IMG/VR virus record: IMGVR_UViG_2541047944_000002 | Coordinates: 1-44,087 of that record | Strand: one strand, 5' to 3' | DNA from: a virus | Taxonomy: Duplodnaviria > Heunggongvirae > Uroviricota > Caudoviricetes | Length of the DNA stretch: 44,087 nucleotides | Part shown: positions 1 to 44,087 of the stretch, in pieces | Numbering within the stretch: position 1 is the stretch's first letter | How the letters are laid out: each line of letters begins with the position of its first letter | The notes under the pieces: generated by a model | Told to the model about the DNA's origin: nothing | The model's database searches: none | What the model saw: the letters and a program-made list of their open reading frames with translations, nothing else | Made by a program: the position numbers and the translations under genes

Positions 1-342
1 ATGATGAGAAAAAGTATTCTGGCGTTTCTGTTACTCACCAGTTCTGCAGCTGCGCTGGCGGCACCGCAGGTGATTACCGTCAGCCGTTTTGAAGTGGGTA
101 AAGACAAATGGGCGTTTAATCGCGAAGAGGTGATGCTGACTTGCCGACCGGGTAATGCTTTGTATGTCATTAACCCAAGTACCCTCGTGCAGTATCCTTT
201 AAACGATATCGCACAAAAGGAAGTTGCCAGTGGGAAGACTAAAGCCCAACCCATTTCGGTGATTCAGATTGATGATCCTAACAATCCCGGCGAAAAAATG
301 AGTCTGGCACCGTTTATAGAGCGAGCTGAAAAACTCTGTTAA
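1..342 (+). CDS. yebY: Host periplasmic protein YebY (DUF2511-like), full 113-aa ORF
   Basis: ORF with N-terminal signal peptide ([22 protein letters not shown]); sequence recalled from memory as E. coli YebY, the K-12 neighbour of pphA. No search run. Confidence 0.65.
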
Positions 343-371
343 TTACCTAAAATAGCCTTTTGATTTCCAAT

Positions 372-412
372 AAAAAACCGCCTCAGTTCTTTCACCAGAA
401 CGGGCGGTTTTT
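372..412. terminator. Putative bidirectional terminator downstream of yebY
   Basis: A-run, inverted repeat ccgcc...ggcgg, then T-run (aaaaccgcc-N20-ggcggttttt). The loop is long, so weak. Confidence 0.4.
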
Positions 413-571
413 AACATTTAAGCTGATGACCACCACGCTTTTTATTGACCATTTTGCACGCAAACTGGAAAACCTGGCGTCGTCATCTATTCTTAAAGAG
501 CAAGGCAACTAAGCCTGCATTAATGCCAACTTTTAGCGCACGGCTCTCTCCCAAGAGCCATTTCCCTGGAC

Positions 572-601
572 CGAATACAGGAATCGTATTCGGTCTTTTT
601 T
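572..601. other. attL core (left copy of att direct repeat), within a hairpin plus T-run
   Basis: cgaatacaggaatcgtattcggtcttttttt matches 42990..43019 at about 27 of 30 positions. Perfect 10-bp inverted repeat gaccgaatac / gtattcggtc followed by a T-run. Confidence 0.55.
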
Positions 602-733
602 TAATTGTATTTAAAATCAATTGGTTACAAACGTCTCCCCGAAATTCCCCGAAATTTACTCGAATTTCTGTATTCCGGTCTTTTTTGGTTATATCACAAC
701 CAAAATACATTTAACAATCCATTTACGTTAAAA

Positions 734-1810
734 TCAGAGCAGTAAGTACGTTTTTTCTCTCTCATCAAGATACATTTTTGTTGTCTTCTCCGATGTGTGG
801 CCAAGTAGACGTTGAGCAAATTCTTCCCCACATGTTTCTTTGTACAATCGTCCAGCCAGGCTTCTGATCTCGTGAAAAGTTGGTGGGTTTTCACTGAACT
901 GGATACCTGTTAATTTTCTAGCTGCGACAAATTTTTTTGTCAGGCCGTCCGGGTGAATGCTGCCGTCAGGGCTGTTTTTTCTAATTCCGGCACTGATTAG
1001 ATAATCCCCCCGACTTACCATGCGGCACCGTTCAACTACTGCACCAAGCCGTAAACCAGCGACCGGAAGGCTGAGTGACAGGGGGATAGCAATCATCATT
1101 CCTGTCTTAATTTGCCTGATGTGGAGACGATCATCATAAATATCACTGAACCGCATATTCGTTATGTCTTCGCGACGTTGTCCTGTTACAAGGGCTAAGT
1201 CCATAGCTAATGGGAACCATGCCGGAAGTTGATCTGCTGCCTCCCTGATGCAGTTGTATGTCTTTAGTTTCAGCCGTTCTCTTGTAACTACTATTTTCGG
1301 TGCTCTTGTTGGCGTTACTGGATTTTGAGATATACGCCCTTCAACAATGGCTTCGCGGAACATATCAGATAACACAGAACGCATTGATCCTGCCATCGTG
1401 TTTTTCCCTCCTTCAATCCACAAATCAAGAAACTCGGCAATATGGCGAGTGGTTATTTCTGTCAGTAAGATCTCTCCTAATTTTTCTTTTATTGTTTCCA
1501 GTTGATTTCCCCGAATTTTATAAGTGTTTCTGGACACTTTTCTCCTTATAAGAATCGTTTTGTAACGTTCAATCCAGTCTGCCATAGTAAATGAGTCGAA
1601 CCCTTTAAGTTTTTCAATTAAGGCAGCAGGAGAGTAGTTTTTGTATATATAATGATTTGCTTCAATTGCCTGTGCGATTGCATCTCTTCTTGAAATTTTA
1701 CCTAGTGTAAATTCTTCTTTCGTCAGAGGGTTGCGCCAGTAATATGCTTTGTCCCTCCTTCGATATGTTAAGTTCCTAGGCAAATTGGGATCGTATTTTT
1801 TCCGCTGCAT
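734..1810 (-). CDS. int: Tyrosine site-specific integrase (lambda Int family)
   Basis: 358-aa ORF at the prophage end; C-terminal region resembles lambda Int catalytic domain ([15 protein letters not shown] motif as recalled); adjacent to att repeat. Confidence 0.9.
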
Positions 1811-2063
1811 GTTTTAACTTCTCCAGTAACGGACTGTCTCTCCCTTGTCGCCCATTAGGCTGATGGTGTGTTATATCGGTATCAACCTTATTTGGGTTGA
1901 TATAGAAAGCCTCCGGAACCACCCTGTAACTCCTCCCGTGTAGTTCAGGTGCAGGATAAATGTTTCCATTCCTTGCCCATCGTCTCAGCGTTGATATTGA
2001 TGGTGGGTTATCCGGATATCTGAGTTTTCCCCACGTTTTGAGTGTCACAAGATTCATTGCCAT
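1776..2063 (-). CDS. xis: Excisionase-like small DNA-binding protein
   Basis: Small ORF immediately upstream of int and overlapping its start, the typical xis-int arrangement. Function inferred from position only. Confidence 0.5.
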   Translation of the reverse strand: MAMNLVTLKTWGKLRYPDNPPSISTLRRWARNGNIYPAPELHGRSYRVVPEAFYINPNKVDTDITHHQPNGRQGRDSPLLEKLKHAAEKIRSQFA

Positions 2064-2163
2064 ACCTCTTACGATATGACCGCCAGTAAATATACAGAAT
2101 ACTGGCGGGTGTGGTTGATTTTTAATAATCAGCTATGAAGTTCTAATTTGTATATAATGCAGC

Positions 2164-2352
2164 TCACGAGGACAGAAGTTTCTCGCAATTAAAATTTATC
2201 AGTTTTACTTTCTGCTCTCTGGAAACGCCTGCTTCTTTTTTCCCTGAGAGCATTTTTTCGCATTCTGATTTCGTTAATTTAGATTTTGAATATCTTGTCC
2301 AGTTAGTAGGTGTGCCACCTTCCTTTTCAATAGTGGCGGTAATTTTATACAT
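2164..2352 (-). CDS. Hypothetical protein, Rac YdaC-like (DUF1187)
   Basis: ORF with probable start at internal Met (MYKITATIEKEGG...); recalled similarity to Rac ydaC; synteny with lar. Confidence 0.45.
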   Translation of the reverse strand: MYKITATIEKEGGTPTNWTRYSKSKLTKSECEKMLSGKKEAGVSREQKVKLINFNCEKLLSS

Positions 2353-2539
2353 GAACACCTCCATTATTATTTCCAGTAGTTCGTTTATTCCATCTTGCAA
2401 GTGCTTCTTTTTCACTTCCACTATAGCCGGTTCGGGATTCGCACCCGTTACACTTCGCTCGGTAATATCCTGAAATGGCTTTCACCGTTACTGATGGACA
2501 ACCACAAAATGGACATGGTTTGACTTTTTCATACCGCAT
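2345..2539 (-). CDS. ralR: Restriction alleviation protein Lar/RalR family
   Basis: MRYEKVKPCPFCGCPSVTVKAISGYYRAKCNGCESRTGY...: Cys-rich Lar-family signature as recalled from Rac RalR. Confidence 0.7.
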   Translation of the reverse strand: MRYEKVKPCPFCGCPSVTVKAISGYYRAKCNGCESRTGYSGSEKEALARWNKRTTGNNNGGVHV

Positions 2540-2602
2540 TGTCTTTTCTCTCATAAAATAAAGTTTTGTTATGGCGGCGAGGCTACACCGCCATAGTAAA
2601 TA

Positions 2603-3655
2603 TCAGGAGCCGATATATTCTGGTTTCATATCTGTCAGTGTCGTTTTATACGCCTCATATAATTCTCCCAGATGTGGTCGTGCAGCATTCAGCGTATTTT
2701 CCAGAGCAGTAAATTTTTGTTCTGCTTCCGGATCACCTGATGAAGGCAGGTCATTTATCATCTTCTCAATACGGGCAATAGCATTGAGACGGTGATGACG
2801 CTGAACCACTTTTCCTTTAAGTTCCGTATAGAGAGCGCCAAGTGTATTTTTATGCTCTTCCACTTCCTGCCGAAGTGCTGTTGTTTCTCCGGTGCTTTGT
2901 GCCTGCTCAATACGTTCACGGAAAGCACTGATCCAGTTTTCCCCGACATCCTGCTCAATAATTGTTGTTTCACGTTCCGCACGGCAGGCGGATGTGTTTT
3001 TATGTTCCTGAACCGGATTAATGATTTTTTCCTGTGGTTCGTCCAGTTCGTCCCGGGTGTACACTCCAAGAATCACTTCAGGGCAATAAAGGCGCGCCCA
3101 GCGTTTCAGTGCCAGATAGGCAAGCTGCTGACGAGGATCATCGGCCCATAACGTTGAGTTACGTGTTCTGGCCTGCGCCAGAAGTAACTCCAGTACGCGT
3201 GGTTTGCTCTCTCCGCGTAGTGTTGCCTGGACGCGAACTCCGATCCCGTTTTCATCGACCAGCTTCCAGCCAGGTACACGATATTCTTTCCCTTTGTCGT
3301 TCTTCCTGATTTCAAATTTCCCGATAATTTTTTCCCACGGCCCGAACCAGTCATATTCAATACGCCCGGTTAACGGCCCACGAGTACTGATTACGGCATT
3401 AACCAGTTGCGCTTCATATCCGAGTACACCATTCACAACGAAAGTTTTCTGAGCTACTGCGTAAGGGTTCATTTGCCACTGCATCGCCTGCATGGTGATG
3501 GCCATGCAGTCTGATGGATTTCCCCGGAGGTGTTCCGGTACAGTAGCCATGCCGGAAGCCATTACCTGAGAAAACGTCTGAATTGCAGCCAGAGACTGAG
3601 GGCTGAAAACCGCAACATTAGAGTTAATATTTTCTTGTTGAGTTAATTCGTTCAT
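2603..3655 (-). CDS. recT: RecT/Bet-family single-strand annealing recombinase
   Basis: 350-aa ORF with GGAGG-type RBS, directly downstream of the recE-like exonuclease in Rac-like order. Family call from synteny plus general resemblance, not a verified alignment. Confidence 0.6.
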   Translation of the reverse strand: MNELTQQENINSNVAVFSPQSLAAIQTFSQVMASGMATVPEHLRGNPSDCMAITMQAMQWQMNPYAVAQKTFVVNGVLGYEAQLVNAVISTRGPLTGRIEYDWFGPWEKIIGKFEIRKNDKGKEYRVPGWKLVDENGIGVRVQATLRGESKPRVLELLLAQARTRNSTLWADDPRQQLAYLALKRWARLYCPEVILGVYTRDELDEPQEKIINPVQEHKNTSACRAERETTIIEQDVGENWISAFRERIEQAQSTGETTALRQEVEEHKNTLGALYTELKGKVVQRHHRLNAIARIEKMINDLPSSGDPEAEQKFTALENTLNAARPHLGELYEAYKTTLTDMKPEYIGS

Positions 3656-3666
3656 TGTGTCCTTCC

Positions 3667-6600
3667 TCAGATGCTCAGTGCTTCAAGACGACGAAGATCA
3701 AAGTCGTTTAATTCGTCGGTATAACTTTCGGTAATCGGTGCTGGCCAGTTGTTTGTCTCCAGCGCTTCGTTTATCTGGTGTAGCGTCCGGCGATATTCCT
3801 GTCGACCAAGTTCAAGGAGTTCCTGCGAGGCTTCCACGACTGCCACCCAGTGATAGCCAGCATCTTTGTTGACGAAGATCCAGAAAAATTTGTCCAGGTT
3901 TGCCACATCGCAATACATTGCGGCGCTGAGGTGATAATCACGCTCAATAATTTCACGGTGCAGGCGATCTTTAAGTCGTTCCTGCCGCACATAACCGAGG
4001 CTGACTGACTTCACGTCAGCGCAAATGCTTTCGTATGGCAGCCGGATTTCGATATCAGGACGGACCCTGATTTCCAGCCCGGTTTCTTCATCAAACCCGA
4101 AATAGCTGATTTCAGATTTGCGATCCGGGTGGTTGAGTAGCCTTGCTGCATCGGTATTGTTTTGCAGTGCCGCGTGAATATTTTTTGCCTGTTCATACAT
4201 ATCCGGACTGATAAACGTTTTCCCGGCGTTTTCTTCTTGCTGGCGTTTTTGCCAGTCCTCCAGTGTCACCAGTTCCGGGCGAATTTTCCGTGCGATTTCG
4301 GTTAATTGCTCTTTTGTGCCACTGATGTTGTAAGGCAAAGATTTAGCACGTTCTTTTTTTGCCAGTTCTGGATCTACAGTTTCAATTTGATCCAGAAGCT
4401 GCTCCCGTGCTCCACTGGTTTTCAACAGAGGAGGGAGGCTTGCGTTGTATTCTTTAATACAGGCTTTCATTGCTGATGCTGTGTGTTTTTCCCCCTCAGG
4501 AATACGCCGAAATTCCACCGGAAGCGAACCGTAAAGGATGCCTGTTTCTTCGGCCCCAGCACTTACAGACAGTGGCTGTATAAGAGTGCTGTTGTAGCTT
4601 TCGATCCACTCTTTCATCTGCTCTGGTGTCATCAGTGCTGGCAGACTGGCATTGTGTTTTTTAATGATGGCGATCAGTTCGTTAGAAGTAGTAACCACAT
4701 ATTCAGGAACCGGTACCGGAATGGCATATTCATCAGCGAATTTATCCGTTTCCAGAACATAGCTGTGAATGATCCGCCCACGCAGCAGTGCATCACTTTC
4801 CTCGTTCGGAATAGTTCCGGCAATGTGCCGCCCGTGGTAATACATCAGGCTGATACGGGCATCCTTCAGCATCGTGCTGCTTATTCCGTTGGCGGAGTGA
4901 TAAACCTCGTTCGGGAGGTTTTCATAGCGGCCTGGCTCGAAATATGACGGCCACATGATTTCAGTTGCTACAGGAGCTGACGCTTCGCCAGTTTCATCAC
5001 TGCAATTGCGATGCGGATCGCTGTCAGCATTCTCATTGTGCGGATGTTCAGCGCCTTCCATTTTCTCCGGCTCATTTTCCCGAACTTCAACCTGATTCTC
5101 GTCATCGAATGTTTCCTGATATGTTGCGTCGCCCATCACCGCACCACAGTCAGGGCAGTTATCCCCGCCAGACTGACCGCAGGCATTGCAAACTTTTTCC
5201 ACTTCCTGTTGCGCCACTGGTTCAGGCTGTTTCGTTTCTGGCTCGTTTTGTAACGCATTTGGGCTGTTTTGTTCCGCTTTCTGGTCGTTCTGTTCCGATT
5301 CTTGTTGGTTCTGGTTCACTGAATCGCGGGTTTCAATCCCCTTCACCCATTTCGGATCATTCGGGTCGCTAATCCCCTCAACAAATTCTCCGCGAGAGGC
5401 AGCCAGCAATTTGTCGGCATCGACAGGATTTTTGGGCGGAATGGTTTTCCGGGCTTCATGAAGTTCTGCCCGCAGTTTCTGATATTTCGCATCAACAGAA
5501 TTTACCTGTGACTGAGCATCCAGCGGCTGCGTGTCCTGATGATGTTCAGTTGCATCCGGTTCCACTGTTTCAGCCGTTGCCTGTTCATCTGCCATTGCGC
5601 AAGATGGTTGCGGTTTTTCTTCATCATCCTGTTTTTCTTCTTCTGTTACCCGCTGCGGCATCGGGGCAGAGGAGCGACCGCAGGCAATATCCACGATTTC
5701 CGGATCAGGGTTGGCATGATCGGTTTCAGTCAGTACTTTGTTCAGATATTCAGTGACGTGTGCGGGGATAACCTCGATCCCAATTGGTGCTTCTTTTACG
5801 GACGCAACCACGATGGCGCGGGAATAATCCAGCCCGCCAGGCATGGCGATGAATTTGTCGCGGAAAACAGAAAAGGGCGGTTTATTTTCAGCGATAATTT
5901 CCTCGACACGTTTAGCGTGTGCCGGATGAAGGTTATAAATGTCCACGTCCATTGAACGGGCCAGTACGCCAGTGGCTACATCGCGTGCCAGTGACGTCAG
6001 ATCGTGGACGAAACCTTCGCCGCGATCGGTGAGGTTCCCGCCGCCAGCATTAGCACCGGAAGCCGTGCGAGTGATGCGTGAAACACGATTTCCTTTCATC
6101 CACTCTTTTGTCAGCAGACCGCGATCGGTGTAGTCTGCGTCCAGGTATGCTTCGAAAAAAGCAGTCATCAGCCCCAGACTTGAATTGCCTGGATTAGGGA
6201 AAACTTTGTCAGTATCACGAACCAGTCTGTGAAGATCGCGAATCTCCAGCAGGTCGAGCAGGCTGGTTTTGTGGGAAACAGCCAGGGCAGTAACAGCTGG
6301 TAGTTCTTCAGCCCGTGCAATATGTAATGTCTGGAGTTCGTCGCGTGAAACGTGCGTTACCGGTTTTTCGCTGCCGTGTTGAGCAAGCCAGCGAATGGGC
6401 AGCTCTTGGCCAGAAATCGGGAGTAGCATATTCTCCTCAATCTCAGTCATGTCTTCGCCATTAACATTGGTATTGTCAGTGCTGGCTGGTTTGTCCTGCG
6501 CAGAGGATGAGGGCGCGATAAATACCATTGTGATGCCATCTTCCCCGCCTTTTTCGTAACGGTTGCAGAATTCCGTATCAAATACGCCTTCTGGTGGAAG

Positions 6601-6813
6601 GTCATCAACAACGGGCAAATTGACGCGAACAGGTTTTTTAAAGTCATCTTCATCGTAGCCAGCATCGTCAATCGCAACAGCACCACGGGAGATGGCAATG
6701 GATAATTTTTTCGCTTCAGCCCAGTAGAAACCGCCTTTAATACCGAGACGTTTTCTTACTTTGTCATTTTTTGCTTCGTAATACAGTGGGTAAACTTGTT
6801 TATCGGTGCTCAT
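3667..6813 (-). CDS. recE: Exodeoxyribonuclease VIII (RecE)-like, enlarged 1048-aa form
   Basis: Long ORF upstream of recT-like gene; C-terminal nuclease region and Rac-like context; contains acidic low-complexity stretches and a Cys-rich segment ([16 protein letters not shown]). Confidence 0.65.
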
Positions 6814-6883
6814 TGTTTTTTAACCTCAACTCAGATTAAAATTACTGCGAGTGATGAATAAATGTCCCAGGTTCTTCACTCAG

Positions 6884-6914
6884 GCCTGCACAGTGTGCAG
6901 GCTTTCTTTTTTTC
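6884..6914 (+). terminator. Plus-strand-oriented intrinsic terminator in the racC-recE intergenic region
   Basis: gcctgcaca-g-tgtgcaggc stem followed by tttcttttttt; the reverse complement lacks a U-run. Confidence 0.4.
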
Positions 6915-7188
6915 AGATTTCACCTTTTAATTTCATTGCAATCAGAGTTGCCAGAAATTCGGCTTTTTTTTCTGCTGGCAGATTCTTTCCTATGTGCACC
7001 AGACACATTTTTTTAACACCATCGTTAAGTGTTTTAACGTTGCCTGATGGACCGTCGATATCAACCACAGTGAATGGGGTTTCTTTATTTTCTGTCTTAA
7101 TCACGTAGCCAATACGCTTTCCTTCTAGGCTGACTTCGTGAACAATGTCATCAGTAGTAACAACAGTGGCTTCATAACTGGTAATCAT
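6913..7188 (-). CDS. RacC-like protein
   Basis: ORF beginning MITSYEATVV with AAGGAG RBS; recalled similarity to Rac racC; position upstream of recE. Confidence 0.5.
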   Translation of the reverse strand: MITSYEATVVTTDDIVHEVSLEGKRIGYVIKTENKETPFTVVDIDGPSGNVKTLNDGVKKMCLVHIGKNLPAEKKAEFLATLIAMKLKGEI

Positions 7189-7262
7189 GTTTTTCTCCTT
7201 AATTAAGGTTGAGCGAATCCCTGCCATTGCTGGCATAAATTCAGTTTCGGATAGTCAGTTAA

Positions 7263-7439
7263 TTAAAGTTCGTGTGCCATCTGGTCTTTTTCGGCACAGA
7301 TTTCACTACAATATTTTTTCATTTCCGTCGTTGGTATAACTCCACGCATGAAATGAAGTGGTCTTGTAATGATTTTGCTTTCTTCAATTTCTTTATTGCA
7401 AAGGTGATAAGCACATTTTATTTTCTTAGTCATTACCAT
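7263..7439 (-). CDS. Small zinc-binding protein, Rac YdaE-like (58 aa; below ORF-track cutoff)
   Basis: Found by manual translation: [21 protein letters not shown]...[15 protein letters not shown]; Cys pairs; sits between the racC-like and kilR-like genes as in Rac. Confidence 0.45.
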
Positions 7440-7654
7440 GACTCCGCCTTTACAGGTAAACCATCACGACCGAGGAAGACTTTAATCATGCAGTCAGAAA
7501 TGCATGTTTTTGTAGTCAGGCTACGAATATAAAGTTTTCGCTTTTTAATATTGTTTGCCGAGGCGATATATGTCCGACCTTCATGAAGAACATAATCGCC
7601 AGGGGTCACACACTGACGTGGTATTTCATCAGTTCCGAAGTGATGAGCAATCAT
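7433..7654 (-). CDS. kilR: KilR-like cell-division inhibitor
   Basis: 73-aa ORF from internal Met with GGAG RBS ([29 protein letters not shown]...); recalled as Rac KilR; kil position in the leftward early operon. Confidence 0.55.
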
Positions 7655-8051
7655 AATTATCTCCATTTTTACAAATGAATTTTGTCGATGCGGTGCCTGG
7701 TGCCTCCAGGTGACGTTAACCAGTTAACAATTAACGCCGGATAATCCACCCATAACACTGATGCTTTTAACTGTGCCGCGTGCGCTTAGCCGCATTCACC
7801 GCATCACAAAATTCACTTTAAAAAGGGCGGACATCAGCCGAACTTCAAGAAAAAAACTGATGCCGCCAGGACTACACACAGCAATGTCGTTATTTACAAC
7901 CGGAGGCGCACTCACACCATTTAAATTTAACAGACAAGACCGACTCTTTATGAATACCGGAAATGCGCCTTCGTGTTGTGCCCGGTTTTATTTCACCACC
8001 TCCGGGCTTTGGTGGTATCTTTACTGAAGTTCTCACACAACCAGTAAGGAA

Positions 8052-8348
8052 ATGAATATGCCAACGTATCTCGCCAGAGTAGAACTATATAATGCTGAGC
8101 CAGAGGATTACGAAGGGCTTCATAAATATATGCTCTCACTAGGATTCAGGAGAACGATCCCCCATGGAGATGGTTCGTATAATCAACTCCCGGACGGAAC
8201 TTATGTTTCCGAAAAGGGCGGTGATATTTATCAAATTCGCAGCCAGATATCTGACTATGCAGACCTACTATCCAGGTATCGCGCGTCTGTTTTTGTTTGC
8301 GAATTCAGTCAATGCGCATGGTATTTATACCCCGCCAAGACCCGGTGA
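8052..8348 (+). CDS. Hypothetical soluble protein at the sieB-equivalent locus
   Basis: 98-aa ORF with AAGGA RBS, opposite in orientation to the surrounding leftward operon, between kil and the repressor; no recognisable family. Confidence 0.5.
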   Translation: MNMPTYLARVELYNAEPEDYEGLHKYMLSLGFRRTIPHGDGSYNQLPDGTYVSEKGGDIYQIRSQISDYADLLSRYRASVFVCEFSQCAWYLYPAKTR

Positions 8349-8537
8349 ATATCCTGCACGGCCTTCTGCTTTGTAGAAGGCTTCTTCGCTATCATAATCG
8401 CCAGATTCCAGTGCTTCTTTAGCCAGCCAGATGCGTGCCCCTGTGCCTGCATTTGGCTCCAGTTGCTGGAGGCGTTTTGCATCTTCCAGGAGTAGAGCGA
8501 TAACGTGTTTTAATTCTGTCTCGTTCATTTTACTCAC
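8325..8537 (-). CDS. Hypothetical small protein (Rac YdaF-like position)
   Basis: Small ORF downstream of the repressor gene on the same strand; name by position only. Confidence 0.4.
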   Translation of the reverse strand: MSKMNETELKHVIALLLEDAKRLQQLEPNAGTGARIWLAKEALESGDYDSEEAFYKAEGRAGYSPGLGGV

Positions 8538-8748
8538 CTGAATGTCTTCCCAACCAACGACGTGCGCCAGCTTCGGTTTTAAACGTTTTGCTTTTGGTAT
8601 ACGTCATGGCGGTGAATGTGCCGTCCTGATTGGGAAACACGCCACATACCAGAGATTCGTTGTTGCCAAGATCGATAGTATCCATGTTGACCTCATTTCC
8701 CCTTAACGCCGGGTGGCGGAACGTTTTATCTACTGCGCTTTGTATCAA
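8530..8748 (-). CDS. Hypothetical small protein (Rac YdaG-like position)
   Basis: Small ORF overlapping the previous one by 8 nt on the same strand. Confidence 0.4.
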   Translation of the reverse strand: MIQSAVDKTFRHPALRGNEVNMDTIDLGNNESLVCGVFPNQDGTFTAMTYTKSKTFKTEAGARRWLGRHSGE

Positions 8749-8937
8749 TCAACAACTGCCGTCATGTTCGTATGCCTCAGGCTGGCTACTTAGCCCTGTT
8801 CAGTGGCTGGATAACTCGAGGTATTGTCCTGCCGTTCTCTGGTGGGGCGTTGTTTGGATATGCTTATTAAACACAATGCGTTTTCTTATGTCAACACGAA
8901 ATGTGTTTTGCGGTGAGTGTCATATGATGATGGTACA

Positions 8938-8963
8938 AAAAAGCCCGCTGATAGCGGGCTGAT
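8938..8963 (-). terminator. Intrinsic terminator downstream of the repressor gene
   Basis: Minus strand reads agcccgc-tatca-gcgggct followed by tttttt. Confidence 0.55.
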
Positions 8964-8990
8964 TGGCATATTACTGTGATAGCAAGATCA

Positions 8991-9410
8991 TTACTCCGGT
9001 GGGGGATTATCTTTAAGCCTGCCTCTCAAATATTTTTCTACATACTCATCGATTTCTTTTAGCCGGACTTCAAATAGCTCAATCATTCGTTGTTGTTCTG
9101 AGCCCGGTAGCTGGTTAAACAACTCAAGAAGTTTTCGTTGGGATTCATTTAACCACAATTCAGAAGATTCCTGTTCTCCAAAGAGGAGCTCAGGGGGAGA
9201 TATGCCAAGTGCCTTTCCCAATACGACAGCGTCATGCACTCCAACATTTCTGCTGCCCGCCTCATAGTTACCTATACGCGATTGCGTCCATCCGCAGATT
9301 TCAGCAAGTTTTCCTTGAGATAAACCAAGCTTCTGCCTGCGCTCTTTAAGACGCATTGCAATTTTGTCATTGAGCCTACTAGCGGCAATTTTTTCGTTTT
9401 CTTTTTCCAT
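8991..9410 (-). CDS. Phage repressor, HTH XRE family (cI/RacR-like)
   Basis: HTH motif (LGLSQGKLAEICGWTQSRIGNYE); divergent from a Cro-like gene across an operator-bearing intergenic region. Confidence 0.8.
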   Translation of the reverse strand: MEKENEKIAASRLNDKIAMRLKERRQKLGLSQGKLAEICGWTQSRIGNYEAGSRNVGVHDAVVLGKALGISPPELLFGEQESSELWLNESQRKLLELFNQLPGSEQQRMIELFEVRLKEIDEYVEKYLRGRLKDNPPPE

Positions 9411-9421
9411 TGCATCCTTGT

Positions 9422-9488
9422 ATCACGAATCGTGATTTACATAAAACACAAAACAGCTTGACCATATAACACAAGGTGTGTTTAAAAT
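9422..9488. promoter_or_regulatory. Immunity-region operators and rightward early promoter
   Basis: 15-bp perfect palindrome atcacgaatcgtgat (9422..9436); second palindrome aacacaa-g-gtgtgtt (9468..9482) overlapping a TTGACC (9458..9463) / TAAAAT promoter. Confidence 0.5.
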
Positions 9489-9506
9489 TGTCATCGGAGG
9501 TTTTCA

Positions 9507-9749
9507 ATGAACAAAATTTCAACATATCGAAAACAGCTTGGGTTGTCTCAAAGACAACTCGCTGTTCAGTTAGGGTGGATACAAAGCCGACTGGCAAATT
9601 ACGAAGCAAATTTTCGTACCCCAGGACTAGAGGAGTGCAGAAAAATTGTTTCTACCCTTAATCGGCTTGGCGCTCATTGTGGACTTGACGATGTATTCCC
9701 CCCAGACGGTAAGCATAGCGAAAACAGCATAGGAGCGGTTGATTCATGA
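9507..9749 (+). CDS. Cro-like HTH regulator (YdaS-like)
   Basis: HTH motif (LGLSQRQLAVQLGWIQSRLANYE); GGAGG RBS; divergent from repressor. Confidence 0.7.
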   Translation: MNKISTYRKQLGLSQRQLAVQLGWIQSRLANYEANFRTPGLEECRKIVSTLNRLGAHCGLDDVFPPDGKHSENSIGAVDS

Positions 9750-10168
9750 AAATCAGGCATGAGCACATCGAATCAGTGCTGTTAGCCCTGGCAGCCGAAA
9801 AAGGGCAGGCGTGGGTCGCTAACGCAATTACTGAAGAATATCTCCGCCAGGGGGGAGGTGAATTGTCTCTGACACCAGGCAAGGACTGGAACAATCAGCA
9901 GAATATCTATCACCGTTGGTTGAAAGGTGAAACGAAAGCGCAAAGGGAAAAAATTCAGAAACTGATCCCTGCGGTTCTGGCAATTCTTCCGCGCGAGCTG
10001 CGTCACCGACTCTGCATCTTCGATACCCTGGAACGCCGTGCATTACTGGCGGCGCAGGAAGCGTTGAGTACGGCAATTGATGCGCATGATGATGCAGTCC
10101 AGGCCGTTTACCGGAAAGCACATTTCAGCGGTGGTGGGTCGCCCGGCGATTCTGTCGTAGTGCATTGA
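9746..10168 (+). CDS. YdaT-like protein (cII-position regulator / putative toxin family)
   Basis: 140-aa ORF translationally coupled to the Cro-like gene (ATGA overlap); recalled similarity to Rac YdaT. Confidence 0.55.
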   Translation: MKIRHEHIESVLLALAAEKGQAWVANAITEEYLRQGGGELSLTPGKDWNNQQNIYHRWLKGETKAQREKIQKLIPAVLAILPRELRHRLCIFDTLERRALLAAQEALSTAIDAHDDAVQAVYRKAHFSGGGSPGDSVVVH

Positions 10169-10245
10169 TTGAAATTAATCGTGCCGGATTGTTTTGTTCG
10201 GTATCAGTTAAATGTAACGCTGTGAGCGTTACAAGGTGAAAACAA

Positions 10246-11034
10246 ATGGCTTCAAACTGGATAAAGCTCGAGGTTATTACGCCGGATAAGCCGGAAATAT
10301 TCAGGCTTGCTGAGATTCTGAATATTGATCCAGATGCCGCATTAGGGAAGGTTATTCGCTTCTGGGCATGGGCGGATCAACAAATGATAGACGGTAATGC
10401 AGATTGTAACGCTCGCGGCGTTACAAAAAGTGCAATAGACCGCATCACTTTTATGGCTGGTTTTGCTGATGCGTTAATTCAGGTTGGATGGCTGGTCGAA
10501 AATGACGGTGGGCTTTCTCTACCTAACTTTGAACGTCATAACGGAAAAAGCTCTAAAAAACGGGCGGTTACAAACGAGCGAGTTACAAAAATACGCGAAC
10601 TGAAACGAAAAGGTAACGCTGGCAGCGTTACACAAACGGATCAAAAAGCGTTACCAGAGGAAGAGGAAGAGGAAGATATAAATACTGATCTCCCCCTAAA
10701 TCCCCCTCGCCAAAAACGAGCGTCTAAAAAATTCGAGCCGGAGGCTATCGAGCTGCCTGACTGGTTGCCGGAAACACTCTGGCATGAGTGGGTTAAGTTC
10801 AGGCAGGCATTGCGAAAACCGATTCGAACGGAGCAGGGCGCTAACGGGGCGATACGGGAGCTGGAAAAATTCCGTCAGCAGGGTTTTACACCTGAGCAGG
10901 TGATTCGACACAGCATCGCCAATGAATACCAGGGCCTGTTCGCGCCGAAAGGTGTTCGGCCTGAGACGTTGCTCCGACAGGTTAACACTGTCTCGTTGCC
11001 GGACAGTGCGATCCCGCCAGGCTTCAGGGGGTAA
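10246..11034 (+). CDS. Replication initiator, lambda O-like / DUF1376 (YdaU-like)
   Basis: Position upstream of the DnaC-like loader; contains internal iteron repeats (see repeat feature). Confidence 0.6.
   Translation: MASNWIKLEVITPDKPEIFRLAEILNIDPDAALGKVIRFWAWADQQMIDGNADCNARGVTKSAIDRITFMAGFADALIQVGWLVENDGGLSLPNFERHNGKSSKKRAVTNERVTKIRELKRKGNAGSVTQTDQKALPEEEEEEDINTDLPLNPPRQKRASKKFEPEAIELPDWLPETLWHEWVKFRQALRKPIRTEQGANGAIRELEKFRQQGFTPEQVIRHSIANEYQGLFAPKGVRPETLLRQVNTVSLPDSAIPPGFRG
10405..10634. repeat. Putative replication origin iterons (GTAACGC-N5-GCGTTAC dyads and GTTACAAA repeats)
   Basis: tgtaacgctcgcggcgttaca (10405..10425), gttacaaa x2 (10567..10591), gtaacgctggcagcgttaca (10613..10632), plus one upstream copy at 10211..10231; followed by a GAA-rich then AT-rich stretch. 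Confidence 0.55.
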
Positions 11035-11040
11035 CGGACC

Positions 11041-11787
11041 ATGAAAAATATTGCGACAGGCGGCGTTCTGGAACGCATCCGCCGACTGACCCCGCCACAT
11101 GTAACCGCCCCATTCAGAACGGTAGCGGAGTGGCGCGAGTGGCAACTTGCTGAAGGCCAGAAACGTTGTGAGGAGATCAACCGTCAGAATCGTCAGTTGC
11201 GGGTGGAAAAAATTCTGAATCGTTCAGGCATCCAGCCGTTGCACCGTAAATGCTCATTTGCGAATTACCAGGTGCAGAACGACGGCCAGCGATACGCGTT
11301 AAGCCAGGCGAAATCCATCGCCGATGAACTGATGACCGGGTGTACAAATTTTGCGTTCAGCGGAAAACCTGGTACCGGGAAGAATCACTTAGCGGCAGCT
11401 ATCGGGAATCGCCTGCTGAAAGACGGTCAGACAGTGATTGTGGTTACCGTGGCTGATGTTATGAGCGCCCTGCACGCCAGCTATGACGACGGGCAGTCAG
11501 GCGAAAAATTTTTGCGGGAGCTGTGCGAAGTGGATCTGCTGGTTCTTGATGAAATTGGCATTCAGCGCGAGACGAAAAACGAGCAGGTGGTGCTGCACCA
11601 GATTGTTGATCGCCGGACAGCGTCGATGCGCAGCGTGGGGATGCTGACAAACCTGAACTATGAGGCCATGAAAACATTGCTCGGCGAGCGGATTATGGAT
11701 CGCATGACCATGAACGGCGGGCGATGGGTGAATTTTAACTGGGAGAGCTGGCGTCCGAATGTCGTCCAGCCAGGAATTGCGAAGTGA
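11041..11787 (+). CDS. DnaC-like helicase loader / IstB-like AAA+ ATPase (YdaV-like)
   Basis: Walker A ([15 protein letters not shown]) and Walker B (DLLVLDEIG) motifs; follows the initiator gene. Confidence 0.8.
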
Positions 11788-11809
11788 TTTTTACCGGGAG
11801 GAAATTTTA

Positions 11810-12571
11810 ATGGAGACTGTTTTTGACGCACTGAAAGCGATGGGAAAAGCCACGTCGGTAGAGCTGGCTGCGCGACTTGATATCAGTCGTGAAGAAGTAC
11901 TGAACGAGCTGTGGGAACTGAAAAAGGCTGGCTTCGTTGATAAAAGCGTATACACCTGGCGTGTGGCTGATAACAACGTTCAGCAGGAACAGCCAGCGCC
12001 AGAAGAACAGCCGGAAGAAACCACCACGGCGACAGTAGCGAAAATCTCAGAGTGCGATTTAACCGCGACGATTGAACAACGCGGACCACAAACGGCGGAT
12101 GAACTGGCTACGCTGTTCGGTACAACATCCCGCAAAGTGGCTTCAACGCTGGCAATGGCAATCAGCAAAGGTCGTCTGATTCGCGTAAATCAGGGCGGTA
12201 AATTTCGTTACTGCATACCGGGCGATAATTTACCAGCAGAGCCGAAAGCTGCATCGGTAGCGGAAACTGATGGTAAAGCCTTTCCTCAGCCTGCATGTGT
12301 TGCGTTACCAGTACAGGAGGCTGCAACACAGGAAGATATTAAAACAGAAACTGTGGCGGACATTGTGCAGTCGCTGCCATCGTTCACCGAAACGCGAGCG
12401 GATGACCTGATTTTACCATCGCTGCATATGGCAAACCGCGAACTGCGTCGGGCGAAAAGTCATGTCCAGAAGTGGGCGCGAGTCTGCGCCGCGCTGCGGG
12501 AGCTGAACAAGCACCGGGATATTGTTCGACAGATTACTGATTCTTCCCGCCGTGTTGTATCGGAAAAGTGA
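11810..12571 (+). CDS. Hypothetical protein with winged-helix-like repeats
   Basis: ORF from internal Met with GGGAGG RBS ([13 protein letters not shown]...); two related segments ([26 protein letters not shown] / [27 protein letters not shown]). Confidence 0.5.
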
Positions 12572-12586
12572 TTGCCGGAGGCACTT

Positions 12587-13009
12587 ATGGCAAAAGTATT
12601 TACACAAGAAGAGCGGGAAAAAATTAAAGGGCAGGTTGTTGAGCTAGTACGCCGGAGTGGGCGCGAGACGTTACGGCAACTGGAAGCCAAGACAGGTGCG
12701 ACAAGATATCTGATGAGCGTTCTCGCCAGAGAGCTTGTTGCCAGTGGCGATGTATATAACTCCGGCTACGGGTTATTCCCGTCAGAACAGGCTCGTAAGG
12801 ACTGGCAAAATGCCCGCAAAAAACTATCCAGGGCAAAGGTGAAGAAACCATCTGTGGTTGATCCTGACCTTATCTGGTCATTACCTGACGGAGAAATACG
12901 TCGCTACGACAGGAGTATGAACATAATCTGTCACGAGTGCCGGAAGAGTGAGGTTATGCAGCGTGTACTGGCTTTCTATCAGGGTAATTTTCAGGAGGCG
13001 GTACTGTGA
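12587..13009 (+). CDS. Hypothetical protein
   Basis: ORF with GGAGG RBS; no recognisable family. Confidence 0.5.
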   Translation: MAKVFTQEEREKIKGQVVELVRRSGRETLRQLEAKTGATRYLMSVLARELVASGDVYNSGYGLFPSEQARKDWQNARKKLSRAKVKKPSVVDPDLIWSLPDGEIRRYDRSMNIICHECRKSEVMQRVLAFYQGNFQEAVL

Positions 13010-13066
13010 GTGAAATTAGCTATCAGGCTTCAATTACCGCTGGCATTCGCATCAAAGGAGAGGAGC

Positions 13067-13423
13067 ATGGAAATAAAACCAGAAGATGAGTTAAGCAATA
13101 TCGTTTTATTTCCGGTAAAAGAGGATGACCCTCGTAATCAGGTTAATTTTCTTTATGAGCCATCGGAAAGACCATATTGCCATCACGCTTCTGTCCGGGT
13201 TGACGAAAAAGAGCGTCAGGTCCGCTGTAAAATCTGCGGTGCAGTTGTGGAGCCATTTGACTGGATGCTCTCTGTGGCGAAAAGAGAAACCAGACTGGCA
13301 GATGATGTAAGGCTATTGCGCCAGGAGGAACAGGAAAGACGGAAAAATATAGAAAAGTTAATTCAGATTGAGCGTAACGCGAAAGCGCGGATACGCAGGG
13401 TGACAAAATCCAGAACTGAATAA
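13067..13423 (+). CDS. Hypothetical protein with CxxC...CxxC zinc-ribbon-like motif
   Basis: ATG 5 nt after the conserved junction motif; CHHASVRV...CKICGAV. Confidence 0.5.
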   Translation: MEIKPEDELSNIVLFPVKEDDPRNQVNFLYEPSERPYCHHASVRVDEKERQVRCKICGAVVEPFDWMLSVAKRETRLADDVRLLRQEEQERRKNIEKLIQIERNAKARIRRVTKSRTE

Positions 13424-13518
13424 TTAAATTTAGCACTGTTAAAAATTCGATCCTTAACCGGAGGGATTTCTGCACCCTCAGAACATCAGGAGGCCGCCCG
13501 AAAGGGCGGTAACAAATA

Positions 13519-13995
13519 ATGCAAGAAATCAAAGAAAATATCAGGCAACAGCTTTACGGGTTTTATATTGCTTATGATTTGTGGCTGAAGAACGGGGCGA
13601 AACCCGGCGGAGTGTTTTCTCAAAATTATGGTTTATGCGCCAATCTTTTCGATTATCTCACATTAATTGGTACCCCCTGTGAGGCAGCGCTGGAGCAATT
13701 ACACGCTGATTTCAGAAGTGCCGGGCTGAATGAGGCGTTGCCGTTTAACGAGGGTAAAGAGCATTACCATGAAGAAAGAGGGCACAACATGTGCCATATG
13801 AATCCGGCACGAGTGGCGTGGGTCAGGGCGCAGACAGGGCAGCCAGCGCCGGAAGGACTGATTAAAGCGGTGCGTTTTTATGAGCAGGTAAAACGTGAGA
13901 ACCCGCCAGTCGAAACAGGAGCATGGAAAGACGCTGTTGACTGGGTGCTCAAAGAGGCTTGCCAGGCTGTAAACATTCGCATCAAAGGAGAGTGA
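13519..13995 (+). CDS. Hypothetical protein
   Basis: 158-aa ORF; unusual SD-hairpin-AUG leader; ends in IRIKGE encoded by the junction motif. Confidence 0.55.
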   Translation: MQEIKENIRQQLYGFYIAYDLWLKNGAKPGGVFSQNYGLCANLFDYLTLIGTPCEAALEQLHADFRSAGLNEALPFNEGKEHYHEERGHNMCHMNPARVAWVRAQTGQPAPEGLIKAVRFYEQVKRENPPVETGAWKDAVDWVLKEACQAVNIRIKGE

Positions 13996-13996
13996 G

Positions 13997-14489
13997 AATG
14001 CAAATTTCACCGGTTACTCTTCGTGTTGCGAAGGCGTTTATATCCAGACATCACCGACACAATAAACCCCCGGTGGGGCATAAATTCAGCATTGGTCTGA
14101 GAAATGATGCCGGAGAATTGATAGGTGTGGCGACAGCCGGTCGACCTGTTGCACGACATTTGGACGATGGATTAACGCTTGAAGTAAATCGCACATGTAC
14201 CACAGGAGAACGCAACGCTAACAGCGCGCTTTATGGTGCTGTCTGGCGGGCAGCAAAGGCTATGGGTTATCAACGTTGTATTACGTACACCCAGGCAGAT
14301 GAATCAGGAGCATCTCTTCGCGCAGCTGGTTTTGTTCGTGTGAAAGAGCTTCCTCCAAGAAAAAGCTGGGCGGAATCAAGCGTCGCCCTGCGGAGTAAAC
14401 GCGATCCGGTCGGAAACGGTGGTGTTCCTCGTGTGCTCTGGGAAATCAGGAGAATGAGTACCACTGGCATTCGCATCAAAGGAGAGTGA
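13997..14489 (+). CDS. Hypothetical protein, possibly GNAT-like acyltransferase fold
   Basis: ATG after junction motif; C-terminal half has a GNAT-like pattern (ALYGAVWRAAKAMGYQRCITYTQADESGASLRAAGFVRV). Weak, from memory. Confidence 0.45.
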
Positions 14490-14490
14490 T

Positions 14491-14754
14491 ATGGCAACTT
14501 TGACAAAAAAGGAACAGGCATGGTTGAGCGAATTACAGAACGTTCTTGATCGCTGCCCGTCACCGAAAAAAATTGGTTTTTACACCATTGGCGATAAAAA
14601 CATTTACCTGTATGACCTACGCCGCATGGATGAAATCATGGAGGCTCTTGATAATCGTTCGTCAATGGATTGGTGTGTTGCTGTCCATGATATGAATGCC
14701 GGATTTGAAGAAAAGATTTTGTTCCCCTCATCAGTTGAAAGCACTGCGGGTTAA
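14491..14754 (+). CDS. Hypothetical protein
   Basis: 87-aa ORF directly after the third junction-motif copy. Confidence 0.5.
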   Translation: MATLTKKEQAWLSELQNVLDRCPSPKKIGFYTIGDKNIYLYDLRRMDEIMEALDNRSSMDWCVAVHDMNAGFEEKILFPSSVESTAG

Positions 14755-14764
14755 GGAGTAACAC

Positions 14765-15589
14765 ATGACCAGTATTACCAAAGAACGTATTGAATTGTTC
14801 ATTAAAAATCCGCTTGAAAACGGGCTTGCCCGTGGCGAACAAATGGAACTGGCGCAGATTGCACTGGCCTCACTGGCAGCAGAGCCGGTGGCGTGGAAGG
14901 CAACCTTCACGCAAATTGACCATGAATATAATACGTTCACCGCTATGTATTCTGACAAAGCAGAAGTCGAACGGTGGGTGCGACTGCATAAAGTAGGTGA
15001 TTTTCGGGCAAAAATAACACCACTTTATGCATCATCGCCAGCGCTGGTAGTGCCTGATAAGTTGCCGCGTGAATACATAAGAGGTTGGCCTCTTGCGTAT
15101 AGTGATTATGCTGAAGGATGGAACGATTGCCGCGAAGCCATGCTTCAGTCAGGAAACTTTCGGGAAAACAAGGATTCGTCAACCAATAATTTTCGGGAAA
15201 TTTCGGAAACGTCAACCAACTCTCCGCTAATTCCTGGTGAAGTGTTGTCCGCAATCCGGGAGGTTGCCAGGATTCGTGCCGATTTCGATGATTTTGACGG
15301 TGACAGGCGAGGTGTTGGTGATTGTCTGGATGAGGCCGAGCAAGAGCTTATCGTTACCATTAACAAATATGCCAGTCAGTTGGCAGTAGAGCCGGTAGTA
15401 CCTGATGACGTTCTGGAACAGACAGTAGCGTCGCCAGTGCCAGGTAACCAGGTTAGCGAATTAACAATGTGGGTTAAGCGTCTGGCTCACTCCTTAAAGT
15501 ACGCCAATAGTTTAAGCAGCTTGCCTGATAAGGCGATGGAATATCTGAAGCAGAACGGGTTGGTAGGTGTGGAGGATATTTTACGATGA
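14765..15589 (+). CDS. Hypothetical protein
   Basis: 274-aa ORF with AAGGAG RBS; contains an internal imperfect tandem repeat (15158..15219). Confidence 0.55.
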   Translation: MTSITKERIELFIKNPLENGLARGEQMELAQIALASLAAEPVAWKATFTQIDHEYNTFTAMYSDKAEVERWVRLHKVGDFRAKITPLYASSPALVVPDKLPREYIRGWPLAYSDYAEGWNDCREAMLQSGNFRENKDSSTNNFREISETSTNSPLIPGEVLSAIREVARIRADFDDFDGDRRGVGDCLDEAEQELIVTINKYASQLAVEPVVPDDVLEQTVASPVPGNQVSELTMWVKRLAHSLKYANSLSSLPDKAMEYLKQNGLVGVEDILR

Positions 15590-15669
15590 CCTGGCCTGAA
15601 GCATTCGCAACGGTAGGAATGGTGATGGCGGTGGCGCTGGTGGTGTATTCGATTTGCCGCTGGGGATAA
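15586..15669 (+). CDS. Putative 27-aa hydrophobic peptide, translationally coupled
   Basis: ATGA overlap with the upstream stop; MTWPEAFATVGMVMAVALVVYSICRWG is one predicted transmembrane helix. Below ORF-track cutoff. Confidence 0.3.
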   Translation: MTWPEAFATVGMVMAVALVVYSICRWG

Positions 15670-15784
15670 AAACGGTTTGCGGGAAAAGGAGAGTTAAGTA
15701 GAATTGCTGCGGGTGCTTGAGGCTATCTGCCTCAGGCATGAACACCAAAAGGCAGATAGAGAAAAGCCCCAGTTAACATTACGC

Positions 15785-15850
15785 GTCCGGCAAGACGCTT
15801 AACATTAATCTGAGGCTCAATCTATGAACGGCAAATCTAGGTTAGCCTCT
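15785..15850 (-). ncRNA. sok: Putative Sok-like antisense RNA (approximate coordinates)
   Basis: Inferred from hok/mok organisation: antisense partner expected opposite the mok start/SD region; candidate minus-strand TTGCCT-17-TAACCT promoter just right of it. Not directly verifiable by eye. Confidence 0.3.
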
Positions 15851-16036
15851 TACGCGCCGAAAGGCAAGGAGAAGCAGGCTATGAAGCAGCAAAAGGCGAT
15901 GTTAGTCGCCCTGATCGTCATCTGTATTACCGTCATAGTGACGGCACTGGTAACGAGGAAAGACCTCTGCGAGGTACGAATCCGAACCGGCCAGACGGAG
16001 GTCGCTGTCTTCACAGCTTACGAACCTGAGGAGTAA
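15824..16036 (+). CDS. mok: Mok-like in-frame leader ORF of the hok locus
   Basis: 70-codon ORF sharing frame and stop with hok, as for mokC/hokC in K-12 (recalled). Confidence 0.5.
   Translation: MNGKSRLASYAPKGKEKQAMKQQKAMLVALIVICITVIVTALVTRKDLCEVRIRTGQTEVAVFTAYEPEE
15881..16036 (+). CDS. hok: Hok/Gef-family type I toxin
   Basis: MKQQKAMLVALIVICITVIVTALVTRKDLCEVRIRTGQTEVAVFTAYEPEE: 51 aa, single TM helix, near match to recalled HokC/Gef. Confidence 0.8.
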   Translation: MKQQKAMLVALIVICITVIVTALVTRKDLCEVRIRTGQTEVAVFTAYEPEE

Positions 16037-16106
16037 GAGACCCGGCGGGGGAGAAATCCCTCGCCACCTCTGATGTGTCAGGCATCCTCAACGCACCCGC
16101 ACTTAA

Positions 16107-16126
16107 CCCGCTTCGGCGGGTTTTTT
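16107..16126 (+). terminator. Intrinsic terminator of the hok transcript
   Basis: cccgc-ttcg-gcggg followed by tttttt. Confidence 0.6.
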
Positions 16127-16311
16127 GTTGCGCGCTGAATACGCAGGGTGAAAAATAACCATATATTTGATTATATACACAACAAAAAATAAAAGTCATT
16201 GCACCTGCACATTAAATAATCAAATATACGACGTGAAATAAATATTTTTCAGATTAATATTTTTGTCTCTATGTGGATATAACCGTTTGTACTTATAAAC
16301 CTGGAGGCATC

Positions 16312-16524
16312 GTGGAAAAAATAAAGAAACTATTTAGTAGCAAATATGCAGTCATACGTCGTGATGACCTGTCAGTTATAGTCGAAATGGATTACTTCCC
16401 TGAAACCAAAAAATCAATGATGTATCGTAATGGTCGAAAGGCAATTTTTTTACCGATGAGGGTAAGTGACATTATGGGAAATGATAAACTGCTGGATGAA
16501 TTGCGAGTCAGAGCATCCTGTTAG
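16312..16524 (+). CDS. Hypothetical small protein in an AT-rich island
   Basis: GTG start 5 nt after GGAGG; ~130 bp of AT-rich sequence upstream (16140..16270). Start codon uncertain. Confidence 0.4.
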   Translation: MEKIKKLFSSKYAVIRRDDLSVIVEMDYFPETKKSMMYRNGRKAIFLPMRVSDIMGNDKLLDELRVRASC

Positions 16525-16595
16525 TATTGGCATTAATTCTGGTATACTACATAACGGGCTGAACACCCATTCTACTGCGCCAGCGGAGAACTACG

Positions 16596-17195
16596 ATGGC
16601 GCATATACAACTGGTCAAACAAACCTCTTCTGGATTACTTCTCCCGGCGACGCCGGAGAGTTGCGATTTTTTGCATCAAATCAAAATAGGTGAGTGGATA
16701 CACGCGGACTTTAAGCGAGTGCGTAACTACGCGTTCCACAAGCGTTTTTTCAAACTCCTGCAACTGGGATTCGATTACTGGACTCCGAACGGTGGGGCGA
16801 TCACGCCTCGCGAACGAGAACTGGTGTCCGGTTTCGTTGAGTATCTGTGCGAATCAGTTGGTCGGGAACACACTCCAGCCCTGAGCGAAGCCGCAGAGCA
16901 ATATCTGAATGCCGTTGCGACACGCAGAACCCGGGATACGGCATTGCTAAAGTCGTTTGACGCTTTCCGCGAGTGGGTAACCATTCAGGCAGGATTTTAC
17001 ACCGAGCATATTTATCCTGATGGTAGTCGTGGGCGCAGGGCAAAATCTATCGCATTTGCGAATATGGACGAAACCGAGTTTCAGCAGGTTTATAAAGCCG
17101 TACTGAATGTGCTGTGGAACTGGATCCTGTTCCGTAAATTCTCCTCTCCGGAGGAAGTCGAAAATGTGGCCGCGCAGCTGCTGGAGTTTGCGTAA
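16596..17195 (+). CDS. YbcN-like protein (DUF1367)
   Basis: 199-aa ORF recalled as resembling DLP12 YbcN; conserved position upstream of Q in lambdoid prophages. Confidence 0.6.
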   Translation: MAHIQLVKQTSSGLLLPATPESCDFLHQIKIGEWIHADFKRVRNYAFHKRFFKLLQLGFDYWTPNGGAITPRERELVSGFVEYLCESVGREHTPALSEAAEQYLNAVATRRTRDTALLKSFDAFREWVTIQAGFYTEHIYPDGSRGRRAKSIAFANMDETEFQQVYKAVLNVLWNWILFRKFSSPEEVENVAAQLLEFA

Positions 17196-17485
17196 TGGTG
17201 GATTTACGTAAAGCGGCAAAAGGTCAGATGTGTACAGTCAGAATTCCTGGCTACTGCAATCACAATCCCGAAACGTCCGTGCTGGCGCATTACAGGCTGG
17301 CGGGGACGTGTGGAACAGCGACAAAACCACACGATATGCAGGCAGCGATTGCCTGCAGCTCATGCCACGATTTAATCGACGGGCGGGTAAAAACCAGCGA
17401 TTACACCAAAGAAGAATTACGCCTGATGCATGCAGAAGGTGTTTTTCGCACACAAGAAATCTGGAGAAAGGAAGGTTATTTATGA
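17195..17485 (+). CDS. YbcO-like putative nuclease (DUF1364)
   Basis: Cys/His-rich 96-aa ORF (CTVRIPGYCNHNPETSVLAHY...CSSCHD) recalled as resembling DLP12 YbcO. Confidence 0.6.
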   Translation: MVDLRKAAKGQMCTVRIPGYCNHNPETSVLAHYRLAGTCGTATKPHDMQAAIACSSCHDLIDGRVKTSDYTKEELRLMHAEGVFRTQEIWRKEGYL

Positions 17486-18036
17486 TTTACCCAACAAATA
17501 CAGGCAAAAGCGGGGAACACCTTCGTCTCACCACGCTGGAAAGTGTCTGGATTCAGGGAAAACTGCGCATGTGGGGGCGCTGGTCATATATTGGCGGCGG
17601 TAAGACGGGAAATATGTTTAACCAGTTGCTGACCTCTAAAAAGCTGACAAAAACGGCAATTAACGAGGCGCTCCGGAGGATGAAAAAAGCAGGTCTGGAC
17701 AAACCTGAACTTGAGGCTTTTTTGCGGGATATGATCAACGGCAAGCAAAAAACCTGGCTGGTGCATTGTACTGATGCAGAGGCGTTATGCATTGATCGGG
17801 TGATTAGTGAAGTGCTGGCAGAACACCCAGGATTGATTTGTATCCTCCGGCAACGATATGAAGGGAGAGGGATGACTAAGCGAAAAATGGCTGAATTGCT
17901 GAATGACGCACACCCTGAGTGGTGTTTCCGGACGTGCTGCAGTCGGGTAGATGTATGGCTAAATCTTGCTGAATATATGCTCTATCTGCCGATGCGTGAT
18001 GCATTCTCTTCCGGGGATCTAAAAACCGTTTGTTGA
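17482..18036 (+). CDS. Late-gene antiterminator Q
   Basis: ATG at 17482 (MIYPTNTGKSG...), ATGA overlap with ybcO-like stop; immediately followed by a strong promoter and short terminated leader. Confidence 0.6.
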   Translation: MIYPTNTGKSGEHLRLTTLESVWIQGKLRMWGRWSYIGGGKTGNMFNQLLTSKKLTKTAINEALRRMKKAGLDKPELEAFLRDMINGKQKTWLVHCTDAEALCIDRVISEVLAEHPGLICILRQRYEGRGMTKRKMAELLNDAHPEWCFRTCCSRVDVWLNLAEYMLYLPMRDAFSSGDLKTVC

Positions 18037-18062
18037 CTCAATCTGTTATCCGGGGCTATATT
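18033..18062 (+). promoter_or_regulatory. Late promoter PR-prime (TTGACT-18-TATATT) with qut-like leader
   Basis: -35 TTGACT overlaps the Q stop codon; -10 TATATT 18 bp downstream; two hairpins in the leader. Confidence 0.5.
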
Positions 18063-18124
18063 CCTCACGCGCCAGCAAAATCTGGCGTCGGGATTGGCGT
18101 CCCGGATGTTTACGGAGCGATATG

Positions 18125-18146
18125 AGACGCGCCCGCGTCTTTTTTC
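18125..18146 (+). terminator. tR-prime-like intrinsic terminator
   Basis: agacgcg-cc-cgcgtct followed by tttttt, about 65 nt downstream of the promoter. Confidence 0.55.
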
Positions 18147-18308
18147 ATATCGTTTGCACAGTCACATTCGCGATTTATGGCGGGCTGTGTGGGGGAGCCG
18201 AAAGGCTCGCCGGTTTCCGTACCCGGTTACGCCAACCCTGCACAGTTCGCCACCAGTTCGATTGGCGTCGTCGGTGGCGATAATTTCCAAATGTACGGAG
18301 TTATCGTT

Positions 18309-18866
18309 ATGACCACTCAAATCTCTGTTGAAACTCTCTCCCCGATCACCCATAACCAGATTCCTGTTATTACCACCGAACTTTTGGCGCAGCTTTACGG
18401 CACTGAGCCGGTGCGTATTCGCCAGAATCATCATGAGAACAAAGTACGCTTCGTTGAAGGGAAACACTTTTTCAAAGTTGTTGGTAATGACCTTAAAGAA
18501 TTGCGGGTCGCTTTAAACTACTCACAAAATCCAGTTTCACCCAAAGCCCGCTCCCTCATCCTCTGGACAGAACGAGGCGCAGCACGCCACGCCAAAATGC
18601 TCGAAACCGATCAGGCATGGGATGTGTTCGAAAAACTGGAAGACTGCTATTTCAGTCAAAAGGATCCGTCAACGCCAGTTTCATGCCAGAAAAGTTACGA
18701 CACGCGAGTTCTCTGTTATCAGAGAGGCGGTGTCACTGTTTCCACAATTCAGTTACGGGATGATGATATTGTTATTTCCCTTGAGTCATGGCTGGAACTG
18801 GCGAGAGCCAATGGTTGGTTTGTTGTTCGCAGAGATAAACTGGTGGAAAGGTTGATGCAGCTTTAA
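18309..18866 (+). CDS. ORF6N/Bro-N-like DNA-binding protein (antirepressor-like cargo gene)
   Basis: ATG at 18309 with GGAG RBS; family call from memory and uncertain; sits between tR-prime and the holin. Confidence 0.45.
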   Translation: MTTQISVETLSPITHNQIPVITTELLAQLYGTEPVRIRQNHHENKVRFVEGKHFFKVVGNDLKELRVALNYSQNPVSPKARSLILWTERGAARHAKMLETDQAWDVFEKLEDCYFSQKDPSTPVSCQKSYDTRVLCYQRGGVTVSTIQLRDDDIVISLESWLELARANGWFVVRRDKLVERLMQL

Positions 18867-18962
18867 AAAAGTTCTTGCATTTTTGCACATAAACTGCTTC
18901 AATTCCGGTACGCTTCGCAAAGCTGTATCGCGAGGCGAACCAAGCGCATGAACTTTACCAGA

Positions 18963-18987
18963 ACCCGCCATTGAGCGGGTTTTGTTG
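18963..18987 (+). terminator. Intrinsic terminator after the ORF6N-like gene
   Basis: acccgc-cattga-gcgggt followed by tttgttgttt. Confidence 0.55.
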
Positions 18988-19215
18988 TTTCTGACGGATA
19001 GAAAAATGAAATAGCTAAATAAAAAGAATGCATTGGATGCCATATATTGGCAACGTGACGACAGCGTTAATCTGGCCGGGCTCCAATTGCGACGTAGTGA
19101 GGGAGAGGAAGCGTAAAGCATCACTGAGTTACGGTTAGCACCCGGTTTAACGCGTAAGTGGCCTGATAAAGAGATAGTGCGCCGCGGCACTCACAGCGGC
19201 AACGATTAACTGACC

Positions 19216-19237
19216 TCGGCATTTGCCGGGGTTTTTT
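19216..19237 (+). terminator. Weak intrinsic terminator upstream of the lysis cassette
   Basis: Short stem cggc-attt-gccg then gggttttttatt. Confidence 0.35.
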
Positions 19238-19361
19238 ATTTAAGGCCGCAGACAGGCCCAATTAGTGCAACGCCTTTCCCCGTTTCCGCTCCTGGAATAT
19301 TCGGGGATTTTTTATTCCCTCAATTTGCACCCGCGATATGTGCGAGGTGAGAGATGATGAA

Positions 19362-19697
19362 ATGCCTCATAACCCAAATACTTGGCCGGACTGGCTGGAG
19401 TTGTTTCAGAGCTGGTGGCGTGGAGACACTCCGCTGGGCGCAGTGATTATGTCGATCGTTATGGCTGGTTTGCGCATCGCCTATTTTGGCGGTGATGGGG
19501 GCTGGAAACGAAAAACGCTTGAGATTTTGCTCTGTGGTGCCCTGACGCTGACCTTTGCATCCGCGCTTGAGTATGTCGGATGGCCTAAATCACTTTCTGT
19601 TGCCATTGGTGGTGGGGTGGGGCTGATTGGTGTTGATGCTATTCGTGGTGCGGCAATGAGGGTCATCGGTAACAAGTTCGGTGCCCATAAGGAGTAA
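19362..19697 (+). CDS. Holin (lambda S-like); possible dual start with in-frame ATG at 19338
   Basis: Multiple hydrophobic segments; RBS before ATG 19362; directly upstream of endolysin. Confidence 0.65.
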   Translation: MPHNPNTWPDWLELFQSWWRGDTPLGAVIMSIVMAGLRIAYFGGDGGWKRKTLEILLCGALTLTFASALEYVGWPKSLSVAIGGGVGLIGVDAIRGAAMRVIGNKFGAHKE

Positions 19698-19700
19698 TTA

Positions 19701-20177
19701 ATGCAGACACTTAATTCCCAGCGTAAAGCTTTCCTTGATATGGTGGCATGGTCAGAAGGAACAGATAACGGACGGCAGAAAACCAGAAATCACGGTTATG
19801 ATGTTATTGTCGGTGGCGAACTGTTCACTGATTACTCCGATCACCCCCGCAAACTTGTCACGCTAAATCCGAAACTCAAATCAACAGCCGCCGGACGTTA
19901 CCAGCTTCTTTCACGCTGGTGGGATGTCTATCGCAAGCAACTTGGTCTGAAAGATTTTTCTCCAGAAAGCCAGGATGCTGTAGCGCTGCAGCAGATTAAA
20001 GAGCGTGGCGCTTTACCGATGATTGACCGCGGCGATATTCGTCAGGCAATCGACCGTTGCAGCAATATCTGGGCTTCGTTGCCGGGCGCTGGTTACGGTC
20101 AGTATGAACATAGAATCGGTGACCTGATTGCCCGATTTAAAGAAGCTGGTGGGGTGGTAAATGAAGCTGAGATATAA
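19701..20177 (+). CDS. R: Endolysin, lambda R-type lytic transglycosylase
   Basis: NSQRKAFLDMVAWSEGTDNGRQKTRNHGYDVIVGGELFTDYSDHPRKLVTLNPKLKST... matches recalled lambda R almost throughout. Confidence 0.9.
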   Translation: MQTLNSQRKAFLDMVAWSEGTDNGRQKTRNHGYDVIVGGELFTDYSDHPRKLVTLNPKLKSTAAGRYQLLSRWWDVYRKQLGLKDFSPESQDAVALQQIKERGALPMIDRGDIRQAIDRCSNIWASLPGAGYGQYEHRIGDLIARFKEAGGVVNEAEI

Positions 20178-20553
20178 GCTGGTTATTGTTGCCTTCTTTG
20201 TTACCGTCATCGGTTCTTTTATCTGGTCTGCCGGGCATTACTACAGCAAATATCAGCACGAAAAGGAGCGCGCTGATGAGGCTGTACGAAATGCTGAATC
20301 TGCAACAGCCATTACCAGTAACGTCCTGCAATCACTGCAAATCATCAATACAGTTATAGAGGCTAACCAGCATGCAAAACAGCAGAGCGCACTGGAGTCA
20401 CAGAGAACCCAGGAAGATATCAAAGTGGCTGTTGCGGATGATGATTGCGCTGTTCGTGTTGTTCCTTCTGGCGCAGTTAAGCGGTTGCACGAATACGCGA
20501 ACGGTATACGTGTCGGTGCCGGTCATTCCGTTACCAGCAAGTCTGACGGCTGA
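20161..20553 (+). CDS. i-spanin (Rz-like)
   Basis: N-terminal TM helix then coiled-coil-like region; overlaps endolysin end; contains an out-of-frame lipoprotein ORF. Confidence 0.65.
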   Translation: MKLRYKLVIVAFFVTVIGSFIWSAGHYYSKYQHEKERADEAVRNAESATAITSNVLQSLQIINTVIEANQHAKQQSALESQRTQEDIKVAVADDDCAVRVVPSGAVKRLHEYANGIRVGAGHSVTSKSDG

Positions 20554-20716
20554 AACACCCCAGCCAGATTTACCCGACCCGTTTACGTGGGGAGCCAGCC
20601 TTAACCTGAATGTTGCGTTGTTGTCAGCGTTAGCACAGTGCAACAGGGATAAGGCTGATATCAGGACTTTTGAGAAAAACAGGGCAGCACAAACCAATGG
20701 CACGATTAAACGTTGA
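20438..20716 (+). CDS. o-spanin (Rz1-like lipoprotein), overlapped architecture
   Basis: MMIALFVLFLLAQLSGC lipobox signal peptide, Pro-rich mature region; starts inside Rz in another frame. Confidence 0.5.
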   Translation: MMIALFVLFLLAQLSGCTNTRTVYVSVPVIPLPASLTAETPQPDLPDPFTWGASLNLNVALLSALAQCNRDKADIRTFEKNRAAQTNGTIKR

Positions 20717-20882
20717 AGTTATCCCACCAGACAGCGAAACGATGAACGAGATTTTTGCAGAGATTGAACGTAAATATGCGCATCAGCCGATGACGCCAAA
20801 AGTTATCGATGAAATGCAACGCGAAGCGGCGCGCCTTGTAAGGCGAGTGACAAACACGAAGGTTACGTTTGTTCGGGACTGA
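20697..20882 (+). CDS. Hypothetical small protein
   Basis: ORF between lysis and terminase genes; weak RBS. Confidence 0.3.
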   Translation: MARLNVEVIPPDSETMNEIFAEIERKYAHQPMTPKVIDEMQREAARLVRRVTNTKVTFVRD

Positions 20883-20939
20883 CATTATCGAAGCTCCTTT
20901 GATAAGGGGCTTCGATAATGTCACTAAGAGGAAAAATTC

Positions 20940-21689
20940 ATGGCAAAACCGGACTGGGAGGCCATCGAATCGGCATACCGGGCCGGAGTCCTTAGCCTCC
21001 GTGATATAGGCGAGAAATACGGCGTTACAGAAGGGGCTATCAGGAAGAGGGCCAAAAAGCTTGGTTGGGTACGCAGTGGCGGTACGCAGGTTTGCAAAAA
21101 TGGTACGCAAAAAAGAAAAGTGCGTACCAGCAGAAAGCCTGCCATTACTGGCCTTACACAAAAAGGTACGCAACCAAAAACAGAACCTACACTGGATACG
21201 AAACCGATACGCGGAATGCGTACCGATCCCCCGACTAACCCATTCCAACCCGGTAACCAGCAGGCATTAAAACACGGTGGTTATGCCCGTCGCCTTCTGC
21301 TCAAAGATGAGGTGATAGAGGACGCTAAAGCGTTGACGCTCGAGGACGAATTATTTCGCCTTCGTGCTAACAACCTTGTCGCTGCAGAGAATATTGGTCG
21401 GTGGCTGGTGTCGCTGGAAGATGCTAATGGGGACCAGGAAAGGAAGATGCTGATGGAAAATATCAGCGCCGCCGAGAAAGCAATGATGCGCAATACAGTT
21501 CGTATTGAGTCCATCGTTGGCACGCTTGCGACGGTAGGAAAAATATTTGCTGATACAGCCTACCGCAAGGCCGCCACTGATAAGGTGTCTCTGGAGGCTG
21601 ATCGTCTTCGCCGTGATGCAGGTATTGATGATGGCAATGGAGAGCGTGACCTCAATGACTTCTACTCTGACATCCAAACCGACGCTTAA
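20940..21689 (+). CDS. Terminase small subunit
   Basis: N-terminal HTH-like segment (LSLRDIGEKYGVTEGAIRKRAKKLGW); directly upstream of large terminase; internal GTQ repeats from a repeated DNA octamer. Confidence 0.65.
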   Translation: MAKPDWEAIESAYRAGVLSLRDIGEKYGVTEGAIRKRAKKLGWVRSGGTQVCKNGTQKRKVRTSRKPAITGLTQKGTQPKTEPTLDTKPIRGMRTDPPTNPFQPGNQQALKHGGYARRLLLKDEVIEDAKALTLEDELFRLRANNLVAAENIGRWLVSLEDANGDQERKMLMENISAAEKAMMRNTVRIESIVGTLATVGKIFADTAYRKAATDKVSLEADRLRRDAGIDDGNGERDLNDFYSDIQTDA

Positions 21690-23058
21690 TCCGGCTTTAC
21701 GTAGTTTCTGGACTACGCGGGCACGTAACAAAGTGCTTTATGGTGGCCGGTCATCGTCAAAATCATGGGATGCCGCTGGCATTGCCATATTTCTGTCGAA
21801 TAAATACACCCTGCGTTTTTGTTGTGCCCGTCAGATCCAGAATAAAATCGAAGAGTCGGTTTATACCCTGCTCAAAATTCAGATAGACAGGTTTGGCCTG
21901 CGGCACCGTTTCCGGATTCTGAACAACAAAATCATTAACCGGGTTACTGGCTCGGAATTTGTTTTTTATGGATTATGGCGCAACATCGAAGAAATTAAAT
22001 CACTGGAGGGGATCGATGTGTTGTGGCTGGAAGAAGCCCACGCACTGACGGAATACCAGTGGAAAATTCTGGAGCCAACGATCCGTAAAGAGGGTTCGGA
22101 ATGCTGGTTCATATTCAACCCCGGACTTGTTACTGATTTCGTCTGGCGCAACTTCGTTGTTGATCCGCCCGAAGGCACTCTCATCCGCAAAATTAACTAT
22201 GACGAAAATCCGTTTCTGTCTGACACCATGCTTAAGGTTATCGACGCGGCGCGACGCCGTGATCCGGATGGTTTTAAACATGTGTATGAGGGCGTTCCGG
22301 AGTCTGATGATGATGCGGCAATCATCAAACTGTCCTGGATAGAAGCCGCAGTGGATGCGCACAAAACGTTAAATTTCGAACCCAGTGGAAGAAAGCGTAT
22401 TGGCTTTGACGTGGCTGACAGTGGTACAGATAAGTGCGCTAACGTTTACCGTCACGGATCCGTTGTTTTCTGGGCCGACGAATGGAAGGCCAAAGAAGAT
22501 GAATTACTGAAGAGCTGCCAGCGTACTTATCAGGCGGCGCTGGAGCGTGAAGCAGATATTGTTTACGACTCTATCGGTGTTGGTGCGTCTGCCGGTGCTA
22601 AATTCTCTGAAATTAACGCTGACCGGAAGAGCGAGAATGCATACGCGCGACGTGTGAATTACCAGAGGTTTAACGCTGGTGCTGGTGTGCATGAACCAGA
22701 TGACGAATACAACGGCATCCCCAACAAAGACTTTTTCGCAAATCTTAAGGCTCAGGCATGGTGGCTGGTGGCTGACCGTTTCAGAAATACGTTTAACGCC
22801 ATTAACAACGGAGAACAGTATCCTGTGGATGAGCTGATCAGCATAGATTCTCGTTGTCCGTTGCTTGAAAAGCTGAAACTGGAACTGACAACACCTCATC
22901 GCGATTTTGACCGTAACGGACGTGTGATGGTCGAAAGTAAAAAAGACCTCGCAAAACGCGAGATACCGTCACCAAACGTTGCTGACGCATTCATTATGGC
23001 CTTCGCGCCAATTGATACATCGCTGGATATCTGGGAACAGCTGGGGAGACAGGCCTGA
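21637..23058 (+). CDS. Terminase large subunit (start at 21637 or 21655)
   Basis: ATPase then nuclease architecture typical of TerL; position between TerS and portal. Confidence 0.8.
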   Translation: MESVTSMTSTLTSKPTLNPALRSFWTTRARNKVLYGGRSSSKSWDAAGIAIFLSNKYTLRFCCARQIQNKIEESVYTLLKIQIDRFGLRHRFRILNNKIINRVTGSEFVFYGLWRNIEEIKSLEGIDVLWLEEAHALTEYQWKILEPTIRKEGSECWFIFNPGLVTDFVWRNFVVDPPEGTLIRKINYDENPFLSDTMLKVIDAARRRDPDGFKHVYEGVPESDDDAAIIKLSWIEAAVDAHKTLNFEPSGRKRIGFDVADSGTDKCANVYRHGSVVFWADEWKAKEDELLKSCQRTYQAALEREADIVYDSIGVGASAGAKFSEINADRKSENAYARRVNYQRFNAGAGVHEPDDEYNGIPNKDFFANLKAQAWWLVADRFRNTFNAINNGEQYPVDELISIDSRCPLLEKLKLELTTPHRDFDRNGRVMVESKKDLAKREIPSPNVADAFIMAFAPIDTSLDIWEQLGRQA

Positions 23059-24524
23059 TGGCACGAAACAAACAAGCCCTGCGGCGAACTGCGCAGGCCA
23101 CAGCTGATGGTTATGAGAATTTTATTGCCCGCGTAGGGATGCAGACACCTAACCAGCACTCAGCATCCACCTACCGGGCTAATTTCACCAGTCGTAACCG
23201 CATGCTGGTGGAATGGTCCTATCGTTCATCCTGGATCATCGGCGAAGCGGTCGATGCTATCCCGGATGATATGACCCGCAAAGGCATTCGCATCACTTCG
23301 GAAATTGATGCAAAAGATCGTGGCATTCTCGAATCACAACTGGATGAGTTGCAAATCTGGGATGCGCTGAATGACGTGCTGAAATGGTCGCGCCTCTACG
23401 GCGGCGCGGTGGGTTTCATCATGATTGAGGGGCAGGCACCAATGACCCCGCTGCGACCCGAAACCATCGGTAAGGGCAAGTTTAAGGGGATTCTCCCGCT
23501 CGACCGCTGGATGATTGACCCGGTACTGACCCGCCGCATTAAAGATATGGGGCCGGACCTGGGTAAACCTGAGTTTTACGATGTGGTGACCACCGCAACG
23601 GGAATTCCTGCCTGGCGCATTCATCACAGTCGACTGATTCGCTTTGATGGCGTCACGCTGCCATTTCAGCAGAAGATGACCGAGAACGAATGGGGAATGT
23701 CGGTTGTGGAGCGTATCTGGGATCGTCTTACCGCGTTCGACAGCGCTACTGTCGGCGCGGCGCAGCTGGTCTACAAAGCGCATCTGCGCACCTACAGCGT
23801 GGAGAAGCTACGCGAGCTTATCGCACTTGGTGGTCCTGCGTATGAAGCGTTGCTGAAGAATATTGACCTGATTCGACAGTTCCAGAGCAATGAAGGCATG
23901 ACGCTCATGGACTCGCGGGATAAGTTTGAAACCCATCAGTACAGCTTCAGTGGTCTGGATGACATCCTTTCACAGTTTGCAGAACAGATTAGTGGCGCTG
24001 TTGGTATCCCACTGGTGCGGTTGTTCGGACAGTCCCCGAAGGGATTTTCTACCGGCGATGCAGACCTTGCCAACTATTACGACCGGGTAAGCTCGTTGCA
24101 GGAGAGGCGTTTACGTCTTCCGGTGCGGCGGATACTGGACATCATGCATCGTTCGGAACTTGGCAAGCCGCTCCCGGATGATTTCACGTTTGAGTTTAAC
24201 CCGCTCTGGCAAATGTCTGATGTCGATCGTTCAACGGTGGCGTTAAATACCACCAACGCAATCAGTACAGCGCTGGGTGATGGTCTGATGACACTGAAAG
24301 CCGCTATGACTGATTTGCGCGAAAATTCTGACGTAACCGGCATCGGGGCATCCATTACCGACGAGGACATAGAGAATGCCGAAGACGAAGCGCCGCCCGG
24401 CATCGGCGAACCTGATGACGAACCGCAGGAACCGTCAGGCGGAAATCCGGTATCGAACCAGTCTACGCAGGATAGCGCGGGCGGTCGGGGACATCGTAAA
24501 TGGTCGCTACGATGGTTCAAGTGA
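23058..24524 (+). CDS. Portal protein
   Basis: 488-aa ORF immediately after TerL, before head morphogenesis gene. Confidence 0.75.
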   Translation: MARNKQALRRTAQATADGYENFIARVGMQTPNQHSASTYRANFTSRNRMLVEWSYRSSWIIGEAVDAIPDDMTRKGIRITSEIDAKDRGILESQLDELQIWDALNDVLKWSRLYGGAVGFIMIEGQAPMTPLRPETIGKGKFKGILPLDRWMIDPVLTRRIKDMGPDLGKPEFYDVVTTATGIPAWRIHHSRLIRFDGVTLPFQQKMTENEWGMSVVERIWDRLTAFDSATVGAAQLVYKAHLRTYSVEKLRELIALGGPAYEALLKNIDLIRQFQSNEGMTLMDSRDKFETHQYSFSGLDDILSQFAEQISGAVGIPLVRLFGQSPKGFSTGDADLANYYDRVSSLQERRLRLPVRRILDIMHRSELGKPLPDDFTFEFNPLWQMSDVDRSTVALNTTNAISTALGDGLMTLKAAMTDLRENSDVTGIGASITDEDIENAEDEAPPGIGEPDDEPQEPSGGNPVSNQSTQDSAGGRGHRKWSLRWFK

Positions 24525-25149
24525 CAGTATCACGGAAATTATTGCGGCGCTGGAGCGCTACAGTGAAATCATAACCCCCTGGGCGACAAAGGTCGCGGAA
24601 AACTTTACTGCGGATCTAACCCGGCAGAACGAGAAAGTTTGGCGGCAACACAGCAAGAACATCAGTCGCGAGCTCCGCAATCTTGTGGAAAGCGCTCCTG
24701 TGGGCCAGGTGATGCAATCCATCATCGCCGAACAGGTCAAGTACATCAAATCGCTCCCCCTCGAGGCGGCTGACAGGGTGTACGACATCCAGAATCGGGC
24801 GACAGAAGCTGTTGTGACCGGCGGGAGAGCAGAACATTTTGCCAAAGAAATAGCCGCATCGGGTGATATAGCAAAGTCCAGAGCTGACCTGATTGCCCGT
24901 ACTGAACTTGGACGTGCAACCGGCGCGCTGGATCAGGCGCGTGCGCTGTCAATTGGTTCGAATGGTTATATCTGGCGTACAGCCGAAGATGGTGACGTCA
25001 GGCATTCTCATCGGGAAATGGAAGGTAAATTTGTCGAATGGGGCAAACCTCCAACGCTTGATGGCATGACCGGTCACGCTGGCGAGCTCCCGAATTGTCG
25101 CTGTTATAAAGAAATCGTTTTTCCCACTTCCCAATCTTATCCCGCCTGA
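24415..25149 (+). CDS. Head morphogenesis protein (Mu gpF / SPP1 gp7 family); start uncertain
   Basis: C-terminal region resembles this family; overlaps portal 3' end in another frame. Confidence 0.55.
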   Translation: MTNRRNRQAEIRYRTSLRRIARAVGDIVNGRYDGSSDSITEIIAALERYSEIITPWATKVAENFTADLTRQNEKVWRQHSKNISRELRNLVESAPVGQVMQSIIAEQVKYIKSLPLEAADRVYDIQNRATEAVVTGGRAEHFAKEIAASGDIAKSRADLIARTELGRATGALDQARALSIGSNGYIWRTAEDGDVRHSHREMEGKFVEWGKPPTLDGMTGHAGELPNCRCYKEIVFPTSQSYPA

Positions 25150-25163
25150 ATCGCAGGTAACCC

Positions 25164-26384
25164 ATGAAATATTTTTTCAATACCCGGCTGGGAGAAACCC
25201 GCTACCAGCTGGCTGACGGCTCGTTGCTGTGCAAAGACGTGCCGATAGGACGAACAGGTAAGCAGCTCTATGGTGCTGATGACCTGCCAAAACTGAAACC
25301 CGATAAGTTCGGTGAAATAGTCGTCACGCGTTCTCCTGAGCAGGTATTCCATCCGGCCACGCTTGCCTCATTCGAAGGGATGAGCATCACGATTCTGCAT
25401 CCTGAAGATGAAAACGGGAATGTGCGGCTGGTAAATCCCGAGAACTGGAAAGAGCTTGCTGTCGGGCACCTCCAGAATGTCCGGCGCGGGACGGGTGAGC
25501 AGTCTGATTTGATGCTGGTTGACCTTATCGTCAAAGACGAAAGCGCCATTCAGCTTATCGAAGATGGCCTGCGCGAAGTGTCGTGCGGCTATGACGCGGA
25601 GTATGAGCAGACCGAGCCAGGTAAAGCCGAGCAGGTCGATATTACCGGAAACCATGTGGCTCTTGTCCCTAAAGGCAGAGCCGGAAATCGTTGTGCAATT
25701 GGAGACAGAGACACAATGGCAAATCAAAAGAAAAGCTGGTGGACCCGCATGCGCACGGCCATCAAAACGGGTGACGCTGACACCATGAACGAACTGGTGG
25801 AGTCGGCTCCCGCATCGGTTACAGGAGATGAGGGGGATTTGCCGCAGGGCGTTAATCTCAACATCAACCTGTCCCCGCAGCAACCACTACCGGACAAAGC
25901 ACCAGAGATGGGTGGAGGTCCAACCGGCGACAGTGATGATGACCTCAAAACATTACTGAAAGCCCTGCTGGCTAAGCGGGAAGGAAATGCGACGGGCGAT
26001 AACGACAATAAGCCTGACGATAATCCGACCGGTGACGGCGAGGACGATGAAGAGGAAACCACGATTACTGGTGACTCAGCTTGGCGTGCCGAAGTTATCG
26101 TTCCGGGTATCGATCTCAGCCGTAAGATGAAACCGACCGCGTTCAAACGTGAGGTTCTGGCTTCTGCTGACAAAACGCTGGTTCGCCAGATCGTCGGTGA
26201 TGCGGATATCCGCAAATTGCCGAAACAATCGGTCGACATGGCGTTTAATGCCGTGTCTGAGATTGCCAAAGGGCGAAACACCCGCACCACCACCGGCGAT
26301 GCACAGCGCCTAAACATGGGCATGACCAGTATCGCTTCCCTGAACAAACAAAACGCTGAATTCTGGGCAAACCGTAAAGGGTAA
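25164..26384 (+). CDS. Putative prohead protease/scaffold protein
   Basis: Position between morphogenesis and capsid genes; acidic low-complexity middle region. Confidence 0.45.
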   Translation: MKYFFNTRLGETRYQLADGSLLCKDVPIGRTGKQLYGADDLPKLKPDKFGEIVVTRSPEQVFHPATLASFEGMSITILHPEDENGNVRLVNPENWKELAVGHLQNVRRGTGEQSDLMLVDLIVKDESAIQLIEDGLREVSCGYDAEYEQTEPGKAEQVDITGNHVALVPKGRAGNRCAIGDRDTMANQKKSWWTRMRTAIKTGDADTMNELVESAPASVTGDEGDLPQGVNLNINLSPQQPLPDKAPEMGGGPTGDSDDDLKTLLKALLAKREGNATGDNDNKPDDNPTGDGEDDEEETTITGDSAWRAEVIVPGIDLSRKMKPTAFKREVLASADKTLVRQIVGDADIRKLPKQSVDMAFNAVSEIAKGRNTRTTTGDAQRLNMGMTSIASLNKQNAEFWANRKG

Positions 26385-26387
26385 AAA

Positions 26388-26894
26388 ATGAATAATGTAT
26401 TTCTGTACCGGATGCCTGTTGGCATTGCCGGGGCTGTCTCTCGCCCGCAGGACTTAACCGTCGAACCGGTGGTCCTTAAATCCGATAACGCCTTCGCTGC
26501 CTATGGCCTGGCTGGTAAATACGATGATGACGGTTTTTTCGTGCCGCTGGCAGATGGTGATACCGCAGACAAGGTGAAGGGGATCTACGTGCGCCCTTAT
26601 CCGACCACGTCGCAGCCGGACATGGTTCGCCAGGTGGGAACAGGCAAGAACTTCCCGGGCGACGCCATGAAGCGTGGCTACGTGACTGTTAATCTCGGTT
26701 CTGATTTTGATGCCAGCACCATCAAAAAAGGCGACCCGGTATACGTTGTCGTCTCCACTGATGAATCCATCAAAGTGCCGCTGGGTGGATTCATGTCCAC
26801 GTCAGTCATTGGCAAAAATGTGGTGCTGACCAACGCTGAATTCACAGGTGCCGGTGATGCTGACGGCAATGCAGAAATTTCCTGGAAGATTTAA
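26388..26894 (+). CDS. Head structural protein (possible decoration or scaffold)
   Basis: Position immediately upstream of major capsid gene. Confidence 0.35.
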   Translation: MNNVFLYRMPVGIAGAVSRPQDLTVEPVVLKSDNAFAAYGLAGKYDDDGFFVPLADGDTADKVKGIYVRPYPTTSQPDMVRQVGTGKNFPGDAMKRGYVTVNLGSDFDASTIKKGDPVYVVVSTDESIKVPLGGFMSTSVIGKNVVLTNAEFTGAGDADGNAEISWKI

Positions 26895-26905
26895 GGAACA
26901 GACGA

Positions 26906-27847
26906 ATGATTACTTTTGATCAGGCAACCGTTGACAGCTCTGGTGCCTTTCTCATCGGGGAGCTGGAGCGACTCGACCAGACGCTGAACCTGCCACTGGT
27001 GGGGTACACCTGGACCCGCGATATTCAGTTGCGTGAAGATGTCTCTATCGCAGATGACATTTCCAGCTGGACGAATACCAGCTTCGCCGCTGCGGGTACT
27101 GGTGCAAATCCGAATGGCAAAAACTGGGTAGGCAAAGACTCAACCGCTATTGCTGGCGTGAACGTGGATATCGGCAAATCCGGTAACCCGCTGAACCTGT
27201 GGGGGATGGAACTTGGCTGGACGGTCATAGAATTGCAGGCTGCTCAGCAGGTCGGCCGCCCGATTGATACGCAGAAGTATGACGGTATGCAACTGAAATG
27301 GCAGATGGATAACGATGAACAGGTATATGTTGGCGATTCCGCATTAAACCTGAAAGGCCTTGTTACCCTGGACGGCGTGCCTGTCAACAACGCTGCCAAA
27401 ACGTGGGCAACCTCAACACCGGACGAAATCCGCGCAAGCATTAACCAGGTGCTGTCTGATGCGTGGGCCGCTTCCGGTTACTCTGTGGTTCCGCGTGATT
27501 TGCTGATCCCGCCTGAGCAGTTTGCTCTGTTGTCCAGCATCATCGTTTCATCTGCGGGTAACCAGTCCCTGTTGACGTACCTTCAGACCAACACCATCAG
27601 CTATCACCAGAACGGTGTTCCGCTGAATATCCGCGCGGTTAAATGGCTGAAAGGCCGTGGTGTGGGGAATAAGGATCGCATGGTTGCGTACACCAACGAT
27701 AAAAAATACGTCCGCTACCCGCTGGTTCCGCTTCAGAGCGTGCCGGTGCAGTATCGCGGTCTGTATCAGATCGTCACTTACTACGGCAAGCTGGGTGCAG
27801 TCGAGCCAGTGTACAAAGAAACCATTTCGTACGTTGATGGCATTTAA
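26906..27847 (+). CDS. Major capsid protein
   Basis: 313-aa ORF with strong RBS in canonical head-module position. Confidence 0.65.
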   Translation: MITFDQATVDSSGAFLIGELERLDQTLNLPLVGYTWTRDIQLREDVSIADDISSWTNTSFAAAGTGANPNGKNWVGKDSTAIAGVNVDIGKSGNPLNLWGMELGWTVIELQAAQQVGRPIDTQKYDGMQLKWQMDNDEQVYVGDSALNLKGLVTLDGVPVNNAAKTWATSTPDEIRASINQVLSDAWAASGYSVVPRDLLIPPEQFALLSSIIVSSAGNQSLLTYLQTNTISYHQNGVPLNIRAVKWLKGRGVGNKDRMVAYTNDKKYVRYPLVPLQSVPVQYRGLYQIVTYYGKLGAVEPVYKETISYVDGI

Positions 27848-27888
27848 CAGCCATATGGCCCCCTGGCGGGGCCATTAAGGATGACCTG

Positions 27889-28110
27889 ATGGCAAAAAAT
27901 AATGCAGTAATACACGTACATACCCCGTTTGTGCTCACGCTTCCCGACGGTTCGCGGCGCGAGTTTGTTAAAGGCCGTCATGCTGTGGAGGAAGACGTTG
28001 CCACGCACTGGTTCACTCGTGCGCACGCGGAAGTATCCGTTGGCAAAGCCACAGACGCGCGTAACGAGGTAAAAAATGCCAAAGAATCAAAGTCTGCCAG
28101 CGGTAAGTGA
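27889..28110 (+). CDS. Hypothetical small protein
   Basis: Short ORF between capsid and connector genes. Confidence 0.3.
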
Positions 28111-28483
28111 TTTTCGCCGCGACTTCCCGCAGTTTGCTGACCTTGCCAAATATCCCGAAGCGCAAATCCAGTTTCGTCTGAATCTGGCCGATGAACTGCT
28201 GAGCGAAAACGTCACCGGCAAAAAGTTGTTTCCGTACTTTGCCGGATTGTTCGTTGCGCACTACATGACGCTCTGGGCGGCAGACAGCAGAGCGATGCTG
28301 GCTGGTGGTCCGGGCGGTTCAACCAATGGTGTTCAGTCCTCAAAGTCCGTTGACAAGGTAAGCGTCAGCTATGACACCAGCGCGACGCTGAATCCTGATG
28401 CAGGTTTCTGGAATAACACCCGATATGGCGCTGAATTTTATCAGTTGATCACGATGTTCGGTGCAGGCGGTCGCCAGCTATGA
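28076..28483 (+). CDS. Head-tail connector/adaptor protein
   Basis: Gene order; GAGG RBS. Confidence 0.45.
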
Positions 28484-29034
28484 GTTTCAAAAGCGGTGTA
28501 ACAACGAGGGTGGATAACGCTAAGGCCATTCTGGATGCGCTCAGGTCGTTAACCAAAAAAGATGTGCTGGTCGGCATCCCTTCGGAAGACAGCGGGCGGG
28601 ATGATGTTTCGTTTGGTAATGCGGGCATTGGTTACCTCAACGAATACGGCTCACCAGAGCAGAACATCCCGCCACGACCTCACCTGGTCCCCGGCGTTAA
28701 ATCGGCAGAAGAGCAGACGGTGCCGCAGCTCAAAGCCGCGGCGCAGGCTGCTCTTGATGGTAATGCTGCGGGAGCAGAAAGCGCACTCAACCGTGCCGGA
28801 ACACTGGCCGCTAATGGCGTCAGGCGTTACATGACCATTACCGGCTTTACGCCGCTTGCTGACAGTACTGTTGAAGCCCGGGCTCGTCGGGGGCGCAAGG
28901 GGGCAACACTGGAACTTGCCCGGCGTGCTGCTGGCGAATCCCCGGGAACCGAACTGGCGAAACCATTAATTGACACCGGGCAATATCGCAGAGCGATTAC
29001 CCATGTTGTGAGGGATAAAAATGCCGACTCTTGA
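28480..29034 (+). CDS. Head-tail joining protein
   Basis: Gene order, translational coupling. Confidence 0.45.
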
Positions 29035-29410
29035 TGTAACAGATGTGCTTTTTGACCCCGATTTTTGCGACTTCAATTTGTGGGTAACACGCCGTGTGCA
29101 AACGGTGGATGAGGACGGGATCGGCAGCGACAGCGAAGTTAAAAAGCAGTTTGCCGGAGTCGTAACTGTTGATCGCTCTCTGGAAAACCGTCGTATGCAG
29201 GCCGGGCAGGTAATCAGTGGTGCAATTCTGATTGTGACGACTGAGCGACTGACGCAGGGACAGACTGGCCGTGATGCCGATATCGTGACGTATCAGGGCC
29301 GTGATTATCGTGTGACCTTCGTCGACCCGTATACAGCTTATGGGGCCGGATTCGTTCAGGCGCATTGTGAGTTGATGCCGTTTGATGGGGGAACTCCGGT
29401 TGAGCAATAA
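29021..29410 (+). CDS. Head closure / tail completion protein
   Basis: Gene order. Confidence 0.45.
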   Translation: MPTLDVTDVLFDPDFCDFNLWVTRRVQTVDEDGIGSDSEVKKQFAGVVTVDRSLENRRMQAGQVISGAILIVTTERLTQGQTGRDADIVTYQGRDYRVTFVDPYTAYGAGFVQAHCELMPFDGGTPVEQ

Positions 29411-29948
29411 CACCAGTACAGAGCGCGGATGGTTAATACCAACCAGTGGCGATCCGGATTATGACGAAGCGCTCGACAGGCTGTTAAGCCAGTGGATGCG
29501 TAACGTTTCCGGTCTGTCTGCCGGGATGGTTCGCCCGCGCTGGCAGAAAGAGCAGCCGCCACTGCTACCGGTTGAAACGAACTGGTGTGCGTTTGGGGTT
29601 ATCGGATGGTCAGGTGATGACAGTCCGGCATTCACCAGACAGACCGATGATGGCTCTCAGCTCTGGCGGCATGAAACGATTGAGTGTATGGCTTCGTTTT
29701 ATGGACCGGCGGGGATGGTGTATGCGTCCCGGTTTCGTGACGGTATATCAGTGCCGCAGAACAATGCAGCACTGAATGCGCTGGGGCTGTCTCTTGGCGA
29801 TTACACAGGTCTGACTCCCTTCCCTGAACTTATTAATCAGCAATGGGTCCGCCGCTACGATATGACGGTACGCCTGCGCCGGAAGGTTGTGCGCGAGTAC
29901 GGTATTAAATCGCTGGTGGAAGCACCAGTCATCTTTTTCGGAGATTAA
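29385..29948 (+). CDS. Tail completion/neck protein; start uncertain
   Basis: Gene order upstream of sheath. Confidence 0.45.
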   Translation: MGELRLSNNTSTERGWLIPTSGDPDYDEALDRLLSQWMRNVSGLSAGMVRPRWQKEQPPLLPVETNWCAFGVIGWSGDDSPAFTRQTDDGSQLWRHETIECMASFYGPAGMVYASRFRDGISVPQNNAALNALGLSLGDYTGLTPFPELINQQWVRRYDMTVRLRRKVVREYGIKSLVEAPVIFFGD

Positions 29949-29951
29949 GCT

Positions 29952-31097
29952 ATGGCACAGGGCTTGCCTGTATCAAACGTTGTTAATGTTGATGTGATCA
30001 TGTCGCCGCGTGCAGCATCAGGGCGAAATTTTGGTGCATTACTCATTCTCGGCCCGTCCACAATCATTCCGGTAAGTGAGCGCATTCGTCGTTATTCTGC
30101 CGCGGAAGATATTGGAAAAGATTTTGGCGTGGAATCACCAGAATATAAAGCTGCGCAGGTGTTTTTCTCACAATCACCGAAACCTCAGGAGGTTTTTGTT
30201 GGTCGTTGGGTGAAAACGAAGGGAGACAGCGAACAGGCCACGCCTGAGACGCTGGAGCAGGCTGTGAATGCCATGCTTGATTATACTTCATGGTATGGGC
30301 TGGGGATTGCAGACGATGCAGATATTCCGGATGCAGACTGGCTGAAAGTGGCTGCGGCGATCGAATCCTCTTCTGTAAGCCGTATTCTGGCGATTACGAC
30401 AAGCGATGAGAAATGCCTGCAGACTGCATCCAGAGATGATTTGGCATCAAAACTGAAAACCGCCGGATATTCACGCAGTTTTATTCAGTATTCATCGGGT
30501 AATAAATACGCTGCGTTATCTGCATTTGGCCGGGCATTCACGGTTAATTTCAATGGCAGTAATACCGCGATTACGCTCAAGTTTAAGCAGGAGCCGGGTG
30601 TCGGGTATGAAACACTGACAGTCAGCCAGGCATCGGCACTTGATGCAAAAAACTGCAATGTATTTGTGTACTACCAGAATGATACGGCTATCCTCCAGCA
30701 GGGAGTGATGGCTAACGGCGATTTCTTTGATGAACGCCACGGCCTGGACTGGTTACAGAATTATGTGCAGACCAACCTCTATAACCTGCTTTATACCAGC
30801 ACCACGAAAGTTCCCCAGACTGAAGCCGGTATTACCCGACTGTTATCAAATGTTGAAAAATCACTGGATCAGGCCGTTCAGAATGGACTGATTGCTCCGG
30901 GCGTATGGAACGGGGGCGACCTTGGTCAGTTGTCATCAGGTGACACGCTGCCCAAAGGTTATTACGTATACGCCCAGCCGCTGGATGAACAGGCACAATC
31001 AGAACGTGAAGCCCGTAAGGCTCCGGTGATTCAGGCTGCAATAAAACTTGCAGGCGCGGTTCATTACGCTGACGTACAGATTAACGTTGTTCGCTAA
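29952..31097 (+). CDS. Contractile tail sheath protein
   Basis: 381-aa ORF followed by tube, chaperone and tape measure genes (myovirus order). Confidence 0.7.
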
Positions 31098-31107
31098 GGG
31101 GAAGTGA

Positions 31108-31548
31108 ATGTCTACCTATTCTTTTATGGATGTCACTGCGACGCTGACCGGGCCGACCGGTTCGATTGACCTCGGGTACGGTTCGGCAAGTTCTGAAGAG
31201 GGGATTGTGGTTGCGATGGGCGGTCCTAAAAACACCATGACCATCGGTGCTGATGGTGAAGTGATGCACAGCCTCCATGCAGATAAAAGCGGGACGATTA
31301 CCGTTAACCTTCTGAAGACATCACCGACAAATAAAAAATTGTCGCTGGCGTATAACGCACAGAGCCAGTCTTCTGCCACATGGGGGAATAACGTTATCGT
31401 GATCCGCAACAAAGTCAGCGGCGACATCATCACGGCACGCAGTGTTGCGTTCCAGAAACAACCGGATAACGCCAACGCTAAAACCGGTAATACGATGCCG
31501 TGGGTGTTTGACTGCGGCAAGATTGACCAGGTTCTCGGGGAGTTTTAA
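31108..31548 (+). CDS. Tail tube protein
   Basis: 146-aa ORF immediately after sheath. Confidence 0.65.
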   Translation: MSTYSFMDVTATLTGPTGSIDLGYGSASSEEGIVVAMGGPKNTMTIGADGEVMHSLHADKSGTITVNLLKTSPTNKKLSLAYNAQSQSSATWGNNVIVIRNKVSGDIITARSVAFQKQPDNANAKTGNTMPWVFDCGKIDQVLGEF

Positions 31549-31551
31549 TAC

Positions 31552-32004
31552 ATGGAATTCGAAATCAAAGGCGTGAAATATCGCGTGGCAAAACTCAGCG
31601 TTTTTGACCAGCTGAAAGTGACCCGCAAACTTCTGCCGGTACTGGCGGGAATGATGTCAGATTTCGGGAGCATTCGCTCCCGTTTGCCTGCTGACGGCAA
31701 AATCGACACCGTGAAATTCGAGCAGTTAAAACCGGTGTTTGAAACCATGCTCCCGCGTATCGCTGAGGAACTGTCTTCCCTGACCGAAGATGACACCGAT
31801 GCGATTATTCATCCCTGTCTTGCGGTGGTGTCGCGGCGTCATATGGACGGATGGGTGCCGGTATTTACCCGGGGCGAACTGATGTTTGATGATATTGACC
31901 TGCTGGTCATGCTTCATCTGGTGGCGCGGGTGGTCGCCGATTCGCTGGGAAATTTTTTGCCTACACCCCTTACCAGCACGACGCAGAGCCTGCAACAGGG
32001 CTGA
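31552..32004 (+). CDS. Tail assembly chaperone (short form)
   Basis: Between tube and tape measure; contains slippery heptamer near its 3' end. Confidence 0.55.
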   Translation: MEFEIKGVKYRVAKLSVFDQLKVTRKLLPVLAGMMSDFGSIRSRLPADGKIDTVKFEQLKPVFETMLPRIAEELSSLTEDDTDAIIHPCLAVVSRRHMDGWVPVFTRGELMFDDIDLLVMLHLVARVVADSLGNFLPTPLTSTTQSLQQG

Positions 32005-32192
32005 CGTTTAACAGCCTGCCGGACGGGCTGTCCTACCTTCTCAATCCGGTTGACGCCGGGTTAATTCCTTATACAGCACTTAAAGATGGCTCTGTCGATT
32101 TGTACGACATTGCTCTTTTGAATGACCATCTGGCGGTAAAAGCGGATAACCAGCGGCGCATTGAGAAATGGAGAGAGGATAATGAACGCTGA
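31953..32192 (+). CDS. -1 frameshift extension of tail assembly chaperone
   Basis: T-TTT-TTG heptamer at 31953..31959 in zero frame; -1 frame stays open for 77 codons, exactly spanning the otherwise gene-free 157-bp gap to the tape measure gene. Confidence 0.45.
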   Translation, partial: FFAYTPYQHDAEPATGLTFNSLPDGLSYLLNPVDAGLIPYTALKDGSVDLYDIALLNDHLAVKADNQRRIEKWREDNER

Positions 32193-34188
32193 AACTATTA
32201 AAGATTTCCTCGTCTCGCTTGGCTTCAGTGTGGATGATGCAGGAGCGAAAAAGTTCGGTTCTGTCCTCGCCGGTACAACTGCAAATGTCATCAAAATGGG
32301 GCTGGCTGTTGAAGGAGCTGCGCTGTCCGTGGTGGTCTTCACGGCTAAGATCGCCTCTGGTCTGGATAATCTTTACTGGGCGTCACAGCGCACCGGCGCG
32401 ACAGTCCAGGGAATTCAGTCTATTGGCTATGCGGTTTCGCAGGTTGGCGGCAGTGTGGACGCTGCGCGATCTTCTCTGGAAAGCCTCTCCCGGTTTATTC
32501 GTAACAATCCCGGAGCAGAAGGCTTTCTGAATCGCCTGGGCGTACAGACCCGTGATGCCAGCGGTAACATGCGTGACATGGCTGCTATCTTTACGGGCGT
32601 TGGACAGAAACTCAGCAGCATGCCGTATTACCGGGCTAACCAGTATGCGCAGATGCTGGGCATTGACGAAAATACCCTGATGGCTATGCGTCGCGGAGTG
32701 GGGCAGTTCAGCGCTCAGTATTCAGAAATGGTGAAAGCGATCGGATTTAATGCCGATCAGGCTGCCTTATCGTCAAACCGGTTTATGACCTCGCTGAAAT
32801 CGCTCGGTGAAATGGCCGGGATGGCGCGGGACAAAATCGGATCGAATCTTGCGGACGGACTGGCGGGGCAGATTGATAACCTGCGCAAAAAGATAATTGA
32901 AAATTTTCCCAAAATTGAAGTCACCATCACAAAGGTCATAAAGGGGATCCTCTGGCTGGGTGAGATAGTCGGGCGGGTTGCATTTCGGATAGTCGATGGT
33001 GTCGGAGATATCATCGAGTGGTGGGGGAAACTGGATGCCGAAACGAAAACCCTGATAGAGGTTATCGGCGGTCTGGTTGTCGCCATGCGGATACTTAACT
33101 CTACTTTCTGGATGTCACCTATAGGGCTGATTACTGGTCTGATCGTGGCTCTCGGTCTCTTGTGGGAAGACTACAAAACATGGAAAGAAGGCGGTAACAG
33201 CCTTATCGACTGGGAAAAATGGCAACCGGCAATAGATAAAGCGAAGGATGCGATCACCTGGCTTCGTGATCACCTTCTGGAACTAAAAGATGGTGTTGGC
33301 GGCTGGCAAAATGCACTGGAAATCCTCGGTACATTCATCGCGGGTGTCTGGGTATCCAGGGTTCTGGGGGCTTTCGGAAAAATATCAGGTTTACCGATCC
33401 CACCCTGGCTTAAATTGTGGGCGCTTTACGCGGGCTATATTGTTAGTGACAGAGAAAATATTGCCGATAGCGCAAAATCTTCACTGAGGTATACGAAGCG
33501 AATTATCGGCGACACGCTGGCTGCTATTGGTATAAAAACAGATATCGGACGCAGGGATGTCAGTGAGGTCCGTGAATGGCCTGCGTGGATGGACTGGTTG
33601 CACGGGGGACCCGGTAAAGTTATCCGGCAGGGACAGAGTAACGGTGTAGTGCATGGCTCCAACGTCCAGCCCGACATCCCCGGCGGCGGCACTCTTGCTG
33701 ATCGCAACAATAACCCCGGGAACATTCGCCCGGTGAGCGGTAAAGGGTTCCGGTTTTTCGAATCAGCGCTTGAGGGCTGGGAGGCGATGAAAAACCAGCT
33801 CATGCGTTACTTTACCGGGAAAACAACCGGACGGGCATTACAGACTATTCAGGATATTGTCAGTACCTGGGCCCCGGCAGGTGATAACAACGATCCGAAA
33901 AAGTATGCACAGGATGTTGCGAAATGGATGGGAGTATCACCGAATGCAATATTGAATCTTACAGATCCCCGGACTATGGGAGCATTGATGCAGTCGATGG
34001 CGCGCAAAGAAGGTTATTCAAACTGGAACAGCCCGCTGGCGTATCAGGCCGCCGCTGGCAGCCTTAACCAGCAGACTGTTATAAATGTTCATGGAGTTAA
34101 CAACCCTCAGGAGGCGGCTAATCTGATTGCTGACAAGCAGGGGGCTGTAAATGCCAGGGCGGTACAGCAATTGAAAGGGCCTGCGTGA
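32182..34188 (+). CDS. Tail tape measure protein
   Basis: Long ORF after chaperone; hydrophobic central segments; ATG at 32182. Confidence 0.75.
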   Translation: MNAETIKDFLVSLGFSVDDAGAKKFGSVLAGTTANVIKMGLAVEGAALSVVVFTAKIASGLDNLYWASQRTGATVQGIQSIGYAVSQVGGSVDAARSSLESLSRFIRNNPGAEGFLNRLGVQTRDASGNMRDMAAIFTGVGQKLSSMPYYRANQYAQMLGIDENTLMAMRRGVGQFSAQYSEMVKAIGFNADQAALSSNRFMTSLKSLGEMAGMARDKIGSNLADGLAGQIDNLRKKIIENFPKIEVTITKVIKGILWLGEIVGRVAFRIVDGVGDIIEWWGKLDAETKTLIEVIGGLVVAMRILNSTFWMSPIGLITGLIVALGLLWEDYKTWKEGGNSLIDWEKWQPAIDKAKDAITWLRDHLLELKDGVGGWQNALEILGTFIAGVWVSRVLGAFGKISGLPIPPWLKLWALYAGYIVSDRENIADSAKSSLRYTKRIIGDTLAAIGIKTDIGRRDVSEVREWPAWMDWLHGGPGKVIRQGQSNGVVHGSNVQPDIPGGGTLADRNNNPGNIRPVSGKGFRFFESALEGWEAMKNQLMRYFTGKTTGRALQTIQDIVSTWAPAGDNNDPKKYAQDVAKWMGVSPNAILNLTDPRTMGALMQSMARKEGYSNWNSPLAYQAAAGSLNQQTVINVHGVNNPQEAANLIADKQGAVNARAVQQLKGPA

Positions 34189-34838
34189 TGGACTTTTTAT
34201 CTGTTTTACTGCAGCAGCGAACCCGCTCAATAGGAATCATTATTCCTGATGTGGTTATTACCGAAAAGCACACTGACGCCCTGGAAATTACGGAACATCC
34301 GGTTGAACAGCCCACGAATGCTGGTGCCAGTGGTGAGGGCGCTGGTTACATATCAGAACACGCATTCAGGCGCCCTTCTGAGGTTGTGATGGAAACCGGT
34401 TTTTCCGGAGGCGGATCGCTGCTTGATTTTGCCAGTAACCTGACTGCTACCAGTTTACTGGGGCTGAGCCCGAAAGAACTGTATCAGGAACTGCTTAACC
34501 TGCAGCGGAATCGTATTCCTTTCGATGTGACAACCGGCAAGCGTATTTACAACAATATGTTGATAAAAACGCTGGAGGTCACGACCGATAAGAGTAGTGA
34601 AAATGTGCTTCTGGCGACACTTACCCTCAGGGAAGTAATTATTACCTCCACGCAGTCAGTCAGGGTTGCCCCGAAAAACAATATGACCGAGGGAGTCGGA
34701 ACGTCTGCTGTGCAGAATACAGGCACCAAAACAACGGTGCCGCCGAATAATTCCATTCTGAAATCGCTGCCACAGATGGCGCAAGAAGGTATCTCCACTG
34801 TTGATGGGTATTTGAGCAATTTATTTCTGGGAAGGTGA
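34185..34838 (+). CDS. Tail/baseplate assembly protein
   Basis: Gene order. Confidence 0.45.
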   Translation: MMDFLSVLLQQRTRSIGIIIPDVVITEKHTDALEITEHPVEQPTNAGASGEGAGYISEHAFRRPSEVVMETGFSGGGSLLDFASNLTATSLLGLSPKELYQELLNLQRNRIPFDVTTGKRIYNNMLIKTLEVTTDKSSENVLLATLTLREVIITSTQSVRVAPKNNMTEGVGTSAVQNTGTKTTVPPNNSILKSLPQMAQEGISTVDGYLSNLFLGR

Positions 34839-34841
34839 TTC

Positions 34842-35144
34842 ATGGAAGCCGTAGAAATCCCACTGGTTGCTGACAATCAGACTTTTGCCACCACAATTAA
34901 CGGTTCGGTTTATCACCTGTCTGTCATCTGGCGAGGCGAGTACTGGGTTCTGGATCTTGCTGACAGCAATGGCTCCGCCATTATATCAGGTATACCGATG
35001 ATTACGGGGGCTGACCTGCTGGCACAGTATCGATATATGGATCTGGGTTTTTCTCTGGTGGTGCTCTGCGACGTGGCAGGGCAGGAGAATCCGACGCAAT
35101 TCGATCTTGGAACGCTCTCACACCTCTATGTTTTCACGGAGTAA
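34842..35144 (+). CDS. Tail protein
   Basis: Gene order. Confidence 0.4.
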   Translation: MEAVEIPLVADNQTFATTINGSVYHLSVIWRGEYWVLDLADSNGSAIISGIPMITGADLLAQYRYMDLGFSLVVLCDVAGQENPTQFDLGTLSHLYVFTE

Positions 35145-35146
35145 CA

Positions 35147-36181
35147 ATGTCGAAAAACTGGATGCGTCACTTTGAATTATTGCTTGTTGATGATAAGGGC
35201 GACGGGATAAAAATTTCTGAGCTTAAAGTCACTTTCAATATTCAGAAAATGCCTGCGACCATATTCAATGGATTCGTTGGGAATTTTAAGGTTTATAACC
35301 TGTCCCCTACCACTCAGAACCGGATTATGCAGAAGGAGTTTTCGCGTATACAGGTTATTGCCGGATACAAGGGGCAACCGGATGCAGCAGGTAATTATCC
35401 TGATGAAAACGTTGGTATGATATTCAATGGAGATATCCGTTTTACTGTCACTGGTAAAGATAATGCCACAGACAGTTGGATCATGTTGCAGTGTATTGAC
35501 AGCTGGGAAGGCCATCTGAATGCAAGTGTGAAAACCACAGTGGCAGCTGGCTGGAAGTACAGCGATCTTTTCAGTCTGGGTATGAAATCATTCGAACCAT
35601 ATGGCATCGAATCCGGCGCAGTTCCTGACATGCCGGAAACGGTATTTCCCCGAGGGCGCGTTGTTTATCAAAACACATCAAGGTTGATGAATCATATCGC
35701 AGGGCAGTGTAAAGCTAACTGGTGGTATGAAAATAATCTGGTAAATATTGTTCCTGAAGATAAATATATTGGTGTTGCTACGGTGTTGAATGCTAACACC
35801 GGGCTTATCGGTATGCCACAGCAGACGATGGGAGCTGGCGTAAATGTCAGATGCCTGATTAATCCAAATATTAAGCTCGGTGGGCTTATTCGTCTGGATC
35901 AGGCATCTGTATACCGTGCCTCTTTGAGTAATGACCAGGTAGCGAAATCGCCAGCACGACTGGATGAGTCTGAAAGCGACGGTAATCTCTACGTTAACGG
36001 TCTGCCAGGCATGTCACAGCCTGCCAGCATTAATACTGACGGTGATTACATTGTGGGCAGCATTGATTATACTGGCGACACCCGAGGGCAGGCGTGGTAT
36101 ATGGACCTGCTTTGCCTGGCTAAAGGTGGCAAAGAACTATTGGCAAAAGGCACTTTGGACAAAGTCGGAGATGTAGAGTGA
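35147..36181 (+). CDS. Baseplate hub-like protein (Mu gpP-like position)
   Basis: Gene order. Confidence 0.45.
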   Translation: MSKNWMRHFELLLVDDKGDGIKISELKVTFNIQKMPATIFNGFVGNFKVYNLSPTTQNRIMQKEFSRIQVIAGYKGQPDAAGNYPDENVGMIFNGDIRFTVTGKDNATDSWIMLQCIDSWEGHLNASVKTTVAAGWKYSDLFSLGMKSFEPYGIESGAVPDMPETVFPRGRVVYQNTSRLMNHIAGQCKANWWYENNLVNIVPEDKYIGVATVLNANTGLIGMPQQTMGAGVNVRCLINPNIKLGGLIRLDQASVYRASLSNDQVAKSPARLDESESDGNLYVNGLPGMSQPASINTDGDYIVGSIDYTGDTRGQAWYMDLLCLAKGGKELLAKGTLDKVGDVE

Positions 36182-36513
36182 AAAAAGTATTTTTTTGTTT
36201 ATTCTTGGCCCTGCCGTTAACAGTTTCGGCGGCAACGCAGTGCGGACCATTCCGCTTTGATGCTGGTAATGATGGCCTCATGCACATCAATGGTCAAAAG
36301 CCAGAAACACAAAAAATGACCTTTTTGAAACAAAAAGACGATTTCGATAATGTCATGATGCAATGGATGTTACCTGATCCTAATACTGGACGTTGGTTAG
36401 GTATGGACTACATCAAACGAAACAAAAAAGCGATCCTCAACGTTGAAGTTATCCGCAAAAATATGGACGAGCCTCGGGAGTTCTGGACGTATGATTGCCG
36501 GAAGGTGAAGTGA
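36178..36513 (+). CDS. Secreted hypothetical protein inside tail cluster
   Basis: GTG start overlapping upstream stop (GTGA); signal peptide MKKVFFCLFLALPLTVSA-ATQC; two Cys; no structural role evident. Confidence 0.5.
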   Translation: MKKVFFCLFLALPLTVSAATQCGPFRFDAGNDGLMHINGQKPETQKMTFLKQKDDFDNVMMQWMLPDPNTGRWLGMDYIKRNKKAILNVEVIRKNMDEPREFWTYDCRKVK

Positions 36514-36585
36514 ATTACATTGGCGTCCAGCTTCTGCAGAACAGCATGGATGCGCCGAAAATCATCGGTTCCTTTCCATGCAAAA

Positions 36586-36620
36586 AGATTGTTGATTAAT
36601 CACCCGTAATTATAATGTGA
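36586..36620 (+). promoter_or_regulatory. Sigma70-type promoter TTGTTG-16-TATAAT for the 36653 gene
   Basis: gattgttgattaatcacccgtaattataat: near-consensus -10 with 16-bp spacing, about 30 nt upstream of the ATG. Confidence 0.45.
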
Positions 36621-36652
36621 TACTTCTACTTTCACGATAAGGAATTTGTCGC

Positions 36653-36892
36653 ATGTTCGGATTTGATAAATTAATAACTCCAAAAATCATCAACGTTCTG
36701 TATGGCATCACAATGTTACTTCTGGTTGTTGCCGCCATTATAACGTTTGTTAATGGGAAGGCTGCTGGCGCTTTAGTGCTTTTGTTATGTGCTGTATTTT
36801 GCCGAATATTCTTTGAGTGCATCATGGTTTCATTTAAAAACAATGAGTATCTTCGCCGAATAGCTGAAGCGTTAGAAGCAAACAAGCAGTAA
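36653..36892 (+). CDS. Small two-TM membrane protein inside tail cluster
   Basis: Two hydrophobic helices (ITMLLLVVAAIITFV; ALVLLLCAVFCRIFFECIMV); own promoter and terminator. Confidence 0.55.
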   Translation: MFGFDKLITPKIINVLYGITMLLLVVAAIITFVNGKAAGALVLLLCAVFCRIFFECIMVSFKNNEYLRRIAEALEANKQ

Positions 36893-36910
36893 TGAAACTT
36901 CAATAATGAA

Positions 36911-36932
36911 CCCGCCACCCGGCGGGTTTTTT
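36911..36932 (+). terminator. Intrinsic terminator after the 36653 gene
   Basis: cccgcc-accc-ggcggg followed by tttttt. Confidence 0.6.
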
Positions 36933-36951
36933 ACTTTCTGGAGACATATGA

Positions 36952-37704
36952 ATGCCCGTTTCTTTAAGCGCTCAACTTGGTAGCAAAGAACAGGCCGATG
37001 TAAGACTTGCTGGCTCTGTCATGTCGGCGCTGCGTGTTTCTATGCCCGGCATCGTCCAGTCATTTGATCCGGACACGGTAACAGTGGTTGTTCAACCTGC
37101 GATTAAAGGCTATGAGCCGGACTCAAATGGAATCAACCAGTCGACGACATTACCCCTGCTGGTGGATGTGCCAGTGGTATTTCCGCGCGGCGGAGGCTGT
37201 ACGTTGACTTTTCCGGTAAAAGCCGGTGATGAATGTTTGGTGATTTTTGCCGATCGTTGTATTGATTTCTGGTGGCAGAGCGGCGGGATACAGGAGCCTG
37301 TCGATGACAGAATGCATGATTTATCGGATGCGTTTTGTATTGTCGGTCCCCAGTCGCAGGCAAGGAAGATTAGCGGTATTAATACCAGTGCCACACAGTT
37401 GCGTAGTGATGACGGCAGCACCTATTTTGAGCTTAATCCTGATACCAGGAAAATTAAAATTGTCGCTCCGGGGGGGCTTGATGTGGTTGCCCCCCTGGCT
37501 GATTTTTCTGAGAAAGTAACCATTCATGGCCTGTTAACCTGGATGGGGGGCATGGTGGGGTCTGTTGTTTCTGGTGTGGCTTCAAAAATCACTGGTGCTG
37601 TTGAGTTTTTGGGTAGCGTGAATGCTAACGGCAAGCCAATCGATGATACGCACACTCATGGCGGTGTTCAGTGCGGTGGAAGCAATACCGATGGGGTAAA
37701 CTGA
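36952..37704 (+). CDS. Baseplate spike/assembly protein (P2 gpV / Mu gp45-like)
   Basis: Position and size in the Mu-like baseplate block. Confidence 0.55.
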   Translation: MPVSLSAQLGSKEQADVRLAGSVMSALRVSMPGIVQSFDPDTVTVVVQPAIKGYEPDSNGINQSTTLPLLVDVPVVFPRGGGCTLTFPVKAGDECLVIFADRCIDFWWQSGGIQEPVDDRMHDLSDAFCIVGPQSQARKISGINTSATQLRSDDGSTYFELNPDTRKIKIVAPGGLDVVAPLADFSEKVTIHGLLTWMGGMVGSVVSGVASKITGAVEFLGSVNANGKPIDDTHTHGGVQCGGSNTDGVN

Positions 37705-38057
37705 TGCGATACAGACGTGAAGACGCCGATGGCGATTACACCTTTGGCAGCGGTGATGACACCTGGCTGATTAACTCACCGGAGGCCGTGGCGCAGGCGG
37801 TAAAAACGCGATTCGAATTGTGGTATGGGCAATGGTTTCTCGACACCACCGAGGGGACTCCGTGGATCCAGTCCGTACTCGGTAAGCAGAAGCCGGAAAC
37901 CTACAACCTGGCGATCCGTAAGCGCATCCTCGAAACGCGGGGCGTTAAATCAATCCTCTCTTTCAATACGACGGTGGATACCACGACCCGACGTGTCATG
38001 TTTTCCGCTGAAATCGACACTCTCTATGGAATAACGACTGTTACATCGGAGGCGTAA
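37704..38057 (+). CDS. Baseplate protein (P2 gpW / Mu gp46-like)
   Basis: ATGA-coupled small ORF before the J-like gene. Confidence 0.5.
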   Translation: MRYRREDADGDYTFGSGDDTWLINSPEAVAQAVKTRFELWYGQWFLDTTEGTPWIQSVLGKQKPETYNLAIRKRILETRGVKSILSFNTTVDTTTRRVMFSAEIDTLYGITTVTSEA

Positions 38058-39256
38058 TGGCTCTGAACCTTGATTCTCTCGGTTTATCTGCAAAGGTAAC
38101 CGCGGAGGGGATCAGTGCGCCTGATTATCAGACGATACTCAGCACCCTGATTAGCTATTTTCAGCAGATTTATGGTAGTGATGCCTACCTCGAACCGGAC
38201 AGTAAAGACGGTCAGATGGTGGCTCTGATGGCGCTGGCGATTCATGATGCCAATAATATGGCGATAACTGTCTACAACTGTTTTTCACCAGCAACCGGCT
38301 ATGGGGCCGCACTGACCAGTAACGTGAAAATAAATGGTATTTCACGTAAAGGCGCGACGAATTCTACGGTTGATTTGCTTCTTACAGGAACTGCCGGAAC
38401 AACCATCATTAATGGCAGCGTGAAAGACAGTAATAATGTGATATGGCGTTTGCCTGCTTCAGTGGTGGTCGGCGTGGATGGTACAGTGATGGTGACCGCA
38501 ACATGTTCCGTCAGTGGTGCAGTGGCGGCGCTGGCTGGAACTATCACTGAAATTAATACGCCAACCCGTGGCTGGGTTTCGGTAACCAATCCTGCTGTAG
38601 CTACTGTAGGCACTCCAGCAGAAACTGATGCGGAGTTACGTATCCGCCAGTCGCAAAGTGTTGCGTTGCCATCAATAACCCCATTTGAAGCACTGGATGG
38701 TGCTGTTTCTAATGTTACCGGTGTAACCCGCCACAAACTCTATGAAAACGATACTGGTTCGGAGGACGGTAACGGGTTACCGCCACACTCTGTTGCTGTA
38801 ATTGTGGATGGCGGTGATGTGACGGATATTGCTCAGGCTATCAGAGGGAATAAAGGCCAGGGGACAGCCACTCACGGTACAACATCCGTTATGGTTCCGG
38901 ATAAATACGGCAATCCCCATGTAATCAAGTTCTCGCGTTCCAGTGATGTACCTGTTTATGCCCGGATCAAATTAAAAGTTTTTACGGGTTATACCTCACA
39001 GATAGGGCAGCAGATCCAGCAGGCTATTTCCGACTATATCAATAGTCTGACGATTGGTGATTCGGTCCTTTTAAGTCGCATTTACTCACCGGCGAATCTT
39101 GGCGTGGTGAGTGGCGGGAATGCACGCTATTACGATATTCAGGAACTGACGATTGGGAAATCCCCGGGGGCTTTGTCGTCATCAAACATTGATATCAGAT
39201 ACAACGAATCTGCGTCCTGTACCCCGGAAAATATCGTTATAACGGTGGAGTCATGA
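38057..39256 (+). CDS. Baseplate J-like protein (Mu gp47-like)
   Basis: 399-aa ORF in canonical order. Confidence 0.6.
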   Translation: MALNLDSLGLSAKVTAEGISAPDYQTILSTLISYFQQIYGSDAYLEPDSKDGQMVALMALAIHDANNMAITVYNCFSPATGYGAALTSNVKINGISRKGATNSTVDLLLTGTAGTTIINGSVKDSNNVIWRLPASVVVGVDGTVMVTATCSVSGAVAALAGTITEINTPTRGWVSVTNPAVATVGTPAETDAELRIRQSQSVALPSITPFEALDGAVSNVTGVTRHKLYENDTGSEDGNGLPPHSVAVIVDGGDVTDIAQAIRGNKGQGTATHGTTSVMVPDKYGNPHVIKFSRSSDVPVYARIKLKVFTGYTSQIGQQIQQAISDYINSLTIGDSVLLSRIYSPANLGVVSGGNARYYDIQELTIGKSPGALSSSNIDIRYNESASCTPENIVITVES

Positions 39257-39933
39257 GCAAATACACCGAACTAATCACGAACTACCACGCCACCAAACCT
39301 AAATTTCTTGCGCATGTTGATCTGATGACCCAGCCACTTATTGATGTTGCGGCTGCCACCAGAGGGCTGATTACTGCATTTGATATTGACTCTGCGGTTG
39401 GTGTGCAACTTGACATTCTGGGATTGTGGATCGGACGTAGCCGTGTTGTCAGCCAGCCTATCTCAGGTGTCTATTTCAGCTGGGATACCGACGGGCTTGG
39501 ATATGATCAGGGGGTATGGCAGGGGCCATATGATCCTGATTCTGGATACATGTATCTCAGCGATGAAACTTATCGTGTCATTCTTAAAGCGAAGATTGCG
39601 ATTAATAACTGGGACGGACGGAATGATTCGCTTCCGGCAATTCTTGACGCGGCAACAGCAGGATCCGGGCTGCGAATGCAGATTGTCGATAACCAGGACA
39701 TGACGATATCGGTCTGGGTCTTTCCTGATACTGATATTTCAGATGTATCGCGTGAGTTAATTGCTGCAATTAAACAGGGATATCTCACAGTAAAAGCCGC
39801 CGGTGTGTGGGCAGGTGGCATTGAAACACCTTCGGTGGAAACCCCATCGGAAGGTTCAAAATTTTTTGGTTTTGATATGGATAACGAATTCATCAGTGGT
39901 TTTGATGTAGGGGCATGGGGAGTATTACTCTGA
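39253..39933 (+). CDS. Tail protein (P2 gpI / Mu gp48-like)
   Basis: Gene order directly upstream of the fibre gene. Confidence 0.5.
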
Positions 39934-40604
39934 TGGCAAAAAATGACTTTAAAGCATTCGCAACGGGTAAAAATGCCAATGTTATGTCGCAGGAGGAATG
40001 GGAAGCGTTGCCTGCGCTTTTATCCGGATTTACAGCAGGGAAAGCATCCAGTGCGCAAGTCAATAAGGTTATTCGGCAGGCCAGCTTTATTGCTGCAGCT
40101 CTGGCCCAGTTTGTAAGTGACAAAACGCAACGGGATGTGCTTGATAATGGTGATCTGCCCGGTTTTGTTGAATTGCTGGGATCGGGGTTTGCTGTTGAAT
40201 ACCTGAGCCGCAAAAATCCGTTTGGCGATATCAAATCGGACGGCACAGTGAAAACGGCTCTCGAAAACCTTGGTTTGGGAGAAGCGGCAAAACGGAATGT
40301 GGGAACTGGGGAAAATCAGATACCTGATATGTCATCATATGCATCAGGTTCAGGCTGGCGAAAAATGCCAGATGGTTCAATTGAACAGTGGGGACGAATT
40401 AGTTTTCCTAGTGAACACGGGCCTGTATCCGCCAATGTTTCATTCCCGATTCCATTTACACAGACACCGGGCATTGTAATTGTGTGCGATGGTGGTTTCG
40501 GGGGCGGGAATATGTGGGGGGCGACTAACTGGAGCACTACCGGCTTCATAGCTCACTGCAATTATGGTCTTGAAGGTGGTGCGTTTTTCGCTAAGGGCTG
40601 GTAA
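39933..40604 (+). CDS. Tail fibre protein: constant N-terminus plus variable C-terminus (current orientation)
   Basis: Contains crossover site at 40258..40283; Gly-rich C-terminus; followed by a tail fibre assembly gene. Confidence 0.65.
40258..40283. other. Left 26-bp invertase crossover site (gix/pix-like) inside the fibre gene
   Basis: ctctcgaaaaccttggtttgggagaa; 20 of 26 match the reverse complement of the right site, 14 contiguous identical. Confidence 0.55.
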
Positions 40605-41047
40605 TGATGAAATATCTGTACGTAAACAACCTGGCATATCCTTACGAACTTCAGTCTCTTTATGTTGAAAAAGGTGAGTGGCCTGAAGAAAAAGGTGTTG
40701 ATATAGACGAAGTAATTTTCAGGGAATATTTCTATGATACACCACCAGAAGGAAAATACAGATGTGTCGGAGAAGATGGACTGCCTGCATGGGTAGATAT
40801 TCCTCCACCAACACGTGAAGAACAAATTGCATCAGCCGAAACTAAAAAGCAGCAATTGATTAATCAGGCCAACGAATACATCAACAGTAAACAATGGCCA
40901 GGTAAAGCATCAATTGGTCGTCTGAAAGGTGAGGAACTGGCGCAATATAATTTGTGGCTGGATTATCTGGACGCACTGGAAATGGTCGATACTTCCAGTG
41001 CGCCAGATATTGAATGGCCTACGCCTCCGGCAGTTCAGGCCAGATGA
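40604..41047 (+). CDS. Tail fibre assembly protein (Tfa / Mu U-like)
   Basis: 147-aa ORF after fibre gene; conserved C-terminal motif shared with the convergent minus-strand paralogue (DYLDALEMVDTSSAPDIEWP vs DYIDAVTATDTSTAPDVIWP). Confidence 0.65.
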   Translation: MMKYLYVNNLAYPYELQSLYVEKGEWPEEKGVDIDEVIFREYFYDTPPEGKYRCVGEDGLPAWVDIPPPTREEQIASAETKKQQLINQANEYINSKQWPGKASIGRLKGEELAQYNLWLDYLDALEMVDTSSAPDIEWPTPPAVQAR

Positions 41048-41612
41048 CATCCGGCGCGGTGCTCGTATCTGTTGCCGTCACCGCGTCAATGTAATCAAGC
41101 ACGGCGTTAAGCCGGGTGGTTTCTGCCTGAGTCAGTTTCCGTCCGGCCTGTAATTTCAGCTGAATCAGACTGATGGAAGCCATTGCAGCATCAATCAGTG
41201 ACTGGCGCTGTGCTTCTGCCGCTTCTACTGCGGCACCGTGTTGTGCCTCAGAATCTGTCACCCATTTCTCACCATCCCATTTATCATATGGCGTTAACGG
41301 TGAAAGCGTGACATAACCGTTTTTGATGGCACCGATATAATCCACTGTAACAGCAGCACCATTTTCAATTGAGTAAACAGTCTCATTGCGATGGTCTTCT
41401 TCATGGCTCCATCCCTTACCTGTAAATACTGCCACTCTTCCCGGAATGTTTTCGCCCGGGTCAATACCAGTGGAACAGGCGGGCATACTTACGCCAGTAT
41501 TAATATATTCATCAGACCAGCCCGTATACTCAGATGTTTCAGCATCATAATAAAAACAACGCATATCGCCCGGCACTGTAGCCAGCCCATTTTCATCAAA
41601 AACAGGTTTCAT
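41019..41612 (-). CDS. Alternative tail fibre assembly protein (Tfa-prime)
   Basis: Convergent paralogue of the Tfa gene within the invertible segment. Confidence 0.65.
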   Translation of the reverse strand: MKPVFDENGLATVPGDMRCFYYDAETSEYTGWSDEYINTGVSMPACSTGIDPGENIPGRVAVFTGKGWSHEEDHRNETVYSIENGAAVTVDYIGAIKNGYVTLSPLTPYDKWDGEKWVTDSEAQHGAAVEAAEAQRQSLIDAAMASISLIQLKLQAGRKLTQAETTRLNAVLDYIDAVTATDTSTAPDVIWPELPEA

Positions 41613-42109
41613 TATTTAGCCCTCACCAGAAAGTTAAATGCAATATTTCGCGGTCTGACAGCAACAAAATTCACACCATCACCCACAGAGTTACTGGTGA
41701 AATTAAATCGTGAAAATCCTGGCTGATTTCCGGCGATACCATCATGAAAGTTAATTGCGTGGCCCGCACCATCGCCTATATTCCCGGCAAACTGAGAAAA
41801 GTTTGTAGCTGCCTGCCAGCTTAATAATTCGCGACCACCGTCTGCACCTCGCCCGTCATCCCAGATACGAATGAAATCACCGCGGGCTTCAGGTAATACC
41901 AGCGAAGGAAACACTTTCGCCAGCACAGGATAATCAGTGGCAGAGAATTTCGCGCCGTTGAACTTCAAAAACACCATACTGGACCAACTGTCGATGACAG
42001 AATTTGGCATTGCAGCGGACGGCCAGAAGAACGGAACGCCAATAGCTGGAGCACCTTCTCCCAAACCAACGTTTAAGAAAATGCAGAGGTAACAGCTAAC
42101 TGGCATCAT
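41612..42109 (-). CDS. Alternative tail fibre variable C-terminal segment (promoterless in this orientation)
   Basis: Reads through the right crossover site in frame (…FLNVGLGEG…, compare …LENLGLGEA… in the expressed fibre); Gly-rich like the expressed C-terminus. Confidence 0.6.
   Translation of the reverse strand: MMPVSCYLCIFLNVGLGEGAPAIGVPFFWPSAAMPNSVIDSWSSMVFLKFNGAKFSATDYPVLAKVFPSLVLPEARGDFIRIWDDGRGADGGRELLSWQAATNFSQFAGNIGDGAGHAINFHDGIAGNQPGFSRFNFTSNSVGDGVNFVAVRPRNIAFNFLVRAK
42056..42081. other. Right 26-bp invertase crossover site (gix/pix-like)
   Basis: ttctcccaaaccaacgtttaagaaaa, imperfect dyad, resembles recalled hix/gix consensus; 55 bp upstream of the invertase gene. Confidence 0.6.
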
Positions 42110-42136
42110 CCCCGGTTTTTATTCAGGGGGATAATC

Positions 42137-42691
42137 ATGCTTATTGGCTATGTACGCGTGTCAACAAATGACCAGAACACCGATTTGCAACGTAATGCAC
42201 TGAACTGCGCGGGATGTGAGCGGATTTTTGAGGATAAAATCAGTGGCACTAAGTCCGACAGACCGGGGCTGAAAAAACTGCTCAGGACATTATCGGCAGG
42301 TGACACTCTGGTTGTCTGGAAGCTGGATCGGCTGGGGCGTAGTATGCGACATCTGGTCATTCTGGTTGAGGAGTTGCGCGAACGAGGCATCAACTTTCGT
42401 AGTCTGACTGATTCAATTGATACCAGCACACCAATGGGACGCTTTTTTTTCCATGTGATGGGTGCCCTGGCTGAAATGGAACGTGAACTGATTGTTGAAC
42501 GAACAAAAGCAGGACTGGAAGCTGCTCGCGCACAGGGACGAATTGGTGGACGACGTCCCAAACTTACACCAGAACAATGGGCACAGGCCGGACGACTAAT
42601 TGCATCAGGAGCTCCTCGCCAGAAGGTGGCGATTATCTATGATGTTGGTGTGTCAACTTTGTATAAGAGGTTTCCGGTCGGAGATAAATGA
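42137..42691 (+). CDS. pin: Serine DNA invertase, Pin/Gin/Hin/Cin family
   Basis: MLIGYVRVSTNDQNTDLQ... with catalytic Ser in the VRVS motif; C-terminal HTH; adjacent to invertible segment. Confidence 0.9.
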   Translation: MLIGYVRVSTNDQNTDLQRNALNCAGCERIFEDKISGTKSDRPGLKKLLRTLSAGDTLVVWKLDRLGRSMRHLVILVEELRERGINFRSLTDSIDTSTPMGRFFFHVMGALAEMERELIVERTKAGLEAARAQGRIGGRRPKLTPEQWAQAGRLIASGAPRQKVAIIYDVGVSTLYKRFPVGDK

Positions 42692-42989
42692 AACCGTAGC
42701 ACGTCGTATGCAAGAACGTGCCACGGCTGGCTGATGGACGTTCGATAGCGCGAGTTTGAATGAAAATCAGCCGGAGATGATTTTACATAATTGCTACGGA
42801 ATTATTCAATACAGGAATTGCTTGTGTCTGCATGGATTGACCTGAAATAGTCCCGAAAATTTCTCTAAAAAACCCGAAAAAAATGGTAACTAATTGAATG
42901 TATTAATATGTAATGGTACGTGTTAGGGATTAAAAGATGAGCATGAATTTATTTAACGCATTGATTCTAAAAATTTTGTTGCTTGTTGA

Positions 42990-43019
42990 CGAAAACAGGA
43001 ATCGTGTTCGGTCTCTTTT
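42990..43019. other. attR core (right copy of att direct repeat)
   Basis: cgaaaacaggaatcgtgttcggtctcttttt; matches 572..601 at about 27 of 30 positions. Confidence 0.5.
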
Positions 43020-43154
43020 TATCTGTTAAAAGCCAGAAGCATTCCCTTCGCTGACTTTATAGTCAACCATAACACACACTCTACTGTCTGAGTCCAGCGT
43101 TTTTTAACATTCTTGTTAAGATTATGTGATCTTTAGCGCGGGAGGAAAATATTG

Positions 43155-43811
43155 ATGAAACAGCCTGCGCCCGTTTATCAGAGAATTGCGGGTCATCAAT
43201 GGCGACATATCTGGCTTTCAGGCGATATACACGGTTGTCTTGAGCAGTTGCGCCGCAAATTATGGCATTGTCGTTTTGATCCGTGGCGAGATTTACTTAT
43301 CTCAGTGGGAGACGTTATCGATCGTGGGCCGCAAAGTTTACGTTGCCTGCAGTTACTGGAACAACATTGGGTTCGTGCGGTAAGAGGCAATCATGAACAG
43401 ATGGCGATGGATGCGCTGGCATCCCGGCAGATGTCTTTATGGTTGATAAATGGCGGCGACTGGTTTATTGCGCTGGCAGATAATCAACAGAAACAAGCGA
43501 AAACGGCGCTGGAAAAATGTCAGCATTTGCCCTTTATTCTTGAATTACACAGTCGCACCGGCAAACATGTTATTGCTCATGCCGATTATCCAGATGATGT
43601 CTATGAATGGCAAAAGGACGTCGATTTGCATCAGGTCTTGTGGAGCCGCTCGCGATTAGGTGAACGCCAAAAAGGGCAGGGAATTGCAGGTGCTGATCAT
43701 TTCTGGTTTGGTCATACACCTTTGCGCCATCGCGTGGATATTGGCAACCTGCATTATATTGATACCGGTGCTGTCTTTGGGGGAGAACTGACTCTTGTGC
43801 AATTGCAATAA
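43155..43811 (+). CDS. pphA: Host serine/threonine protein phosphatase 1 (PphA/PrpA)
   Basis: Metallophosphatase motifs (GDIHG, GDVIDRG, GNHE); sequence recalled as E. coli PphA; GGGAGG RBS. Confidence 0.85.
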   Translation: MKQPAPVYQRIAGHQWRHIWLSGDIHGCLEQLRRKLWHCRFDPWRDLLISVGDVIDRGPQSLRCLQLLEQHWVRAVRGNHEQMAMDALASRQMSLWLINGGDWFIALADNQQKQAKTALEKCQHLPFILELHSRTGKHVIAHADYPDDVYEWQKDVDLHQVLWSRSRLGERQKGQGIAGADHFWFGHTPLRHRVDIGNLHYIDTGAVFGGELTLVQLQ

Positions 43812-44087
43812 TTAAAAATCACCGTATTCCTGTGCAGGTCGCCAGAAACCATCTATAAAATCCTCAATCGGAAAACAACCGCCATGGCGGATCCGTTGAT
43901 CGCTCATAGAATAAAGACACTGCTGTTCCGTGTTGTAGACATCCACAACAATATCTTCACAACCGCCATCCAGGTAGCAAACAAAAAGTACCAGCGCGAA
44001 CATTTCATCCCCGAAGTGTGGTGCCGTACCGTTAAGTTTAGGAGAGATTTTACAACGGGGGAATAACCAGGACAAATAACCCGCCAT
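43812..44087 (-). CDS. Host hypothetical protein (YebW-like by position); may be cut by window end
   Basis: ORF convergent with pphA; its ATG is the last three bases of the window, so the N-terminus may be incomplete. Name by K-12 synteny only. Confidence 0.35.
   Translation of the reverse strand: MAGYLSWLFPRCKISPKLNGTAPHFGDEMFALVLFVCYLDGGCEDIVVDVYNTEQQCLYSMSDQRIRHGGCFPIEDFIDGFWRPAQEYGDF

What the first reader, a model, noticed from the sequence alone, without database searches (positions are those of the whole stretch)
15700..16131. hok/mok/sok-type type I toxin-antitoxin locus carried by the prophage
A 51-aa Hok/Gef-like toxin shares frame and stop with a 70-codon mok-like ORF. It is preceded by a leader with a 10-bp long-range pairing (ctatctgcct at 15724..15733 with aggcagatag at 15750..15759) and followed by a strong terminator. 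A Sok-like antisense RNA is expected opposite the mok start. Such loci can stabilise the element or act in abortive infection.
Basis: partly seen in the sequence, partly recalled or inferred. Interest (0 to 1): 0.45.

Follow-up and report, generated by a model that had tools for sequence, protein, structure and literature searches.

The report
Intact prophage hok/sok toxin-antitoxin locus
This is a complete but ordinary copy of the well-known hok/mok/sok RNA-controlled toxin-antitoxin cassette (hokD/hokW type), which lambdoid prophages carry in most E. coli genomes.

Summary
Window 15699-16127 is a complete hok/mok/sok type I toxin-antitoxin cassette in the nin region of a rac-like lambdoid prophage.

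- **Toxin and leader:** the 51-aa ORF is a Hok/Gef toxin (Pfam E 6e-24), 96% identical to K-12 HokD. The leader matches Rfam RF01794 (112.8 bits, gathering score 59).
- **Regulatory elements:** every element defined for plasmid R1 hok/sok is present. These are the tac-fbi 5'-3' closure, the ucb/mok-SD sequestration, the alternative tac/ucb and SD/dcb helices, a metastable 5' hairpin, a 3' protective hairpin and a terminator.
- **Antisense promoter:** the minus strand carries TTGCCT-17-TAACCT. This is the same -10 hexamer whose mutation abolished sokW antitoxin activity in phage Sp5.
- **Comparative support:** tac-fbi pairing shows compensatory changes across 48 loci.
the 10-bp pairing is a local hairpin, with its first arm off by 1 nt. 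The real long-range pairing, tac-fbi, was missed. The Rfam "sok" model lies on the hok mRNA strand.
- **How common it is:** related DNA occurs in 4722 of 5426 complete E. coli genomes. The exact Hok protein is on at least 999 contigs named HokD.

Already known; low interest.

The parts
15699..15704 (+). hok/mok mRNA promoter -10 hexamer TAGAAT; weak -35-like TTTGCG at 15676-15681
   Evidence: Read from the sequence. It ends 6 nt before the predicted +1. TAGAAT occupies this position in 73 of 77 phage-borne relatives. The R1 hok -10 (TATGAT) was validated by suppressor mutations. The consensus scan missed it because the -35 is poor.
15711..16127 (+). Full-length mok-hok mRNA, about 415 nt, predicted
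   Evidence: The 5' end is position 1 of Rfam RF01794, GGGUGCUUGA. The 3' end is at the intrinsic terminator. The MFE fold is -170.1 kcal/mol, z -6.7, and closes the 5' end on the 3' UTR.
15711..15722 (+). tac (translational activator element), the mRNA 5' end
   Evidence: It pairs with fbi in the full-length fold and with ucb in the 60-nt 5' domain fold. G1-G3 and G5-U8 are invariant in 48 loci.
15713..15739 (+). Metastable 5' hairpin of the nascent transcript (15713-15723 pairs with 15729-15739)
   Evidence: The fold of the first 30 nt is -19.6 kcal/mol, z -5.1. It corresponds to the transient structure described for R1 hok.
15723..15759 (+).
   Evidence: It is 92.9% paired in 48 loci, with 3 pairs changed on both sides. 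It is part of the first helix of RF01794.
15764..15772 (+). ucb (anti-SD, AAAGCCCCAG)
   Evidence: In the full-length fold it pairs with the mok SD region 15810-15817. In the 5'-domain fold it pairs with tac. The tac/ucb pairs are 99.4% paired and invariant in 48 loci.
15812..15815 (+). mok Shine-Dalgarno GAGG, 8 nt before the mok ATG
   Evidence: Read from the sequence. It is invariant in 48 loci. It is sequestered by ucb or by dcb.
15824..16036 (+). mok reading frame (70 codons), overlapping hok in frame and sharing its stop
   Evidence: It is 84% identical to Sp5 orf74, also 70 aa. The exact 70-aa product is on 22 contigs.
15845..15849 (+). dcb (GCCUC), which pairs with the mok SD region in the processed mRNA
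   Evidence: The SD/dcb hairpin 15812-15849 folds at -14.7 kcal/mol, z -3.9. It is 100% paired in 48 loci. It is helix 3 of RF01794.
15760..15832 (-). Predicted Sok antisense RNA, about 70 nt; both ends approximate
   Evidence: The TSS is inferred 7 nt after the -10. The fold shows a 9-nt single-stranded 5' tail, a long hairpin and a U-rich tail (-31.1 kcal/mol, z -5.4). Sp5 sokW is reported as 71 nt complementary to the hokW 5' UTR and was detected by northern blot with a probe equivalent to 15803-15832.
15839..15867 (-). Sok promoter: -35 TTGCCT (15867 to 15862), 17-nt spacer, -10 TAACCT (15844 to 15839)
   Evidence: Read from the sequence. The -10 is identical to the Sp5 hexamer altered in the sokW 'pro-less' mutant (primer YO-421), which lost antitoxin activity. 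TTGCCT-17-TAACCT is present in 75 of 77 phage-borne loci. The critical -10 positions are invariant in 48 diverse loci.
15866..15871 (+). hok Shine-Dalgarno AAGGAG, overlapping the Sok -35 on the other strand
   Evidence: Read from the sequence. AAGGAG is near-invariant. Homology with K-12 hokD begins here.
15881..16036 (+). hok toxin gene (51 aa)
   Evidence: Pfam PF01848, E 5.8e-24. PHROG 251 'MokW-like host killing', E 7e-33. 96% identical to K-12 HokD. The exact protein is on at least 999 contigs named HokD.
16019..16022 (+). TACG motif at the Tyr47 codon: candidate TadA A-to-I editing site (A16020, Tyr to Cys)
   Evidence: TACGAA is invariant in 48 loci. GCTTACGAACCT is present in 77 of 77 phage-borne loci. 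Editing at this position was reported for K-12 hokC, hokD and hokE. The local fold does not show a convincing hairpin loop.
16041..16062 (+). 3' UTR hairpin (9 bp, GAAA loop): predicted 3' end protector of the processed mRNA
   Evidence: The stem bases are nearly invariant in 48 loci. In R1 the last stem-loop of the truncated mRNA protects against 3' exonucleases.
16086..16098 (+). fbi (fold-back inhibitory element, CCUCAACGCACCC)
   Evidence: It forms 12 bp with tac with one bulged C. The duplex is -21.5 kcal/mol, and 0 of 200 shuffled tac sequences do as well. Compensatory changes occur at tac positions 4 (UA to CG in 11 loci) and 12 (GC to AU in 6 loci). pi is about 0.005-0.03 among 74 phage-borne loci.
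16105..16127 (+). Intrinsic terminator of the hok mRNA
   Evidence: The same terminator is found in K-12 hokD and in most phage-borne loci. Sp5 hokW has a different sequence here.

Best explanation
This is an intact hok/mok/sok type I toxin-antitoxin cassette of the hokD/hokW lineage, carried in the nin region of a lambdoid (rac-like) prophage of E. coli.

Proposed mechanism. Steps are inferred by homology to R1 hok/sok and Sp5 hokW-sokW unless marked 'shown'.

1. A weak promoter (-10 TAGAAT) makes a stable mRNA of about 415 nt starting at G15711.
2. The nascent 5' end folds into a metastable hairpin. In the finished transcript the 5' end (tac) pairs with fbi in the 3' UTR, and ucb covers the mok SD, so the mRNA is neither translated nor bound by Sok. 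Shown in silico: the MFE fold, with conservation and covariation of these helices.
3. Slow 3' trimming back to the hairpin at 16041-16062 removes fbi. tac then switches to ucb, and the mok SD region pairs with dcb in a stem-loop that presents the mok start. Shown: all alternative helices are encoded and conserved.
4. Sok is an unstable antisense RNA of about 70 nt. It is made from TTGCCT-17-TAACCT on the minus strand. It pairs with the mok translation-initiation region, blocks mok and so the coupled hok translation, and marks the duplex for RNase III.
5. When Sok supply stops, the processed mRNA is translated. Possible triggers are prophage induction, loss of the element, or a general transcription shut-off such as phage infection. 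The 51-aa Hok inserts into the inner membrane and collapses it. TadA editing of Tyr47 to Cys may add a further layer.

Most likely role in this context: Hok is released on prophage induction and speeds lysis and phage release, as shown for the 93%-identical Sp5 locus. This role is held with much lower confidence than the identity and the mechanism.
For: Hok/Gef domain. mok frame with SD. RF01794 match at 112.8 bits against a gathering score of 59, covering the whole model. tac-fbi closure in the MFE, z -6.7. tac-fbi duplex of about -21 kcal/mol at a fixed offset in nearly all of about 50 related loci, with 0 of 200 shuffles as good for the window. Compensatory changes in tac-fbi, the leader hairpin and the ucb/SD flank, with slid controls at 35-49% paired against 89%. 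tac/ucb and SD/dcb are invariant. Local folds of the three mutually exclusive conformations are each significant. The Sok fold has a single-stranded 5' tail. The Sok -10 hexamer is identical to the one mutated in the Sp5 'pro-less' construct. Sp5 hokW-sokW was shown to be a functional type I TA system that aids lysis and doubles phage release. The promoters and the TACG motif are conserved in 73-77 of 77 phage-borne loci. The R1 mechanism is summarised. The locus is annotated hokD in 4722 of 5426 E. coli genomes.
Against: There are no expression or toxicity data for this copy. The Sok ends are inferred, not mapped. The consensus promoter scan did not call either promoter, because both are weak matches. 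The MFE of an arbitrarily truncated mRNA (15711-16075) kept ucb on the SD and did not switch to the open form. Several chromosomal hok loci were reported unable to mediate post-segregational killing. The Sp5 3' end differs from this one after fbi. NCBIfam Hok HMMs score below their curated cut-offs.
Confidence: 0.9

Rival explanations
1. The cassette is a decayed, non-functional relic, like hokA, hokC, hokD and hokE of E. coli K-12. It keeps an ORF but no longer kills or is no longer regulated.
For: K-12 hokD, the closest named protein at 96% identity, has lost everything upstream of the hok SD. Chromosomal hok loci tested earlier did not mediate post-segregational killing. Some related loci are visibly broken, such as L053 and L065 in Shigella, where tac-fbi is lost.
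Against: Here every element is present and matches the experimentally active Sp5 locus. These elements are the hok -10, tac, ucb, mok SD and ATG, dcb, Sok -35 and -10, hok SD, the intact 51-aa ORF, the 3' hairpin, fbi and the terminator. The exact Hok protein is widespread. 42 of 45 diverse Hok homologues tested were toxic.
Confidence: 0.06
2. The mechanism is the same, but the main role is post-segregational killing. Cells that lose or excise the prophage lose the unstable Sok, are killed by Hok made from the stable mRNA, and so the element is stabilised.
For: This is the classical role of R1 hok/sok and a stated general role of TA systems on mobile elements. hok genes are about four-fold enriched in prophages.
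Against: In Sp5, deleting hokW-sokW had no effect under normal growth, and the measured phenotype was on induction. Chromosomal hok loci failed post-segregational killing tests. Prophage stability was not measured anywhere for this lineage.
Confidence: 0.25
3. The mechanism is the same, but the main role is abortive infection. A superinfecting lytic phage shuts off host transcription, Sok decays, and Hok kills the cell before the phage completes its cycle.
For: R1 hok/sok on a high-copy plasmid lowered T4 plating efficiency by 42% and plaque size by about 85% (cited). Prophages often carry defence genes.
Against: hok loci are not enriched near defence systems. The only direct test on a prophage copy showed a pro-phage effect, not an anti-phage one. 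The effect in R1 needed a high copy number.
Confidence: 0.2

Closest known systems
hokW-sokW of Stx2 phage Sp5 (VT2-Sakai) / 933W, E. coli O157:H7
   Same: About 93% nucleotide identity over 15690-16108. The leader architecture is the same, including tac, ucb, dcb, fbi, the Sok -35 and -10, and a 70-codon mok. Both lie in a lambdoid prophage. The same 27-aa ORF lies upstream. Shown experimentally to be a type I TA system.
   Different: mok codons 2-5, the predicted Sok 5'-tail target, differ: ATGAACGGCAAATCT here against ATGCTGAACACATGT. Sok specificity probably differs as a result. The Hok C-terminus differs (TAYEPEE against VDYESEK). The sequence after fbi, including the terminator, is unrelated.
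hokD (relF) of E. coli K-12, Qin cryptic prophage
   Same: Hok protein is 49/51 identical. The sequence is near-identical from the hok SD through the 3' UTR hairpin, fbi and the terminator. The TACG editing site is the same. PGAP gives this name to such loci.
   Different: K-12 hokD lacks the whole leader: no tac, ucb, mok start, dcb or Sok promoter. Upstream of the hok SD the sequence is the 3' end of relE. The window copy is the complete form.
hok/sok (parB) of plasmid R1, the prototype
   Same: The same set of elements and the same three-conformation logic: metastable hairpin, tac/fbi with ucb/SD, then tac/ucb with SD/dcb. Also shared are a mok frame overlapping hok, a cis-antisense Sok over the mok initiation region, and a protective 3' hairpin. 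Both match Pfam PF01848, and the window leader matches RF01794, whose consensus has these helices.
   Different: The Sok-terminator hairpin carries a 16-nt insertion relative to the Rfam consensus. It is carried by a prophage rather than a plasmid. The demonstrated role in the prophage lineage is help with lysis, not plasmid stabilisation.

Membership tests
[quoted passage not shown] | Small hydrophobic Hok/Gef toxin (about 50 aa, Pfam PF01848) | tested here: met
   E 5.8e-24, 83.9 bits against a cut-off of 22, full-length domain match. PHROG 251 at E 7e-33.
[quoted passage not shown] | mok reading frame that overlaps hok, has its own SD, and couples translation | tested here: met
   A 70-codon ORF at 15824-16036, in frame with hok and sharing its stop. 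GAGG lies 8 nt upstream. Coupling itself was not testable.
[quoted passage not shown] | hok mRNA leader matching the curated covariance model (Rfam RF01794) | tested here: met
   112.8 bits against a gathering score of 59, model positions 1-157 of 157, + strand.
[quoted passage not shown] | Long-range tac-fbi pairing that closes the full-length mRNA | tested here: met
   12 bp in the MFE. The duplex is -21.5 kcal/mol and 0 of 200 shuffles match it. Compensatory changes occur in 48 loci.
[quoted passage not shown] | Alternative helices: ucb/mok-SD (closed) against tac/ucb plus SD/dcb (open), and a metastable 5' hairpin | tested here: met
   All are encoded. Local folds have z scores of -3.9 to -5.1. 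The helices are 99-100% paired across 48 loci but invariant, so they give no covariation evidence. The ucb/SD flank shows compensatory changes. The switch itself was not reproduced by the MFE of a truncated RNA.
[quoted passage not shown] | Cis-encoded antisense Sok RNA over the mok initiation region, with its own promoter | tested here: inconclusive
   The promoter TTGCCT-17-TAACCT is present and identical to the experimentally validated sokW -10. The predicted RNA folds like Sok. Transcription cannot be shown from sequence.
[quoted passage not shown] | Hok is toxic and Sok neutralises it; 3' processing activates the mRNA | not testable with these tools
   Shown for R1 and for the 93%-identical Sp5 locus, not for this copy.
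hokD as defined by the K-12 gene (relF) | Near-identical Hok protein and 3' region | tested here: met
   49/51 aa identical. DNA aligns from the hok SD to the terminator. The exact protein is named HokD in public records.
hokD as defined by the K-12 gene (relF) | Truncated locus fused downstream of relBE, without leader or sok | tested here: not met
   The window has the full leader and the Sok promoter, and there is no relE upstream. It is the intact ancestor-like form, closer in organisation to hokW-sokW.
NCBIfam Hok family HMMs (NF007279, NF007290) | Score above the curated cut-off | tested here: not met
   48.6 bits against 73, and 39.5 bits against 89. PGAP evidently names these proteins by another rule. 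This does not affect Pfam membership.
TadA-edited hok mRNAs | Tyr codon TAC inside a TACG motif at the position aligned with HokB Cys46 | tested here: met
   TACG is at 16019-16022, and the context is identical to K-12 hokD, which is edited. The editing itself is not testable here, and the loop structure is not supported by the local fold.

The most novel reading that the evidence does not exclude
The short segment from the mok SD to mok codon 5 (15817-15838) is the predicted landing site of the Sok 5' tail. It is a diversity hotspot among otherwise near-identical prophage hok/sok cassettes: pi is 0.32 there against 0.01 or less in the structural elements, and 74 loci carry at least 16 alleles. 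This could reflect diversifying selection for mutually orthogonal Sok/hok pairs, so that the several prophage copies in one genome (median 2, up to 10) do not cross-neutralise one another. Each prophage would then keep a private kill switch. The window carries one of the less common alleles (9 of 74).
Probability: 0.35. Interest if true: 0.3.

Novelty: already known. Interest (0 to 1): 0.08.

Why it matters
It matters little as a discovery. hok/sok is the textbook type I toxin-antitoxin system, and prophage-borne hokD/hokW copies are annotated in most E. coli genomes. One such copy has been characterised experimentally.

The value here is in annotation:
- This copy is complete, unlike the truncated K-12 hokD whose name it inherits.
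- Its Sok RNA, promoters and RNA switch elements can now be placed to the nucleotide. Genome annotation omits all of them.
- The Rfam 'sok' hit should be read as the hok leader on the sense strand.

The allele diversity at the Sok target may be worth a small population-level study of cross-talk between co-resident copies.

Tried and rejected
- **Promoter scan:** the sigma-70 consensus scan found neither the hok nor the Sok promoter. Both have weak hexamers. They were placed instead by homology, conservation and the Sp5 mutagenesis primers.
- **Open conformation:** folding a 3'-truncated mRNA (15711-16075) did not give the open tac/ucb form as the MFE. The true processing site is unknown, and thermodynamic MFE ignores kinetics. 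Domain-level folds do give each conformation.
- **NCBIfam:** the Hok models fell below their cut-offs.
- **isrK-like hit:** the hit on the hok 3' UTR (30.5 bits against a gathering score of 50) was judged a resemblance in shape only (hairpin plus terminator).
- **TadA loop:** a tRNA-like hairpin loop around the TACG site was not supported (z -0.14 and +0.84).
- **Upstream 27-aa ORF:** the hydrophobic ORF at 15586-15669 was considered as a fourth component. It was rejected because it precedes hok in only 13 of 79 phage-borne loci.
- **Alignment register:** the MAFFT register in the middle of fbi is shifted for Photorhabdus loci, which lack the bulge. This inflates 'not paired' counts. The per-locus duplex calculation shows that these pairs form.
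- **Selection bias:** loci for the diversity profile were chosen by Hok protein identity. Low diversity in the CDS is therefore partly an artefact of selection. The contrasts within the leader are not.

Full report
**1. What is in the sequence**

Window 15824-16036 (+) is a 70-codon ORF. The in-frame ATG at 15881 opens a 51-aa ORF that ends at the same TAA. The 51-aa product is a full-length Hok/Gef domain: Pfam PF01848, E 5.8e-24, 83.9 bits against a cut-off of 22. It also matches PHROG 251 'MokW-like host killing' at E 7e-33.

An intrinsic terminator follows. Its stem is 16105-16122, with 5 of 7 pairs GC, and it is followed by T6.

With a 17-nt loop it is a local hairpin, not a long-range contact.

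**2. Rfam result**

Rfam RF01794 ('sok antitoxin') matches 15711-15886 over its whole length. The score is 112.8 bits against a gathering score of 59.

The match is on the + strand. The model consensus starts GGGUGCUUGA and ends at the hok AUG. It therefore describes the leader of the hok mRNA, and its helices are those of the processed, open form (tac/ucb and SD/dcb). It does not describe the antisense RNA. It still identifies the locus securely.

**3. Element map**

I used the description of R1 hok/sok in Le Rhun et al. (PMC9841398) as the reference. All elements can be placed.

| Element | Coordinates | Basis |
|---|---|---|
| hok promoter -10 TAGAAT | 15699-15704, 6 nt before +1 (G15711) | |
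| tac | 15711-15722 | |
| Metastable 5' hairpin | 15713-15723 with 15729-15739 | -19.6 kcal/mol, z -5.1 |
| Leader hairpin | 15723-15732 with 15750-15759 | |
| ucb | 15764-15772 | |
| mok SD GAGG | 15812-15815 | |
| dcb | 15845-15849 | |
| hok SD AAGGAG | 15866-15871 | |
| 3' UTR hairpin | 16041-16062 | |
| fbi | 16086-16098 | |

The MFE fold of the whole transcript is -170.1 kcal/mol with z -6.7. It pairs tac with fbi (12 bp, one bulge) and ucb with the mok SD, which is the closed form.

The first 60 nt alone fold into tac/ucb plus the leader hairpin (-26.8 kcal/mol, z -4.8). Positions 15810-15851 fold into the SD/dcb stem-loop (-14.7 kcal/mol, z -3.9). The sequence therefore encodes all three mutually exclusive conformations of the hok switch.

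The MFE of an arbitrarily truncated RNA did not switch by itself. I treat this as uninformative.

**4. Sok**

On the minus strand, TTGCCT (15867 to 15862), a 17-nt spacer and TAACCT (15844 to 15839) form a promoter that the consensus scan missed.

Takada et al. (PMC8621323) inactivated sokW of phage Sp5 with primer YO-421. That primer changes exactly this hexamer: TAGGTTA on the + strand becomes CCGGCTC. Antitoxin activity was lost and was restored by sokW in trans.

The window is identical at these bases. The predicted RNA, about 15832 to 15760, has a 9-nt single-stranded 5' tail, a long hairpin and a U-rich end (-31.1 kcal/mol, z -5.4). It covers the mok start and SD. Its ends are inferred, not mapped.

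**5. Comparative evidence**

- **Escherichia to Photorhabdus and Erwinia.** A scan of species-representative genomes gave 65 loci. In almost all loci that keep the leader, the first 13 nt find their best partner 45-56 nt after the stop codon, at about -18 to -26 kcal/mol. Broken Shigella copies are the exceptions.
- **Closed structure in 48 aligned loci.** It is 89% paired, against 35-49% when partners are slid. It shows compensatory changes in tac-fbi (UA to CG in 11 loci, GC to AU in 6), in the leader hairpin, and next to the ucb/SD helix (AU to GC in 14 loci).
- **Open-form helices.** tac/ucb and SD/dcb are 99-100% paired but invariant. They are conserved without adding covariation evidence.
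- **Phage-borne copies (IMG/VR).** In 77 copies the Sok promoter is TTGCCT-17-TAACCT in 75, the hok -10 is TAGAAT in 73, and the TACG context is identical in all 77.

**6. Relation to known loci**

Megablast finds related DNA in 4722 of 5426 complete E. coli genomes. The median is 2 places per genome and the maximum 10. These loci are annotated hokD, and the best full-length identity is 98%. There are also 101 phage records, including Stx phages and mEp460 'MokW', and P1-like plasmids.

The exact Hok protein occurs on at least 999 contigs as 'toxin HokD'.

Against K-12 hokD the protein is 49/51 identical. DNA homology, however, starts only at the hok SD. In K-12 the whole leader is replaced by the end of relE. 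The window copy is the complete form of that lineage.

Its leader is nearly identical to Sp5 hokW-sokW, with about 93% identity overall. In Sp5, HokW is toxic and sokW neutralises it, partly through RNase III and Hfq. sokW RNA disappears on mitomycin C induction, HokW then accumulates in the inner membrane, and deleting the locus delays lysis and halves phage yield.

A recent survey reports hok in almost 80% of Enterobacteriaceae genomes and about four-fold enrichment in prophages.

**7. Context**

The window starts in the chromosome, with yebY and RyeA/SdsR at 462-606. It then enters a prophage.

| Feature | Coordinates |
|---|---|
| Integrase | 734-1810(-) |
| RalR/RalA and Lar-like ORFs | about 2164-2554 |
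| RecT/RecE-like ORFs | 2603-6813(-) |
| Replication genes | not individually mapped |
| hok cassette | 15699-16127 |
| DUF1367/NinB-like | 16596-17195 |
| HNH-like | 17195-17485 |
| Q-like antiterminator | 17482-18036 |
| isrK/C4 RNAs and an anti-repressor | 18056-18866 |
| Lysis and morphogenesis genes | downstream; not individually mapped |

This is the usual place for hok in lambdoid phages.

**8. Mechanism and role**

I commit to the classical hok/sok mechanism, with confidence about 0.9.
- An inert full-length mRNA is locked by tac-fbi.
- Slow 3' trimming opens the leader.
- Sok blocks mok-coupled hok translation and triggers RNase III decay.
- Hok is made when the Sok supply stops.

The structural steps are supported here in silico and by covariation. 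The RNA processing, Sok transcription and toxicity steps are inferred from R1 and Sp5.

The biological role is less certain. Help with lysis on induction is the only role demonstrated for a prophage copy. Prophage stabilisation and abortive infection remain possible. A decayed relic is unlikely because no element is damaged.

**9. Extras**

- **Editing site.** The Tyr47 codon lies in an invariant TACG motif (16019-16022). This is the site where K-12 hokC, hokD and hokE mRNAs are edited by TadA to Cys. The local fold does not show a tRNA-like loop.
- **Diversity hotspot.** Among 74 phage-borne copies, nucleotide diversity peaks sharply at 15817-15838. This segment runs from the mok SD to codon 5 and is the predicted target of the Sok 5' tail. 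pi is 0.32 there against 0.01 or less in tac, ucb, dcb, the Sok promoter and fbi. There are at least 16 alleles, and the window's allele is in 9 of 74. This fits diversification of Sok specificity but was not tested further.

**10. Verdict**

This is a complete, typical member of a very well known system. Novelty: already known. Interest: low.

Noticed in passing
window 16019-16022: The Hok Tyr47 codon (TAC) sits in a TACG motif. TACGAA is invariant in 48 diverse loci, and the 12-nt context is identical in 77 of 77 phage-borne loci. It is the position where TadA A-to-I editing (Tyr to Cys) was reported for K-12 hokC, hokD and hokE. The local fold does not show a clear hairpin loop.
   Followed up: partly
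window 15817-15838: This is a nucleotide-diversity hotspot among 74 near-identical phage-borne hok cassettes: pi is 0.32 against 0.01 or less in the flanking structural elements, with at least 16 alleles. It coincides with the predicted target of the Sok 5' tail (mok SD to codon 5). It may reflect diversification of antisense specificity between co-resident copies.
   Followed up: partly
window 15586-15669 (+): A 27-aa hydrophobic ORF (MTWPEAFATVGMVMAVALVVYSICRWG) overlaps the stop of the upstream 274-aa ORF (ATGA). It has no Pfam or PHROG match. It is intact upstream of hok in only 13 of 79 phage-borne loci, including Sp5, so it belongs to a variable upstream module and not to the cassette.
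   Followed up: partly
window 15711-15886 (+): The Rfam family RF01794, named 'sok antitoxin', matches the hok mRNA (sense) strand. Its consensus structure is that of the processed hok leader. Annotating such hits as the Sok gene gives the wrong strand and length.
   Followed up: yes
window 16045-16126 (+): A sub-threshold isrK-like match (30.5 bits against a gathering score of 50) lies on the hok 3' UTR, over the hairpin plus terminator. A true isrK copy lies 2 kb downstream. This is probably a resemblance in shape only.
   Followed up: no
window 2164-2554: The same prophage carries a second type I toxin-antitoxin system. RalA RNA is at 2168-2346 (+, 219.6 bits), antisense to a RalR-like ORF within 2164-2421 (-). 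A Lar-like ORF lies next to it at 2345-2554 (-).
   Followed up: no
window 462-606 and 734-1810: The RyeA/SdsR sRNA pair lies at the chromosome-prophage junction, directly beside the prophage integrase. The prophage is therefore inserted next to yebY/ryeA. Only 228 of 5426 E. coli genomes match at least 80% of the first 1500 bases of the window, which span this junction.
   Followed up: partly
window 18056-18866: The c4-a1b1, isrK and C4 antisense RNA motifs lie immediately upstream of, and overlap the start of, an anti-repressor ORF (18177-18866). This is a P1/P7-type immunity module downstream of the Q-like antiterminator gene.
   Followed up: no
window 13959-14489 (+): This ORF matches a Mom-like DNA modification protein (PHROG 1384, E 9e-43) in the early region upstream of hok.
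   Followed up: no
L009, L010, L026, L031, L055, L063 (related loci): The K-12-type truncated hokD, with the leader replaced by the 3' end of relE, recurs in several Escherichia, Shigella and Kluyvera genomes. The relBE-hokD fusion is therefore an inherited or transferred arrangement and not a K-12 peculiarity.
   Followed up: no

Follow-up and report, generated by a model that had tools for sequence, protein, structure and literature searches.

A putative GfoA-family antirepressor gene in a LexA-independent unit of a Rac/Qin-like Escherichia coli prophage

Introduction

The small protein GfoA is an experimentally proven antirepressor of the Salmonella prophage Gifsy-1 (PMC3121763). Repressors of the GfoR/GtgR class stay uncleaved upon induction and lose their activity when an antirepressor binds to them (PMC3121763). 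The published regulation of this class of antirepressors is control by LexA: in Gifsy, dinI, the antirepressor gene, and irsA form one operon, irsA being the gene that follows the antirepressor in this SOS operon (PMC3121763). In Gifsy-1 of strain D23580, no phage is produced any longer once the -10 element of PdinI-gfoA carries a single SNP (PMC5322425). As described for FsoA of Fels-1, non-LexA control is also possible for such antirepressors (PMC3121763). In E. coli K-12, iterated searches that started from GfoA led to Rem, which relieves DicA repression experimentally (Ragunathan & Vanderpool 2023, PMC10448788).

Here, we analyze a small gene in a 44,087-nt viral sequence (Caudoviricetes; positions 1 to 44,087 of IMG/VR record IMGVR_UViG_2541047944_000002), the whole of which is referred to below as the window. 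A preliminary description of this DNA had noted an AT-rich island with a small gene between a hok locus and a ybcN-like gene and had suggested an independently acquired gene with its own promoter. Sequence comparison makes it likely that the product of this gene (16312-16524) is a small GfoA-family antirepressor, of the Gifsy-1 type, and that the gene lies in a LexA-independent unit.

Results

The window is a Rac/Qin-like lambdoid E. coli prophage, in which int, xis, ralR, recET, and kilR are all present and the gene order runs from the immunity region (short repressor, Cro-like gene, ydaT) through the replication genes to a nin-type region, Q, lysis, and packaging. The repressor gene (8991-9410, minus strand) encodes a 139-aa protein of the DicA/GfoR/GtgR type, the presumed target of the antirepressor, with an N-terminal HTH and the C-terminal motif LLELFNQLPxSEQ, which is common to DicA (Qin) and GtgR (Gifsy-2); the protein was aligned with DicA, GtgR, SPN3UB gp47, and pAEv1818 gp21. 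Pfam detects only an HTH_3-type domain in this repressor and no Peptidase_S24, i.e., no self-cleavage domain. Divergent from it lies a Cro-like HTH gene (9507-9749, plus strand; supported by the ORF list, Pfam HTH_3, and the annotation of identical DNA), followed by ydaT (9746-10168), and together these three genes define an immunity region of the Rac/Qin/Gifsy type. All relatives examined (PEC148, ZYB62, EC15, vB_Apl-pPE4, SPN3UB, and pAEv1818) have a repressor of this class. The EC15 prophage carries a 94%-identical copy of the small ORF, but its repressor is only 22% identical to that of the window; this means either that the antirepressor cross-reacts broadly, as GfoA does, or that the two proteins are loosely paired.

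On its left side, the small gene is preceded by a hok/mok/sok type I toxin-antitoxin locus (15711-16036, plus strand; Pfam HOK_GEF, E = 1.5e-23), in which the Rfam sok match covers 15711-15886 (112.8 bits), the longer mok frame starts at 15824 on the plus strand, and the hok coding sequence (15881-16036, plus strand) is annotated hokD in identical DNA. This locus is the left neighbor and lies outside the antirepressor module. The left boundary of the module is an intrinsic terminator found by a terminator scan (16105-16130, plus strand), consisting of the stem-loop AACCCGC-TTCG-GCGGGTT (16105-16122) and a T-run, which insulates the antirepressor unit from upstream transcription. Similarity to a hok-less relative (L008) starts immediately 3′ of this terminator, and a near-identical terminator stands in front of the LexA-controlled dinI-gftA operon of Gifsy-2 (cf. 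PMC3121763). A sub-threshold isrK match at 16045-16126 was traced to the 3′ end of hok plus the terminator and discarded.

On the right side, a conserved 71-nt linker (16525-16595, plus strand; GGGCTGAACACCC...TGCGCCAGCGGAGAA) reaches the RBS of the DUF1367 gene and is kept in three relatives (L007, L008, and L009) and, in part, downstream of K-12 rem and Gifsy-2 gftA. The DUF1367 gene (ybcN/irsA-like; 16596-17195, plus strand; Pfam DUF1367, E = 8e-98) is a homologue of Gifsy-2 irsA (STM1020), the two products being 54% identical. From the end of the ORF to 16596 the terminator scan gave no match, the closest one (16647) lying within DUF1367, so that transcripts from the antirepressor promoter probably run on into DUF1367, as in the Gifsy operon. 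Further 3′ follow DUF1364/YbcO and then a DUF1133 Q-like gene. The window also has an isrK copy of its own, at 18069-18145.

The gene between these flanks (16312-16524, plus strand; stop codon 16522-16524) has a GTG start and encodes 70 aa, as first described, and in identical DNA the NCBI pipeline places the start at this codon as well, labelling the product (WP_000411312.1) 'hypothetical protein'. The Shine-Dalgarno sequence GGAGG reported in front of it is present (16303-16307, plus strand), although its distance to the GTG is 4 nt, the reported 5 nt being obtained only if counted from GGAG. Among relatives, the start region is kept as GGAGGyAT-n-GTG-rAAAA. The mechanically longest ORF, an 83-aa reading from a GTG at 16273, was rejected, its extension being broken by indels and unconserved in diverged relatives. 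Compared with a 69%-identical homologue (L007, from ZYB62), the ORF shows a dN of 0.21 with saturated synonymous sites (34.5 synonymous differences); close alleles give a dN/dS of about 1, on just 3-6 differences. The ORF is a real, conserved coding gene under purifying selection.

An AlphaFold2 model built with a deeper alignment (pLDDT 87) contains four strands and a C-terminal helix. A Foldseek search with this model returned no significant match (E of 2.5 or worse in the PDB and 0.07 or worse in BFVD); the best PDB fold matches were VapB antitoxins (E = 2.5, TM 0.3) and the best viral match was an uncharacterised protein (E = 0.066, TM 0.46). The ORF has no match in Pfam or PADLOC. Several other identities were considered and dropped. 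A weak NCBIfam match to YjbM (E = 0.0023; 17.7 bits where the cut-off is 320), which would have made the ORF a fragment of a small alarmone synthetase, vanished with family profiles, and a phmmer search of the PDB gave an E of about 1; the match was dismissed as a chance one. A profile match to the BTK SH3 domain (E = 0.05) found no support in the fold search. The Rem sequence is unrelated, which rejects the ORF as K-12 rem; identity with orf45 of the Gifsy isrK locus was rejected as well, since orf45 sits downstream of Q, the place at which the window has its isrK copy.

Although the gene had been described as unknown, homology searches assign it to phrog_1813 (E = 1.6e-32), a phrog without assigned function, and the family profile matches GfoA. 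To obtain the GfoA ORF, IMG/VR was scanned with the published forward primer; the reverse primer lies on the same ORF, and the recovered 82-aa TTG/GTG ORF is located between DinI and IrsA homologues, matching the published order. The family profile (A4) aligns with GfoA over 68 columns (hhalign 97.6%, E = 3.4e-12). In direct comparison, the window ORF matches the N-terminal 39 residues of GfoA in BLASTP (E = 4e-5) and is about 19% identical to it in a multiple alignment, and Tyr12, Arg16, Asp19, Pro30, Tyr38, Arg39, and Pro48 are invariant from the window ORF to GfoA. Because pairwise identity is low, the link rests on the profile and on intermediates: tblastn with GfoA retrieves a subfamily of 79-82 aa directly (34-44% identity, E = 5e-6 to 3.5e-11), and the window ORF is 29-37% identical to members of this subfamily over nearly its full length. 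Taken together, these sequence relationships make it very probable that the ORF belongs to the GfoA family.

The two other reference antirepressors compared in this way lie farther off, neither being significantly similar to the family. GftA was located in the Gifsy-2 record as a GTG-initiated ORF of 73 aa (11464-11685) that is matched by both published primers, and it shows no detectable similarity to the window's family (hhalign E = 0.23). For Rem, hhalign with profile A4 gave E = 0.023 and a probability of 2% against Rem alone, and E = 0.03 and 1.6% against an alignment of 11 Rem sequences. A precomputed Pfam match, PF27490, covers all Rem relatives together with one member of the window's family (P0098). 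Distant kinship with Rem is hinted at only by PF27490 and by the iterated GfoA searches of the Rem authors.

The reach of the family depends on the depth of the search. A single-sequence search returned only close relatives in E. coli and Shigella, as did a narrow alignment (A1) run against the genome collection. A profile search of 1.84 billion cluster representatives yielded 28 clusters, all of small proteins, and a profile from 18 diverse members yielded 333 proteins of about 70-85 aa, all 'hypothetical' (Enterobacterales), with hosts including Citrobacter, Enterobacter, Klebsiella, Leclercia, Hafnia, Brenneria, Dickeya, Sodalis, and others. The exact window protein recurs on over 1000 E. 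coli and Shigella contigs. Of 5426 complete E. coli genomes, 176 contain the leader and ORF together and 1330 the DUF1367 gene (at least 85% identity); three prophages with DUF1367 and without the module contain no hidden homologue. The records with a near-identical module include one submitted as a complete phage genome.

All 12 contexts examined belong to lambdoid prophages, with the replication genes on one side of the family member and Q on the other, and in nine of them DUF1367/irsA is directly downstream, with a short gap of 40-70 nt; the remaining right neighbors are NinB, a hypothetical gene with DUF968, and a 173-aa gene with a colicin-like gene. Left neighbors vary (hok, dinI, a DNA methylase, McrB_N-HNH, a methyltransferase with an ATPase, or an AAA gene with an S8 peptidase), and in the hok-less L008 the AT-rich leader still accompanies the ORF. 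The order of terminator, antirepressor, and irsA/DUF1367 occurs in lambdoid phages of Salmonella, Citrobacter, Dickeya, and Brenneria and in a record labelled as an Aeromonas phage, and the order dinI, small GTG-initiated ORF, DUF1367 recurs in Salmonella phage SPN3UB, the record labelled Aeromonas phage pAEv1818, and Citrobacter prophages. A GTG start is used in 10 of 11 translated family loci and in L090 and L092, with ATG in L020 and L088; for the family as a whole, GTG or TTG is the prevailing start. The idea of an independently acquired gene holds in so far as leader and ORF form a discrete mosaic module with varied left and right neighbors and the uneven occurrence counted above; a foreign origin does not, the gene being a resident of a conserved slot. 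Conservation with the neighboring operon, which the preliminary description had named as an argument against independent acquisition, is indeed found at the level of the family, in the form of the shared slot with irsA/DUF1367 across genera.

Most relatives carry a LexA site where the window has none. Near-consensus LexA boxes (17-18 of 20 positions) were identified in L012, L016, L018-L021, L023, L025, L038, and L088; such a box accompanies GfoA, GftA, all six examined relatives of 79-82 aa, and one close variant from E. coli. In the Citrobacter, SPN3UB, pAEv1818, Gifsy-2, and GfoA loci the box is in front of dinI, and in the dinI-less Brenneria and Dickeya loci it is 32-36 nt upstream of the ORF. 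The close variant from E. coli (P0011/L088) shares 77% identity with the window at the protein level; its box is at 2955-2974 and its ATG at 3001. For the window, L007, L008, L009, L022, and K-12 rem, no CTG-N10-CAG box was found within 700 nt upstream, and L090 and L092, which have the same type of leader, gave no good LexA-like match over the 190 nt scanned. DinI has no match anywhere in the window, where hok and its terminator stand upstream of the ORF instead; dinI is missing as well from the LexA-controlled L016, L018, and L019 and is therefore not universal. In the lineage of the window, the LexA promoter (with dinI where present) thus appears to have been replaced by an AT-rich region free of LexA boxes.

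This AT-rich control region, the leader of the antirepressor gene (16131-16302, plus strand), contains the most extreme composition of the window: 16151-16320 is the lowest-GC 170-nt segment of all 44 kb (GC 0.265, the window as a whole averaging 0.488), and the minimum over 100 nt (0.21) starts at 16161. The AT-rich tract noted earlier is confirmed by these values, with a length of about 160-170 bp (approximately 16140-16300) in place of the 130 bp claimed, and the contrast in composition with the neighbors is likewise borne out (leader 0.27-0.32, ORF 0.37, flanks 0.49-0.50). Across six AT-rich leaders (window, L008, L007, L022, L090, and L092), blocks are conserved near 16151-16176, 16187-16202, 16233-16238, and 16255-16261. 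The last two form a candidate sigma-70 promoter (16233-16261, plus strand) with the -35 element GTGAAA (16233-16238), a spacer of 16/17 nt, and the -10 element TAATAT/AATATT (16255-16261), the aligned -10 element being TATATT in L007, L022, L090, and L092. This sigma-70-like site is kept in six of six AT-rich leaders examined. It has the best plus-strand score of the region, within the top 0.013% of all window positions, by a rough PWM; transcription is predicted to start near 16268. For an antirepressor, a promoter of its own is functionally required, since the early promoters of the prophage are repressed in the lysogen. The promoter that had been postulated for the gene has a conserved counterpart, as a prediction, but a consensus promoter scan called no plus-strand promoter, the candidate falling under its threshold.

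Other signals in the leader were sought as well. Matches to Fur, CRP, and IHF sites scored no better than in shuffled sequences and were not conserved, matches to the Fis consensus are present in the leaders but at non-homologous positions, and RNAalifold predicts no pairs in the leader RNA. Control by the prophage's own repressor was considered because 16171-16182 loosely resembles the operator-like repeats CATAWAACACAA at 9440-9474; it was rejected, as this block is not conserved in ZYB62 despite an identical repressor.

Discussion

The GfoA-type reading draws on profile homology, the genomic slot, the GTG start, the class of the repressor, the LexA control of relatives, the presence of Rem in the same slot of K-12, and purifying selection. 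On these comparative grounds, we consider it probable that the protein works as an antirepressor acting on the repressor of the window prophage. In the lysogen, the 139-aa DicA/GfoR-type repressor (8991-9410, minus strand) would keep the early promoters off. As it has no cleavage domain, it should not be inactivated by RecA-stimulated self-cleavage, and induction would instead proceed through the antirepressor, which would bind the repressor and take it off its operators. The antirepressor gene would then have to lie in a transcription unit of its own, beyond the reach of the repressor. The terminator that precedes the gene fits this arrangement, because an antirepressor must escape the control of the repressor. 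The proposed unit would begin after the hok terminator at 16105-16130 and comprise the AT-rich region (16131-16302), a strong RBS followed by a weak GTG start, the gene for the 70-aa protein, and probable read-through into irsA/DUF1367. The separately transcribed mosaic unit of the preliminary description was therefore right in spirit, with the difference that the gene is the resident regulator of a conserved slot.

In Gifsy and most relatives, a LexA-repressed promoter would drive the corresponding unit, such that DNA damage induces the phage. Replacement of that promoter by a region free of LexA boxes suggests that, in the window prophage, the antirepressor gene is probably switched on by a signal other than direct release of LexA. 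More tentatively, and with less than even odds in our estimate, the AT-rich leader may be a dedicated sensory promoter that couples the induction of this class of E. coli, Shigella, and Salmonella prophages to a signal other than DNA damage; one possible signal would be the relief of silencing by nucleoid proteins (H-NS/Fis type) in response to temperature, osmolarity, or growth phase. If this holds, one and the same antirepressor slot exists in interchangeable 'SOS' and 'non-SOS' control versions.

Two alternatives that keep the gene apart from a working switch are each unlikely in our judgment. According to one, the gene is an accessory 'moron' with its own promoter that serves the host or lysogen (e.g., in exclusion or fitness) and is unrelated to repressor control, which would suit the strong compositional contrast of ORF and leader with the flanks, the presence/absence polymorphism among otherwise similar prophages, and the left side of the slot being a hot spot for defence-like cargo. 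What speaks against a moron is the profile homology to a proven antirepressor, a position relative to irsA that is kept across genera, and the LexA control of relatives; moreover, the ORF is not followed by a terminator, which makes a self-contained unit less likely, and PADLOC finds no match. According to the other, the antirepressor is decaying or silenced: the LexA promoter was lost, the AT-rich tract is filler or an H-NS-silenced remnant, and the prophage is locked in. Many Rac/Qin/Gifsy-like E. coli prophages are cryptic, in keeping with such a history. The lack of a LexA box and of a consensus-grade plus-strand promoter points the same way, and a single promoter SNP suffices to lock Gifsy-1 (PMC5322425). 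Decay is nevertheless difficult to reconcile with an ORF, a GGAGG-GTG region, and leader blocks that are kept between copies with saturated synonymous sites, with an exact protein found on more than 1000 contigs, and with the near-identical module of a record submitted as a complete phage genome.

A third alternative, which we regard as very improbable, takes the gene for a non-regulator whose transcription starts at the early promoter and passes the hok terminator by antiterminated read-through. Tight synteny with DUF1367 across a short gap (40-70 nt) with no terminator between the two genes could be read in this manner, and so could a fold that has no recognisable relatives (Foldseek E of 2.5 or worse in the PDB, 0.07 or worse in BFVD). 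Yet the same arrangement of antirepressor and irsA in Gifsy is one LexA-controlled operon, in which non-polar deletions of irsA had no significant effect on induction (PMC3121763); the family also precedes NinB or DUF968-type genes, and the homology to GfoA is itself at odds with a non-regulator.

The preferred reading, a GfoA-type antirepressor, would give a function to phrog_1813, a widespread 'hypothetical protein', and would identify the likely induction switch of a common Rac/Qin/Gifsy-like type of E. coli prophage whose repressor is non-cleavable. It would also mean that homologous antirepressors occupy the same slot behind a promoter with a LexA box in some cases and an AT-rich, LexA-free leader in others. 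What induces DicA/RacR-type E. coli prophages becomes a directly testable question, and one that matters for the timing of mobilisation, both of these prophages and of the defence and toxin cargo adjoining the slot.

Among described systems, Tum of phage 186 and AntC of N15 follow the same logic, with a small protein made from an SOS promoter that binds a non-cleavable repressor (cited in PMC3121763); they are different proteins at different genomic positions. GftA of Gifsy-2 is closer in arrangement, sharing the slot in the order dinI, gftA, irsA, the GTG start, a similar size (73 aa), and the same class of mechanism. Rem of the K-12 Qin prophage has in common with the window gene a slot between the hokD terminator, which it follows immediately, and nin-type genes, together with the conserved linker further downstream, as well as small size (83 aa), no upstream LexA box, and a DicA-type repressor as its target; unlike the window gene, rem does not have an AT-rich upstream region. 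With respect to GfoA of Gifsy-1, the window differs in having a leader of about 170 bp, rich in AT, where dinI and the LexA box would be, and in a protein that stops after the conserved ...R-A-S-C, short of the C-terminal tail of 10-15 residues. In other features the two correspond: they are linked by profile homology, both are small (70 aa against 82 aa) and start with a codon other than ATG, both occupy a slot behind a terminator and directly upstream of irsA/DUF1367, between the replication genes and Q, and both belong to a prophage with a short, non-cleavable repressor of the GfoR/DicA type.

Sequence features of the predicted antirepressor slot

The AT-rich leader upstream of the predicted antirepressor gene carries a leftward promoter-like site on the minus strand (16199-16170; ATGACT-18 nt-TATAAT, matching 10 of 12 consensus positions), which is the top-scoring site in its region and whose two hexamers both fall on leader blocks conserved in the relative loci L008, L022 and L090. 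Transcription from this candidate promoter would run antisense into the 3' end of hok and its terminator. The leader also contains a 16-nt inverted repeat, TATATTTGATTATATA / TAAATAATCAAATATA (16162-16177 and 16213-16228), whose arms are 15/16 complementary and lie 35 nt apart; conservation of this repeat does not extend to L007 and L022, two diverged relatives.

Where the slot begins on its left, the segment spanning the 3' UTR of hok and its terminator (16045-16126) gave a below-threshold match to isrK (30.5 bits). A near-identical terminator stands before the dinI-gftA operon of Gifsy-2, where the stretch considered is 10980-11000 of L023. These observations suggest that the window and Gifsy-2 have a landmark in common on this side of the slot. 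Directly left of the antirepressor gene or of the DUF1367 gene, related prophages carry diverse defence- or toxin-like cargo (L004, L006, L007/L086, L008/L087, L018, L019 and L090), including an AAA ATPase with an S8 peptidase (iteS-like), a Doc-family toxin with a small partner, a cytosine methyltransferase with an ATPase, McrB_N-HNH, hok and dinI, and the position looks like a cargo hot spot.

Within the predicted antirepressor gene itself, near-identical alleles differ at residues 32-34 (16405-16413; TKK, NQK, TPK, TLK or NPK) and are fixed everywhere else, and these three residues may form either a specificity-determining or an unconstrained loop. On the right side of the slot, a 7-bp stem (TGCGCCA, 16576-16582, with TGGCGCA, 16597-16603) surrounds the Shine-Dalgarno sequence of the DUF1367 gene, an irsA homologue, and includes the ATG of the gene. 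DUF1367 has an identical stem in front of it at about 18 loci, regardless of which gene lies upstream; as both arms are invariant, they allow no assessment of covariation. The stem at 16576-16603 may act as a translational gate for DUF1367/irsA.

Relatives and the remainder of the prophage

Across 16100-16600 the window is 100% identical to strain PEC148 (L001/L083), and the two repressors are identical. Compared over 9507-16100, the spacing between the Cro-like gene and the predicted antirepressor gene differs by ~670 bp in the two, and thus an indel lies somewhere in the replication/early region. Over the same 16100-16600 interval, PP818812.1 (L002/L093), deposited as the complete Actinobacillus pleuropneumoniae phage 'Actinobacillus phage vB_Apl-pPE4', is 98% identical to the E. 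coli prophage DNA, and both have the DicA-type repressor along with ydaT, recET and hok; the Actinobacillus host label of the record looks doubtful. The small RNAs SraC/RyeA and SdsR/RyeB sit at the window's left end, adjoining the integrase end of the prophage, and the RalA antitoxin RNA adjoins ralR; the intervals for these RNAs are 462-606 and 2168-2346.

A possible second antirepressor module

Directly 3' of Q, at the 5' end of an ORF6N-domain gene (18177-18866), Rfam matches identify isrK (18069-18145; 75.6 bits), a C4 antisense RNA (18173-18257) and a C4 a1/b1 target (18056-18108). By analogy, the prophage may carry a second antirepressor module, unrelated to the first, since this arrangement (18056-18866) resembles the isrK-orf45-anrP locus of Gifsy-1, in which the antirepressor is turned on by a small RNA.

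Follow-up and report, generated by a model that had tools for sequence, protein, structure and literature searches.

The window is the whole stretch of E. coli prophage DNA that was analysed, 44,087 nucleotides in length. The interval of interest lies between its Q-like antiterminator gene and its holin gene, and the features of its first part, together with Q, are as follows.

17482-18036, plus strand: Q-like antiterminator gene of the DUF1133 type
18033-18062, plus strand: isrK-type, sigma-70-like promoter TTGACT-18 nt-TATATT, with its -35 element overlapping the Q stop codon
18056-18108, plus strand: c4-a1b1 motif (RF03163), 65 nt upstream of C4
18069-18145, plus strand: homologue of the small RNA IsrK (RF01394)
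18173-18257, plus strand: C4-type antisense RNA (RF01695)
18177-18308, plus strand: orf45-equivalent reading frame, overlapping the C4 gene
18229-18238, plus strand: element b' (ACGCCAACCC) within C4, the complement of b1 and b2
18260-18268, plus strand: target b2 (GAUUGGCGU), complementary to b'
18309-18866, plus strand: antirepressor gene ant, 185 amino acids (186 codons with the stop)

The promoter, terminated leader, open reading frame and non-coding DNA that the first-pass annotation had described in this interval are all present where it placed them. tRNA genes, the usual cargo after Q, were not found in the window. The interval from Q to the holin gene very probably consists of two layers, a mobile antirepressor cassette followed by an ordinary late-operon leader that contains a conserved RNA motif. 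Part of the 1329-nt interval, either the cassette or the adjoining late-leader unit, is matched in 1603 of 5426 complete E. coli genomes (about 30%).

The Q product is recognized by Pfam DUF1133 (E = 2e-106) and PHROG 753 ('Q-like'), with an additional weak Pfam match to Phage_antitermQ. The gene is a mosaic: its first ∼300 nt are about 95% identical to Q of Sakai Sp10, while the C-terminal half has diverged. The promoter at 18033 aligns with the isrK promoter of Gifsy-1 and is the same promoter, with identical hexamers; in Gifsy-1 it is experimentally active according to lacZ data (PMC4825925). A promoter scan of the region returned one promoter-like site compared with 3.6 ± 1.6 in shuffled sequences, which is no excess over chance.

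All three Rfam matches that follow exceed their gathering thresholds and occur in the canonical order. The c4-a1b1 motif (52.2 bits against 46.7) consists of two hairpins, the second of which presents b1 (UUGGCGU, 18094-18100) in its loop. The IsrK match (75.6 bits against 50) covers model positions 1-77 of 77, and its 3' end coincides with an intrinsic terminator made of a stem at 18124-18141 and a U-run. The homologue is thus predicted to be a discrete 77-nt RNA with its own promoter and Rho-independent terminator. The C4 match (77.6 bits against 45) has a fold of -45.9 kcal/mol (z = -4.6), and the predicted fold agrees with that of the family, a long closing stem enclosing two internal hairpins. 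These RNAs were unmarked in all annotated records that we inspected, where they are either unannotated or overlaid by spurious small ORFs. A 53-amino-acid ORF at 18122-18283 that overlaps IsrK and C4 has a weak match to a PHROG of unknown function (57-residue profile) and is probably an annotation artefact.

The core of b', ACGCCAA, pairs with UUGGCGU at 18094-18100 and again at 18262-18268. Across eight loci b1, b' and b2 show three-way covariation in four sequence classes, with Watson-Crick matches of 7-8 nt within each element, whereas b-sequence matches between classes reach only 3-5 nt. The ant Shine-Dalgarno sequence (GGAG, 18297-18300) follows the b2 target at a distance of about 29 nt, with no overlap between them. 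The loop of a1 (GCAAAAUC) does not vary, and no covariation is available for it; it shows partial complementarity to the 5' end of C4 (GAUUUAUGG), and a-type pairing is tentative. No clear a2 was found. RNAduplex applied to the whole RNAs produced long artificial duplexes and was uninformative. A natural hybrid cassette exists in strain E19057.

The ant product carries an N-terminal ORF6N domain (E = 3e-20), is matched along its entire length by PHROG 2379 ('anti-repressor'; E = 3e-94) and is an orthologue of Gifsy-1 AnrP, to which it is 57% identical over its full length (E = 7e-66). The identical coding sequence is annotated by RefSeq in strain PEC148. The orf45-type frame upstream has a conserved start codon (18177 here). 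In relatives it forms a separate ORF of 27-45 amino acids; outside Gifsy-1 this ORF has 27-33 amino acids and ends 30-50 nt before ant, and only in Gifsy-1 does its stop overlap the ant start codon. In the window the frame contains no stop and continues in frame into ant, giving a 229-amino-acid ORF.

These results change some parts of the first-pass annotation and leave others in place. Its '186-aa ORF6N/antirepressor-like gene' is indeed an antirepressor by PHROG match and by identity to AnrP, of 185 residues plus the stop. Its PR-prime-like promoter and terminated short leader both exist, at 18033-18145, but they represent the promoter of the cassette itself and the IsrK small RNA with its c4-a1b1 motif. 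The 165-nt gap before the ORF, which it had passed over, is the gene of the C4-type antisense RNA. Its view of the ORF as cargo rather than a standard late gene holds, as related DUF1133-Q prophages proceed from Q to the late leader without it (the cassette is missing at this position in Sp10, L117, L074 and L044) and Stx phages carry the cassette in the nin region.

The cassette represents a known kind of RNA-controlled antirepressor switch, that of Gifsy-1 IsrK and phage P1 C4, in an unannotated copy. The mechanism of the Gifsy-1 isrK-orf45(STnc1160)-anrP-isrJ locus of Salmonella is documented (Hershko-Shalev et al., 2016; PMC4825925). Both loci have the same promoter, an IsrK with the b1 loop, a C4-like RNA and the b class UUGGCGU/ACGCCAA; c4-a1b1, isrK and C4 occur in identical order before anrP by Rfam matching, the leader is 86% identical including the promoter hexamers, and each cassette directly follows a Q gene and precedes the lysis genes. 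The Q genes differ, the present one being of the DUF1133 type, whereas the annotation of the Gifsy-1 gene likens it to Q of phage 82. In Gifsy-1 the 45-residue orf45 ends in ATGA at the ant start and is a small upstream ORF needed for translational coupling (PMC4825925). As the equivalent frame is fused to ant in the window, the coupling step must differ here. IsrJ (RF01393), which scores 100 bits after anrP in Gifsy-1, has no match in the window even at E ≤ 10; IsrI and the tRNA are missing as well, and a different promoter/leader/terminator unit and the conserved motif are found instead.

Resemblance to immunity I of P1 and P7 (c4 antisense RNA, icd, ant1/2) lies in an antisense RNA that shares a transcript with its targets, in targets on both sides of the RNA gene (a1/b1 upstream, b2 downstream), and in an antirepressor as the regulated gene; the models RF01695 and RF03163 match here (Weinberg et al., 2010; PMC2864571). 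The present locus differs in belonging to a lambdoid rather than a P1-type plasmid prophage, in its ORF6N-type antirepressor and in releasing the upstream target segment as a predicted terminated small RNA, IsrK. In the P1 immI arrangement icd lies between c4 and ant, and the C4 targets overlap its ribosome-binding site. Here b2 lies apart from the ant Shine-Dalgarno sequence, no icd homologue was identified, and the small ORFs have no Pfam match. Specificity is set by short covarying sequences in P1 versus P7 and likewise here. Stx phages (VT2-Sakai ant, 933W-like) share a promoter-IsrK-C4 leader that is about 80% identical (86% in the alignment with VT2-Sakai) and an Ant N-terminal domain that is about 80% identical over 100-120 residues. 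Their Ant is longer (244 amino acids) with a different C-terminal domain, and their cassette is located in the early-right operon (in VT2-Sakai between ninE and roi in the nin region, far from Q) rather than after Q.

By homology with Gifsy-1 and P1, the following course of events can be proposed. A mobile, self-contained cassette of the P1 immI/Gifsy-1 isrK type would have inserted directly after Q. Its constitutive promoter would yield the 77-nt terminated IsrK RNA carrying target sites a1/b1, while read-through transcripts would run on through the C4-type RNA and b2 into ant. Pairing of b' with b1 and/or b2 may keep the long transcript translationally silent. Free short IsrK would compete in trans for b', the upstream start site would open and Ant would be made; Ant would then inactivate the prophage repressor, leading to induction and to expression of Q and the late genes. 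The three RNA elements, their complementarities and covariation, the orthology of Ant and the mobility of the cassette are observed at the sequence level; RNA processing, translational control and repressor inactivation are expected by analogy, Hfq binding and trans-activation of antirepressor translation coming from IsrK experiments in Gifsy-1 only (PMC4825925).

A rather unlikely alternative takes the promoter at 18033 for the PR-prime late promoter, regards the 77-nt RNA as no more than a terminated late leader like lambda 6S RNA, and makes the ORF passive cargo that is transcribed only upon Q antitermination. The position of the promoter directly 3' of Q, with the -35 element overlapping the Q stop, is late-promoter-like, and the Gifsy-1 isrK promoter is likewise directly 3' of a Q gene. 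The C-terminal half of the present Q is moreover unlike that of Q genes preceding the other promoter type, which would fit a Q-promoter specificity pair. Against this, the unit from promoter through IsrK and C4 to ant is also found in the nin region of VT2-Sakai, remote from Q, and the Q that precedes it in Gifsy-1 belongs to another family. Two curated RNA families match the leader, whose b1 loop covaries with C4, and downstream of ant there is a second promoter/leader/terminator unit that is homologous to the DNA abutting DUF1133 Q genes. The idea is compatible with the antirepressor cassette, as Q could also read through the IsrK terminator.

That second unit opens the other layer of the interval, which extends to the first lysis gene:

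18875-18903, plus strand: candidate canonical late promoter TTGCAT (18875-18880)-17 nt-TTCAAT (18898-18903)
18906-18993, plus strand: short structured leader, then a strong intrinsic terminator with stem 18959-18984 and U-run
19038-19164, plus strand: conserved pseudoknotted RNA motif of about 125 nt
19181-19240, plus strand: hairpin 19181-19200 and strong intrinsic terminator (stem 19212-19233, U-run), following the motif
19277-19314, plus strand: weak third terminator-like hairpin and U-run, just 5' of the holin ribosome-binding site
19362-19697, plus strand: lambda-family holin gene, first lysis gene, at the end of the interval

The candidate late promoter was read by eye, scored below the promoter-scan threshold and is proposed from homology to the 3' end of DUF1133 Q genes; it contains an extended -10 TG (TGCTTCAAT, 18895-18903). 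Positions 18865-18983 are 93-97% identical to DNA at the 3' end of such genes, and the leader has a fold z of -3.5. When the 495 nt from 18867 to 19361 were used as a query, 1181 E. coli genomes matched part of them, mostly the segment 18865-18983. The canonical late promoter/leader/terminator unit is therefore more likely to be the one downstream of ant, at ∼18875-18993, than the one at 18033, judging from these sequence comparisons. The holin start at 19362 is that of RefSeq; a further in-frame ATG is present upstream at 19338.

A scan of 3.5 kb gave nine terminator-like sites where 3.4 ± 1.9 are expected. The stretch after ant, previously described as ∼490 bp of non-coding DNA with two more terminators, is non-coding over its 495 nt (18867-19361) but contains three terminator-like hairpins, strong at 18959-18984 and 19212-19233 and weak at 19290-19306. 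The late leader of DUF1133-Q prophages would accordingly read, in order, extended -10 promoter, leader with terminator, ∼125-nt motif, one or two more terminators and holin. A constitutive promoter abutting Q, a short terminated transcript and further terminators before the lysis genes are also features of the lambda PR-prime/6S RNA/tR-prime region and of StxS-type leader small RNAs. This likeness applies to 18875-18993 by homology (Sp10, L117 and others) and formally also to 18033-18145 by position. No sequence relationship to the lambda-type leader exists, two such units stand in tandem here, and Q-binding and pause elements are not recognizable for a DUF1133-type Q. We know of no consensus for the Q-binding element of this Q type.

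The conserved motif comprises six covariation-supported helices, two of which are pseudoknots, arranged on the plus strand as follows.

19038-19052: hairpin P0
19053-19056 with 19064-19067: helix H1
19059-19062 with 19075-19078: pseudoknot B
19081-19085 with 19101-19105: helix Pb
19096-19100 with UCACU about 20 nt downstream: pseudoknot 2
3' part, within 19038-19164: a mini-hairpin, then hairpin H3, then a UUUAACGC tail

We collected 110 copies of the motif, 84 of them unique, from prophage and plasmid loci in two collections, and the covariance model finds exactly one match per locus. The diversity of these homologues is limited because an exact 20-mer anchor was used to find them. Among 69 distinct sequences 91.9% of cells are paired, compared with 37-48% in slid controls, and 17 of 26 pairs show compensatory changes, the structure having been derived from the same sequences that were later used for these pair counts. 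None of 500 shuffles reached any of five measures. The pseudoknot helices covary even though they lie outside the model that produced the alignment (CGAC:GUCG becomes AGAC:GUCU, and AGUGA:UCACU becomes CCAG:CUGG in phage OS31). A covariance search of the non-coding stretch, proposed in the first-pass annotation, thus does reveal compensatory pairing, in 19038-19164.

The copy in the window matches the model at 19052-19164 with 114.8 bits, compared with 128-131 for close relatives, and has private helix-breaking substitutions: pseudoknot B contains an A.C mismatch, and Pb a further mismatch. For these two reasons it may be decaying. Thermodynamically it folds no better than shuffled sequences (z = -0.6), and the window contains no second copy. 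An Rfam 15 covariance search of 18867-19337 gave only sub-threshold matches to terminator-like parts of unrelated families, an Rfam search of the OS31 leader found nothing and a full-text literature search with the motif sequence strings retrieved no paper. The motif is a candidate new RNA family, without a match in Rfam or the literature. The motif region of the window had no blastn match among 50,697 phage records; with a consensus-like copy as the query, Serratia phage OS31 was the only match.

Two other descriptions of the motif were discarded. A minimum-free-energy long-range fold (GCGUUAA:UUAACGC and GGYCGGG:CCCGGU) is 90% pairable, but it shows no compensatory changes, does no better than shuffles and is broken wherever the alternative helices covary. 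An ops-like reading of GGCGACGTAGTG is a lead only: seven of its 12 positions match what we take to be the RfaH ops consensus. The one position in it that varies is correlated with an RNA position further downstream, in favour of pairing at the RNA level.

The motif marks the start of early-left (cI-proximal) or late (Q-proximal) operons, the window copy being in a late leader. Among 101 loci, 41 have a same-strand cI-like repressor upstream and 28 a DUF1133 Q. The motif is always co-oriented with, and heads, long phage or plasmid operons. In lambdoid prophages these are early-left and late operons, and on plasmids some others, one of which encodes type IV secretion and follows a NusG paralogue. 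Such surroundings favour an operon-leader element that acts in cis over an independent small RNA gene. Our preferred guess, a tentative one, is that it acts in cis to alter the elongation or termination of transcription. More specifically, the motif may possibly represent an undescribed family of cis-acting leader RNAs whose target is the transcribing polymerase or termination factors; such RNAs would constitute a new class of processive antitermination RNA or serve as a riboswitch-like gate.

That 19038-19164 and the terminator at 19212-19233 form a stand-alone gene for a trans-acting small RNA is improbable. The motif, hairpin and terminator do move jointly into phage-plasmids as a block of about 185 nt (19181-19240 is kept with the motif in both late-leader and phage-plasmid copies), the block finishes with a strong intrinsic terminator, and prophage late regions are known sources of small RNAs. 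No promoter-like site is present upstream in the window, however, and no -10/-35 pair is conserved across the aligned homologues. In 41 of 101 loci the motif is an early-left operon leader without a following terminator, and there the start of an unrelated first gene follows at a near-constant distance, mostly +142 to +158; co-orientation with the flanking operon holds in every locus. The earlier suggestion that 19040-19237 ends in a terminator and could encode a small RNA is thus right about a conserved structured RNA ending in a terminator, while a promoter for a discrete small RNA at 19040 is lacking. It is far less probable still that the conservation reflects a minus-strand protein gene or a DNA-level site. 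A 134-residue minus-strand ORF (18786-19190) covers the region, similar ORFs occur in 24 loci (cluster 2), and in one relative, PEC399, RefSeq annotates a hypothetical protein on the minus strand immediately before the motif. This ORF has no match in PHROGs, the one database run, its frame is broken by 1- and 2-nt indels inside the conserved core across homologues, and substitutions compensate for base-pairing rather than being codon-like. We therefore rejected it. All three plus-strand frames contain stop codons, and the strict co-orientation with operons speaks against a symmetric DNA site.

Conceivably, at the same tentative level as our preferred guess, the motif serves processive antitermination as a put-like or Nus-dependent RNA, or is a riboswitch-like sensor that gates terminators or translation. 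In at least 41 loci it occupies the putL position, heading the early-left operon downstream of PL; these include the isolated Hendrixvirinae phage OS31, where it starts ∼185 nt after the predicted PL start. HK639 carries an annotated 126-nt 'putL-like antiterminator RNA' of similar length at the equivalent place. In late leaders the motif is flanked by intrinsic terminators, and the copy on a Serratia symbiotica plasmid has a NusG-family gene on one side and a virB operon on the other. A perfect rrn-type boxA (GCTCTTTAACAA) occurs 145-320 nt upstream in 30 of the 41 cI-context loci, but is missing in all 28 Q-context loci. First genes downstream are mostly not N-like, although N-like Arg-rich ones occur in a few loci. 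Invariant loop and junction nucleotides and pseudoknots are typical of partner-binding RNAs, yet we know of no ligand or partner, and Q-modified polymerase should not need a further antiterminator. Homology to the put RNAs of HK022 and HK639 was rejected, as there is no sequence or covariance-model similarity to the put regions of HK022 or to the annotated putL-like RNA of HK639. The pseudoknotted, multi-helix architecture is also unlike that of the two-stem-loop put RNAs (PMC9378689), and the motif is found in late-operon and plasmid leaders too.

The antirepressor module offers a concrete and testable way in which prophages of E. coli, Stx phages included, could be induced independently of the repressor (SOS-independent). 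Cross-talk between cassettes can be predicted from the four b-sequence classes, and the E19057 hybrid lends itself to testing this. Should it be functional, the motif would add a new structured RNA at both antitermination-dependent points of lambdoid phage development and could therefore reveal a new control of processivity or the sensing of host state; being short and well defined, it is easily testable with reporters.

The window is an E. coli prophage of the lambdoid type. Its 1329-nt interval between Q and holin (18033–19361) matches the chromosome of the E. coli pig strain PEC148 at 100% identity, and for that strain RefSeq annotates zero RNA genes across the whole interval. The promoter, terminator, ORF6N reading frame and non-coding DNA with further terminators that the first-pass annotation had named are all found in the sequence, which confirms the observation itself; the interpretation placed on it is partly supported. 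The features are as follows.

17482–18036, DUF1133 protein, Q-like (RefSeq annotation in PEC148)
18033–18062, promoter TTGACT-18-TATATT (sequence reading)
18056–18108, plus strand, c4-a1b1 (RF03163), 52.2 bits against a gathering threshold of 46.7
18069–18145, plus strand, isrK (RF01394), 75.6 bits against 50
18094–18100, b1, target site in IsrK
18124–18141, first terminator
18173–18257, plus strand, C4 antisense RNA (RF01695), 77.6 bits against 45
18229–18238, b', complement in the C4 RNA
18260–18268, b2, target site ∼29 nt upstream of the ant Shine–Dalgarno sequence
18309–18866, plus strand, ant, 'ORF6N domain-containing protein' (RefSeq annotation in PEC148)
18959–18984 and 19212–19233, terminator-like hairpins
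19290–19306, weaker terminator-like hairpin
19362–19697, lambda-family holin (RefSeq annotation in PEC148)

The ant reading frame encodes 185 amino acids with an ORF6N domain, and 495 nt of non-coding DNA lie 3' of it. Terminator-like sites are enriched (nine, against 3.4 ± 1.9 in shuffles), and the lone promoter-like match in the scan is by itself not above chance. In phage HK639 the stretch from the Q-like gene to the holin (L132, 16332–17165) carries four annotated terminators, an arrangement that resembles the three in the window. Q-to-holin leaders with several terminators may be common.

The main feature of the interval is the ant cassette, an unannotated member of a known system. Scanning with Rfam at curated thresholds gave three adjacent plus-strand matches, to c4-a1b1, isrK and C4, and the fold of the C4-like RNA (−45.9 kcal/mol, z = −4.6) agrees with the C4 family. 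What had been taken for a terminated short leader is therefore an IsrK sRNA, and the 165 nt that precede the reading frame, seemingly empty, encode a C4-type antisense RNA. The cassette leader, both promoter hexamers included, shares 86% identity with its counterparts in Gifsy-1 and in the cassette of the Stx phage VT2-Sakai. The proposal that the ORF is antirepressor-like is borne out: Ant shares 57% identity across its full length with AnrP, the antirepressor of Salmonella Gifsy-1 (E = 7e-66), and its match to PHROG 2379 'anti-repressor' (E = 3e-94) likewise spans the whole protein. The cassette is very likely an antirepressor switch of the Gifsy-1/P1 type. Small ORFs are annotated over IsrK and C4 in the pPE4 and VT2-Sakai records and are probably annotation artefacts over RNA elements. 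Elsewhere in the window, further RNAs match Rfam at gathering level: the RalA antitoxin sRNA (2168–2346, plus strand, 219.6 bits), the Sok antisense RNA, which adjoins hokD (15711–15886, plus strand), and the chromosomal SdsR/RyeB and SraC/RyeA pair near the left end of the window (462–606, both strands), where it may mark the prophage/chromosome boundary.

The b sites were compared across eight loci: the window, four E. coli relatives, the pPE4 record, VT2-Sakai and Gifsy-1. An identical stretch of 7–8 nt is present in the loop of IsrK hairpin 2 (b1) and just 3' of C4 (b2), while its complement b' is located in the single-stranded 3' part of C4. Four sequence classes occur (UUGGCGU, UUAGGAAC, UUGGAAC and UUAGCAC). 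The b1:b' and b2:b' pairings of any one locus consist of 7–8 contiguous Watson–Crick pairs, compared with only 3–5 across classes. This three-way covariation matches the way specificity is set in the P1/P7 c4 system. A pairing of the a type in the cassette is tentative; the a1/b1-type motif names originate from Weinberg et al. 2010 (PMC2864571). A natural hybrid cassette is found in E. coli APEC E19057 (L007, ∼660–860, homologous to window 18090–18270), where b1 is of the UUGGCGU class and the b' and b2 of its own C4 region are of the UUAGGAAC class. As b1 and b' form only three Watson–Crick pairs, the C4 made by the same cassette should escape titration by this IsrK at the b site. The pPE4 record (PP818812.1, 'Actinobacillus phage vB_Apl-pPE4'; L005, 2968–4060) shares 93% identity with this E. 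coli prophage over Q, IsrK, C4 and ant and also carries hok and DUF1367, DUF1364 and DUF1133 genes; its assignment to an Actinobacillus pleuropneumoniae host looks doubtful.

The gene order Q, c4-a1b1/isrK, C4 and antirepressor is common to the window and Gifsy-1. In Gifsy-1, anrP is transcribed from the isrK promoter, and the read-through mRNA is silent in translation because the middle of IsrK pairs with ∼30 nt of orf45 (G28/G31 with C162/C159), a block that is lifted by short IsrK in trans; AnrP increases antQ expression and induces the prophage, and a stable RNA, STnc1160, is processed out of the orf45 region (Hershko-Shalev et al., PMC4825925). This orf45/STnc1160 region is itself an Rfam C4 match. 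By homology, it is likely that an antisense/decoy RNA switch would set Ant translation, as in Gifsy-1 and P1, and that Ant output would feed into prophage induction.

Compared with Gifsy-1, the window is without IsrJ and its adjacent Q is of another family. The start codon of orf45 is kept at 18177, and the ORF itself is not conserved. In Gifsy-1 orf45 encodes 45 aa and has, only there, an ATGA overlap onto the ant start, whereas it is 27–33 aa in the E. coli relatives and in the window the equivalent frame is continuous with ant as one ORF of 229 aa. With the frame fused to ant, initiation at the regulated upstream site would give an N-terminally extended Ant instead of translational coupling; the coupling step must be altered relative to Gifsy-1.

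The cassette is cargo, a status that the first-pass annotation had suggested for the ORF. The VT2-Sakai copy is located between ninE and roi, and in the Sakai prophage Sp10 and at three further loci (L117, L074 and L044) the downstream unit directly follows the DUF1133 Q gene, without ant. Of 5426 complete E. coli genomes, just 15 have the whole interval and 1603 have parts of it. Q is itself mosaic. Over the first ∼300 nt it shares ∼95% identity with the Q of Sp10 (17482–18036 against L003 1965–2519); the C-terminal half is diverged and the last ∼60 nt cannot be aligned. The divergent 3' end coincides with a different promoter type downstream, and the two may reflect paired Q/promoter specificity.

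The ∼125 nt that come directly after ant are probably the canonical late promoter, leader and terminator of the DUF1133 Q family, displaced by insertion of the cassette. Segment 18865–18983 is 93–97% identical to DNA overlapping the 3' end of DUF1133 Q genes, and accounts for most of the partial matches to the 495-nt query in 1181 E. coli genomes. It carries a candidate late promoter, TTGCAT-17-TTCAAT with an extended −10 TG (TGCTTCAAT at 18895–18903; TGCTTGAAT in L117), and 3' of this a ∼80-nt structured leader and a strong terminator (z = −3.5). In E. coli PEC399 (L008, 1456–1635, approximately window 18864–19044) the candidate late unit is overlapped by a minus-strand ORF of 59 aa that RefSeq annotates as a hypothetical protein; this ORF is probably an annotation artefact over an RNA element.

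Further downstream, 19038–19164 holds a conserved structured RNA (the motif). Close relatives are ∼99% identical here and uninformative. A ∼185-nt block (19054–19238) recurs on E. coli and Salmonella phage-plasmids, and its first ∼120 nt on a Klebsiella plasmid and a Serratia symbiotica plasmid. Homologues were gathered by searching for exact occurrences of its best-conserved 20-mer. This gave 90 motif loci in IMG/VR and, among 25 matches in species-representative genomes, ∼15 true Enterobacterales/Pseudomonas loci, the others being chance. The collection totals 110 copies with 84 unique cores; in E. coli the motif is rare (37 of 5426 complete genomes). The region is non-coding, with stops in all plus frames and 1- and 2-nt indels within the core, and a PHROG search with the minus-strand ORF gave no match. 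Anchor-based parsing and two alignments yielded the following fold.

P0, variable hairpin
H1, 4-bp hairpin with loop GACGACN
Pseudoknot B, loop CGAC with GUCG 6–8 nt downstream
Pb, YUCCC with GGGAR
Pseudoknot 2, AGUGA in the Pb loop with downstream UCACU
Mini-hairpin, accommodates a 15-nt hairpin insertion
H3, (C/U)GG-N7-CC(G/A)
Tail, UUUAACGC

A covariance model built from the nested helices only, with the pseudoknots left out, has one match in the window (19052–19164, 114.8 bits, E = 6e-24), one match per locus in 99 of the 100 sources searched, and none in HK022 or HK639. Among 69 distinct sequences, 91.9% of cells pair, compared with 37–48% for slid partners, and both sides change in 17 of 26 pairs (102 cells); none of 500 shuffles attains any of the five measures, the structure having been derived from these same sequences and the homologues collected through the conserved anchor. 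Both pseudoknot helices covary although they are outside the model: CGAC:GUCG becomes AGAC:GUCU in pseudoknot B, and in the Serratia phage OS31 AGUGA:UCACU of pseudoknot 2 becomes CCAG:CUGG, four consecutive compensatory pairs. The thermodynamic minimum-energy fold differs from the covarying one and is without compensatory support.

Three changes are private to the window copy and L072, which is identical to it: GCCG for GUCG, an A·C mismatch in pseudoknot B; CUCCA for CUCCC, the sole non-pair at that Pb position among the 69 sequences; and AUU where the others have AUG or ACG. The window copy may be decaying; it scores 114.8 bits against 128–131 in close relatives.

Genomic context was counted over 101 distinct loci. 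A cI-like repressor (HTH_3 plus Peptidase_S24) is upstream on the same strand in 41, placing the motif in the early-left operon leader, and a DUF1133 Q in 28, placing it in the late leader; ten of these 28 have the ant cassette between Q and motif. The other 32 are phage-plasmids, contig ends and a Serratia plasmid. This plasmid, S. symbiotica pSsAf2.3-1 (L013, 1914–2610), is the only non-phage context seen; there the motif is flanked directly by a NusG-family gene (Pfam NusG, E = 4e-16) on one side and a virB-type secretion operon on the other. In the isolated phage OS31 (Hendrixvirinae; L130) the order is cI with a terminator, three operator repeats with the PL promoter, a C/A-rich stretch, a perfect boxA (3455–3466), the motif and a DUF1391 gene. 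A perfect rrn-type boxA (GCTCTTTAACAA) lies 145–320 nt upstream of the anchor in 30 of the 41 cI-context loci and seven others; it is found in none of the 28 Q-context loci. Of random 360-nt windows, 3% contain a match with up to two mismatches. HK639 carries, at the corresponding place near PL, a 126-nt RNA annotated as 'putL-like antiterminator RNA'; by the covariance model it is unrelated to the motif. From this setting, an element acting in cis on elongation or termination, either an antiterminator or riboswitch-like, is a possible but tentative reading. A leader that works on processing or stability of the RNA, or on how the first gene is translated, seems somewhat less probable.

The start codon of the first downstream gene is mostly +142 to +158 nt from the anchor (for example in L017, L051, L058, L101 and L125), as if a mosaic junction lay at the start codon, and the gene itself is highly variable: early-left first genes encode DUF1391, N-like Arg-rich proteins (a minority) or assorted proteins without known function. 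As for the small RNA that the first-pass annotation had suggested might be encoded around 19040–19237, a conserved structured RNA is indeed present, and that it is the gene of a trans-acting sRNA is improbable. Neither the window nor OS31 gave an Rfam match to the motif, and a full-text literature search for its sequence found none. The motif is a well-supported structured RNA, apparently undescribed so far, and deserves experimental follow-up.

Follow-up and report, generated by a model that had tools for sequence, protein, structure and literature searches.

How small terminases (TerS) select viral DNA is a long-standing question, and pac sites are known for only a minority of headful phages. 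In phage P1, pac is reportedly a segment of about 160 bp within pacA, which carries seven hexamers TGATCA/G in two groups and is said to be required to start headful packaging; these hexamers contain Dam sites, and methylation controls cleavage. To our knowledge, a code relating a helix to its site has never been described for P1. The pac site of P22 is reportedly a single asymmetric site of about 22 bp in gene 3. The cosB of λ-like phages includes the R3, R2 and R1 sites, one of them inverted, which are bound by the winged helix-turn-helix (HTH) of gpNu1 and occur as specificity variants in λ, 21 and N15; N15 additionally contains an accessory inverted site, rR2, inside its own terS gene (PMC4669245). 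For the pac region of SPP1 and SF6 (pacL, pacC and pacR; TerS G1P), the DNA is thought to wrap around the HTH ring, and SF6/SPP1 TerS binds pac DNA without sequence specificity through 'conformational selection' of bent DNA, the repeats being moderately conserved (PMC4737164). Here, we analyzed a window of 44,087 bp (the whole stretch of DNA under study) from an E. coli prophage, whose small terminase gene contains an array of short repeats that is probably the cognate recognition site of the phage's own TerS, where headful packaging would start.

The gene order of the window is lysis cassette, terS, a Terminase_3/PBSX-type terL and the portal gene. The ORF at 20940-21689 matches PHROG 370 'terminase small subunit' with E=7e-95 over residues 1-248, and its N-terminus also matches PHROG 1206 (E=1e-22); these matches assign the ORF to the small terminases of PHROG 370, which share an N-terminal HTH with PHROG 1206. 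The identical E. coli gene, carried by APEC E19057 at NZ_CP126934.1, 1507380-1508129, is labeled 'hypothetical protein' in RefSeq, and the protein search matched no TerS family in Pfam or NCBIfam. Additionally, a PDB sequence search with full-length TerS found no relative, and Foldseek with the full-length TerS model against the PDB returned insignificant coiled-coil matches only. The recognition helix is placed at about E31-L41 (EGAIRKRAKKL), based on weak Pfam matches in residues 17-41 (HTH_AsnC, Sigma70_r4) and on a marginal match of the HTH profile search to the LrpA recognition helix (E=0.013). The AlphaFold model predicts a confident three-helix HTH at residues 6-41 (helices 6-15, 20-27 and 31-41; pLDDT 80-89), a disordered linker at residues 48-98 (pLDDT about 30), long helices at 107-161 and 165-199, and a shorter helix at 206-226; its mean pLDDT is 63 owing to the disordered linker, and the alignment is shallow (15 close homologues). 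The array occupies nt 129-285 of terS, or residues 43-95, and is therefore almost exactly the part coding for the modeled linker. The features of the region are as follows.

20880..20923, + strand: conserved stem-loop shortly before the ribosome-binding site of terS; a neighbor, not an established part of the array site
20940..21689, + strand: terS, small terminase, 249 aa, full-length match to PHROG 370
21068..21075, + strand: copy 1, GGTACGCA, direct; frame tGG GTA CGC Agt = W-V-R-S
21081..21088, + strand: copy 2, GGTACGCA, direct; frame GGT ACG CAG = G-T-Q
21089..21096, + strand: decayed copy, GGTTTGCA; in the Klebsiella-phage relatives GTACGCA is intact here
21102..21109, + strand: copy 3, GGTACGCA, direct; G-T-Q
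21121..21128, - strand: copy 4, inverted, TGCGTACC on the + strand; gTG CGT ACC = V-R-T
21154..21160, + strand: decayed copy, TTACACA, where several relatives carry GTACGCA
21165..21172, + strand: copy 5, GGTACGCA, direct; G-T-Q
21196..21213, + strand: two degenerate direct copies, ATACGAA (21196) and ATACGCG (21207), from the alignment with relatives
21217..21224, - strand: copy 6, inverted, TGCGTACC; aTG CGT ACC = M-R-T
21628..23058, + strand: terL, Terminase_3/PBSX family, overlapping the 3' end of terS; start codon uncertain (ATG at 21628, 21631 or 21637)

An exact search of the 44,087-bp window for the octamer GGTACGCA gave six matches, all within 21068-21224 (157 bp) inside terS; their positions are the very ones given in the original prediction, namely 21068, 21081, 21102 and 21165 on the plus strand and 21121 and 21217 on the minus strand. 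The clustering is also non-random, as had been claimed, since in 100 dinucleotide-preserving shuffles of the window the matches averaged 0.87 and never exceeded 3. One-mismatch variants of GGTACGCA are not enriched window-wide (32 observed versus 27.8 expected), which, together with the shuffle result, shows that exact copies are clustered locally in the array and that base composition is not the cause. What is conserved is a heptameric core, GTACGCA, expected by chance about four times per 44 kb; six of its seven copies in the window lie inside the array, whose single 157-bp cluster forms a unique address in the 44-kb prophage window. In total, six exact and four weaker copies extend over ~160 bp, mostly at 12-13 bp intervals (spacings of 8, 12, 13, 15 and 21 bp), in two forward frames and in reverse. 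They are arranged in direct runs, each closed by one inverted copy. The two inverted copies at 21121 and 21217 are 96 bp apart, and copies 3 and 4 form a 9-bp inverted repeat (21101-21109/21121-21129) with 11 nt between the arms. ATACGAA (21196) and ATACGCG (21207) are degenerate in all relatives, yet highly conserved in that form. The repeats had also been said to generate GTQ in the protein; this is correct for the three direct copies at 21081, 21102 and 21165, but not for the copy at 21068, which is read as W-V-R-S, nor for the inverted copies, which give R-T.

Conservation of the array in related TerS genes, proposed earlier as a check, was found in all near-identical and ~88%-identical genes, so the loss of the repeats from near-identical genes, named there as refuting evidence, is not observed. 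Specifically, near-identical E. coli and Shigella terS genes show the loss of one copy at most, while the Klebsiella phages Mulock, GZ7, ST16-OXA48phi5.2 and others (~88% identity) keep 6-8 copies, the number of which shifts by 12-bp in-frame indels. The PHROG 1206 TerS proteins of GF-2, Edno5, HK639, SEN34, ST101phi6.1 and 2b-LV have only the N-terminal HTH in common with the prophage protein. In such PHROG 1206-type genes, three or four GTACGCA copies directly follow the HTH-coding part and are read as GTA CGC Axx = V-R-K/T, and some distant HTH-sharing genes mix both frames and one inverted copy. Across the family, each array contains 4 to 11 copies of the 7-bp site.

The array is found in four genomic contexts: the TerS linker, which is the usual one, another ORF, an intergenic spacer, and non-coding DNA. 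In L157 and L167, two loci from high-GC proteobacterial MAGs with the same recognition helix, terS is without copies and the V-R motifs of the linker are lost; the array, GGTACGCA-n7-GTACGCA-n5-GTACGCA-t-TGCGTAC, is located in another ORF, at its 5' end, 1.0-1.5 kb upstream. Pantoea phage PdC23 has the array GGTACGCAAAA-TTGCGTAC-TTGCGTAC in the non-coding spacer before terS. At a further locus, L216, a complete PHROG-370-type array has been kept but is non-coding; the part coding for the HTH is missing, and the array is followed by an HTH-less ORF resembling the TerS C-terminus. The L216 contig also carries DUF927, DUF2280, Dit-like and gpV-like genes. Additionally, the HTH with its array is paired with at least three TerL types (Terminase_3, Terminase_6N, and types without a Pfam match).

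The heptamer itself varies within the family. De novo k-mer clustering, followed by tabulation over 188 loci, gave the pairs of recognition helix and site listed below.

Residues 31-32 E-G, residue 35 R: GTACGCA, about 145 loci
Residues 31-32 D-T, residue 35 R: GTTCGCA, 5 loci
Residues 31-32 H-G or H-S, residue 35 N: GTATCCA, 9 loci
Residues 31-32 H-T, residue 35 N: GTTTCCA, 2 loci
Residues 31-32 H-A (T33), residue 35 L: GTAACCA, 3 loci
Residues 31-32 H-N (T33), residue 35 L: GTGACCA, 1 locus

Between the helix residues and the central bases of GTnnnCA there are zero exceptions and no cross-association in the 188 loci. Base 3 tracks residue 32 (A with G/S/A, T with T, and G with N), and bases 4-5 track residue 35 (CG with R, TC with N, and AC with L). 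The layout in every specificity class is usually three direct copies ~15 and 12 bp (or 12 and 13 bp) apart, with an inverted copy 15-18 bp beyond the direct run. Identical helix-motif pairs are found on separate TerS backbones of the 200-aa, 172-aa and 245-aa types. Alongside the changed helix at one locus (L089), the peptide is still V-R and only its Val codon is altered, synonymously, from GTA to GTT. As helix and site lie within about 200 bp of each other, common descent could account for part of the covariation; drift would not explain it, because within each array all copies, the inverted and out-of-frame ones included, carry one and the same variant. These data show that the specificity of the site is coupled to the TerS helix, and they lend strong comparative support to the link between array and terminase drawn in the original prediction.

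The association was also approached from the bare DNA. When IMG/VR was searched for three GTACGCA copies with 1-8 nt between them, 120 contigs emerged, and in 90 of these the HTH of this TerS family lies no more than 400 nt upstream on the same strand. Two of the 120 arrays are cut by the contig end, one has the HTH 3.7 kb away, and about 11 are true protein or simple repeats, namely collagen-like GTQ (strict 9-bp period), AQVRT (15 bp) and 8-bp microsatellites. The remaining contigs show other contexts, such as a position between the primase and helicase genes of an unrelated high-GC phage. Such arrays between replication genes, and a mosaic joint right after the array in phage Chronis, could point to a site for another protein, either a host factor or a phage regulator, or to a recombination hotspot at module boundaries. 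The joint also fits the HTH and the array moving as one specificity cassette. Among the features examined, the TerS helix is the only one that the specificity follows, and array and HTH occur together in three quarters of the arrays found without reference to the protein, which leaves another binder or a hotspot hardly probable.

The true repeats in the scan bear on a further explanation, in which the repeats serve the protein as a basic linker (GTQ, VRK or RT), or result from neutral replication slippage, the DNA motif being a by-product. The in-frame 12-bp indels among the relatives would agree with it, and GTQ collagen-like repeats coded by GGTACGCA do exist in other phage genes (L192, L236, L259). 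However, the period of these true repeats is strictly 9 or 15 bp, and each keeps to a single frame, whereas the terS copies use two frames and the reverse strand at irregular spacings of 8, 12, 13 or 15 bp, so the terS array does not look like a protein-level repeat. The DNA stays constant while the peptide differs among families (GTQ or VRK): the same heptamer is read as GGT ACG CAR = G-T-Q, as GTA CGC A = V-R, or as CGT ACC = R-T. The synonymous positions are fixed as well. Thr in T-Q is coded by ACG in 250 of 259 cases (97%) in the array zone versus 26% in the background, Val in V-R by GTA in 74% versus 14%, and Arg in V-R by CGC in 77% versus 34%. In 56 PHROG-370-type genes, the heptamer columns are 96.0% conserved compared with 88.1% elsewhere in the linker (p=2e-5), and at third codon positions the values are 95.4% and 83.5% (p=0.004).

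A similar picture emerged from 127 loci drawn from IMG/VR and GTDB genomes, mostly TerS genes with the EGAIRK-type helix, which cover Enterobacterales, Achromobacter, Methylobacterium, Comamonas, Pseudomonas, Moraxellaceae, Luteibacter and several MAG lineages. Their TerS ORFs contain 651 GTACGCA in 89 kb (7.3 per kb), as opposed to 52 in 526 kb (0.10 per kb) in the flanks of the same loci. Moreover, the array persists outside coding sequence, and the linker is predicted to be disordered. A protein-level tandem repeat was rejected on the basis of reading frames, codon usage and array relocation, and a role in the protein or slippage in the wider sense is highly improbable. Together, these data show that selection acts on the array DNA and not on the encoded peptide; a DNA-level function, first suggested from the mixed orientation of the copies, agrees with the frames, the fixed synonymous codons and the relocated arrays.

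The direct and inverted copies might instead act as RNA or single-strand structure, with hairpins controlling how the terS-terL message is translated or how stable it is. The segment 21060-21235 folds at -55.8 kcal/mol compared with -42.1 kcal/mol in shuffles (z=-3.5), copies 3 and 4 could form the 9-bp stem 21101-21109/21121-21129, and a direct/inverted pair is found again in most families. For a hairpin, however, one direct copy paired with one inverted copy is enough, and there is no need for three to eight direct copies spaced 12-13 bp apart; the tracking of the central bases by two recognition-helix residues would be left unexplained. In L157 the inverted copy is located 1 nt from the last direct copy, which makes a hairpin loop impossible. 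An Rfam search of 20600-21400, covering both the stem-loop and the array, found no family. RNA or single-strand structure as the function of the array is therefore very unlikely.

The flanks of the stem-loop at 20880-20923 are invariant (CATTACAG … CGATAATG); its inner stem varies, the changes being compensatory. In its alignment 98.6% of cells are paired, compared with 34-51% in slid controls, and double changes occur at 8 of the 14 pairs. Given a U·G pair in 24 of the 26 sequences, the stem-loop is probably a sense-strand RNA element. It accompanies TerS genes of several specificity classes and in some cases lies hundreds of bp ahead of the gene. A promoter/terminator scan remained at background.

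It is also conceivable that TerS binds the array for autoregulation, acting on its own coding DNA or mRNA and limiting terS/terL expression, with the true packaging start elsewhere. The site does lie within terS and upstream of terL, the covariation shows that TerS and site are coupled but not what the coupling does, and the conserved RNA hairpin just upstream shows that the region contains expression-level signals. On the other hand, in some relatives the array is 1-3.7 kb from terS, in another ORF or a spacer, which fits a genome address better than an operator, and L216 retains the array without an HTH-containing terS. Furthermore, packaging-site recognition is the established role of TerS DNA-binding domains (PMC4669245, PMC4737164). 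We consider autoregulation unlikely. All four alternatives are clearly less likely than a TerS recognition and packaging site, and jointly account for about a quarter of the probability.

The reading as a TerS recognition site agrees with the location expected of a pac site, as the array lies within the small terminase gene of the same phage. Furthermore, vB_EhrS_49 and vB_EhrS_59, which carry the same HTH and array, are reported as headful packagers (PMC7317114). From the sequence comparisons we strongly infer that TerS physically binds the array, its recognition helix E31-G32-A33-I34-R35-K36-R37 reading GTACGCA. Known TerS proteins form oligomeric rings with HTH domains about one helical turn apart (PMC4737164), and an oligomeric state and DNA wrapping are likewise presumed here. 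The 12-13-bp spacing of the 7-bp sites would let several HTH domains of one TerS oligomer engage neighboring sites, so that many weak sites side by side could turn a 7-mer common by chance into a unique high-avidity genome address. The closure of direct runs by inverted copies creates an asymmetry that could set the polarity of packaging. From TerS biology, packaging would be expected to initiate at the array: by analogy with other terminases, the TerS-DNA complex may recruit TerL via the TerS C-terminal region, which differs among lineages along with the TerL family, and TerL may then cut the concatemer nearby and begin a headful packaging series. The site is written in the DNA coding for TerS's own disordered linker, in which almost any sequence would be tolerated, and the HTH domain and its site would therefore travel together as a ~300-bp cassette.

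A literature and record search found no terminus mapping or binding for any member of the array-bearing TerS family. The genome announcement of phage Mulock contains nothing on termini or terminase, and a full-text literature search for GTACGCA plus terminase gave irrelevant matches only. The breaks of the RCIP0034/0098 records inside terS were considered as a sign of termini and set aside as uninformative, these being unoriented SPAdes contigs. Mecenats66, whose pac is experimentally mapped, was rejected as a relative, since it has a single, unrelated GpA-type terminase.

On balance, we somewhat favor the view that this TerS family uses a readable code, in which residue 32 specifies base 3 and residue 35 specifies bases 4-5, within a self-contained, transferable cassette of domain and site that is combined with several unrelated TerL motors. 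If so, it would be the first TerS family with a packaging specificity predictable from sequence and re-programmable, and a clear counter-example to the sequence-independent SF6/SPP1 model. The family is large and unannotated: at least 1,762 clusters (50% identity) match the HTH at E<=1e-3. Its multi-copy site is obvious, and its natural specificity variants, of which there are at least six, differ by no more than two helix residues and three bases; this makes specific versus non-specific recognition as well as site valency, spacing and orientation directly testable. Such a code would allow the prediction of pac sites and packaging compatibility in many prophages of Enterobacterales, Pseudomonas and other proteobacteria, the forecasting of plasmids, islands and chromosomal regions open to transduction, and the design of packaging signals for phage-based DNA delivery.

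Among the known systems, the logic of the array is nearest to that of λ-like cosB and its layout nearest to that of P1 pac. Like cosB, the array comprises several short repeats in or beside terS, predicted to bind TerS and with inverted copies among them, and helix differences match site differences, which in cosB set packaging specificity. The sites of λ cosB, however, are about 12-16 bp long and three in number, need an IHF bend and lie beside the nicking site cosN of a cos phage, whereas those of the array are 7 bp long, 12-13 bp apart and mostly within coding sequence, and go with a headful-type TerL. The array TerS has no sequence relationship to Nu1; a lambda-type cosB was rejected, as TerS has no Nu1-family match in Pfam or NCBIfam and TerL is of the PBSX type, not of the lambda gpA type. 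With P1 the array shares a short-repeat segment of about 160 bp inside the small-terminase gene, but PacA and PacB are unrelated to the array TerS, and the GTACGCA copies contain no GATC, hence no Dam control, which excludes a P1-type pac. With SPP1 and SF6, whose repeat sets span the start of terS, it shares the presence of direct repeats. Given these two phages, specific readout is not the rule for TerS, which counts against the array as a TerS-read site; unlike theirs, the array heptamers are conserved as exact copies in different bacterial classes and change with the helix, implying that the bases are read directly. As in P22, a headful phage, the recognition site is embedded in the small terminase coding sequence; DNA binding in P22 is reportedly attributed to other parts of gp3, whereas the array consists of multi-copy heptamers and its predicted reader is the N-terminal HTH. 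The array thus belongs to the terminase recognition sites made of short repeats in or near terS, and its distinctive feature is a readable specificity code across a large family.

The window terS gene (20940–21689, + strand) has an exact counterpart (100% identity) in a prophage of E. coli APEC E19057 (NZ_CP126934.1, 1507380–1508129), and matches are found in 207 of the 5,426 complete E. coli genomes. The gene is labelled 'hypothetical protein' by RefSeq/PGAP, and neither Pfam nor NCBIfam has a model for this family of TerS.

Features of the window, of other loci and of library proteins
Window 20880–20923: conserved stem-loop, just 5' of the terS ribosome-binding site
Window 21100–21113 (alignment A1, columns 174–185 and 239–250): 12-bp indels
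L003 gene position ~300, aligned to window ~21240: divergence point of the Chronis terS
L183, −110 to −76, and L184, −340 to −298, relative to terS: upstream repeat clusters
L216:6680–6840 and L216:7213–7659: array and ORF, respectively, of the 8,865-bp contig IMGVR_UViG_2597490214_000015
L193:6793–6845 and L231:3521–3560: heptamer cluster in high-GC viral contigs
P0131 (444 aa), P0137 (450 aa), P0139 (836 aa), P0121 and others: tandem-HTH proteins

Among close relatives, the copy number of the array differs by clean 12-bp indels of the unit TGGTACGCAAAG, from which TerS lengths of 249–266 aa arise in otherwise similar genes; the related locus L055 has one additional copy. The TerS of Klebsiella phage vB_Kpn_Chronis (L003) is near the window gene across the HTH and the array, and differs in its C-terminal half; the final inverted copy of the Chronis array is mutated (GCGCACC). 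Because this closeness extends through the HTH and the array and is followed by sharp divergence, a recombination joint is located directly after the Chronis array. At the 3' end, where terS overlaps terL, the window gene has a TAA stop (21687–21689) and the Klebsiella-phage relatives have GAA, so that their TerS runs on nine codons past the window stop (...ESGPA) and the window protein is shortened by a single G-to-T change.

The stem-loop upstream of terS is also present in 78 of the 187 related loci, for example at L001:1474–1509 and L116:1408–1443, and accompanies GTACGCA-, GTATCCA- and GTAACCA-type TerS alike. It is usually located at −55 relative to the terS start, and at times at −118 to −1216. 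The flanks CATTACAG ... CGATAATG are invariant, and the stem inside them, about 8 bp long, is variable with compensatory changes. In the alignment, 98.6% of cells are paired versus 34–51% in slid controls, and double changes occur in 8 of the 14 pairs. The U·G wobble found in 24 of 26 sequences suggests that the stem-loop acts as RNA, formed by the sense strand. It has no U-tract and no Rfam match.

The array also occurs apart from the HTH. Contig L216 retains a complete PHROG-370-type GTACGCA array in non-coding DNA, and the sequence upstream of it does not encode an HTH; downstream lie a 148-aa ORF, which resembles the window TerS in its C-terminal part only (38% identity over 72 aa, E=6e-7), and then a DUF2280 protein. 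DUF927, Dit-like and gpV-like genes are also on the contig. L216 could be a satellite keeping the packaging site of a helper, or else a prophage remnant. A similar array, likewise without the HTH, is found in contig L206.

More distant HTH variants, with the helix SSTIRARAK or ESTLRARAK, occur in Pseudoalteromonas phage vB_PalP_Y7 (L183) and Shewanella phage vB_SbaS_Y11 (L184). GTnnnCA arrays are absent within terS of both phages, and other repeats are clustered upstream of it (CGCGCAA, four to five copies; ATAGCTAA, four copies), which may be the cognate sites of their TerS. Additionally, in some representative-library proteins the TerS-type HTH is repeated in tandem, 2 to 8 times in a single polypeptide, and these proteins could be monomeric readers of heptamer arrays.

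In the high-GC contigs L193 and L231, four copies of GGTACGCA with an 11-bp period and one inverted copy sit between a helicase gene and a primase-like gene (1,139 aa), with further copies at most 250 bp away. No TerS HTH was found in the ~13 kb covered. The cluster resembles iterons or operator sites, as if an unrelated system made use of the same heptamer, GTACGCA.

Follow-up and report, generated by a model that had tools for sequence, protein, structure and literature searches.

A variable cargo slot between the baseplate hub and spike genes of a lambdoid, contractile-tailed prophage and its probable DUF4282 moron

Introduction

The mnt-arc-ant module of phage P22 lies in the late region near the tail-spike gene. 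As sieA, orf59a and mnt of P22 were cloned on one plasmid, sieA adjoins the mnt side of this module (PMC10883804). HK97 gp15 is a small inner-membrane protein that is encoded by a tail-operon moron adjoining the tape-measure gene and is expressed from the prophage, and morons in general carry their own promoter and terminator (reviewed in PMC3594210). For contractile tails, the baseplate of Pam3 is complete with six proteins, and its hub gp19 and spike gp20 are numbered consecutively (PMC9942802); gp42 of E217, encoded between hub gp41 and tip gp43, is not mentioned in the virion structure paper (PMC10329688).

Here we describe the corresponding interval in a window of 44,087 nt (positions 1 to 44,087 of the IMG/VR virus record IMGVR_UViG_2541047944_000002, Caudoviricetes). 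The genes of the window include a lambda-type integrase, a CI-like repressor, a DUF1133/Q-like antiterminator and a holin (19338..19697), and the prophage is lambdoid-regulated and contractile-tailed. A preliminary description, made from the letters of the window, had reported a two-gene insertion with its own promoter and terminator between the hub and spike genes, consisting of a gene for a signal-peptide protein (gene 1) and a gene for a membrane protein with two transmembrane helices (gene 2).

Results

Layout of the hub-to-spike interval

Both ORFs were found at the positions reported before, matching the RefSeq calls WP_000755137.1 and WP_000466689.1, and family matches confirmed the hub gene on one side and the spike gene on the other. 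The interval and its anchors comprise the following features:

35147..36181, + strand: baseplate hub gene, left anchor (PF22759 E217_GP41, E 1.4e-7; phrog_196 baseplate hub, E 3e-80)
36045..36073, + strand: speculative candidate for a weak internal promoter, ATTACA-17-TATACT, in the 3' end of the hub gene, ~105 nt upstream of gene 1
36178..36513, + strand: gene 1, probably Sec-exported 111-aa protein of the STY1065/STY2022 family (phrog_3443), backbone gene
36516..36599, + strand: fossil 3' end of a second gene 1 allele, left by recombination, reading YIGVQLLQNSMDAPKIIGSFPCKKIVD up to the stop
36589..36616, + strand: predicted gene 2 promoter, sigma-70-type, TTGTTG - 16 nt - TATAAT (-35 at 36589-94, -10 at 36611-16)
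36653..36892, + strand: gene 2, 79-aa DUF4282 protein (PF14110, phrog_12129), predicted inner-membrane hairpin, very probably the actual moron cargo
36908..36934, + strand: intrinsic terminator, GAACCCGCC-ACCC-GGCGGGTTT plus T-run, just ahead of the ribosome-binding site of the spike gene; conserved, bounds the slot on the right
36952..37704, + strand: baseplate spike gene, right anchor (PF18352 N-terminal spike domain, E 1.5e-44; Apex motif; TIGR01644 phage_P2_V)

The preliminary description had named related tail modules as the place to look for the absence of the insertion, and this comparison separated the two genes. The hub gene was kept in all relatives compared. Among 80 viral contigs selected by the hub gene, gene 1 was in place at 73 loci, which does not agree with a two-gene insertion, while gene 2 was present in 8 and the slot was elsewhere empty or occupied by other cargo. 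The absence at the same position in close relatives that is expected of a moron in the Juhala/Hendrix sense was therefore seen for gene 2 and not for gene 1. Of the two, only gene 2 is a movable add-on; gene 1 has long been part of this phage lineage and encodes a probably exported protein. From the sequences compared, it is very probable that gene 2 is a moron in an interval of fixed layout, in which the hub gene is followed by the exported-protein gene, a variable cargo slot, the conserved terminator and the spike gene. A Rfam search of 35900-37100 (E <= 1) matched no RNA family, and the 139-nt intergenic region is therefore not a known sRNA or riboswitch.

Gene 1, a probably exported protein behind the hub gene

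The GTG start of gene 1 overlaps the TGA stop of the hub gene (GTGA), with GGAG located 7 nt upstream of the GTG; as read from the sequence, gene 1 is translationally coupled to the hub gene. The signal peptide reported before was borne out by the N-terminus MKKVFFCLFLALPLTVSA / ATQC, which is of Sec type, and this character, though not the signal sequence itself, was kept in 39 of 39 aligned homologues. C22 and C107 were invariant among the homologues, and AlphaFold2 predicted an 8-stranded beta-barrel (pLDDT 87.6). Gene 1 matches phrog_3443 (E 7e-48), and the name STY1065/STY2022 is carried by WP_000755137.1; of 1.84 billion proteins, the family accounts for only 55 cluster representatives. 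The remaining 7 of the 80 loci encode unrelated exported proteins or a lipoprotein instead, and with these exceptions in an unbiased, hub-selected sample gene 1 cannot be called universal. The hub, spike and tape-measure genes do not move with the alleles of gene 1, which are swapped on their own: hub genes are 98-99% identical where gene 1 is 60-65% identical. Recombination left the fossil at 36516..36599; translated in frame, it matches the intact alternative allele of E. coli RM8082 at its C-terminus, from VQLLQ through the stop. The same stretch matches annotated genes of the gene 1 family in many of 320 matched E. coli genomes (80-92% DNA identity), and its last codons provide the -35 element of the predicted gene 2 promoter.

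An NCBIfam search with gene 1 gave nothing, PADLOC models gave no matches and a PDB profile search with the family gave chance-level matches only. No sequence or fold similarity to periplasmic lysozyme inhibitors (MliC/PliC, Ivy) or to T4 Spackle was detected, and a literature search for STY1065/STY2022 returned no biological paper. The six-protein Pam3 baseplate has no counterpart of gene 1, and in phage GF-2 of Edwardsiella the spike gene is adjacent to the hub gene and overlaps it. According to the preliminary description, its reading would fall if the two proteins were conserved structural baseplate components of related tail modules. As gene 1 is conserved in its lineage, the first half of this statement applies to it; a structural role does not agree with the signal peptide, the invariant cysteine pair and the replacement at 7 of 80 loci. 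We infer that the gene 1 product is quite probably exported and non-structural. It would form a periplasmic, disulfide-bonded beta-barrel outside the virion, made together with the late proteins via translational coupling. The candidate promoter within the hub gene (9/12 matches by the promoter scanner) keeps its TATACT hexamer in 18 of 22 divergent loci, with varying synonymous sites nearby; as TATACT also encodes a conserved Tyr-Thr, this is weak evidence for a promoter upstream of gene 1.

Gene 2 and its predicted expression signals

Gene 2 matched PF14110 with 42.2 bits (cutoff 27) over profile positions 2-85 of 86, and matched phrog_12129 end to end. As both families are annotated as of unknown function, membership says nothing about the mechanism. 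The two transmembrane helices claimed for the protein were found again as two hydrophobic helices by hydropathy and as a hairpin by AlphaFold2 (H10-33/H37-78, pLDDT 86), with both the N- and C-terminus predicted in the cytoplasm. TP.I, R51, F54-E55 and FKNNEYLRRI are invariant, the membrane cores vary, and the tiny periplasmic loop (~4-6 residues) is unconserved. A Pfam scan (E <= 0.1) gave only DUF4282 and, with a score under the family cutoff, a weak match (E 8e-4) to YbhQ, an inner-membrane protein of the host, but no family of characterised excluders (YebO/gp15, T4 Imm) and no holin family. PADLOC models (E <= 1) matched nothing, a PDB profile search with the family gave nothing significant and no solved structure, NCBIfam gave sub-threshold noise only, and DUF4282 or PF14110 was mentioned in no paper of the literature searched. 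An antisense ORF of 102 aa (36610..36918) was rejected as spurious, because the sense frame has the Pfam match and cross-genus conservation.

A Shine-Dalgarno sequence (AAGGA) is located 8 nt upstream of the ATG of gene 2, and the promoter motif TTGTTG-16-TATAAT is present as described before. A script search for TTGNNN-16..18-TATAAT that covered the 44 kb window in both orientations found this site only, a number not above chance (1.3 expected), so that its placement is what counts; the stock promoter scanner did not list it, as the -35 element has only 3/6 consensus matches. The motif is identical in the RM8082 cassette, and similar hexamers were read by eye upstream of DUF4282 genes in Klebsiella (TTGATA-18-TATAAC) and Pantoea (TTGAAA-17-TAAGAT). 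The GC content of 0.37-0.39 over 36500-36900, compared to 0.45-0.55 in the flanks, is also as expected for a moron.

The strong hairpin reported after gene 2 (36908..36929) was confirmed, with 9 pairs (6 G-C), a dG of -16 kcal/mol and a following T6, and no other terminator-like site listed for the structural region of 20 kb ranks above it. It is not specific to gene 2, however: 10 of 10 aligned relatives with different cargo have this hairpin upstream of the spike gene, as do five loci with an empty slot, which rules it out as part of the DUF4282 cassette. As a backbone feature of the slot it is not evidence for autonomy of gene 2. DUF4282 genes in other contexts also have a terminator downstream. 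In our reading, gene 2 is the cargo of this genome and a classical moron, i.e. a promoter-plus-gene unit that uses the resident terminator of the slot. The host sigma-70 promoter would allow transcription in the lysogen, where gene 2 is likely expressed, and the resident terminator would end this transcript ahead of the spike and wedge genes; in the lytic phase, late transcription with Q-type antitermination would pass through it.

Other cargo of the slot and other places of DUF4282

At least 80% of the gene 2 cassette was found in 83 E. coli genomes, compared to 318 genomes matching the surrounding 3 kb region. The slot showed 34 architectures among 75 loci, with lengths of 57-2972 nt, and the cargo in relatives includes PD-Lambda-1 (E 5e-83), PDC-S42 (E 2e-36), a HEPN_IX-like pair and a P22-type Arc/Arc/Ant (Arc/Mnt/Ant) module.

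Among 80 viral contigs with this DUF4282 subfamily, the gene occupies the gene-1-to-spike slot in 31 and follows a tape-measure ORF at a distance of 0-60 nt in ~41, the latter positions spanning at least three tail types. In 72 of the 80 the gene is located within the tape-measure/hub/spike segment, an association that is counted over related contigs and thus reflects only a handful of independent events. A lineage selected by Dit had DUF4282 in 24 of 30 loci, with another small membrane protein or a DUF4282 fossil in the rest. In Edwardsiella phage GF-2, the tape-measure gene is followed by DUF4282, orf20, Arc, Arc-like repressor and Ant, in this order. In contexts of the Salmonella type and in GF-2, DUF4282 begins 0-44 nt after the tape-measure stop codon, which leaves no space for a promoter between the genes; there it resembles a late gene and may have a role in the phage's own cycle. 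Pantoea also has DUF4282 downstream of a holin-lysozyme-spanin cassette and within IS-flanked prophage remnants, and none of the loci examined was chromosomal outside a prophage. The Klebsiella, Salmonella-type, Pantoea and GF-2 contexts have gene 2 but no gene 1. This distribution suggests a mobile DUF4282 gene with a tie to the tail-tip module.

Discussion

Possible functions of gene 2

As gene 2 is variably present, has a putative sigma-70-type promoter and low GC content and encodes a membrane protein, a role in lysogenic conversion or superinfection exclusion is the natural reading. The hairpin would be located in the inner membrane with the invariant juxtamembrane helix (FKNNEYLRRI) on the cytoplasmic side, and would disturb, inside this membrane, the channel built by the tape-measure and tail-tip proteins of an incoming phage. 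By analogy to HK97 gp15 and P22 SieA, superinfection exclusion at the DNA-entry step is the favoured function of gene 2, an assignment that we make tentatively and at somewhat less than even odds.

The constancy of the cytoplasmic motif across genera and tail types counts against exclusion and suggests a conserved host partner instead of fast-evolving phage proteins. It is conceivable, if rather unlikely, that gene 2 is a lysogenic-conversion factor, i.e. a small inner-membrane regulator that would bind a conserved host membrane protein (transporter, sensor or protease) via its invariant cytoplasmic helix, with phage resistance as an indirect effect as for DicB or SgrT. FKNNEYLRRI, R51 and E55, which do not vary between Escherichia, Pantoea, Klebsiella and Edwardsiella or between tail types, fit a conserved host target, and the tiny, unconserved periplasmic loop, the sub-cutoff similarity to YbhQ (E 8e-4), the copies after lysis cassettes and in IS-flanked Pantoea remnants and the precedent of DicB point in the same direction. 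Against a host regulator speak the 72 of 80 viral contigs with DUF4282 inside the tape-measure/hub/spike segment, the defence systems among its slot neighbours and the lack of a chromosomal non-prophage context in the loci examined. A late membrane protein for the phage's own lytic cycle, either linked to the tape measure (e.g. shielding the producer membrane from tape-measure insertion) or acting as a holin/antiholin-like timing factor, would explain why many contigs have DUF4282 directly adjoining the tape-measure gene or overlapping it, and why it occurs in 24 of 30 Dit-selected relatives and, in Pantoea, after the holin-lysozyme-spanin cassette. The predicted topology also resembles class II holins (two transmembrane helices, N-in/C-in, charged C-terminus). 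We nevertheless consider such a function distinctly improbable for gene 2, which has a putative separate sigma-70-type promoter and is dispensable, being missing from 72 of the 80 hub-selected relatives with unrelated cargo or nothing in its place; the window has separate holin and lysis genes, and no Pfam holin family was matched. A class II holin proper was rejected, as the fitting architecture is accompanied neither by a holin family match nor by a position in the lysis cassette of the window (holin 19338..19697).

The two genes could also form a functionally real unit, though not a single insertion, in which a periplasmic binder and an inner-membrane blocker would act as a two-layer envelope exclusion pair like T4 Spackle and Imm. 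Their adjacency and the predicted periplasmic and inner-membrane location of the products fit this, as do the exported protein that is always encoded after the hub gene, even if non-homologous, and the exchange of gene 1 alleles independent of hub, spike and tape measure, both typical of arms-race genes. Yet ~90% of relatives have gene 1 and lack gene 2, and gene 1 is missing where gene 2 is found in Klebsiella, Salmonella-type, Pantoea and GF-2 contexts; as each occurs alone the partnership is not obligate, and we regard a pair as very doubtful. The whole best explanation, i.e. a fixed layout with gene 1 as resident, gene 2 as moron and exclusion at DNA entry as its likely function, is given a probability of roughly 0.55.

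DUF4282 and phrog_12129, both without function so far and found in many Enterobacterales prophages, would thereby gain a testable one. The exported post-hub protein could reveal how temperate contractile-tailed phages protect the infected or lysogenic cell at the periplasmic level, and such exclusion genes affect the host range, a point of interest for phage therapy. The slot belongs to a common E. coli/Salmonella prophage tail type; as recognised defence systems occur among its ~40 mostly uncharacterised clusters of cargo ORFs, it is a good place to mine for anti-phage genes.

Comparison with known systems

Gene 2 joins an already known class, the morons, and has no sequence homology to characterised excluders. 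HK97 gp15 stops DNA entry and leaves the receptor untouched (Cumby et al., 2012, reviewed in PMC3594210), a function proven by experiment, whereas for gene 2 we infer it; in addition, the terminator after gene 2 belongs to the backbone of the slot. Gp15 is a single-pass protein of the YebO family and gene 2 encodes a two-helix hairpin of DUF4282, with no sequence relationship between them. SieA, a proven inner-membrane excluder, shares with gene 2 the varying membrane cores and the invariant cytoplasmic motif (PMC10883804). Its gene adjoins mnt, and here the slot of relatives holds Arc/Arc/Ant and DUF4282 of GF-2 lies two genes upstream of Arc/repressor/Ant. The differences are that SieA has 162-164 aa, three or four transmembrane helices and an unrelated sequence (PMC10883804), and that it targets the ejection proteins of a podovirus, while the setting here is a contractile tail.

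T4 Imm and Spackle (Sp) are of the same size class and occupy the same pair of compartments as the products of gene 2 and gene 1. However, a Pfam search at E <= 0.1 did not link gene 2 to the Imm family, and Sp is a helical protein, unlike the beta-barrel predicted for gene 1. In addition, imm and sp are early genes of a virulent phage, and genes 1 and 2 are not obligatorily together. It would go further, and is in our view unlikely, that the DUF4282 subfamily is a widespread class of inner-membrane excluders whose members act at the cytoplasmic side on DNA entry via the tape measure and repeatedly land by tape-measure, hub or spike genes, with the always-exported post-hub protein as a periplasmic layer of self-exclusion, both being the temperate counterpart of Spackle and Imm in a terminator-bounded hotspot.

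No description of a gene-1-to-spike hotspot was found in the literature searched. As in the hotspots of temperate phages and satellites (P2/P4, Rousset et al., 2022; bioRxiv 10.1101/2024.10.15.618418), unrelated sets of cargo alternate at a fixed site between core genes, and recognised defence systems (here PD-Lambda-1, PDC-S42 and HEPN) are part of the cargo. Unlike these hotspots, the slot described here has a conserved terminator as its boundary and is located, in tails of Pam3/E217 type, between a hub-linked gene for an exported protein and the spike gene.

Layout of the prophage and of the hub-spike interval

The window is a complete lambdoid-regulated prophage, encoding a lambda-type integrase, a CI-like repressor, a DUF1133/Q-like antiterminator and a holin, and its tail genes specify a contractile tail of the Pam3/E217 type: a DUF3383 sheath, a Dit-like protein, the Pam3_gp18 plug, the E217_GP41 hub, a PF18352 spike, a sheath initiator, Baseplate_J and wedge. 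Both ORFs of the preliminary description were recovered between hub and spike and match RefSeq proteins.

35147..36181, hub gene, left neighbour of gene 1
36178..36513, gene 1, 111-aa exported protein (WP_000755137.1)
36653..36892, gene 2, 79-aa DUF4282 protein (WP_000466689.1)
36908..36934, hairpin and T-run
36952..37704, spike gene

The GTG start of gene 1 and the stop codon of the hub gene share the sequence GTGA, with GGAG upstream of the start, and a 139-nt spacer leads to gene 2. Over the cassette (gene 2 with its promoter) the GC content is 0.37-0.39 vs 0.45-0.55 in both flanks. An Rfam search of the region matched no family, and a 102-aa antisense ORF over gene 2 (36610..36918, minus strand) was judged spurious, being without family support.

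Similarity of the window to vB_EcoM-606R2, -689R2, others and Yersinia YP3 (82-97% identity) begins only at about 37149, which suggests a mosaic breakpoint some 66 codons into the spike gene. Further downstream (41019..42691; compare 11928..13608 of locus L001), tail-fibre and tail-fibre-assembly genes lie in opposite orientation beside a pinE-type site-specific recombinase, which looks like an invertible host-range switch.

Gene 1 is a backbone gene

Both genes had been regarded as one insertion, but gene 1 is resident in 73 of 80 viral contigs sampled on the basis of the hub gene (a sample called unbiased), leaving gene 2 as the only inserted gene. In all relatives identified through DNA similarity (E. 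coli prophages, Escherichia phage vB_EcoM-689R2, Yersinia phage YP3) a gene of 111-113 aa stands directly after the hub; its product is 28-66% identical to that of gene 1 and keeps the signal peptide and two invariant cysteines. The small family (STY1065/STY2022 in RefSeq, phrog_3443) counts 55 cluster representatives in a set of 1.84 billion proteins. In the other seven contigs an unrelated exported protein takes its place directly after the hub: six times a signal-peptide protein of 80-84 aa with Cys/Thr/Gly repeats of the TNTGTTYC type (L164, L166, L173, L175, L176 and L196; about 4522..4776), the ORF being read directly in three or four of these loci (among L164, L173, L175 and L196) and inferred from identical coordinates in the others, including L166 and L176, and once a 242-aa lipoprotein (L224, 4568..5296). 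Thus, the post-hub position always encodes a product sent across the inner membrane.

Conservation of both proteins as structural baseplate components had been named as evidence against an insertion; for gene 1 the conservation is real, a structural role is unlikely. Six proteins make up the complete Pam3 baseplate, which offers no counterpart, its hub gp19 and spike gp20 being numbered consecutively (PMC9942802), and in Edwardsiella phage GF-2 no gene separates hub from spike, the two genes overlapping. The E217 virion structure paper, with 19 built proteins, nowhere mentions gp42, the product encoded between hub gp41 and tip gp43 (PMC10329688); gp42 may be the counterpart of a non-structural post-hub position. 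Exchange of gene 1 alleles is uncoupled from the hub, spike and tape-measure genes, with hubs 98-99% identical vs 60-65% for gene 1. By these comparisons gene 1 is a conserved backbone gene, predicted to be exported and unlikely to be a virion part. A promoter-like ATTACA-17-TATACT lies within the hub 3' end (36045..36073); 18 of 22 divergent loci retain its TATACT hexamer while nearby synonymous sites vary, and this candidate promoter could provide gene 1 with its own transcription in lysogens.

The cargo slot and its terminator

Comparison with related tail modules, as the preliminary description had proposed, found a DUF4282 gene in only 8 of 80 hub-selected contigs. In 75 hub-selected loci, 34 architectures and about 40 ORF clusters occur in the slot, the variable interval between gene 1 and the spike gene. 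In the architecture table the cassette is represented by the antisense 102-aa ORF, chosen by the greedy ORF picker. In E. coli, at least 80% of the cassette is present in 83 genomes, and the surrounding 3 kb region is matched in 318.

Contents of the slot in related loci
PD-Lambda-1 (E 5e-83)
PDC-S42 (E 2e-36)
266-273-aa protein with HEPN_IX-like partner
Arc/Arc/Ant, P22-type antirepressor module
bPH_2 membrane protein; SecB-like set
further secreted proteins
none (empty slots of 57-79 nt)

The first four kinds were found at L035 3407..4636, L036 2830..4059, L033 4436..5305, L003 3004..4175, L037 4404..5589 and L002 2939..4490; numerous other cargo ORFs are without family assignment.

A strong terminator does follow gene 2 (9 pairs, 6 G-C, dG -16 kcal/mol, T6), ranking top of the terminator-like sites listed over the 20 kb structural region, but it is not specific to this gene. 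Ten aligned relatives, each with a different slot content, show the same hairpin, ACCCGC-loop-GCGGGTTTTTT, with the spike ribosome-binding site within a few bases, and it is also present in five empty-slot loci; just upstream of this site the terminator is near-identical in every relative (L032, L169, L173, L215, L217 and ten other loci), those with empty slots included. The terminator is therefore a backbone feature and the right border of the slot, and judging from the alignments the entry point for cargo lies between the stop codon of gene 1 and the hairpin. By established lambdoid biology, late transcription would read through it under Q-type antitermination, while otherwise the hairpin would shield the spike and wedge genes from slot promoters. 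In a second lineage (L124-L153) a comparable terminator is conserved between tape-measure and Dit genes, and such conserved terminators seem to be markers of cargo slots within tail operons.

Predicted promoter and origin of the cassette

The promoter motif described for gene 2 is present (TTGTTG at 36589-94, 16 nt, TATAAT at 36611-16); its -35 matches the consensus at only three of six positions, which is why a stock scanner missed it. A scripted search of both strands found TTGNNN-16..18-TATAAT only here in the 44 kb window, a count that is unremarkable as shuffled sequence gives about 1.3 per window; the weight of the motif rests rather on where it lies, in the single spacer that precedes a gene. 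Read in frame, 36516..36599 is YIGVQLLQNSMDAPKIIGSFPCKKIVD-stop, the final 27 codons of another allele of gene 1, and its VQLLQ-to-stop is the C-terminus of that allele, intact in E. coli RM8082, where a 99% identical cassette lies directly behind it. As the final codons (I-V-D) of this fossil form the -35 hexamer, the cassette first stood behind the other allele; the hub and gene 1 now in place came in by a later recombination, which left the stub. The same stub, further decayed, occurs in L006, a relative with different cargo.

The DUF4282 protein and its possible function

The product of gene 2 passes Pfam's gathering threshold for PF14110, matches phrog_12129 over its full length, and is, as described, a predicted two-helix membrane protein, modelled by AlphaFold2 as a helical hairpin (H10-33 and H37-78). 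Both termini are predicted to be cytoplasmic by the positive-inside rule, with only about 4-6 unconserved residues in the periplasm. The membrane cores differ freely between 29 homologues of many genera, and an N-terminal TP.I, R51, F54-E55 and a juxtamembrane FKNNEYLRRI are invariant. Gene 2 had no PADLOC or PDB match, and DUF4282 was not mentioned in the literature searched.

Pectobacterium and Erwinia prophages carry DUF4282 in the same slot (67-68% identity), Klebsiella siphovirus-type prophages directly after the tape-measure gene, the Salmonella-type lineage between tape-measure and Dit genes, and Pantoea behind a lysis cassette or in IS-flanked remnants. In 80 viral contigs with the subfamily, 31 copies lie in the gene-1-to-spike slot, about 41 at 0-60 nt after a tape-measure ORF and 8 elsewhere. 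When the Salmonella-type lineage was sampled through its Dit gene, DUF4282 stood in the tape-measure/Dit gap, which also ends in a conserved terminator, at 24 of 30 loci; one further locus has a DUF4282 fossil, and the others have another small membrane protein or larger proteins.

Of the functions considered, we favour superinfection exclusion at the inner membrane (probability about 0.4). With almost nothing predicted to face the periplasm, the protein should be unable to mask a receptor or bind a periplasmic tail tip, and would therefore act inside the membrane or on its cytoplasmic side. A role in host physiology is unlikely, and one in the phage cycle somewhat more so, though still less remote than cooperation with gene 1.

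The details of the preliminary description are thus real and its framing is wrong: only gene 2 is inserted, and the terminator belongs to the slot. Gene 2 is very probably a classical moron, a promoter-plus-gene unit within a tail operon, insulated by a terminator, in an accessory hotspot of a kind already known. The hotspot, the association of DUF4282 with tape-measure genes and the always-exported protein after the hub are each worth bench testing, though none of the three would surprise in principle. For superinfection exclusion at the inner membrane the founding case is HK97 gp15, a small, prophage-expressed inner-membrane protein whose moron adjoins the tape-measure gene and which blocks DNA entry in a tail-dependent manner (PMC3594210). 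GF-2 (L234, 4294..8316) has the order tape measure, abutting DUF4282, orf20, Arc, Arc-like repressor and Ant; in P22, sieA adjoins the same kind of Arc/Ant-type module, as follows from the joint cloning of sieA, orf59a and mnt on a single plasmid (PMC10883804). P22 SieA, an inner-membrane blocker of DNA injection, has variable membrane segments and one conserved cytoplasmic-face motif (PMC10883804), the same conservation pattern as DUF4282.

Follow-up and report, generated by a model that had tools for sequence, protein, structure and literature searches.

What does a cassette of two opposed fibre-tip modules, enclosed by inverted 26-bp sites and followed by a recombinase gene, do for the prophage that carries it? 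The window, which is the whole stretch of 44,087 nucleotides that was analysed, carries an apparently complete E. coli prophage that extends from integrase to baseplate and is inserted at sdsR/pphA, and the cassette serves its only tail-fibre gene. A sequence-only reading had described the arrangement as a G-segment-like switch, in which a Pin-family invertase exchanges the receptor-binding end of the fibre, and that interpretation is essentially right. We hold with high confidence that the cassette is a Pin-type site-specific inversion switch for the tail-fibre gene, of the e14 P-segment kind and related to the G/Gin system of Mu and the C/Cin system of P1. It is made up of the following features.

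39933..40604, plus strand: tail-fibre gene as now assembled, 223 aa, consisting of Sc (39933 to ~40271) and SvA (~40272 to 40604).
40258-40283, plus strand: left recombination site, pixL type, inside the fibre reading frame; reads CTCTCGAAAACCTTGGTTTGGGAGAA.
40270..42069: invertible segment, ~1.8 kb from one central dinucleotide to the other.
40604..41047, plus strand: TfaA, tail-fibre assembly chaperone of 147 aa, cognate to SvA; Pfam Caudo_TAP (E 5e-34) and PHROG tail fiber assembly protein.
41019..41612, minus strand: TfaB, alternative chaperone of 197 aa, cognate to SvB; Pfam Caudo_TAP (E 3.5e-27) and PHROG_105.
41612..42067, minus strand: SvB, alternative fibre tip, at present unjoined to Sc; PHROG tail fiber (E 2e-77) and tail collar fiber (E 2e-42).
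42056-42081, minus strand: right recombination site, pixR type; its reverse complement is TTTTCTTAAACGTTGGTTTGGGAGAA.
42068..42109, minus strand: short leader of the minus-strand ORF (MMPVSCYLCIFLNVGLGE), which starts outside the segment and passes through the right site.
42137..42691, plus strand: pin, serine DNA invertase of Pin type, 184 aa; Pfam Resolvase (E 2.5e-52) and HTH_7.
42155..42226, plus strand: putative recombinational (Fis) enhancer, pin nt 19-90, by homology to the P1 cin enhancer.

Both sites are 26 bp long, imperfectly dyad-symmetric, and inverted with respect to each other, as are the sites of the Fis-dependent serine invertases (Hin/Gin/Cin/Pin). They are alike at 21 of 26 positions, with one mismatch in a 19-nt core, and the pair first noticed in the sequence was recovered independently by a repeat finder, whose best inverted repeat of the region has 20-nt arms at 40265-40284 and 42055-42074 that are 95% complementary. 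Searched for at up to 3 mismatches, the 19-nt core occurs exactly twice in the 44-kb window, on opposite strands and each time as one of the two sites, against a chance expectation of 0.02 and with two or more matches in none of 100 shuffles. A multi-site, Min-like system was considered for the window and rejected, as only two sites are present even at this tolerance. Systems of that sort (Min of p15B, the four-variant P2-like prophages, and IMG/VR L010, L062, and L067) have the same type of site and invertase and also shuffle fibre tips, but they contain at least three sites and several tip cassettes, whereas the window contains exactly two sites.

The central dinucleotide is the same in both sites, TT at 40270-71 and AA on the plus strand at 42068-69, with TT in a common register. 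Both sites lie in frame and encode the shared GLGE junction that had been proposed for them, translating as ...NLGLGE... on the plus strand and ...NVGLGE... on the minus strand. Compared with its counterpart in K-12 e14, the left site agrees at all 26 positions and the right site at 25 of 26; 9 related loci share this right-site variant. Alignment to known sites, which had been suggested as a check, brings pix, gix (from the Mu record), and cix (annotated in the P1 record) together under the common pattern TC..AAACCTTGGTTT..GAGAA. From the right site to the ATG of the invertase gene (42137) there is a gap of 55 bp, as first described. It is scarcely conceivable that this inverted repeat arose by chance, or simply reflects the conserved NLGLGE linker, and has no part in recombination. 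A GLGE-type linker does recur in unrelated fibres, such as the repeated NLGLG in the gp92 fibre (9zd7). However, the chance expectation is low, and the repeat continues for 12 nt past the common coding motif, reaching the outer, non-coding half of the right site, and has the gix/cix dyad pattern. The breakpoints of a natural inversion, discussed below, also fall exactly in these sites.

Within the ~1.8-kb segment, Pfam and PHROG matches bear out the description of two modules, each a tip with its Tfa, on opposite strands. The fibre ORF starts with an ATG that overlaps the stop codon of the DUF2612 baseplate gene upstream, and fibre residues 1-120 match PHROG tail fiber proteins (E 2e-70). SvA is matched by Pfam Gp53-like_C over fibre residues 144-211, and PDB matches to the 223-aa fibre include the short tail fibre gp92 (9zd7) and the R2-pyocin fibre knob. 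SvB, part of a minus-strand ORF that spans 41612-42109, was identified through PHROGs and PDB sequence searches and carries motifs of the T4 gp37 type (..VPFFWPS.., ..NIAFNFLVR). Against Pfam, SvB alone gave no match, and the fused fibre matched only Collar, below threshold (E 0.026). The TfaA and TfaB genes are convergent with 3' ends that overlap by 29 nt, and the identities of SvA and TfaA co-vary across related loci.

Because the left site falls within the fibre frame at the conserved ...NLGLGE linker, inversion replaces the C-terminal tip and its chaperone. When the segment is inverted in silico at the common central TT, the frame is kept and the 223-aa fibre becomes a 264-aa fibre (Sc-SvB), the in-frame fusion of the minus-strand ORFs to the fibre that the switch reading entails. 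TfaB then directly follows the new fibre gene, with the stop/start overlap TAATG. The architecture of the fibre host-range switches Mu G and P1 C is present, with a constant N-terminus and alternative in-frame tips that each have their own chaperone, and all five ORFs and both sites of the cassette are intact.

The assignment of the recombinase to the Pin family is upheld by its 96% identity to PinE of the E. coli K-12 prophage e14, and PGAP annotates the homologues as pinE. Identity is about 79-80% to Gin and about 82% to Cin, and residues 1-181 align with the Gin crystal structures 3uj3 and 4m6f (E 3e-94). The nucleophilic serine of the invertases is S9 in Gin and S10 in Hin. In the window Pin, the catalytic residues are S9, R7, R42, D64, R65, and R68, and the invertase-specific residues K46, K47, R50, Q150, R153, and L154 are present as well. 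The latter are equivalent to Hin K47, R48, K51, Q151, R154, and L155, and the residues through which invertases contact Fis or the enhancer are Hin K47, K/R48, and K/R51 together with Q151, R154, and L155 (PMC3798978). A scan for promoters and terminators over 39800-43200 gave counts no higher than the shuffled expectation, with no plus-strand promoter in the 55-bp spacer before pin. One weak hairpin from the same scan, at 42098-42117, was insignificant.

Natural inversion is seen among close homologues whose cassettes are ~94% identical to that of the window; the window itself is a single sequence and for this reason displays only one orientation. In public E. coli genomes, homologous cassettes at a coverage of at least 80% were found in the window orientation in 103 genomes and in the orientation produced in silico in 133. 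The near-isogenic strains L001 and L002 differ over 5877 bp solely by an exact inversion of 1816 bp, and their cassettes are 94% identical to that of the window, with the same sites and a Pin that is 97% identical. Within this pair, the site has a polymorphic base at its inner end that moves with the segment, which places the crossover inside the site. The pair refutes the reading of the inverted repeat as a chance or linker-derived match. Together with the homologues in both orientations, it also answers the concern, raised with the first description, that a single orientation might accompany an inactive invertase. Among related loci in IMG/VR, 53 of 77 have the same plus/minus pair of sites; in the IMG/VR loci, 54-55 nt separate the end of the right site from pin, and each kind of tip module is found on both strands. 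Hundreds of E. coli genomes have this cassette annotated as pinE plus tail-fibre genes, and in culture, inversion of the e14 P segment has been shown to depend on PinE (PMC4272514; PMC12529663).

As to the nearest known system, the switch logic implied by the comparison to a G segment stands, but the relationship does not: it is the e14 P segment, and not the G segment of Mu, that is most closely related. Work on the e14 P segment with Pin, and on the related Gin, Cin, and Hin, goes back to the 1980s. The system is already known, and the cassette carries little weight as a discovery. The P segment (stfP-tfaP / tfaE-stfE / pinE) has the same order, in which Sc|Sv-Tfa is followed by a convergent Tfa'-Sv' with a 29-nt overlap, and it shares the segment length of ~1.8 kb, the position of the right site ~55 nt before pin, and the leader ORF through the right site. 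In contrast, e14 is defective and lies at icd, whereas the cassette of the window sits in an apparently complete prophage at sdsR/pphA. Upstream, the baseplate gene is DUF2612 in the window and ymfQ/DUF2313 in e14, and the N-terminal parts of the two fibres are unrelated save for the last ~25 residues. The tips are only ~40% identical, and the chaperones 64-69%. The insertion at sdsR/pphA and the different tail module therefore indicate the same switch module in a different phage from e14.

Mu G/Gin is like the window in its constant Sc with Sv and Sv', each with a chaperone (U/U'), and in an invertase gene just past the right site. The gix sites have the AAACC..GGTTT core in common with the window sites, but their flanks differ (TTATCCAAAACCTCGGTTTACAGGAA), the G segment is ~3 kb with fibres of ~500 aa as against 1.8 kb and 223/264 aa in the window, and the tail modules are different. 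In P1, cix and the window sites have nearly the same inner half (TTGGTTTAAGAGAA and TTGGTTTGGGAGAA, respectively), but cin lies on the other side with cixL overlapping its 3' end, the segment measures 4.2 kb, and the fibre is ~990 aa long. Hin of Salmonella belongs to the same invertase subclass, but the H segment flips a promoter, with no swap of coding 3' ends and no fibre genes.

Pin dimers would bind the two 26-bp sites, and the bound sites, by analogy with Hin, Gin, and Cin, would come together in a synapse at an enhancer, bound by Fis, within the first 90 bp of pin. Ser9 would cut both sites at the central TT, and a 180-degree rotation and religation would follow. In this way, SvA (a knob of the gp53/pyocin-fibre type) and TfaA would be swapped for SvB (a tip of the collar/gp37 type) and TfaB, and a lysogen population would release two kinds of virion with different receptor specificities. 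That the outcome is host-range switching is suggested by homology to Mu and P1 and by the fact that both variable domains are fibre tips. Dependence on Fis, like the rate of switching in this strain, is inferred. We know of no demonstration of a host-range change for short fibres of the e14 type, and the function of PinE inversion is described as unclear in a cited 2025 paper. In K-12, the tail genes around the e14 switch are gone; the present cassette, by contrast, is a clean example of an e14-type switch in an apparently complete prophage, where the natural role of the switch in changing fibre tips could be tested.

Sequence comparison points to a candidate Fis enhancer in the 5' part of pin, the region in which the first reading had advised looking for one. 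The reference is the enhancer that the P1 GenBank record annotates at cin nt 19-90, with which pin nt 19-90 is colinear and gapless at 78% identity. There are two candidate G-N13-C cores, at 42158-42172 and 42207-42221, with the G and C at their ends conserved across 63 distinct pin genes and also Mu gin. GATTTG and TAATG lie between the candidate cores; the Hin enhancer has ATTTA and TAATG. The exact register of the Fis cores is uncertain because the first candidate reads G..C in pin and gin and G..A in cin. Across the 63 distinct pin genes, synonymous variation is lowest in the first 15 codons (0.14 vs ~0.24), although other stretches are equally low, and third-position identity to gin and cin is not higher within nt 19-90 than outside. 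The region lacks excess synonymous conservation and so provides no independent sequence support for a cis element there.

The leader of the minus-strand ORF invites another reading, which we consider unlikely. The switch may mainly, or additionally, be a phage-defence device of the lysogen, in which the off-fibre tip joined to the 18-aa leader would be a free protein that masks surface receptors against other phages. The leader ORF begins outside the segment, and its ATGATG start follows a Shine-Dalgarno-like GGGGA; every one of the 29 DNA versions among the related loci leaves it open. Its start is shared by StfE and StfE2 of e14, where inversion of the P segment is reported to create the StfE2 chimera and to block adsorption of T2 (PMC12529663), and both tips of the window are domains of the receptor-binding type. 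However, no promoter above chance leads into the leader in the scan of 39800-43200, and leader residues 4-8 vary freely, which leaves little sign of constraint at the protein level. Conservation of the leader could instead stem from its double duty as the outer half of the site and the upstream region of pin. The published claim, moreover, concerns a defective prophage and depends in part on docking models. Since the prophage of the window has a full virion module, the fibre role is the simpler reading. Slightly less likely again is a combination of two coupled outputs, with one tip in the virion fibre and the other, joined to the leader, a free receptor-binding protein that would block competing phages. 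If true, each flip would change host range and exclusion specificity together, and a property claimed so far only for defective e14 would be general for intact Pin-carrying prophages.

Apart from what the tail-fibre switch does, it may be asked whether it still turns. We find it highly improbable that the cassette is a frozen relic, with its sites and genes in place and inversion at an end in this strain, for example with pin unexpressed. The single orientation of the window and the lack of a clear pin promoter over 39800-43200 would agree with such a state, as would related copies of the prophage that have lost the segment and retain a 3' remnant of pin and one site. Nevertheless, the five ORFs, both sites, and all of the catalytic residues are present in the window, and cassettes 94% identical to it, with the same sites and a 97% identical Pin, are inverted between near-isogenic strains. 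Other Pin-family invertases in the same cell can also act in trans (PMC12529663). The copies without the cassette come from three assemblies of strain 8178 and three related mouse isolates, in which an orientation difference within the same lineage had been sought. As the switch has been lost from some copies of the same prophage backbone, it is dispensable. Across the related loci, the whole switch can vanish from the same phage backbone, and tip-plus-chaperone modules are freely exchanged.

The invertible fiber cassette in the window is a Pin/P-segment switch of the e14 type and belongs to the Gin/Cin/Hin/Pin family; e14 is the E. coli K-12 prophage that carries PinE and the P segment. The sequence-only reading had described a G-segment-like invertible tail fiber cassette with a Pin-family invertase, and both the finding and its interpretation hold up, although the system is already known rather than new. 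The fiber under its control is encoded by the only fiber gene of the prophage. The features of the switch are as follows:

39933-40604, plus strand, fiber gene, 223 aa; its ATG and the stop codon of the preceding baseplate gene overlap
40258-40283, plus strand, left crossover site, CTCTCGAAAACCTTGGTTTGGGAGAA
40604-41047, plus strand, first chaperone gene (Caudo_TAP), directly after the fiber gene
41019-41612, minus strand, second chaperone gene (Caudo_TAP)
41612-42109, minus strand, alternative tip ORF, 165 aa
42056-42081, minus strand, right crossover site, TTTTCTTAAACGTTGGTTTGGGAGAA as reverse complement
42068-42109, minus strand, leader of the minus-strand ORF, 18 aa, MMPVSCYLCIFLNVGLGE
42137-42691, plus strand, invertase gene (pin), 184 aa, with Resolvase and HTH_7 domains
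42158-42172, candidate Fis core 1 (G-N13-C)
42207-42221, candidate Fis core 2 (G-N13-C)

Both crossover sites lie where they were first placed and agree at 21 of 26 positions. An independent repeat finder returned 20-nt arms at 40265-40284 and 42055-42074 with 95% complementarity, clearly the top inverted repeat within the 6-kb region. When up to 3 mismatches are allowed, the 19-nt core has exactly 2 matches in the 44-kb window, at the two sites and on opposite strands, against a chance expectation of 0.02 (2 matches in 0 of 100 shuffles). When the two sites are aligned in one register, the central dinucleotide of both is TT, and the invertase ATG (42137) follows the end of the right site by 55 bp, the spacing originally given. 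The left site has the same sequence as the e14 left site of K-12, and the right site differs from its e14 counterpart by 1 base. For comparison with other systems, gix was read off at the ends of the G segment in the Mu record, and annotated features of the P1 record supplied cixL and cixR.

Alignment of the window sites with sites of Mu and P1
Window left site: CTCTCGAAAACCTTGGTTTGGGAGAA
Window right site (reverse complement): TTTTCTTAAACGTTGGTTTGGGAGAA
gix (Mu record): TTATCCAAAACCTCGGTTTACAGGAA
cixL (P1 record): CAATCCTAAACCTTGGTTTAAGAGAA
cixR (reverse complement, P1 record): TTATCCAATACCTTGGTTTAAGAGAA

A core and dyad pattern is common to the window sites, gix, cixL, and cixR, as well as to the e14 pix sites, so the proposed alignment to known sites holds.

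The segment has the content first ascribed to it, with a tip and Caudo_TAP gene on the plus strand (SvA and TfaA, module A) and an alternative pair on the minus strand (SvB and TfaB, module B). The two chaperone genes are convergent and their 3' ends overlap by 29 nt. Residues 1 to 120 of the fiber match phage tail fiber N-terminal families (PHROG, E 2e-70). Its C-terminal part matches Pfam Gp53-like_C and, in the PDB, the distal part of the short tail fiber 9zd7 gp92 (E 3e-5) as well as the R2-pyocin fibers 6ct8 and 6cl6. As a fusion with the constant part, the minus-strand ORF has matches to PHROG tail fiber (E 2e-77) and tail collar fiber (E 2e-42) families, and it has motifs in common with the T4 gp37 tip (..VPFFWPS.. 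and ..NIAFNFLVR). In-silico inversion, made by cutting at the central dinucleotides and flipping 40271-42068, places the constant part in frame with this alternative tip, ten residues (not shown) leading up to the junction and GAPAIGVPFFWPS following it. The in-frame fusion on which the first reading depended thus forms, giving an inverted fiber of 264 aa, and the second chaperone gene then lies directly downstream through an overlapping TAATG stop/start.

The assignment of the invertase to the Pin family is likewise secure: the enzyme shares 96% identity with PinE of K-12 e14, and its residues 1 to 181 align with crystal structures of Gin (3uj3 and 4m6f, E 3e-94). The nucleophile S9 is kept, along with R7, R42, D64, R65, and R68. 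In Hin, K47, K/R48, and K/R51 of helix B, and Q151, R154, and L155 of the DNA-binding domain, are conserved only in Fis/enhancer-dependent invertases (McLean et al., PMC3798978). All of these dependence-specific residues are present in the window protein, as K46, K47, R50, Q150, R153, and L154. The Cin enhancer is annotated at cin nt 19-90 in the P1 record, and the same nucleotides of the window pin (42155-42226) form an ungapped alignment with it (78% identity); their identity to Mu gin is 72%. The G and C ends of both candidate Fis cores are kept in 63 of 63 distinct pin genes and in gin. Between the cores stand GATTTG and TAATG, comparable with the ATTTA/TAATG minor-groove contacts described for the Hin enhancer. 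A Fis enhancer in the 5' part of pin is a reasonable inference from homology and is best treated as a candidate feature, because synonymous positions in this stretch are not conserved above the rest of the pin gene and the first core is not G..C in cin.

The mechanism of the Hin and Gin invertases is established. Together with PMC3798978, it forms the basis of the account given here, and by analogy a Hin/Gin-type process is the best-supported explanation of the window switch. Invertase dimers would bind both sites and join a Fis-bound enhancer in an invertasome on supercoiled DNA. All four strands would be cut at the central 2 bp with Ser-phosphodiester links, and one subunit pair would turn 180 degrees before the ends are religated. 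The identical central dinucleotides that religation requires are present in the window. The outcome would be that the fiber tip and its chaperone are swapped together. Given the fiber-tip nature of both domains and the precedent of Mu and P1, the swap probably changes host range.

Since the window is a single sequence in one orientation, public genomes were used as the test of inversion. With 39900-42750 as query, the window orientation was found in 103 complete E. coli genomes and the in-silico inverted form in 133, counting genomes in which a single place covered 80% or more of the query. Because 63% of the query is segment, coverage this high on one strand requires matching orientation. In strains RIVM_C036204 and RIVM_C029670, the same chromosomal position holds a cassette with 94% identity to that of the window, and the two strains are identical to each other over 5877 bp except for an exact 1816-bp inversion between the sites. 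In this pair the outer halves of the sites remain where they were, whereas the base that differs between the sites at the inner end is carried along by the segment, and the crossover is therefore inside the 26-bp site. Both orientations of homologous cassettes thus exist. In hit tables, the apparently isogenic BH100/BH100N and O157 strains 110 versus 107/109 have the same inversion pattern, and inversion of the e14 segment in K-12 cultures has been shown to depend on pinE (PMC4272514; PMC12529663).

The IMG/VR set consisted of 77 phage or prophage contigs encoding a Pin 86-97% identical to that of the window, 53 of which have the plus/minus site pair. Segments in these loci are 1.5-2.0 kb, and the right site ends 54-55 nt ahead of pin. 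Both kinds of tip module are seen on either strand, the gp53-like tip on the plus strand in 10 loci and the minus strand in 38, and the collar-type tip in 33 and 26, respectively. Modules at least 96% identical to SvA/TfaA occupy the silent position, not joined to the constant part, in loci L015 and L076, and modules 95-98% identical to SvB/TfaB are in the expressed position in, e.g., L002, L007, L028, and L051. Three IMG/VR loci (L010, L062, and L067) have two minus-oriented sites upstream of pin and extra tip cassettes, and are variants of the same switch with at least three sites.

The ORF of the unused tip begins outside the invertible DNA, at ATGATG (42109-42104) with a Shine-Dalgarno-like GGGGA ahead of it, and its leader continues across the right site into the tip that happens to be unused. 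In e14, this leader corresponds to the start of StfE/StfE2, and the chimeric fiber protein StfE2 was reported in 2025 to block adsorption of phage T2 (PMC12529663). By analogy, the switch might additionally set exclusion specificity on the lysogen side, and the leader ORF is open in every related locus (29 DNA versions, 18 peptide variants). We consider this second output improbable, however, as the leader residues vary freely and no promoter above chance was found for the minus-strand ORF. Between the right site and the start of pin, at 42098-42117, is a weak hairpin resembling a terminator, with a T run after it; it does not exceed shuffled expectation, and on the opposite strand it overlaps the leader's Shine-Dalgarno and ATG.

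The switch resides in an apparently complete prophage at sdsR/pphA, where it is the final module ahead of attR. The insertion point of the prophage is the 3' end of sdsR (ryeB)/ryeA, a bidirectional small-RNA locus; Rfam places SdsR and RyeA at 462-606, yebY stands at the left edge of the window, and pphA is at 43152-43811. A core of about 30 bp, GAA(T/A)ACAGGAATCGT(A/G)TTCGGTCT(T/C)TTTTTA, occurs at both 573-605 and 42991-43023, so that the 3' end of sdsR is partly duplicated at attR. The left end encodes integrase and excisionase, and the remaining genes include RecE/RecT-like functions, a repressor region, lysis, terminase, head, sheath and tube, and baseplate. The closest copy in a complete genome is that of E. 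coli TUM1880, at the same locus and 98% identical in the late region. There, module A is the same and module B (window 41300-42054) is swapped for a different tip/chaperone pair, so single modules are exchanged independently. Six mouse-derived assemblies (L087-L092; E. coli 8178, FEA3, DEF10, and DEF2) have the same backbone and locus without the switch. Their homology to the window ends at 40110, inside the constant part, and resumes at 42540, leaving one site-like sequence and about 150 nt from the 3' end of pin; in the gap stand a fixed fiber, a single chaperone, and an acyltransferase gene. The switch is thus a module that can move and be replaced.

Elsewhere in the prophage, 18056-18866 matches isrK, the c4-a1b1 target, and C4 antisense RNA directly upstream of an ORF6N-domain (antirepressor-like) gene, resembling a P1/P7-type C4/ant immunity module within a lambdoid-style early region. 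Two type I toxin-antitoxin RNA elements are found at 2168-2346 and 15711-15886, a RalA antitoxin RNA near the RecE/RecT-like genes and, in the early-right region, a sok-type RNA (hok/sok). The minus-strand gene at 3667-6813 encodes a very long exonuclease VIII/RecE-like protein of 1048 aa with a C-terminal PDDEXK domain; it adjoins a 350-aa RecT, and its TUM1880 counterpart is 886 aa. Within the baseplate module, the product of 36178-36513 has a signal-peptide-like N-terminus and no Pfam match, and carries the annotation STY1065/STY2022 family in a relative, while 36653-36892 encodes a DUF4282 membrane protein; the genes of 36178-36892 may be cargo unrelated to tail assembly.
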